24,729 nt of DNA from Candidatus Desulfaltia sp. (GCA_035529295.1 DATKWY010000170.1:1-24729), one strand, 5' to 3'. Positions 1-24,729 are shown, counted from the stretch's first letter. A program made the numbers and translations. The notes: a model not told the origin generated them from the sequence alone.

Positions 1-1
1 A

Positions 2-307
2 GGCCTGGGCCAGGTGAACAAGAACCTCTGGCCAGCCGTGGCGAGGGCCTGGAAAGACGGTGTGGTGGTTGGCGTCACCAGCCAGTGCGTATGGGGCCGC
101 GTCAACCTCAACGTGTACAGCCACGGCCGCGAACTGGTGGATCGGGGAGCTGTGCCCCTGGGGGACATGCACGGGGAGACGGCCTACGTGAAGCTCAAGT
201 GGTGCCTGGGCCAGACCGACGACCCTGAGGAGGCCAAGAGGCTGCTGACCGCGAACCTGGTGGGGGAGTTCAACCCCAGGACGCCCTACCTGGGAGGCGA
301 CGCGTGA
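2..307 (+). CDS. gatD: Glu-tRNA(Gln) amidotransferase subunit D, 3' end (partial at window edge)
   Basis: Asparaginase-like C-terminus TSQCVWGRVNLNVYSHGRELVDRGAVPLGDMHGETAYVKLKWCLG; its TGA overlaps the gatE ATG (TGATG at 305-309). Confidence 0.93.
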   Translation, partial: GLGQVNKNLWPAVARAWKDGVVVGVTSQCVWGRVNLNVYSHGRELVDRGAVPLGDMHGETAYVKLKWCLGQTDDPEEAKRLLTANLVGEFNPRTPYLGGDA

Positions 308-2205
308 TGGACTACGGGAAGCTGGGGCTCACCGTGGGCATAGAGATACACCAGGAGCTGGCGACGCGGCATAAGCTGTTCTGCTCGTGTCCGCCGAGGC
401 TCAGCGAGAGGGAGCCCGACTTCACATTCACGCGGAGGCTCAGGCCCAGCCAGTCCGAGTTGGGGGAGATAGACCCCGCTGCTCTCTTCGAGTTCCTCAA
501 GGGTAAGACCATCATCTACCAGGCGGACCACGAGACCAGCTGCCTGGTGGAGATGGACGAGGAGCCTCCGGGGCCCCTGAACGAGGAGTCGGTGGACATA
601 GCCCTCACCTTCACACTGATGACGGGGGGCACCCCCGTTGACGAGGTCCAGGTCATGAGAAAGACGGTGGTGGACGGCAGCAACACGGGGGGCTTCCAGC
701 GCACCAGCGTCGTCAGCCTGGGCGGAGAGATCAAGGCCGCCGGCAAGACGATCCACCTGGAGCAGGTGGCCGTAGAGGAGGACGCTGCCAGGAAGATCAG
801 CGAGGAGGGGGACACTATTACATATAGGCTGGACCGGTTGGGTATCCCCCTCATTGAGATCACCACGGCCCCCGAGATACATACGCCTCAGGAGGCCTAC
901 GAGGCGGCTGCCCGCATAGGCGGCATCCTCAGGGCCACGGGCATGGTGCGGAGGGGCCTGGGCACCATCAGGCAGGACGTGAACGTCAGCATCCGGGGCG
1001 GGGCCATAATCGAGATCAAGGGGGTCCAGGACCTGGGGCTGTTGCCTACGGTGGTCGAGTACGAGGCCATGCGCCAGGCGGCCCTCCTGGAGATCACGGA
1101 GGAGCTCAAGAGGCGGGGAGTAAAGGAGAGTCACCTAAAGAAGGAGCATGTGGACGTCTCGGGCGTCTTCCCGGACACCAAGAGCAAGGTCCTGGGCGGC
1201 GCCCTCAAGAGGGGCGGCGTCGTGCTGGCCGTCAAGCTGCCAGGCTTCGCGGGCCTCACCGGAAAGGAGCTGTGCCCCGGCAGGAGGCTGGGCACCGAGA
1301 TGAGTGACCACGCCAAGTTCATGGGCAATGTGAAGGGCATTTTCCACACGGATGAACTCCCCGGGTACAGCGTCGACGAGGAGGAGGTGAAGGCTCTCAG
1401 AGAGGCCGTGGACGCGGCTGAGGGTGACGCGGTGGTCATCGTGGCCGACGACCACGACAAGTGCGCCGCCGCCCTTGTAGCGGTCGTGGATAGGGCCCGG
1501 ATGGCCCTGATGGGGGTGCCCGCTGAGACCCGGGCGGCCAACCCGGACGGGACCACTCGGTTCACCAGGCCCCGCCCCGGGGCAGCCAGGATGTACCCTG
1601 AGACCGACGTCAAGCCCGTCCAGATCACGCCCGAAAGGACCAACAAGCTGAGTACTCGGCTTCCCGAGATGCCCGAGGTGAAGCTGAGGCGCTTCATGAA
1701 GGAGCATGGGCTCAACGAGAAGCTGGCCACCCAGACTGTGGACTCGGACTACCTGGGCCTCTTCGAGGAGCTAGCTGCTGAAGGCCACAGCACCACGCTG
1801 CTGGCTGTCACCCTCACGGAGGACCTGACCAGGCTGCGGCGCGACGGCGTCCCCGTGGAGGCGTTGACAGACGAAGCCATCCAGGGAGCCTTCGCTCTGG
1901 TCAAGGAGGGGTCCACGGCCAAGGAGGCACTACCCGACGTGCTAACCTGGCTTGCCAAGCACCCGGGCAGCGGCGCCGGGGACGCGTTGAAGGCACTGGG
2001 GCTAGAGGCCATGAGCCTCTCTGAGCTGGAGGCTCTCATAGGGGCCGTTGTGGAGGAGAGGGCGGACCTGGTGGCTGAGAGGGGCATGGGGGCTATGGGG
2101 CCGCTCATGGGGGTGGTCATGGGGCAGGTGCGGGGCAGGGCCCAGCCCCGGGACGTCCAGAGGCTGCTCCAGGCGGCCCTGAAGGCCAGGGCACAGCCCT
2201 CATAA
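307..2205 (+). CDS. gatE: Glu-tRNA(Gln) amidotransferase subunit E
   Basis: GLTVGIEIHQEL, KLFCSCP, VDGSNTGGFQRT, RLDRLGIPLIEITT, GLGTIRQDVNVSI and RPRPGAARMYPETD motifs; adjacent to gatD. ATG at 307 (ORF track uses GTG 304). Confidence 0.97.
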   Translation: MDYGKLGLTVGIEIHQELATRHKLFCSCPPRLSEREPDFTFTRRLRPSQSELGEIDPAALFEFLKGKTIIYQADHETSCLVEMDEEPPGPLNEESVDIALTFTLMTGGTPVDEVQVMRKTVVDGSNTGGFQRTSVVSLGGEIKAAGKTIHLEQVAVEEDAARKISEEGDTITYRLDRLGIPLIEITTAPEIHTPQEAYEAAARIGGILRATGMVRRGLGTIRQDVNVSIRGGAIIEIKGVQDLGLLPTVVEYEAMRQAALLEITEELKRRGVKESHLKKEHVDVSGVFPDTKSKVLGGALKRGGVVLAVKLPGFAGLTGKELCPGRRLGTEMSDHAKFMGNVKGIFHTDELPGYSVDEEEVKALREAVDAAEGDAVVIVADDHDKCAAALVAVVDRARMALMGVPAETRAANPDGTTRFTRPRPGAARMYPETDVKPVQITPERTNKLSTRLPEMPEVKLRRFMKEHGLNEKLATQTVDSDYLGLFEELAAEGHSTTLLAVTLTEDLTRLRRDGVPVEALTDEAIQGAFALVKEGSTAKEALPDVLTWLAKHPGSGAGDALKALGLEAMSLSELEALIGAVVEERADLVAERGMGAMGPLMGVVMGQVRGRAQPRDVQRLLQAALKARAQPS

Positions 2206-2219
2206 GTATTATAAACGGT
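2206..2219 (+). promoter_or_regulatory. Putative TATA box for the 2233-3163 gene pair
   Basis: GTATTATAAACGG, AT-rich element in a GC-rich context, ending about 15 nt before ATG 2233. Confidence 0.5.
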
Positions 2220-2232
2220 CTTAGAGCTTATT

Positions 2233-2709
2233 ATGGTATCAGAAGTTCTGGGTGTTGCCATGTCTGAGCCCTCTTTCCGCCTCAAGGTCAGGATAGGCAA
2301 CATGGAGGTGGAGTTGGCGGGAGCCAAGGAGGAGGTGCTGGCCACCCTGGACGACCTGGGCCTCATTATGGGCAAGGTGTCCAAGGCTTTCAACGCTGAG
2401 GTTCTCCCCTCCAAGCCGGCTAAGGCCGAGGCGGGGGCCTCTATAGAGAAGTACCCAAACATCTCCAGGACCAACCAGTGTAGCGAGGCCGTGCAGAGCC
2501 TTCTGGGGTCGGAGTGGGGTAAGACGCCCCGCGCCATCGGGGAGCTGAGGAAGGCCATGGAGGCCAACGCCATATTCTTCCCCAAGACCACCCTCAGCGG
2601 CGTCTTGGTCTGGATGGTGAAGAAGGGGGTGCTCCGCAGGTGGAAGGACAACAAGCGGGGCTACCTGTACCTGCTGAACGTGGAGGAGGTCAAGGTTGCC
2701 TCGGCTTAG
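2233..2709 (+). CDS. Hypothetical protein: N-terminal beta-beta-alpha module, linker, C-terminal winged helix
   Basis: RLKVRIGNMEVELAGAKEEV module; C-terminal KTPRAIGELRKAM...PKTTLSGVLVWMVKKGVLRRWKDNKRGYLY has wHTH spacing and wing. Host-like codon usage. Alternative start ATG 2260. Confidence 0.8.
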   Translation: MVSEVLGVAMSEPSFRLKVRIGNMEVELAGAKEEVLATLDDLGLIMGKVSKAFNAEVLPSKPAKAEAGASIEKYPNISRTNQCSEAVQSLLGSEWGKTPRAIGELRKAMEANAIFFPKTTLSGVLVWMVKKGVLRRWKDNKRGYLYLLNVEEVKVASA

Positions 2710-3163
2710 GGTGAGGGTCAGGACCGGGTACGGTGAACTGGAGGTCTCAGGCGAGTCCCCGGAGGAGGTCCTGCAAGGGCTGGGCTGGCTCACCGGGGAG
2801 TTCGTGGCCGCTGTCCAGGGCAGGGTAGCCGAGGTGGCCGCGGCGGAGGCCGAGGACGTTCTGAAGGGCATCGTGAGGGTGGGCCGGGATGGGCCGACCC
2901 TGGTGACGCGGGAGGAGCTGAGCCACTACGAGGCCGTGGGCCTGATAATGTACGCCATGAGGAACCACGAGGCCACGGGCAAGGAGATAAGGGAACGGCT
3001 GGCCAGCAGCGGCAAGAAGATCACTGTGGCGGCCCGGCTCCACGAGATGAGGCGCAGGGGCCACGTGTTCCAGCCTGAGGGTAAGGGCAGCGAGTACAGG
3101 CTCACCATGAAGGGGGTCAGGTGGCTCGAGGAGGATGTCCTCCCCAGGCTCGGCCGGGACTAG
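2696..3163 (+). CDS. Hypothetical protein, apparent paralog of 2233-2709 (beta-beta-alpha plus wHTH)
   Basis: RLRVRVRTGYGELEVSGESPEEV module; ATGKEIRERL...ITVAARLHEMRRRGHVFQP...YRLTMKG wHTH. TTG start preceded by GGAGG; 14-nt overlap with the upstream gene. Confidence 0.8.
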   Translation: MPRLRVRVRTGYGELEVSGESPEEVLQGLGWLTGEFVAAVQGRVAEVAAAEAEDVLKGIVRVGRDGPTLVTREELSHYEAVGLIMYAMRNHEATGKEIRERLASSGKKITVAARLHEMRRRGHVFQPEGKGSEYRLTMKGVRWLEEDVLPRLGRD

Positions 3164-3477
3164 CCTGTCTTCTTCTTGTGCTCCTGGTAGAGCTCCATGG
3201 TGGTGACCAGCAGCATCAATGTGACGCCCTTGGCGTCCACGTTGTAGCCACCTTCCCGGAAGGGGCTCCTCTGGATCATGTCCTTCTCCAGGAGCTTGGC
3301 CACGGCCCTCTCCGTTGCCTTGGGGGTGAGAACCAGCTCGTCGCTGATCTCCTTCACCGTCATGGTCTTGCCGGTGCCGAGCATGTGGTAGAAGACCATG
3401 AACTGACTGGGCGCCCGTTGCAGCCCCAGCAGGGTCTCCATCTTCTCCTTCATCTCCCCCAGTTGCTGTTCAGACAA
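3160..3477 (-). CDS. Small winged-helix protein (5th of operon, 105 aa)
   Basis: MTVKEISDELVLTPKATERAVAKLLEKDMIQR...GGY is a TrmB/MarR-like wHTH. TTG start with GGGTGA upstream; stop overlaps the convergent gene (CTAG 3160-3163). Confidence 0.82.
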   Translation of the reverse strand: MSEQQLGEMKEKMETLLGLQRAPSQFMVFYHMLGTGKTMTVKEISDELVLTPKATERAVAKLLEKDMIQRSPFREGGYNVDAKGVTLMLLVTTMELYQEHKKKTG

Positions 3478-3488
3478 TCTACTTCACC

Positions 3489-3737
3489 CTACTTTTCCTT
3501 TGGTTGTCTATAAAGTTTCATCAAGACGTCGTAAGCGGTGGTCAGCGCCACGTATCCGTCGCTCCTGGAGTCCACCAGGCCGTCCCGCTTGAGCTCGGCG
3601 AGCCTGGCCCGGACGCTGCTGCTGTTCTCCCCCAGCTCCCTGCTGATGTCTATGGGCTTCATGGGCTGGCCCCGGAAGGTGAGGTGAACCAGTATCTTGA
3701 AGGCCGAGGTCTCGGGGTCCAGCTCATCCAGCTTCAT
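3489..3737 (-). CDS. Small winged-helix protein (4th of operon, 82 aa)
   Basis: MKPIDISRELGENSSSVRARLAELKRDGLVDSRSDGY wHTH; ATG 6 nt after the previous stop. Confidence 0.85.
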   Translation of the reverse strand: MKLDELDPETSAFKILVHLTFRGQPMKPIDISRELGENSSSVRARLAELKRDGLVDSRSDGYVALTTAYDVLMKLYRQPKEK

Positions 3738-3743
3738 GCGTGG

Positions 3744-3995
3744 TCACTCAAAGTACTTCTTCAGGAGCTCCACTAGGATGGGGCCGAGCCGGTACCTGTA
3801 TACGCCGCGGCTGACGCGTTCCACCAGCTCCTTCTTGTTGAGGTTGAAGAGTGCTATGTTCACGGCGTTGACGGTGAGGCCCAGCTTGTCGGCTATCTCC
3901 TGGCTGCTCATGGGTTCTCCGCTCTGGACCAGCATGAGGAAGACGTCCCTCTGGCTGTCCGCCCGCTTCAGGCCCTCGAGCTCCTCGGAACCCAC
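3744..3995 (-). CDS. Small winged-helix protein (3rd of operon, 83 aa)
   Basis: MSSQEIADKLGLTVNAVNIALFNLNKKELVERVSRGVY wHTH; GGAGG upstream of GTG. Confidence 0.85.
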   Translation of the reverse strand: MGSEELEGLKRADSQRDVFLMLVQSGEPMSSQEIADKLGLTVNAVNIALFNLNKKELVERVSRGVYRYRLGPILVELLKKYFE

Positions 3996-4009
3996 GACTT
4001 TTCCTCCGG

Positions 4010-4270
4010 CTACTTCTGAACCGCGTACAGGTGGGAGACGACGTCGGTGAAGGGGACGAGGCTCCTGTAGCTGCCGTCCTCCTGCTGGGCCACGTAGCCC
4101 TTGTCCAGGAGGGTGCGTAGGGCGGGCCTGACGGTGCCTGGGGCTATGCCGGTCTCGCTGCTGATGTCGCTGGGCTGACTGGGGCCCCTGAAGGCCAGGT
4201 AGACCAGGACCTTGAACTGGCTGGTTGTGGGTGAGACGTCCTTGAGGACCTTGTCCCAGGTCTCGCTCAT
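4010..4270 (-). CDS. Small winged-helix protein (2nd of operon, 86 aa)
   Basis: SQPSDISSETGIAPGTVRPALRTLLDKGYVAQQEDGSY wHTH; ATGA overlap with the upstream gene. Confidence 0.85.
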   Translation of the reverse strand: MSETWDKVLKDVSPTTSQFKVLVYLAFRGPSQPSDISSETGIAPGTVRPALRTLLDKGYVAQQEDGSYRSLVPFTDVVSHLYAVQK

Positions 4271-4512
4271 GGGGCCTTCGTCTCCAGGGCCTCGACGCGG
4301 GCCATGAGGTTGAGGAGGATGCCTGGGACGCTGGGCTCGTAGTTGCCTCTGCCTGAGCGCTCGAGGAGTCCCTCCTCGGCGAGCTTGGCGAAAGCGGCCT
4401 TTACGCTGTTGTAGTTGGCGCCCAGCTTCTCGGCCATCTCGGTGGGTCCGAGGGCCGGGTTCATGAGGAACTCCTTGAAAATGGTGTCCTTTAGGCTTTG
4501 ATTCTTGCTCAT
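4267..4512 (-). CDS. Small winged-helix protein (1st of operon, about 81 aa)
   Basis: LGPTEMAEKLGANYNSVKAAFAKLAEEGLLERSGRGNY wHTH. ATG 4512 preferred because it lies 30 nt from the TATA-like element at 4542-4550; track start is 4527. Confidence 0.85.
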   Translation of the reverse strand: MSKNQSLKDTIFKEFLMNPALGPTEMAEKLGANYNSVKAAFAKLAEEGLLERSGRGNYEPSVPGILLNLMARVEALETKAP

Positions 4513-4541
4513 CTTTCTGGTTGTCACTTCTATGTTAAGTG

Positions 4542-4678
4542 GTATTTAACTTTACTTTTGGGGTCCACATGTTTTTACATTGATAGACATAGATGGGCGA
4601 GCGTCTTAATTTCTGAGTATATAAATAAAACAGGGTTTATCAGAAATTACGCTCAGAGCGATCACAATGGTTAAATAC
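4542..4678. promoter_or_regulatory. Divergent promoter region between the wHTH operon and nurA-herA
   Basis: Identical 9-mer GTTAAATAC on the minus strand (4542-4550) and plus strand (4670-4678), facing outward in an AT-rich spacer. Confidence 0.6.
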
Positions 4679-4727
4679 GATGGAAAAAAAGTGTTGTACA
4701 TCAACGGTTTTCAACGGACGTGGTATC

Positions 4728-5786
4728 ATGGTGCTCGCGGTCAAGGAACGGGGGGAGTTGGCTGATCCCAGGCCACGGGCCGAGAGCCTCAGCCTCAGCA
4801 TAAGGAACCTGCTCCTGGCCGAGATCACGGGGGACGTGCTGACCGAGGCCCCTCTGGTCAGGGAGCTGGCGGAGCGTATCAGGCGCGAGATGGAGGTGGT
4901 GCCTCTCAGGAAGCGGGAGGCGTACACTTGGGTGGCTGGGGTGGACGCGGGGAGCCAGGTGATACCCATGGCCTCCAGGCAGTACGCGGTCATCGGCGCC
5001 CTGGTCTACACGCTTCCCCAGGGAGGCCGCTTCTACCTGCCCCCCGAGAGCATGTGCGCACCCTACTCCATGGGGGGCGGAGGCTTCGCCGGGTCGGTGA
5101 ACCTGCGCAGGGAAGCCAGGCTCTACGAGACCGCCCGGGAGTTCCTCCTAGGAGGCGGCGAGGTGGAGCTCATGCTGGTGGACGGGCCCCTGGCGCTGAG
5201 TGGCTGGTGGGGGGCCGCCGGCTGCGAGGAGGACAGGCGGCGGCTGGTGGACGCCCTGAACGGGCTGCTCCGGGTGTGCAGGGACCGGGGGGTGACGGTG
5301 GCCGGGGTGGTGAAGCGGCCCAGCGCCCGATACCTGGTTCACTACCTGGGGTTGAGCGCCGAGACGGACCTGAGTGACAGCTACCTGATGCACCAGACGC
5401 TGACGCCGGGGGAGCGCACAGACGTCTTCAGCCCCCGGACGGCGATGCGGATGGCGTCCCGAGGCAGCCAGATGATGGACGTGGTCCAGGAGCCCATTTA
5501 CGGGTTTTACTGCCGGCTGACCCGGGAGTGGGACGTCCCCCCCATCAGGGTGGACCTCCCCGCGTTCTGCCTGGGGGCCGTGGACGACGTGGCCGACTAC
5601 TGCTACGCCACCAGCATCTGGAGCGGGATACCGCTGCCCATCGTCCGGGCCGACGAGGAGGTGAAGGTGAGCCGCCGCTTCATCGGCGACGTCTTCAGCG
5701 AGATCATAAGCAGGGTGGGCCGGGAGACGGGGGACGTGTCCCCCCTGGCGCCGTACTGGGGTGAGAGTGAGTGGATGGTGGGCTGA
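4728..5786 (+). CDS. nurA: NurA-family 5'-3' nuclease
   Basis: VAGVDAGS, LMLVDGPL, GVVKRP, TDLSDSYL, PPIRVDLP and GIPLPIVRADEEVKV match the NurA motif order; immediately upstream of a HerA ATPase. ATG 4728 preferred over 4680. Confidence 0.85.
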   Translation: MVLAVKERGELADPRPRAESLSLSIRNLLLAEITGDVLTEAPLVRELAERIRREMEVVPLRKREAYTWVAGVDAGSQVIPMASRQYAVIGALVYTLPQGGRFYLPPESMCAPYSMGGGGFAGSVNLRREARLYETAREFLLGGGEVELMLVDGPLALSGWWGAAGCEEDRRRLVDALNGLLRVCRDRGVTVAGVVKRPSARYLVHYLGLSAETDLSDSYLMHQTLTPGERTDVFSPRTAMRMASRGSQMMDVVQEPIYGFYCRLTREWDVPPIRVDLPAFCLGAVDDVADYCYATSIWSGIPLPIVRADEEVKVSRRFIGDVFSEIISRVGRETGDVSPLAPYWGESEWMVG

Positions 5787-7291
5787 GAGTCGGGCACACG
5801 TACAGCGCCACGGGCGAGTACGGCATCAGCGAGATCACTGTGCTGCTACTCAGGGGCTTGGAGCTGGCCAAGGGCGACTTAGTCTTCATTGAGCACCCCA
5901 AGAACGGGTGCCCCGTGGTGTACCAGGTGACCCGGGTGTACCCCCACAAACGGGTCAGGGAGTACGAAGAGGCCCTCCTCAGGGACGGCAGGATCATCAA
6001 CGACTTTGAGGATAGTACGCTGCACGCTCAGGCTTACCAGTGGGGGTGGATGGACGAGGGGGGCAGCCTCAGGCCACTAAGATACCCTCTTCAGCCTAAC
6101 ACGCCCGTGTACATGGCTGAGAGGGACGTCATCGCCCAGTTCACCAAGCCCAGCGGAGACTGGAGGATACTGCTGGGGACGGACCCAGGCACCGACCTGG
6201 ACGTGGAGCTGGGGATATACAGCTTGATCCGGCAGAGCTGCCTAATCTGCGGGGCCGTGGGGACGGGGAAGACCACCACGGCTGTATCCATGGTGGCCCG
6301 GGCCGCGACGGCTGACCCTCCGGTCCGCTTCTTCATAGTGGACAAGGACGGGGAGTACAGCAGCCTCCAGGAGAGACTGGGCCCGGACAGGGTGCTCCGG
6401 GTGCCCTGGAGCAGATTCTTCGAGCCCGGGGGCATCCCCTGGGAGGACTACGTGTCGGAGTTCGGGTGGCAGAAGACCTGGTGGAACGCCAAGATACTCA
6501 TCCACGCCTTGAAGATTCTGTACGCGCAGCAGGCAACGGTGACCAAGGCGAACCTGCGCCGGGCACTGGATCAGGTTCACCCGGAGAGGCTGGGCTTCAA
6601 CAAGAAGCCGGAGGAGTTCGAGGCGTACCGGATGCAGGTGGTGAACAGTGTGGGCACCAGCCGGCTGATCCCGGACGGGGATATGGAGCCCCTGGACCCG
6701 GTGGAGCTGCTCCGGGACAGGCACGTGGTGATCATGGACCTTAGCGCCGGGAAGGACACCTGGGACCAGAAGCACCTGGTGGTGGCCCAGGTTCTGCGCC
6801 GCATCTTCGGGGAGGCCCTGGAGAACAGGAAGTTCGGGTGCATCATACTGCTGGAGGAGGCCATGTACTACGCTCCCCAGAGGGGGGTCTTCGAGATCGG
6901 TGAGAAGGAGAACCGGGGCAAGCTGCTGGGGGTCATCAAGGAGATCGCGACTAATGGCGGCAGGAACGGCGTGGGGCTGTGGGCGGTGACCCAGAGGCTG
7001 AGCACCGTGGAGAAGACCGTGGTGACCCAGTGCGCCAACAACGTGATCTGCCACAGCCTGGAGGACGTGGACAAGGCCAGGATGGCTGAGATCATGGGAG
7101 CCAAGTTCGCGGAGCTCATAGGCGACCTCCCGCCGGGGGAAGCCATAGTGAAGGGGACGGCGCTCAGATGCAGGTTCCCCCTCTGGGTGAAGGTGCTGCC
7201 TGAGGTGTACCCAGCTAGCAGCTTGAGCACGCCCATGAGCAGGTTCATCCACATGGAGGCTGCGGGTCGGGAGCAGGTGGCCGACGACTAA
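5771..7291 (+). CDS. herA: HerA-like ATPase/helicase (FtsK-HerA superfamily) with N-terminal HAS-barrel-like region
   Basis: Walker A GAVGTGKTT, FIVDKDGEY, Walker B IILLEEA, GGRNGVGLWAVTQR, TQCANNVI and C-terminal DLPPGEAIVKG; overlaps nurA by 16 nt. Confidence 0.88.
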   Translation: MDGGLRVGHTYSATGEYGISEITVLLLRGLELAKGDLVFIEHPKNGCPVVYQVTRVYPHKRVREYEEALLRDGRIINDFEDSTLHAQAYQWGWMDEGGSLRPLRYPLQPNTPVYMAERDVIAQFTKPSGDWRILLGTDPGTDLDVELGIYSLIRQSCLICGAVGTGKTTTAVSMVARAATADPPVRFFIVDKDGEYSSLQERLGPDRVLRVPWSRFFEPGGIPWEDYVSEFGWQKTWWNAKILIHALKILYAQQATVTKANLRRALDQVHPERLGFNKKPEEFEAYRMQVVNSVGTSRLIPDGDMEPLDPVELLRDRHVVIMDLSAGKDTWDQKHLVVAQVLRRIFGEALENRKFGCIILLEEAMYYAPQRGVFEIGEKENRGKLLGVIKEIATNGGRNGVGLWAVTQRLSTVEKTVVTQCANNVICHSLEDVDKARMAEIMGAKFAELIGDLPPGEAIVKGTALRCRFPLWVKVLPEVYPASSLSTPMSRFIHMEAAGREQVADD

Positions 7292-7320
7292 TTAAGCTGC
7301 TGGGTGCTTCAATTAAGCTG
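7290..7320 (+). repeat. 10-bp direct repeat AATTAAGCTG (7290-7299, 7311-7320)
   Basis: Two exact copies separated by 11 nt between the herA stop and the Nudix ATG. Confidence 0.85.
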
Positions 7321-7321
7321 T

Positions 7322-7753
7322 ATGTCTGGCAGGCTTTACCCTGAGAGGCCCATCGTGGGGGTGGGTGTCCTCATCGAGCGGGACGGCAAGTTTCTGCTCA
7401 TCAGGAGGGGCGCTGAGCCTGACGCTGGGCTGTGGACGGTGCCGGGAGGCCTGGTGGAGGTGGGTGAGAGGGTCAGGGACGCGGCGGTGCGGGAGGCGCT
7501 GGAGGAGACGGGGCTCCGGGTGGAGGTGGTGGACAGGATCGGCGTGGTGGACAAGATCGTCAGGGACGACGAGGGGCGGGTCCGGTACCACTTCATCATC
7601 GTCCAGTTGTTGGCCAGGGTCCTGGGGGGTGAGGCCGTGGCCATGGACGACGCACTGGAGGCACGGTGGGTGGAGCTGGCAGATTTCTCGGGGTACGACC
7701 TGACGCCTTCCTTCAGGGAGTTTCTGAGGGAGATAGGGTTATACCCCGTGTAA
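7322..7753 (+). CDS. Nudix hydrolase (ADP-ribose pyrophosphatase-like)
   Basis: Nudix box [24 protein letters not shown]; [11 protein letters not shown]-terminus. ATG at 7322. Confidence 0.92.
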
Positions 7754-7774
7754 ACAGGGGGAGTAGACCTGACA

Positions 7775-7861
7775 CGTAAACGTAAAATGATTTACGTTTA
7801 CCTGTATTTTCATATGAGCGTACAGCTGCTGATAAACGCCCTCATCTACGCCTCCATGCTG
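7775..7861 (+). repeat. Copy 1 of an 87-bp direct repeat: promoter plus first 16 codons of the livH-like gene (truncated)
   Basis: 84/87 identical to 9512-9598, with the last 64 nt identical; contains ATG 7814 MSVQLLINALIYASML and then diverges. Confidence 0.95.
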
Positions 7862-7895
7862 GTGCAACACGTCAGGCGCGTCGCATAGAGCACTG

Positions 7896-8107
7896 ATGTG
7901 CAAAAAAGGTAGGGGGTATCATTTTATGGCGGTTTTTTCAGTCATAAAACGAGTAAACCTATACCCGCAACGCCGACGAGACCTGGGGACCATGTGTGAA
8001 AAAACATAGGGGGGTATCGTATAATGGAGAATATTTTTATTAATACAAGAATCTCGTTGAGGCTCACGAAGCTTACGAGGCGGGGCGCATATGCAAAAAG
8101 GTAGGGG
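7896..8107 (+). repeat. Three imperfect copies of ATRTG..AAAAA..TAGGGG at about 96-bp spacing
   Basis: atgtgcaaaaaaggtagggggtatc (7896), atgtgtgaaaaaacataggggggtatc (7992), atatgcaaaaaggtagggg (8089); TAGGGG at 7910, 8007 and 8102. Confidence 0.7.
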
Positions 8108-8167
8108 CGCGCTCGCTGTCATGACGCGTTAAGACCTATGGAGTTGTTAATTCCAAGTACGCTGAAT

Positions 8168-8195
8168 GGTGCGCATAATCTAATTTAATTAAATG
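8168..8195 (+). other. dif-like site
   Basis: GGTGCGCATAA-TCTAAT-TTAATTAAATG versus E. coli dif GGTGCGCATAA-TGTATA-TTATGTTAAAT; left arm matches 11/11. Confidence 0.3.
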
Positions 8196-8293
8196 CAATA
8201 ATCCATATTTTTATCCATTTTTTTTTGTCTATATGTGCTCGTGTAGTAATGGATTGGAGTTGTAATGGAAAAATTGGTGAGTTTTTGTTGATT

Positions 8294-9406
8294 TTATGTT
8301 CTCATTGAGACTTCAACTGGAAGGGAATCGATGTCTCCAAACATGAAATGCGCCTTCAAATCAGAGTCTTCAAGACACTCTAACTTTTTCTCAGGGCTAT
8401 TGTAGAACAATTTAAAGTTGATCCTGGTATCTACGAAGCCTTGGCCTAGGAACTTGCTCCACATCGGATGTTTATTAATGCAGGCAGCGAGAACAGTGTT
8501 TACATCGTTGCTGTCAAAGTATTTTTGAGCGTTTGATAAGAGTGCGTCTGCTGCGTCCTCTCTTCCCTTCAATGTGATGAGGTCAACTACGAAGCCGACT
8601 GGGTAGTCCTCACGATATCTGTTTATCCGGTTGACACAGTATCCGATGATCTCAGAGCCGTCTTTGGCTAGGTTGACGTCGAAATCTCCTCCCCTTTTGT
8701 CACAGTATCGCCAATTTAGGTAACTTTCTCTTCTTTCTACGATGAAATCGTAATCGTTTTTTACTTTCTCCCAGAATGCGTCAATTTCCTGTTTAAAGGA
8801 GTCGATTTTTACTACTTCGACATCGGTTTTAGCTTGACTTCCTCTCACTATATTCCGCATATCCTGGAGCTGTTTAACGACTGTGTACCCGATTTTCATT
8901 ATATTTGGGTGGTCAACGGCTATTGCATTTAACTGCTTATCTATGTCTTTCACTTGCACCAATACGGAGACTGAGACTGGAAACTCGGGTAATTTCCCAG
9001 TGTAACTTTTGATTATATGTGGGTTCCGTGTGACAAAATAGGTGCAAGGCGTATCCCTCTCTAATCTTAGTTTCATTGAAAGTTTCAATAATCTGTTTGA
9101 GATACCCATTCTACGGTAATCGGGGTGTACAGCCATATCTCCTGCGTAGCCCCAATGTATGATTTCCCCGCATACTTTGACAGGTACAATGTATAGCTGT
9201 CCAGTCCCAACGACTCTTTCACTGTGTTTCGCTACTACAACCAGGATTTTTCTCAAGTTATTTTCTAGATACTTCCATTTCCAGTGTTCTAACGCAGAGC
9301 ATTCAAGATCAATGCGAGGCCAATCACCGTAAACATCCTGTAAGAGAGGTATAATCTGTTTTTCATCTCCAACTTTATACTCATCGACTGTTATCTCATC
9401 AGACAA
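8294..9406 (-). CDS. GNAT-family N-acetyltransferase (about 370 aa, probably tandem GNAT folds), low GC
   Basis: GYAGDMAVHPDYRRMGISNRL acetyl-CoA-binding motif A; FIVERRESYLNWRY; second fold with GYCVNRI and VVDLI. Probable TTG start at 9406 (LSDEITVDEY); the longer track ORF is an antisense extension. Confidence 0.85.
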   Translation of the reverse strand: MSDEITVDEYKVGDEKQIIPLLQDVYGDWPRIDLECSALEHWKWKYLENNLRKILVVVAKHSERVVGTGQLYIVPVKVCGEIIHWGYAGDMAVHPDYRRMGISNRLLKLSMKLRLERDTPCTYFVTRNPHIIKSYTGKLPEFPVSVSVLVQVKDIDKQLNAIAVDHPNIMKIGYTVVKQLQDMRNIVRGSQAKTDVEVVKIDSFKQEIDAFWEKVKNDYDFIVERRESYLNWRYCDKRGGDFDVNLAKDGSEIIGYCVNRINRYREDYPVGFVVDLITLKGREDAADALLSNAQKYFDSNDVNTVLAACINKHPMWSKFLGQGFVDTRINFKLFYNSPEKKLECLEDSDLKAHFMFGDIDSLPVEVSMRT

Positions 9407-9511
9407 TGCAGCAAAATATTCGTTTCTAAATACATAAGTTGAACGATGAGGCGCGCGTACCAGGGACCAGAGAGCAGCCAAAGCAATCAGAGACTGGGTA
9501 CAAAAGCGTCT

Positions 9512-9598
9512 CGTAAACGTTAAATGGTTTACGGTTACCTGTATTTTCATATGAGCGTACAGCTGCTGATAAACGCCCTCATCTACGCCTCCATGCTG
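9512..9598 (+). repeat. Copy 2 of the 87-bp direct repeat; includes a probable bidirectional promoter and the livH-like start
   Basis: 84/87 identity with 7775-7861; GTTAAAT lies about 30 nt before ATG 9551. Confidence 0.95.
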
Positions 9599-10474
9599 AT
9601 GCTCATAGCTGAGGCCCACACGTTGACGTACCTGACAGCGGACGCCTTCAACTTCACCGTGGGGCCCATGGCAGCTATCGGCGCCTACGTGGGGTTCACA
9701 TGGACCAAGATACTGGGGCTGCAGCTTTACCTGGGGCTCCCTGTTGCGTTTACGGTCTGCAGCCTGGTGGGATTCCTGTGCTGTGTACTGGTTGTTGAGC
9801 CTCTGCTGAGGAGAGGTCGGGGGCCTGTGCTGGTGACCCTTGCTCTCATCGGGACCGGGATTCTGCTCACCGGTCTCACGCAGATTTATGCGCGGTGGCT
9901 GCTGTACGCCTACAGTATATGGACTAGCAACTTCCTCTTGAAGGCGTACGACTTCGCCGTGGGGTGGGTCCCCGGCGTCTTCATAGTGTCCACAATCCTG
10001 GCCCTGACCTCGGTCCTGCTCCTTGAGCGTATGCTCCACGGAACCCTGTTCGGCGCCTCCCTGAGGGCCGTGGTGGAGAACGTTGACCTGGCCATGGTGC
10101 AGGGCGTCAACCCGGCCCGAGTCAGGTGGGTGTCTTGGACTCTTGCTGGGGGCCTGGCGGGGCTGGCCGGGGCCTACGGGAGTATGTGGTTTAGGTCGAG
10201 CCTGGATATGGGGCCTGTTCTTATGACGGGGATTCTGGCCTCTTGTCTGCTGGGCGGTGTGGATAGCCTGAGGGGAGCCGCAATAGGCGGGCTGCTTCAG
10301 GGCGTATTTGAGATATTTCTAGTTGTCGGGGGTCAGCGGGTGATCGGGGTCGGGGTGGGGGAGGACAGGCCGCTGGTGCCCATAGCCATGATAGCCCTGG
10401 CTATGTACTTCAGGCCACAGGGGTTGCTAGGAGCTGACCCGTCTGGGCGCCAGAAAAGACGGGTCTCAAGGTGA
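9551..10474 (+). CDS. Branched-chain amino acid ABC transporter permease (LivH-like), orphan
   Basis: FNFTVGPMAAIGAY, FGASLRAVVENVDLAMVQGVNP, LAGGLAGLAG and LLGGVDSLRGAAIGGLL; multiple TM segments. Confidence 0.88.
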   Translation: MSVQLLINALIYASMLMLIAEAHTLTYLTADAFNFTVGPMAAIGAYVGFTWTKILGLQLYLGLPVAFTVCSLVGFLCCVLVVEPLLRRGRGPVLVTLALIGTGILLTGLTQIYARWLLYAYSIWTSNFLLKAYDFAVGWVPGVFIVSTILALTSVLLLERMLHGTLFGASLRAVVENVDLAMVQGVNPARVRWVSWTLAGGLAGLAGAYGSMWFRSSLDMGPVLMTGILASCLLGGVDSLRGAAIGGLLQGVFEIFLVVGGQRVIGVGVGEDRPLVPIAMIALAMYFRPQGLLGADPSGRQKRRVSR

Positions 10475-10510
10475 ATGAGTTAAATGGCTAAGCATTGGCG
10501 CGCGCACCCT

Positions 10511-10612
10511 ATGGTGAGCAAAGCCGGCTTCAAAGGCAGACACTTCATCAGCATGAGCAACAACAGGCGCGCCCACCTCGACTTTATCCTAGACGCAGTC
10601 AGCCAGACATGA
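10511..10612 (+). pseudogene. Degenerate duplicate of the pyrB 5' end (33 codons)
   Basis: 71/85 nt identical to 11681-11765; MVSKAGFKGRHFISMSNNRRAHLDFILD versus MVRKAEFKGKHFISMGDYSRAQLDYILD (19/28 aa), then a stop. Confidence 0.9.
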
Positions 10613-10679
10613 AACTGCAAAACAACAAACGTTTTCAACTAATAGTATTTAATAATAAATTTCTCCTATAACACAACTA

Positions 10680-11061
10680 CTACAACCAGAGCCTTGACAT
10701 ATGCACCCCTAAGATCAATAAATCATAACAAACAACGTAAACAAAATACGACAACAAAACATGCGCATCCATCAATAAACCATACGATTCAGCCCAGGAC
10801 CAACCGCAACCACGTAACTCACGTTTGTAGCCCAGCCCCTCCACAGAGAGGCAGTGAACCCCAGTGACAGATAAACTAAAAATAATACAGACACCCCACA
10901 CAGTGTTCGCCGCCCCCGCCAACAGGTGCGGGCTCTTCGCGAACCACCAGATCGACAACAACGGAAGATGCGGAAGATACGCGGCGTGCAACATGGCCGA
11001 CCACACCAGGGACCCCAAGTGCCCCGCTAAAGGCGGCAAGTAAGCCCAGGCCCAAATACAT
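10680..11061 (-). pseudogene. Possible frameshifted small membrane-protein gene remnant
   Basis: Hydrophobic segments split across two overlapping minus-strand frames (MYLGLGLLAAFSGALGV...; ...NTVWGVCIIFSLSVTG...LLSYFVYVV); no family recognised. Confidence 0.25.
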
Positions 11062-11154
11062 CCCTTTAAAAGCGTCGGCCCCTACCTATTATGCGCAGGA
11101 TTCTTAGCCAAGCCACGCACGGCGTGGACAGCAAGCGCCACGCAGTGAACAGAA

Positions 11155-11607
11155 ATGAGTACACCCAGCGAGCATGAGGCACGCCGCCAGACCCTCTTGG
11201 AGGGGATAAGCCAGAACCTCAACTACACAGAGATAGCCACCCGGCTGGGAGTCAGGCGAGGCGACTTGCTCAGAGACATCAGGGCCATGCGCAACAGCAG
11301 GGACCCAGGCCTCCGGGATGCTCAGCGCACCGCCCAGAATAAGATCAGCACGGAGAAGCAGACCGTCTCTAAGAGACGCGACGAAAGGTTCCACTCCATG
11401 ACCGGCATGACCCTCCACGAGAAATCCTTCCAGAACATGGTATACTACTACAAATCCGAACTCTTGGCTATCCTGAGAAGCAGAGACCCAGAGGCCACCA
11501 TCAGAGACCTCCCCCAGAGTACCCGGAGAACCCTGATGCACAACGGCATACTCACCAAGAGGAACAAGCCTCAGATCACCCTCCAGGCCCGAAACCATCT
11601 CCTGTAA
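11155..11607 (+). CDS. Hypothetical protein with N-terminal helix-turn-helix
   Basis: LNYTEIATRLGVRRGDLLRDIRAM is HTH-like; 150 aa with ATG start and consistent codon pattern. Confidence 0.65.
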   Translation: MSTPSEHEARRQTLLEGISQNLNYTEIATRLGVRRGDLLRDIRAMRNSRDPGLRDAQRTAQNKISTEKQTVSKRRDERFHSMTGMTLHEKSFQNMVYYYKSELLAILRSRDPEATIRDLPQSTRRTLMHNGILTKRNKPQITLQARNHLL

Positions 11608-11680
11608 TAGGTAAAGACGCTTATACCCCGCCACTGGTATCAAAGTAACAAATATATCCCCAACCGTACATCAACACTCT

Positions 11681-12613
11681 ATGGTACGCAAAGCCGAGTT
11701 CAAAGGCAAGCACTTCATAAGCATGGGTGACTACAGCCGCGCCCAGCTCGACTATATCCTAGACGTTGCCGACGAGATGGTGAAAATAGAGAAACAGGGC
11801 AGCGACCTGGCCCGGGGCAAGGTCCTGGCCAGCCTATTCTTCGAGCCCAGCACTCGCACCAGGCTCAGCTTCGAGTCCGCCATGTTCCGCCTCGGCGGCA
11901 GCGTAACCACCGTCGCCGACCCCATGACCAGCAGCGCCAAGAAAGGCGAATCCTTCGAGGACACCATACGCACCGTCATGAACTACGTGGACATCATAGC
12001 CATGAGGCACCCAGACAACGACGCCGCCCTACGCGCAGCCAAGGTCAGCACCGTCCCCTACATCAATGGAGGCAGCGGAACCTGGGAGCACCCCACCCAG
12101 ACCATGCTGGACCTCCACTGTATAAGGTATGCCAAGGGCGGCATCGACGGCCTCACCATAGGCATGGTGGGTGACCTGAAGAACGGCCGAACAGTCCACA
12201 GCCTCCTGAAGGCCCTCAGGAACTACGATGTTAAGGCGTACTGCATAGCACCGGACGCGTTGAAGATGAAGCAGGAGGTCCTAGACGAGGTCAAGGACAA
12301 GATCGAGGTGGTTGAGGTGTCTGACCTGCCCGCCACCATGCCCAAGCTGGACGTGGTGTACATGACCCGGGTCCAGCGGGAGCGGTTCGCCAGCCAAGAG
12401 GAATACGACAAGGTCAAGGACAGCTACATCATGGATAGACGCATGGTCCAGAAGCACGGCAAGAAGGACGTGGCCATCATGCACCCCTTGCCCCGGGTCA
12501 ACGAGATCAGCACCGACGTGGATGACCTGCCTAACGCCTGGTACTTCAGGCAGATGAAGCACGGCATCTACGCCAGGATGGCCATCATCGCCCTAGCCCT
12601 GGGCGTCTACTAG
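11681..12613 (+). CDS. pyrB: Aspartate carbamoyltransferase catalytic subunit
   Basis: FFEPSTRTRLSFE, HPTQT, VGDLKNGRTVHSL, YMTRVQRER and MHPLPRVNEI. Confidence 0.98.
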   Translation: MVRKAEFKGKHFISMGDYSRAQLDYILDVADEMVKIEKQGSDLARGKVLASLFFEPSTRTRLSFESAMFRLGGSVTTVADPMTSSAKKGESFEDTIRTVMNYVDIIAMRHPDNDAALRAAKVSTVPYINGGSGTWEHPTQTMLDLHCIRYAKGGIDGLTIGMVGDLKNGRTVHSLLKALRNYDVKAYCIAPDALKMKQEVLDEVKDKIEVVEVSDLPATMPKLDVVYMTRVQRERFASQEEYDKVKDSYIMDRRMVQKHGKKDVAIMHPLPRVNEISTDVDDLPNAWYFRQMKHGIYARMAIIALALGVY

Positions 12614-12628
12614 ACAACTGAAGGCCAG

Positions 12629-13264
12629 TCACCCAGGGTCGCGGCGCTCAAACATCCGCCGAAGCCGGTCCCAGCGGTCCCCCTCCGGGTCCTTTTTATC
12701 CAACATGTAAGCCTCAGGGATCTCATACAGAAACAGCTTGTGGCTGCCCACCATGTAGAACCGCTCCTCCTCCCGGCTGTGAACCCAGTCCGAGACCGGG
12801 AAATCGTGGCTCACCACGCGGGCCCCCGCCCTCAGCTCCTTCTCCAGCTTAGGTCTCAGCTTGGCGTTACCCGACGTGGTCAGGTACAGCGTCACCACCG
12901 AGGCCCCCGACAGGTCCTCCCCGAAAAAGTCTGCCTGGATCACAGCGATCCGGTCCTGCAGCTCCTTATCGTACACCTTCATCTTGGTGGCCTCTGCCAT
13001 CTGGGGGTTAATCTCGTACCCCACGGCCCTGTCCACGTTGTACTCCTCCACGGCTGTCAGAATAATCCTGCCGTCCCCGCAGCCGAGATCGTAGAGCACG
13101 TCCCCCGGCCCCGCCCTGGCCAGCTTCAGCATCTCGTGCACCACGTTCATTGGTGTGGGCACGTAGGGCGCCACGTTGTCCGAGCCGTCCCCCCACCCTA
13201 GACTGTAGTGCCAGCCGGTGATCCTCTCGGCTAAGTCGTCAGGCTCCTTGCGGTCCCCAGACAT
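12629..13264 (-). CDS. Class I SAM-dependent methyltransferase (FAM173/archaeal aKMT-like protein lysine methyltransferase)
   Basis: APYVPTP, VLYDLGCGDGRI, VVTLYL, KLEKELRAGARVVSHDF. Confidence 0.85.
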   Translation of the reverse strand: MSGDRKEPDDLAERITGWHYSLGWGDGSDNVAPYVPTPMNVVHEMLKLARAGPGDVLYDLGCGDGRIILTAVEEYNVDRAVGYEINPQMAEATKMKVYDKELQDRIAVIQADFFGEDLSGASVVTLYLTTSGNAKLRPKLEKELRAGARVVSHDFPVSDWVHSREEERFYMVGSHKLFLYEIPEAYMLDKKDPEGDRWDRLRRMFERRDPG

Positions 13265-13346
13265 CAATCAACCTTCCGCAGCCAGAGACTTATGGTTTAC
13301 GAACCAGTTAAAAACTTAAACCGCCAAGATTCAACCGCGAAACGCG

Positions 13347-13829
13347 TTGGAGCTGAAAACGGTTAAGCTCAAGGTGCCTGAGGGCTGCAACATCATCCTC
13401 GCCCAGAGCCACTTCATCAAGACCGTGGAGGACGTGTACGAGGCCCTAGCCTCAAGCGCCCCCGGCATCCGGTTCGGCCTGGCCTTCAGCGAGTCCAGCG
13501 GAGAGTGCCTCGTCAGGGTAGACGGCAACGACGAAGAGTTGAAGAAGGCGGCAGCGGAGAACGCCCTAGCCCTCGGCTGCGGCCACAGCCTCAACATACT
13601 TCTCAGGGACGCCTACCCCATCAACGTCCTCAACCAGCTCAAGGCCGTCCCCGAACTATGCCACGTCATCGCCGCCACCGCCAACCCCCTCACCGTCGTC
13701 GTAGCCGAGACAGAGCAGGGCCGCGGCATCCTGGGCGTAGTAGACGGGCATGGACCCAAAGGCGTCGAGGACGAGCATGGGGTCAAGTGGCGGAAAGAGT
13801 TCCTACGGAAGATAGGCTACAAGACCTAG
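13347..13829 (+). CDS. DUF355 / adenosine-specific kinase family protein
   Basis: NIILAQSHFIKTVED, FGLAFSESSG, GHS...YPINVLN, ATANP, GRGILGVVDG and RKEFLRKIGYK. Confidence 0.9.
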   Translation: MELKTVKLKVPEGCNIILAQSHFIKTVEDVYEALASSAPGIRFGLAFSESSGECLVRVDGNDEELKKAAAENALALGCGHSLNILLRDAYPINVLNQLKAVPELCHVIAATANPLTVVVAETEQGRGILGVVDGHGPKGVEDEHGVKWRKEFLRKIGYKT

Positions 13830-14491
13830 CCCAGTATCCTCCTCAGCAGCCCGGGCAGCTCGTCCAGGGGGCAGTCCCCAGGCACCTCCCGGATGATCCC
13901 CGCCCCCATGTATCTGTCCAGCAGTGGCCGGGTCTTCTCCCGGTACACCTCCAGCCGGTGCCGGATCACCTTAGGCTTGTCGTCGTCCCTAAGGACCAGC
14001 CCGGAGCCACACTCGTCACATACCCCCACAGCCCTGGGCGGCTTAGACTCAAGGTGGTACACGGCCCCGCACCCGGGGCAGCTCCTCCTGTTACCCAGCC
14101 GAGCAGCTATCGCCTCGTCCCCCAGGGTCACATGGATGACGTAGTCCAGCCGCAGGCCCCTCTCCCTCAGTATCCTGTCCAAGGCGTAGGCCTGGGCGGT
14201 GCTCCGGGGGAACCCGTCCAGGATGAACCCGGCCTCCAAGTCAGGCATGCTGAGCCTTTCCCGCACCACTATGTTGACGATCCTGTCTGGCACCAGCTCC
14301 CCCCGGTCCATGAACCCTTTGGCGACCCTGCCGTGCTCCGTCCCCCGGGCCACGGCGTCCCTGAGCATGTCCCCGGTGGTCACCACGGGCACGCCGTAGA
14401 GCTCAGAGACGATGCGCGCCTGGGTGCCCTTGCCGCTCCCAGGAGGCCCCAGCATGACGATCCTCAAAATGGTCCCCCGTTTCCGGTTCAC
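13826..14491 (-). CDS. adk: Adenylate kinase, bacterial type with Zn-binding LID
   Basis: GPPGSGKGTQA, TGDMLR, GELVPD, GFILDGFPR, LID CPGC...CDEC, RDDD. The true start may be a few codons downstream. Confidence 0.95.
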   Translation of the reverse strand: MNRKRGTILRIVMLGPPGSGKGTQARIVSELYGVPVVTTGDMLRDAVARGTEHGRVAKGFMDRGELVPDRIVNIVVRERLSMPDLEAGFILDGFPRSTAQAYALDRILRERGLRLDYVIHVTLGDEAIAARLGNRRSCPGCGAVYHLESKPPRAVGVCDECGSGLVLRDDDKPKVIRHRLEVYREKTRPLLDRYMGAGIIREVPGDCPLDELPGLLRRILG

Positions 14492-14542
14492 ATCAGCCCC
14501 GCCGCATTAAAACATTTACTATCCAGTGATCAATATACGTCC

Positions 14543-14764
14543 ATGGACGAGTACAGTCCCTTCACGGCCTTGGGCTGGACGCTCATACAACTGGGCGTCC
14601 TCTTCGTAGCCCTCCCCTACCTCTCCAGGATTGTCCCCAGCATGGAGCGCCTCCCCTGGTACATCGTCTACGTCTACAGGAGCGACGGCTTCTACTTCGC
14701 CACCAGCCCCCTCCTCATACTCCTGAGCCTCCTGTCCGTGCTCTGGGGCTACCTGCGGCGGTGA
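14543..14764 (+). CDS. Small membrane protein (73 aa, two hydrophobic segments)
   Basis: MDEYSPFTALGWTLIQLGVLFVALPYL...YFATSPLLILLSLLSVLWGYLRR; fills the adk-gpmI gap with host-like codons. It is the last 73 aa of track ORF 13505-14764. Confidence 0.7.
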   Translation: MDEYSPFTALGWTLIQLGVLFVALPYLSRIVPSMERLPWYIVYVYRSDGFYFATSPLLILLSLLSVLWGYLRR

Positions 14765-14795
14765 CCTTAAACTCCGCCACAGTATTTTCCCTGTT

Positions 14796-16355
14796 ATGGC
14801 GGTGCGCAGGGTCGTCCTCGTCGTCAGGGACGGGTGGGGCTACACGGAGGAGCGGAAAGGCAACGCCGCGAATCTAGCCTACACTCCTAACGACGACCAC
14901 TACATGCACACATACCCATGGGCCCTCCTCAGATGCACCGGCAACGCCGTTGGCCTACCCGAGGGCACCCAGGGGGGCAGCGAGCCAGGCCACCTCACCA
15001 TGGGCGCCGGCAGAGTCGTGTGGCAGCCCCTGGAGGAGATCAATCACAGCATCAGGGACGGCAGCTTCTACGAGAAGAGGCCCTTCCTGGACGCGGTTGA
15101 GCACCTGAAGCGAACCGGGGGCAGGCTTCACCTGGCCGGCCTCCTCAGCGACCAGGGCATCCACGGCACCACGGGCCACCTCTACGCGTTGCTGGAGCTG
15201 GCCAGGAGAAACCGGCTCAGAGAAGTCTACGTCCACTGCTTCCTGGACGGCCGGGACGTCCCCGAGAGGAGCGCCCAGGGCTTCCTGGAGGAGACCCTCC
15301 GGGTCATGAAGGAGAAGCGGGTAGGCCGCATCGCATCCGTGGTGGGCCGCTACTACGCCATGGACAGGGACACCAACTGGGACAGGACGGAGAAGGCATA
15401 CAGGCTCCTCGTCCACGGGGAAGGCAGAGAGGAGACTGATCCCCTGGAGGCGCTGGAGCACGCCTACGCGGGGAACCCTGACCTCACAGACTACTACGTG
15501 GAGCCCATCGTGTTGACGGAGCCAGACGGGTCGCCCGTGGCCGTCGTGGAGGACGAGGACGTCTTCATCCTGTGGAACTTCAGGAGCGACAGGGCCCGGC
15601 AGATAACCTACGCCTTCACCGAGCCCAGTTTCACGCGGTTCAGCCGCGGCCCCAGGCTGGACATCCACTACGTTTGCATGAGTGTCTACGACCAGGCTCT
15701 GGACTTGCCCGCCGTCTTCCCCCAGCACGCCGTCAAAAACAACCTGGGTCAGGTGCTCAGCGCCGCGGGCCTCAGGCAGCTCCGGATCGCCGAGACCGAG
15801 AAGTACGCCCACGTCACCTTCTTCTTCAACAGCCAGGTGGAGCAACCGGAGCCTGGGGAGGACAGGGTATTGGTGCCCAGCCCCAAGGTGCCCAGCTACG
15901 AGATGAAGCCGGAGATGAGCGCCCCCGAGATCACGGAGAGGCTGGTGCCGGAGATCAGGCGCGGCCTCTACGACTTCATACTGGTGAACTACGCCAACGG
16001 TGATCTGGTGGGCCACTCGGCCAACCTGGAGGCCGGGATCAGGGCGTGTGAGGTGGTGGACCGTTGCCTGGGCGTGGTGGTGGACGCCGGGTTAGCCATG
16101 GGATATACGGTGCTGGTGACGGGGGACCACGGCAACATAGAGACCATGTTCTACCCTGACGGTGAGCCTAACCCCAGCCACGGCGTCAACCCTGTGCCCT
16201 TCGTACTCATAAGCGGCGAGGAAGCGCTACGTAGCGTGAAGCTGAGGGGGGGTGAGGGCTTGAGCAGCGTCGCGCCGACGATCCTCAAGCTCATGGGCGT
16301 ACCCAAGCCTCCCGAGATGACGGGTGAGCCCCTCATCGACCCCCAGGGGGCCTGA
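14796..16355 (+). CDS. gpmI: 2,3-bisphosphoglycerate-independent phosphoglycerate mutase, bacterial type
   Basis: RDGWG, GSEPGH (phosphoacceptor Ser), GRYYAMDRD, NFRSDRARQ, AETEKYAHVTFFFN, NGDLVGH and TGDHGN. Confidence 0.96.
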   Translation: MAVRRVVLVVRDGWGYTEERKGNAANLAYTPNDDHYMHTYPWALLRCTGNAVGLPEGTQGGSEPGHLTMGAGRVVWQPLEEINHSIRDGSFYEKRPFLDAVEHLKRTGGRLHLAGLLSDQGIHGTTGHLYALLELARRNRLREVYVHCFLDGRDVPERSAQGFLEETLRVMKEKRVGRIASVVGRYYAMDRDTNWDRTEKAYRLLVHGEGREETDPLEALEHAYAGNPDLTDYYVEPIVLTEPDGSPVAVVEDEDVFILWNFRSDRARQITYAFTEPSFTRFSRGPRLDIHYVCMSVYDQALDLPAVFPQHAVKNNLGQVLSAAGLRQLRIAETEKYAHVTFFFNSQVEQPEPGEDRVLVPSPKVPSYEMKPEMSAPEITERLVPEIRRGLYDFILVNYANGDLVGHSANLEAGIRACEVVDRCLGVVVDAGLAMGYTVLVTGDHGNIETMFYPDGEPNPSHGVNPVPFVLISGEEALRSVKLRGGEGLSSVAPTILKLMGVPKPPEMTGEPLIDPQGA

Positions 16356-16512
16356 AAATCTACGCAAGTGTCTTATTGAACCTCAAAATATTGTTGAATA
16401 TGCCGAAGAATCCGCCGAGAGATTTCTACAAAATTCTTAAACATACGCCGGGGAAGGGCTCCAATTCGACGTTGTCTTCACACTGGTTCAACCTTGCGAG
16501 GCGGGGCCGGAC

Positions 16513-18033
16513 ATGATCAAGGCGAAGGGATTCGATACCGGAAGGTATCTCTCCGCCCAGGTTCGGCGCATCATGGAGCGGGTGGACCAGTACGATAAGC
16601 TGTACCTGGAGTTCGGCGGCAAGCTCAGGTACGACCACCACGCATCCAGGGTGCTGCCAGGCTTCGAGGTGGACACCAAGGTGCAGATGCTCAGGAAGCT
16701 GGGGGCCCAGGCCGAGATAGTGCACTGCATCAGCGCTAAGGACATCGAGCGCCGGAAGGTGCGCCGCGACTTCGGCCTCACCTACGAGGACCAGATCATC
16801 AAGGACATCGGCGACTTGCGTGAGCTGGGCCTGGACGTCTCCGCGGTGGTAATCAACCGTTACGAGGGGGAGCACGCCGCCGACAAGTTCAGGCAGCGCC
16901 TCATCAACCGGGGCATCAGGGTGTACATCCATCACGAGATCGAGGGCTACCTCACGGACATCGACAGGGTGGTTAGCGAGGAGGGCTACGGCCAACCCGA
17001 GCACGTGGACACCAGCCACAGGATCGTGGTGGTGACGGCCCCCGGCCCGGGCAGCGGCAAGATGAGCTTCTGCATGAGCCAGGTCTACCAGGACCGAATG
17101 CGGGGCATAATGAGTGGCTTCGCCAAGTTCGAGACCTTCCCCATATGGAACCTGCCCGTGGAGCACCCCATCAACGTGGCCTACGAGGCGGCCACAGCCG
17201 ACCTGGGCGACTACAACTGCGTGGACCCGTGGCACCGGGACGCCTACGGGGTGGAGGCCACCAACTACAACAGGGACGTGGAGAACTTCGCCATCATGCG
17301 CAGGATCATCGAGAAGATGACGGGGCCCGGGGACCCCATGGCCGAGATCAGGAGCCCCACGGACATGGGGGTTAACATGGCTGGGGAGGGCATCGTGGAC
17401 GACGAGGTCTGCAGGGCCGCCAGCAGGGAGGAGATAGTGCGCCGATTCTACCAGTACCAGAGGGAGTTCGTGGAGGGACTCACCACCTACGACACCTTGG
17501 AGCGGATGGAGGCCATCATGGCCAGGGTGGGTGTGACCCCCGGGGACAGGGGCGTGGCTCTGGCCGCCAACCGGGCCCTGGAGGAGGCCCTGCGGGACCC
17601 GGAGAAGGGGTACAGGGGGCTCCACTCGGGGGCCGCCATAGAGGTCTGGGTGGACTCAGGGAAGGTGCTCCTCACCGGCAAGCGTTCGCCTCTGCTCCAC
17701 TCCGAGTCCGCGGCGCTGCTGAACACGGTGAAGTACCTGGCGGGGATACCCGACGAGATCAATGTGCTGTCCCCCATCATCATAGAGTCCATCACGGGGC
17801 TGAAGAGGGGCCTGGGGCTGGACGAGTCCCTGGACGTGAAGGAGGTGCTGAACGCGCTGGCCGTTAGCGCCGTGTTCAACCCTAACGCCGCCGAGTGCCT
17901 CTCCGCTCTCCCGGCCCTCAGAGGCTGCGAGATGCACTCGACTCATCTGATGGACGGGGGCTGCGAGAAGCCCCTGAAGGAGCTGGGCCTGAACATTACG
18001 ACGGATGCTAGGCTGCCCATCAGCAACTCCTGA
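16513..18033 (+). CDS. DUF1846 (UPF0371) family protein with P-loop
   Basis: KLYLEFGGKL, TAPGPGSGK, GFAKFETFPIWNLP, HPINVAYEAATADL, NYNRDVE and SPTDMGVNMAG. Confidence 0.9.
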   Translation: MIKAKGFDTGRYLSAQVRRIMERVDQYDKLYLEFGGKLRYDHHASRVLPGFEVDTKVQMLRKLGAQAEIVHCISAKDIERRKVRRDFGLTYEDQIIKDIGDLRELGLDVSAVVINRYEGEHAADKFRQRLINRGIRVYIHHEIEGYLTDIDRVVSEEGYGQPEHVDTSHRIVVVTAPGPGSGKMSFCMSQVYQDRMRGIMSGFAKFETFPIWNLPVEHPINVAYEAATADLGDYNCVDPWHRDAYGVEATNYNRDVENFAIMRRIIEKMTGPGDPMAEIRSPTDMGVNMAGEGIVDDEVCRAASREEIVRRFYQYQREFVEGLTTYDTLERMEAIMARVGVTPGDRGVALAANRALEEALRDPEKGYRGLHSGAAIEVWVDSGKVLLTGKRSPLLHSESAALLNTVKYLAGIPDEINVLSPIIIESITGLKRGLGLDESLDVKEVLNALAVSAVFNPNAAECLSALPALRGCEMHSTHLMDGGCEKPLKELGLNITTDARLPISNS

Positions 18034-18219
18034 CGTTTTCACCTCGTGTCCGCGTGAGGCGCCTGTGTTGTCCGCATGGGGCGGCGGTCACTCGACGAAA
18101 TCGGCCTGTCATGGCCATCAGGGTAGTTTTCGTCTGGTCTAAGCTTCAATCCGTTTTTCATAGAATCATTTATAGTCTACAAATTTGAGAAATGGGTGTA
18201 TTATTGGCAGGTCAACGGC

Positions 18220-19848
18220 TTGACGAAGTACATTTTTGTTACCGGCGGCGTGCTGAGTGGCCTGGGCAAGGGGCTGGTCACCTGCAGCGTAGGGAAGATG
18301 CTGGAGGTCCGAGGATACCGGGTGACGGCAGTCAAATGCGACCCGTACCTGAACGTGGACGCCGGCACCATGAACCCCTACATCCATGGCGAGGTTTTCG
18401 TGCTGGAGGACGGCTACGAGGCCGACATGGACCTGGGCACCTACGAGAGGTTCCTGGGCGGCGAGTTCACGGGCCTCAACAACGTCACCAGCGGCCAGGT
18501 CTACCAGACGGTGATACGGAAGGAGCGGGAGGGCGGCTACCTGGGCCGCTGCGTGCAGATCATTCCACACGTGACTGACGAGATCAAGCGAAGGATAAGG
18601 CTGGCCGCCTCCAAGAGCAAGGCGGACGTGGTGCTGGTGGAGTGCGGCGGCACCGTGGGGGACATAGAGGGCCTGCCCTTCCTGGAGTCCTTCAGGCAGA
18701 TGAGGAACGAGGAGAGGCGGGGCGACACCCTGCTGGTTCACGTCACGCTGGTGCCTGTGCTGGAGGCAGTGGGGGAGCCCAAGACCAAGCCGACCCAGCA
18801 CAGCGTCAAGGAGCTGCGCGCCATAGGGCTGCAGCCGGACGTGATAGCGGCGCGCATCGAGAAGGGGCGGCTGGACAAGGCCTCCCGGAGCAAGATCGCC
18901 CTCTACTGCAGCGTGGAGGAGAGGGCCGTTTTCAGCAGCATCAACGTGCCGACCCTCTACGAGCTGCCCCTGGAGCTGGAGAGGCAAGGCATGGGAGACG
19001 TGGTCTGCGAGTACCTGGGGCTCAGGGACTGTAAGCCGGAGTGGGGCGGGTGGAGAGAGATGGTGGAACGCTTCAAGAGCCCCAAGGACGTGGTGAAGAT
19101 CGCCATGTGCGGCAAGTACGCCGAGCTGGCCGACTGCTACGTGAGCGTCAACGAGGCGCTACGCCACGCCGCGGCCAAGGCCGGGTGCAGAGTGCAGATC
19201 GACTGGATCGAGACCGAGTTCTTCGAGGAGGACCTGAAGAAGACAAGCGCCCTGGACGGGTACGACGGCGTACTGGTGCCCGGGGGCTTCGGGCAGAGGG
19301 GAGCCGAAGGCAAGATCATAGCCATCAACCACTGCAGGACCCACGACAAGCCTTTCTTGGGCATCTGCTACGGGTTCCAGCTGGCCACCGTGGAGTTCGC
19401 CAGGAACGTGGTCGGCCTGGAGGGGGCTGCCAGCACCGAGTGCGTCCCGGAGACGCAGCATCCGGTAATAGATCTCCTGCCGGAGCAAAAGGGGGTGAGG
19501 GAGATGGGGGGAACCATGAGGCTGGGCGCCAACCCGGTGGTGCTCCGGGAGGGGAGCCTGCCCCACAGGCTCTACGGGGCGACCGAGATACGTGAGCGGC
19601 ACAGGCACAGGTGGGAGGTGAACCCCGATTACTGGGACAGGCTGGAGGCTGCTGGGGCCGTGTTCCCGGGGTGGAGCAAGGAGAAGAAGCTGAAGGAGCT
19701 GCTGTGGCTGCCGGACCGCTACTTCTTCCTGGGCACCCAGTTCCACCCCGAGTTTAAGAGCCGGCCCTGGGCGCCGAGTCCGCCCTACTATGGGTTCGTG
19801 AAGGCGGCCTACGACAAGAAGCGGGGCAAACCACAGCCCGAGTTCTAA
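18220..19848 (+). CDS. pyrG: CTP synthase
   Basis: [58 protein letters not shown] and QFHPE. Probable TTG start at 18220. Confidence 0.98.
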
Positions 19849-19941
19849 CCCCTTCTTCAAGTTTATTAATTATTATATTCGCGTGAACAGGTGCTGGTTC
19901 TATCGAGGTGAAACCTACTGGAGCCACACAATGCCTGCCGC

Positions 19942-20502
19942 TCATTTCAGGAACCTTCTCTCCAGCCTTCTAAGGTGCTCCGGGGCGGCCTTTCGAGCAT
20001 CCAAGTGCAGATACATAAGCGCGCCACAGATAACGGAAATAAGGGCTCCCGCTATCACCTTATTCAACGCTCCGAGGAGCAGCCCGTTGCCCAGCAGCCA
20101 TAAACTAGCCAACAGCCCAAACGACTCAACTATTACCAGGTACGTGAAGAAGCCTCTGACCAGCGGGTGAAGAGGACTGCTGCTCTGCGCCGTCATCACC
20201 GTCTTGAGGTACGGCGTGTCCCCGTTGTCCATGTCCTCGCCGATGCTGGCCAGCAACCGCAGGGCCTTCAACCCCAGGGGCGTAAGCCAGTACAGGCGGG
20301 CGGCGTCCCCCTCAACCAGCCCCTCCAGCCCCCGCAGATGGTAGTTCAGGTGCCCCGTATTCAGCCCCGTCTCCCCCAGGATGCCGCTATAAGTGACTCC
20401 CATCGGTGCAGCTCCGATGATCTTGATAATGTTGCGGCGCTCATAGTGCCCTATGGCCTGGATCACCGCATCCTCCACATCGTCCTGCCCGGTGCTCGCC
20501 AT
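19942..20502 (-). CDS. ArsR-like winged-helix protein with two C-terminal transmembrane helices
   Basis: AIGHYERRNIIKII...TYSGILGETGLNTGHLNYHLRGLEGLV...YWLTPLG, then FFTYLVIVESFGLLASLWLL and ALNKVIAGALISVICGALMYL. Confidence 0.82.
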   Translation of the reverse strand: MASTGQDDVEDAVIQAIGHYERRNIIKIIGAAPMGVTYSGILGETGLNTGHLNYHLRGLEGLVEGDAARLYWLTPLGLKALRLLASIGEDMDNGDTPYLKTVMTAQSSSPLHPLVRGFFTYLVIVESFGLLASLWLLGNGLLLGALNKVIAGALISVICGALMYLHLDARKAAPEHLRRLERRFLK

Positions 20503-20773
20503 CTTGCCGTCGTCTGAACAAGGTTTTAACCATTAATAACTGTATTTTACTTTGCTGGGGAGCTAAATTAAATAAAATGTGCGGCTGCGCGCACCCCTCC
20601 CACCCATGAAACTGGGCTCGAAGAAGGACAAGCCCCTCACAGCCAAGGAATTGTTTAGGGAGGATGACCCGGACCAAGAATCATAACTTCTTCACATCGT
20701 TTACAACCCTGATAGATTTGTGTACATTTAGGATTTGTTTAGAGTCGCGCGAGCTTAAAGTTGCGAGAAAAAA

Positions 20774-21874
20774 TTATGGGGTGTTTATGATTATGCCGAG
20801 GTCCTCGGCGCTGCCGAGAAGGGTTGACGGCAGGACGCCGTTCCACTGTATAAGCCAAAGGTACCGCGCATACTCATCAGTCATCTTCTCCGTTATGACC
20901 TTGATCGCCTCTGCCGTGGCGTTCGCCTCCAGCATGATCCTCTCGGCCTCTGCCTTAGCAGATATGACCTTCTTCTCAGCCTCGGCACCGGCACTGATTA
21001 TCATCCTCTGAGCCTCGGCGTCGGCGTTGATTATAGTCGCGTTCCTATCCGCCTCGGCCTGTATTATCTTCTGCTGGGCCTCGTACTGAATCCTCACCAG
21101 GATATTCTTAGCCTGCAACGCTTCCTGCTCCGCCGTGACCTTTGCCTCTATGGCCTCCATGAAGCCCGGCGTGAACTGGAAATTAACGAAGTTTACTGTC
21201 TGCACGTTTATTCCGTAAGGCGTAAGCGAGCTATCCAGCTTCTCTGTCAGTTTCTGGACTAAGACCGCTCTAGTCTTTATCAGCTCCTCCGCCGTGAACT
21301 GGGCCGTCGTAGCCTTAAGATCCTCCTGTATGACGGGCTGAAGCAGCAGGGTATGATAGTCCTTCCTCATGTTCTGGTACATCCTCCAAGCCTGGTCGGG
21401 CATGATGTTGAAATGCACCGTCAGCGTAGTCTTTATCTCCTGCAGGTCGCTGGACGCCGTGGACTCTGTGACTTCCTCTTTCTCCAAAGTCACCTTCATA
21501 TCGATTATCTCTTGGACGAAGGGAAGCTTGGTTTGCAGACCCTCATCAAGGTTGACGGGCTCAACCTTGCCCATGGTCACTAAGACGCCTCTGTGACCAG
21601 GAGGAACCGCGTGGAAGCAATCAACAACTGTAACCGCCACGACCAATAAGATTATTAGAAGAGCAACCGAACGCCCCGGATGCATCTCAATGAAGTCGGG
21701 TATGTAGGGGTTGTTGTGTCCGTCCTTGAAACGGTCGTATTCCTCGCCGAACTGTTCTTTCCTCTCCGCCCTTGAATCCGCCCTCTTCCTCAGTTCATGG
21801 CCGAACCTGAGGTATAGGATGACGATGATGATGATGGCTCCGATGACCAACCCAACATAATCAAAAATGTTCAT
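20774..21874 (-). CDS. SPFH / prohibitin-family membrane protein
   Basis: VPPGHRGVLVTMGKV, EGLQTKLPFVQ, ASSDLQ, FTAEELIKTR, FMEAIEAKVTAEQ and WNGVLP. Confidence 0.92.
   Translation of the reverse strand: MNIFDYVGLVIGAIIIIVILYLRFGHELRKRADSRAERKEQFGEEYDRFKDGHNNPYIPDFIEMHPGRSVALLIILLVVAVTVVDCFHAVPPGHRGVLVTMGKVEPVNLDEGLQTKLPFVQEIIDMKVTLEKEEVTESTASSDLQEIKTTLTVHFNIMPDQAWRMYQNMRKDYHTLLLQPVIQEDLKATTAQFTAEELIKTRAVLVQKLTEKLDSSLTPYGINVQTVNFVNFQFTPGFMEAIEAKVTAEQEALQAKNILVRIQYEAQQKIIQAEADRNATIINADAEAQRMIISAGAEAEKKVISAKAEAERIMLEANATAEAIKVITEKMTDEYARYLWLIQWNGVLPSTLLGSAEDLGIIINTP
20918..21082 (-). repeat. Five 33-bp (11-aa) imperfect tandem units in the SPFH coiled coil
   Basis: EAQQKIIQAEA / DRNATIINADA / EAQRMIISAGA / EAEKKVISAKA / EAERIMLEANA. 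Confidence 0.8.
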
Positions 21875-22120
21875 CTATCATCCTCCTTGGCTTCTTGCTT
21901 TCTCTTCTCTATGGCTACATTCACGTCGTCACCGATCTGGATGCCCAGTCTCTTGCGAACCACTGGTAGGATCGTTATCCTGTAGCCGCTTACCACCCTG
22001 GCCGGGAATTCCTCTCTTGACATTTTATTCCGTGCATAAAATGGCGAAAAATGTATATAAAAACATCGAAAATGGTGCTCATAACCGCTTAAAGGTTACG
22101 AGCGCGCACGTTTAAATGGT

Positions 22121-23056
22121 TTAGAATCTGTTTTGTTTGCGCTCATGAAAATATAGTATCTTCTGCCCCGCATCCCCAATTTTATCTTTCAGCATCGTAT
22201 CGTAATACACCTTCTCAGGGAGATCGTAGGACACATAGACCGCTTTCGTAAGTTTATTCCTCCATTTTGCTACTGCTGCCTCCCAACCATTTGTCTTTAG
22301 ATAATCAGCAAGCTGTTTAGTACCAAACCTCTGACCTGTTACACCGTGAGCGTCTTGTATGGCGAGAAAACTCCAAGCTTCAGAGAATGCCTCAACAATG
22401 GAGTCGTCGTCTGCATATGTGGCTATTATCTCATCTGGCAGCTTGCTTTCATCACTCATTGTGAGCCTGCTTGGTTTGAGCTTCTTACCCTCAGGGGCAG
22501 ATGGGCTAAGCGAGTTGACTGCTATGTTATACTGGAAGAACTCCATGGCGAGGCATTGCGTTAATCCCTCTAACCCATACTTTGATGGGCAGTAAGCTAC
22601 TTCAGCTATGAATCCTTTTGTTGCAGACCCTGAAGAAATATTGATGATGCTGCCTCTGCCTTGATTTTTCATCATCGGCAAGAATAGTTTACTCAAAATG
22701 AAGGGAGCACGCAGGTTTATTGAAATCGACTTATCCCATTCTTCGATTGTTGTGTCCTCGAACACTTTCCAGAGGTTATCTGCTGCACAATTGACCAGGG
22801 CATCGAGTCGTCCAAACTGTTTCAATACAAAATCTCTCAACTTGGCCATGTCGTCTAGTATTAGCAGATCTATTGGGAAAATGACACAAGTACCTCCTTT
22901 TGCTTCAATGGTGTCTCTTAATGTCGTCAATTCACTAACCGTGCGAGAGGCGGCTATTACGGTAGCGCCCTCTTCAGCGTATGCAAGGGACATATATTTT
23001 CCAAATCCTCGTCCGGCTCCAGTGACAAGGATCACCTTCCCCTCCAGTCTATTCAT
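22121..23056 (-). CDS. Short-chain dehydrogenase/reductase (SDR), low GC
   Basis: TGAGRGFG, DALVNCA, IINISS and YCPSK (YxxxK); C-terminal extension of unknown role. Confidence 0.92.
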   Translation of the reverse strand: MNRLEGKVILVTGAGRGFGKYMSLAYAEEGATVIAASRTVSELTTLRDTIEAKGGTCVIFPIDLLILDDMAKLRDFVLKQFGRLDALVNCAADNLWKVFEDTTIEEWDKSISINLRAPFILSKLFLPMMKNQGRGSIINISSGSATKGFIAEVAYCPSKYGLEGLTQCLAMEFFQYNIAVNSLSPSAPEGKKLKPSRLTMSDESKLPDEIIATYADDDSIVEAFSEAWSFLAIQDAHGVTGQRFGTKQLADYLKTNGWEAAVAKWRNKLTKAVYVSYDLPEKVYYDTMLKDKIGDAGQKILYFHERKQNRF

Positions 23057-23189
23057 AACAAAAAATACCCTTCACACCTATTATCCTTTTTCTGGATAAT
23101 CATGCACTCTATTACCCAGCGACGCGCGCGTATTTTAAGAGGTATTAGCGCACTCTAAATAAAGAGGTGGTTGGACGAAATCCTCACAT

Positions 23190-24729
23190 GTGACACCGGC
23201 GTTTACCTTGACCCTATTGCTCACCGCGGTCCTATTTTGCTCCTTCGTGTCCGCTGAGACGCTTCACTTCTATCCCGGCCCGGATACCAGTCCCGATGGA
23301 TTAACCCTCAACGACTTTTTTGTTGAAGTGATCGAAGACCCGGAGATAGGTGACATTTTTTTGATCAGCTTCATTCTCTCAAGCTCACCCGACAACCCGA
23401 GGATCACCTTCACGGAAAAAGGCCTGTTCATAGCCGCTATAGACCCTGAAGGAAACCGCAGAAATTTTGGGTTCAGCTATCCGGGCGAAACCATGAGCCC
23501 CGGCGGCAGTCTGATGTTTGGGGGAACCCTGACACCAGATCAGGCGGGTGAATGGAAGATCTGGCCCTCGTACGAGATACTATTCGCGGGCTCAGACTCG
23601 CTATCGAGCCTCACAAAGGAGGGCCCCGAGGAGTGGCACTCCTGTACCTTAACTGCATCTACCAGAGACTTGCCCGACCTAACCCCCACGTCACTGTCCG
23701 TGGACCCTGACGGGTATGCGGTCGGCGATGAAGTCAACCTAATGTTAACTGTTGAAAACATCGGTAGCGCAGACGCGAGTGAATGCTACGGAGTGTTATT
23801 CGTCGGTAGCAGCCTCGAAACCATGTTTCACATACCTGGGATCGATAAGGGTGCTAGCGTCCAGGTACCAATATCCTGGGTCCCGTTTCAGCAAGGTGTA
23901 TGGGATCTAATAGTGTTCGTGGATTACTGGATCTCGGTGACGGAGAGCAATGAGGATAACAACATAATCGAGGCGCGGACAGAGATAACGTCGGCTGACA
24001 CAACTATCCTTGAGATAGTGGCGAGGCCCACCGCGGTGGACGTCACCCATGACTCGGCCGTAATATTCTGGGAGACCAATAAAGCCAGTGACAGTAGAGT
24101 GGAGTACGGTACGGCCGCGAGAAAGTATTCCTCAGAAAAGACCGAGTCCACCCACACAATGGGTCATAGGGTCCAGTTAACTGACTTGAAGCCCTCAAGC
24201 ACCTATCATTTTATTGTAGTCTCCTTCGACGAAAACGGTAACAGGGTGTCCAGTAAGGACCTGACCTTCGAGACCCCACCCGTTCTGGATGAAGTTGGAC
24301 CCAGAGTGTCCATGGCTGAACCAGGCATACGTCAAGGAATCACAACGATACAGGCTGAAGCACAGGATGACGTGGGAATAGAAAGAGTAGAGTTCTATCT
24401 AAACGATGTACTAGTCTTCGCTGACTATTCCCCCCCCTACAGTTACACTGTTGATACCTCGGCGTATGAAAACGGGGTCCACCAGTTCACGACTACGGCG
24501 TATGATACTTCAGGGCAGTCCACGAGTCAAAGCAAGGATGTGGAGTTTCTCAACGTCAAGGATTCATCCATTCCGACGGTGGACATAACTTTCCCCAAAA
24601 AAGACGACAAGGTCTCGGGAAAGATACAGGTCACCGCAGCCCTGACCGACGACACGGGCCTGGGGCAAGTATATTTCAAGGTTGACGGCGGATTCGGGGC
24701 CTTCAAAGGCTATCCAACCCACCCTAAGA
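23190..24729 (+). CDS. Secreted or surface protein with CARDB-like, FN3-like and Ig-like (Big) domains; runs off the window
   Basis: My translation from GTG 23190 is open to the window end: hydrophobic signal LTLLLTAVLFCSFVSA; LPDLTP...LTVENIG...ESNEDNN; DSAVIFWETNKASDSRVEYG...LTDLKPSSTY; AQDDVGIERVEFY...AYDTSG. Start uncertain. Confidence 0.82.
   Translation, partial: MTPAFTLTLLLTAVLFCSFVSAETLHFYPGPDTSPDGLTLNDFFVEVIEDPEIGDIFLISFILSSSPDNPRITFTEKGLFIAAIDPEGNRRNFGFSYPGETMSPGGSLMFGGTLTPDQAGEWKIWPSYEILFAGSDSLSSLTKEGPEEWHSCTLTASTRDLPDLTPTSLSVDPDGYAVGDEVNLMLTVENIGSADASECYGVLFVGSSLETMFHIPGIDKGASVQVPISWVPFQQGVWDLIVFVDYWISVTESNEDNNIIEARTEITSADTTILEIVARPTAVDVTHDSAVIFWETNKASDSRVEYGTAARKYSSEKTESTHTMGHRVQLTDLKPSSTYHFIVVSFDENGNRVSSKDLTFETPPVLDEVGPRVSMAEPGIRQGITTIQAEAQDDVGIERVEFYLNDVLVFADYSPPYSYTVDTSAYENGVHQFTTTAYDTSGQSTSQSKDVEFLNVKDSSIPTVDITFPKKDDKVSGKIQVTAALTDDTGLGQVYFKVDGGFGAFKGYPTHPK

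Follow-up and report, generated by a model that had tools for sequence, protein, structure and literature searches.

What do seven winged-helix genes do next to the genes of a nuclease (NurA) and a DNA translocase (HerA), and do they serve this pair? The question is raised by a locus of a 24,729-nt stretch of archaeal DNA, hereafter the window (Table 1). A sequence-only reading had described a two-gene winged-helix pair (wA) converging on a five-gene array (wB), which in turn diverges from NurA-HerA-Nudix, and knew of no described system of this kind. The gene layout is as claimed, the CTAG stop overlap of wA2 and wB5 (3160-3163) can be read in the sequence, and the literature searched yielded no paper describing such an arrangement of a winged-helix gene set with NurA-HerA; a keyword search of the NurA review gave no occurrence of "winged". 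All seven winged-helix genes are present, but they fall into two unrelated-looking families, wA and wB, with different histories.

Table 1. Features of the winged-helix/NurA-HerA locus, in order of position in the window.
Feature	Position	Strand	Description
wA1 / wA2 / wB5-wB1 / NurA-HerA-Nudix	2233-7753	wA +, wB -, NurA-HerA-Nudix +	whole locus
wA1	2233..2709	+	beta-hairpin and two-helix N-domain, disordered linker, C-terminal winged helix
wA2	2696..3163	+	wA1 paralog of the same three-part build; overlaps the wA1 end
wB5	3160..3477	-	105 aa, single-domain winged helix, A-type; last gene of the wB operon
wB4	3489..3737	-	82 aa, winged helix, B-type
wB3	3744..3995	-	83 aa, winged helix, A-type; best conserved of the five wB
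wB2	4010..4270	-	86 aa, winged helix, B-type; 4-nt overlap with wB1
wB1	4267..4512	-	81 aa, winged helix, A-type; first gene of the wB operon
Shared divergent control region	4513..4727	.	three parts
wB-side box TTAACTTTACTTTTGG	4546-4561		overlaps GTATTTAAC at 4542-4550
56-bp unit	4599-4654		GAGC-N6-ATTTC...TATATAAATAAAA...GAAAT-N3-GCTC
NurA-side box GTTAAATAC	4670-4678		followed by GGAAAAAAAGTGTTGTA at 4682-4698
NurA-family nuclease	4728..5786	+	352 aa, divergent; PF09376
HerA-family hexameric ATPase/translocase	5771..7291	+	506 aa, non-canonical lineage; 16-nt overlap with the NurA end
Nudix hydrolase	7304..7753	+	PF00293, 80 bits

The NurA-HerA pair had been called an orphan, and this description holds. 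Neither mre11 nor rad50 is in the window, and a separate canonical nurA-herA-mre11-rad50 set is present on two other contigs of the same genome (C186 and C201); in the relative G005, the canonical four-gene operon is on L134. Because the canonical operon lies on other contigs, the window NurA-HerA is a second, divergent pair. Its NurA shares 29% identity with the canonical NurA of the genome over a 101-residue local match, and its HerA 22% with the canonical HerA. The HerA tree groups the window clade as sister to the HerAs linked to wA (support 100/98) and sets it apart from the canonical, Mre11-Rad50-linked HerA. Only in families f7 and f9 is this HerA lineage followed by a Mre11-like gene. 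Assignment to the canonical HerA of double-strand break repair was rejected, as the scores fall far short of every NCBIfam HerA equivalog cut-off, with 41 bits against 800 for the NCBIfam model HerA_Thermprot and 36 against 970 for helicase_HerA. The canonical HerA-NurA of Sulfolobus, Pyrococcus and Thermococcus (PMC13748450, PMC7690668) consists of the same two families in an overlapping nurA-herA pair, with conserved ATPase motifs, whereas the window pair, whose NurA has conserved acidic residues, comes without mre11 and rad50 and always with wA-type genes, here joined by wB.

Both enzymes belong to their families. NurA matches PF09376 over residues 118-330 (53.4 bits, cut-off 21), and sequence and profile searches against PDB sequences gave no match; among 23 orthologs, D73, E129, D152, K196 and D217 are invariant and D309 is near-invariant, the acidic ones being candidate metal-binding residues of an RNase H-like active site. 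HerA falls into the FtsK-HerA superfamily (DUF87, 43.5 bits, cut-off 23.2), and its Walker A (LICGxVGxGKTTT), Walker B (LEEA), ATNGGRNG and VTQRL motifs are near-invariant or invariant in 53 sequences. Since the catalytic motifs are conserved, NurA and HerA are probably active. A NurA start at 4680 was rejected in favour of ATG 4728, as relatives carry stop codons in the upstream "codons"; the DNA upstream of this ATG is best read as conserved promoter DNA, not as coding. The Nudix gene had been counted as part of the system. It does follow HerA here and in most relatives with enough sequence, but often at a distance of 0.8-3 kb, and the f3 and f7 loci showed no Nudix gene; with linkage this loose, it is probably a loose associate and not a core part.

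A neighbourhood survey across relatives showed that winged-helix genes and NurA-HerA are linked, as the sequence-only reading had proposed, and that this linkage is strongly conserved; the genes are not unlinked in most relatives, nor is this the only NurA-HerA of the genome. The gene order GatE-wA1-wA2-wB5..wB1-NurA-HerA is essentially invariant in 52 loci from four families of the order, with one-to-one orthology of the locus genes (wA1 and wB5 orthologs in 45 loci), and the position is fixed between GatE and pyrB. This HerA clade was found in 81 of 301 genomes of the class Bathyarchaeia, all from the same order, and wB3 in 75, from families f1-f4 only. Wherever both matches share a contig, wB3 adjoins HerA, the sole exception (G153) being a scaffold gap. 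GC content (0.59-0.65, against 0.594 for the genome) and order-wide vertical inheritance argue against a recent foreign origin. Because inheritance is vertical and lineage-wide, a housekeeping role is favoured.

The wA proteins are paralogs of each other (hhalign E 7e-9 over 136 columns). Neither has a Pfam match, and for wA1 the profile search also returned no NCBIfam family. The conserved start of wA1 is probably Met10 (ATG 2260). Its AF2 model places strands at 15-30, helices at 32-52, a linker at 55-75 and the winged helix at 80-150, the latter with pLDDT >90; Foldseek matches are DNA-binding domains of Fur, MarR, BlaI and PadR. The wA family profile A1 matches 101 of 251 genomes of the phylum. 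Genes of this type share an operon with NurA-HerA in two sister families (f7, f18) and also in f5, f9 and f10. They adjoin it in Caldarchaeum subterraneum, in MAGs of Nitrososphaera and Nitrosocosmicus, and in another three families of the phylum; adjacency was verified in nine further lineages. Other Bathyarchaeia, Caldarchaeum and Nitrososphaerales carry two to four copies beside NurA-HerA, and in many lineages the wA genes lie within the NurA-HerA operon and are coupled to each other in translation. Family f3 has no adjacent wA, and some wA-family genes of the phylum (G305, G151) are not beside a detectable NurA. Additionally, in two protein clusters on seven contigs, the core of a HerA-type ATPase carries a wA2-type domain as its C-terminus, a Rosetta-stone fusion; this fusion is confined to one narrow lineage, and its HerA-like ATPase lacks the N-terminal barrel. 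A TrmB-HerA fusion also exists (P0287). By its distribution, the wA family is ancient, phylum-wide and much older than wB.

The wB genes are restricted to this order; sister families have NurA-HerA without them. wB2-wB5 reach the Pfam cut-offs of MarR/TrmB/IclR-type winged helices, which indicates membership at fold level only: wB2 matches TrmB (28.6 bits, cut-off 25.6), MarR_2 (28.5, cut-off 27) and HTH_IclR (28.1), wB3 TrmB (26.7, cut-off 25.6), wB4 HTH_IclR (23.4, cut-off 22) and wB5 MarR_2 (27.2, cut-off 27). wB1 has weak HTH_Crp_2 and GntR matches below the cut-offs and aligns to the other wB with E 4e-6 to 7e-9 (hhalign). The nearest paralogs (hhalign) are wB3 and wB5 for wB1, wB2 for wB4 (E 2e-24) and wB3 for wB5 (E 2e-16), so that the paralog types alternate A-B-A-B-A, and each paralog retains a distinct recognition-helix motif. 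Membership of wB3 and wB5 in Lrs14/Sta1 was rejected at 24-27 bits (24-25 for wB5) against NCBIfam cut-offs of 80-90. ATG 4512 is most likely the start of wB1; the family consensus begins at its Met, and the ORF start GTG 4527 is disfavoured because it lies too close to the TATA-like box.

Between the two operons, the sequence-only reading had seen two identical outward-facing elements. GTTAAATAC is indeed present at 4670-4678 (+) and 4542-4550 (-), and occurs six times in the 1.71-Mb genome, but the two copies are identical just in this species and its closest relative. Because their counterparts in other relatives read TTATTAAC and TTTAAATA, the two 9-mers are best described as TATA-box-like promoter elements; these differences also led us to reject them as a shared operator. 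The blocks of the control region are conserved in the loci of 36 relatives, and in 33 of 35 distinct sequences the 56-bp unit does not vary in length. Its inverted-repeat symmetry pairs 82% of cells, compared with 34-42% when slid. A genome search found every element of the region to be unique, with an operator-like inverted repeat surrounding the TATA box. In other lineages, palindromes that are putative operators lie upstream of NurA (L039, L097). Metatranscriptome contigs from four runs of four studies cover wA and wB (2384-4502) and almost nothing of NurA-HerA, and wB is represented better than any other part of the locus in all four; as assembled contigs from unstranded look-ups, these data give presence, neither levels nor transcript starts.

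At a probability of about 0.5, we read the locus as neither a mobile nor a defence island but a chromosomal module that one Bathyarchaeia order has inherited vertically and in which the winged-helix proteins are dedicated to this NurA-HerA, wA through targeting or loading and wB through promoter control; the enzymatic core would belong to an old NurA-HerA lineage distinct from the pair linked to Mre11-Rad50. Synteny, co-occurrence, the wA operons, the fusion, the HerA tree, the control region, the RNA pattern and the conserved motifs all speak for this. The core would consist of the NurA nuclease and the HerA translocase, served by the two winged-helix families. We infer that the wA proteins are accessory subunits that recognise DNA; they would bring the motor to its target, load it or control whether it reaches DNA, much like an FtsK gamma domain, itself a winged helix, acting in trans. 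wB1-wB5 would form hetero-oligomers that occupy the control region with its fixed geometry, autoregulate and keep nurA-herA expression down; the signal relieving this repression would probably be DNA damage or a cue from the cell cycle.

A possible though less probable alternative is that all seven winged-helix proteins are ordinary transcription factors that switch nurA-herA and themselves, for instance as a set of repressors responding to damage, and take no part in DNA processing. The conserved, genome-unique inverted repeat around the TATA box, the detection of wB RNA with NurA-HerA RNA nearly absent, and the MarR, TrmB and IclR matches with the weak Lrs14 and Sta1 ones are what this would predict. 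The palindromes of L039 and L097 and the MarR/TrmB/Lrs14 likeness fit plain transcription factors as well as they fit dedicated NurA-HerA factors, and, at least for wB, the data suit a regulatory and a structural role equally; also counting against our main reading are the limitation of the fusion to its narrow lineage and the wA genes that lack a detectable NurA neighbour. However, two to four wA plus five wB for a single operon far exceed the needs of known autoregulatory circuits, one-to-one orthology has been kept over order- to phylum-level divergence, and wA genes coupled translationally inside the NurA-HerA operon, like a wA2-type domain fused to a HerA-type ATPase, sit poorly with regulation alone. 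A strong form of the sequence-only reading would have all seven proteins and NurA-HerA build one stable holo-complex, a heteromeric DNA-coating or DNA-sensing scaffold carrying a resection machine. The invariant gene order and number, the A-B-A-B-A pattern, suggestive of hetero-oligomers, and the fusion agree with such a complex, yet we hold it to be improbable: wA and wB differ in age and distribution, sister families lack wB and f3 lacks adjacent wA, and divergent transcription with very unequal RNA of wB and NurA-HerA is unlike stoichiometric subunits.

Equally doubtful is that wB1-wB5 are general nucleoid-associated proteins (Lrs14- or Sso10a-like) that merely share a promoter region, the wA link being a separate matter. 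Small size, the weak Lrs14/Sta1 likeness of wB3 and wB5 and the prominence of wB in the four metatranscriptomes are compatible with this, but strict adjacency to NurA-HerA throughout the order and the co-conserved control region count against it, the individual recognition-helix motifs suggest specific instead of generic binding, and histones are present in the order and leave no chromatin gap to fill. The defence role that had been offered as an option is poorly supported. An anti-virus system of HerA plus effector with winged-helix sensors could call on partial matches of the C-terminal half of HerA to defence HerA models (PADLOC, 63 bits; NCBIfam HerA_antiphage) and on a Nudix match to the candidate family PDC-S07, but HerA scores only 53.6 bits against the NCBIfam cut-off of 800, NurA has no PADLOC match, and relatives carry the same HerA lineage beside a Mre11-like gene. 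With vertical, syntenic inheritance across the order between GatE and pyrB, a distribution that is not patchy and no mobile-element genes, defence appears very improbable. Sir2-HerA and DUF4297-HerA likewise pair a HerA-family ATPase with a nuclease-type partner outside the Mre11-Rad50 context, whereas here there is neither a Sir2 nor a DUF4297 effector, the HerA matches are partial, and the locus is fixed and vertically inherited.

HerA and FtsK belong to one ATPase superfamily, and the gamma domain of FtsK is a winged-helix domain that reads the 8-bp polar motif KOPS and thereby loads and orients the hexamer. The likeness to dedicated wA subunits lies in a winged-helix module tied to a motor, of which several may act per loading event, and in the one lineage whose HerA-type ATPase bears a wA2-type winged helix fused to its C-terminus; here, in contrast, the polypeptides are separate and carry an extra N-domain, and the analogy would be one of mechanism only. 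It is conceivable, though unlikely, that wA, here together with wB, forms a hetero-oligomer that reads particular chromosomal sequences or DNA structures and loads and orients HerA-NurA, an archaeal trans-acting counterpart of FtsK-gamma/KOPS that might serve chromosome segregation, dimer resolution or programmed DNA processing instead of the repair of breaks. For wB, the closest resemblance is to the Lrs14/Sta1 regulators and nucleoid proteins of Sulfolobales (PMC12529230), single-domain winged helices of about 80-105 aa with flanking helices, whose models are the best NCBIfam matches of wB3 and wB5, though below cut-off; wB differs in being five paralogs of fixed order tied to one Bathyarchaeia locus.

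What HerA-NurA does in the cell is still a matter of debate, and nearly all work on it concerns the Mre11-Rad50 context. Our results indicate that a second NurA-HerA lineage, old and accompanied by families of predicted DNA-binding proteins of its own, has been retained in a large part of the Thermoproteota, including relatives of cultivable ammonia oxidisers and the Bathyarchaeia, which rank among the most abundant archaea of sediments. Should wA and wB prove to target or gate the motor, a HerA machine would have its first dedicated specificity factors, and these would give a handle on its cellular function. A reader module, if real, would constitute a previously unseen sequence-guided translocase-nuclease system of Bathyarchaeia, Caldarchaeales and ammonia-oxidising Nitrososphaerales. 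Were wA and wB regulators only, they would form an unusually elaborate circuit, with five to seven paralogs for one operon and a 56-bp operator of rigid length. Whichever holds, the parts are small, look soluble and lend themselves to biochemistry.

The ORF listing and the Pfam scans return the layout that the sequence-only reading had proposed: a plus-strand pair of winged-helix genes (wA1, wA2) converges, with the CTAG stop overlap also claimed there, on a minus-strand array of five small winged-helix genes (wB1-wB5), which in turn diverges from NurA, HerA and Nudix. All five wB proteins match winged-helix families (MarR_2, TrmB, HTH_IclR), NurA matches PF09376 with 53 bits and HerA matches DUF87 with 43.5 bits. 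The NurA ORF opens with 16 "codons" of conserved promoter DNA, which contain stop codons in relatives; thus, NurA starts at ATG 4728. Neither Rfam nor tRNA scanning gave a hit in the window. A stretch of lower GC content (7775-10039; 0.41-0.49 vs ~0.60 in the genome), placed between Nudix and the gene of a branched-chain amino-acid permease, contains a 581-aa ORF with a GNAT acetyltransferase domain and looks like an insertion.

Winged-helix genes and elements of the shared control region in the window
Feature	Position	Strand	Basis or content
wA1	2233-2709	+	ORF listing
wA2	2696-3163	+	ORF listing
CTAG stop overlap	3160-3163		
wB5	3160-3477	-	ORF listing, winged-helix Pfam match
wB4	3489-3737	-	ORF listing, winged-helix Pfam match
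wB3	3744-3995	-	ORF listing, winged-helix Pfam match
wB2	4010-4270	-	ORF listing, winged-helix Pfam match
wB1	4267-4527 (as ORF)	-	ORF listing, winged-helix Pfam match
9-mer	4542-4550	-	GTTAAATAC
9-mer	4670-4678	+	GTTAAATAC
wB-side box	in spacer		TTAACTTTACTTTTGG, conserved
56-bp unit	in spacer		GAGC-N6-ATTTC, central TATATAAATAAAA, GAAAT-N3-GCTC
NurA-side TATA-like box	in spacer		followed by AGAAAAAAAGTGTTGTA

We fetched 52 loci around orthologs of the window HerA. Throughout, one-to-one orthologs occur in unchanged order, with GatE, wA1 and wA2 converging on wB5, wB4, wB3, wB2 and wB1, and these diverging from NurA and HerA; the string is kept in the genus of the window, in nine or more further genera of the same family, and in another three families of the order. 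Exceptions were contig ends, family f3, where wA does not adjoin, and one genome without wA2. The suggested linkage between the array and NurA-HerA therefore holds, and a lack of linkage in most relatives was not borne out. A separation of wB from NurA-HerA by ~600 kb in one genome (G153) is a scaffolding artefact with N runs at both break points. Among 301 sampled genomes of the class, the clade of the window HerA (at least 57% identity) was found in 81, belonging to families f1-f4 of the order plus f7 and f18, and wB3 in 75, from f1-f4 only; family f5 has a HerA relative at 35% identity. As only 19 sequences among 1.84 billion representative proteins reach E 1e-30, this clade is isolated. 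The loci of its nearest outside relatives (P0125, P0131; 30-35% identity) show either NurA-HerA alone or an unrelated context.

The pair had been called an orphan, with the proviso that a separate mre11-rad50-nurA-herA locus be sought. Such a locus exists in the same MAG (1.71 Mb, 78% complete), of which the window is contig C170 and which the names of close HerA homologs assign to Bathyarchaeia: contig C186 carries a second NurA, and contig C201 another HerA with Mre11 and Rad50 after it. Since the 5' ORF of C201 shares 94% identity with the C-terminal part of the NurA on C186, the two contigs together represent one canonical operon, which is intact in a same-genus relative (L134). Given this operon and the low identity of the window proteins to its products (HerA, 22%; NurA, 29% over a 101-residue local match), the description as a divergent, orphan second pair is correct. 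The 94%-identical copies of the NurA segment (C186, 1-1124; C201, 1-798) indicate that the bin, with contamination estimated at 5%, contains heterogeneous strains or a collapsed assembly break.

Profile comparison divides the seven winged-helix proteins into two families that match each other weakly. wA1 and wA2 are paralogs (E 7e-9). wB1-wB5 are mutually related, with wB2 paired to wB4 (E 2e-24), wB3 to wB5 (E 2e-16) and wB1 closest to wB3, hence an A-B-A-B-A order of paralogs, and each ortholog group keeps a distinct recognition-helix motif. The AF2 model of wA1 places a beta-hairpin and two helices at 15-52 (pLDDT about 65-70); a confident winged helix follows after a disordered linker. Foldseek matched this model to generic winged helices only (Fur, MarR, BlaI and PadR domains) and found no match for the N-domain; a search of the ESM Atlas gave only Bathyarchaeota clusters, none of them named.

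The wA family is old and tied to NurA-HerA. The sister families f7 and f18 are without wB; three or four wA-type genes sit immediately upstream of their NurA-HerA, joined in f7 by an Mre11-like gene, and f5, f9 and f10 have operons of two to three wA2 copies, wA1, NurA and HerA. Across the phylum, 101 of 251 sampled genomes have a match to the wA2 profile, and we verified adjoining wA and NurA-HerA genes in Caldarchaeum subterraneum, in many MAGs of Nitrososphaera, Nitrosocosmicus and Nitrososphaeraceae, and in three more families. In one lineage (P0272 and P0273, two 90%-identity clusters from seven contigs), a 466-aa protein (L100:3773-5173, minus strand) fuses the core of a HerA-type ATPase, lacking the N-terminal barrel, to a coiled coil and, at the C-terminus, a wA2-type winged helix (E 4e-24). 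Related 560-590-aa ATPases of Methanomethylicota carry other C-termini. In P0287, a nanoarchaeotal protein of 652 aa, a TrmB-type winged helix at the N-terminus is fused to a HerA domain with a match to the window HerA profile (E 6e-29). In the HerA tree, the window clade is sister (100/98) to wA-linked HerAs of other Bathyarchaeia and apart from the Mre11-Rad50-linked HerA, with the Caldarchaeum/Nitrososphaerales group on a very long branch. An extra HerA-like gene between a wA quartet and NurA-HerA-Mre11 in family f9 (L129:6733-8283, minus strand) groups with these divergent HerAs. The wA-linked HerA of G336, from another family of the phylum (L097:7133-10288, plus strand), contains an intein with a LAGLIDADG domain within its ATPase part, just ahead of the DUF87 match.

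The divergent spacer measures 215 bp and is conserved across the order. The two outward-facing 9-mers noticed earlier are present, but their identity is limited to the window species and its closest relative; six copies occur in the whole genome, two of them in this spacer. As other relatives read TTATTAAC and TTTAAATA, the 9-mers are TATA-like promoter boxes. The 56-bp unit has one fixed length in 33 of 35 distinct sequences, with symmetry between its arms (82% of cells pair vs 34-42% when slid). We considered an RNA hairpin and rejected it: roughly one third of the sequences have a broken inner arm, a TATA box lies in the "loop", and covariation is limited to two positions. We therefore read the region as a putative dedicated protein-binding operator array around promoters; its boxes recur nowhere else in the 78%-complete genome.

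Metatranscriptome contigs from four runs of four studies (90-99% identical to the window) cover 2384-4502, that is wA and above all wB, while NurA-HerA is nearly bare (three small pieces from one run); these are assembled contigs, from which levels and transcript starts are not derivable. The unevenness argues against DNA carry-over. Conserved Walker A, Walker B, GRNG and VTQRL motifs in HerA and a conserved set of acidic residues in NurA suggest that both are probably active. PDB sequence and profile searches with the window NurA found no NurA structure.

In two distant lineages, the spacers upstream of NurA (L039:10591-10664; L097:5916-5987) carry TGAACAA/TTGTTCA-type palindromes, in L097 one of 22 bp, that differ from the window's boxes and are possible wA operators. 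That the winged-helix proteins are all plain regulators is a less probable alternative. Their assembly into a single holo-complex seems unlikely; the complex prediction for wA1 with wA2 (score 0.02 vs a mark of 0.32) carries no weight for or against binding. A role of wB as nucleoid proteins is similarly improbable, and wB does not replace histones, since these occur in the order: histone-fold genes were found in 67 of 70 family genomes as well as across the class. Defence is the least probable explanation. Neither full-text searches nor keyword searching in a 2026 NurA review turned up a description of winged-helix proteins as partners of NurA-HerA, in line with the sequence-only reading, which knew of no described system of such architecture.

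That the winged-helix proteins are functionally dedicated to this NurA-HerA lineage has good support. For the division of labor we favor, at a probability of roughly one half, a split role. Shared operons throughout the phylum sample and the HerA fusion suggest that wA proteins would act as DNA-recognizing accessory or loading subunits of NurA-HerA, and the divergent layout, the unique operator of fixed geometry and the RNA pattern suggest that wB proteins may form hetero-oligomers that control the shared promoter region.
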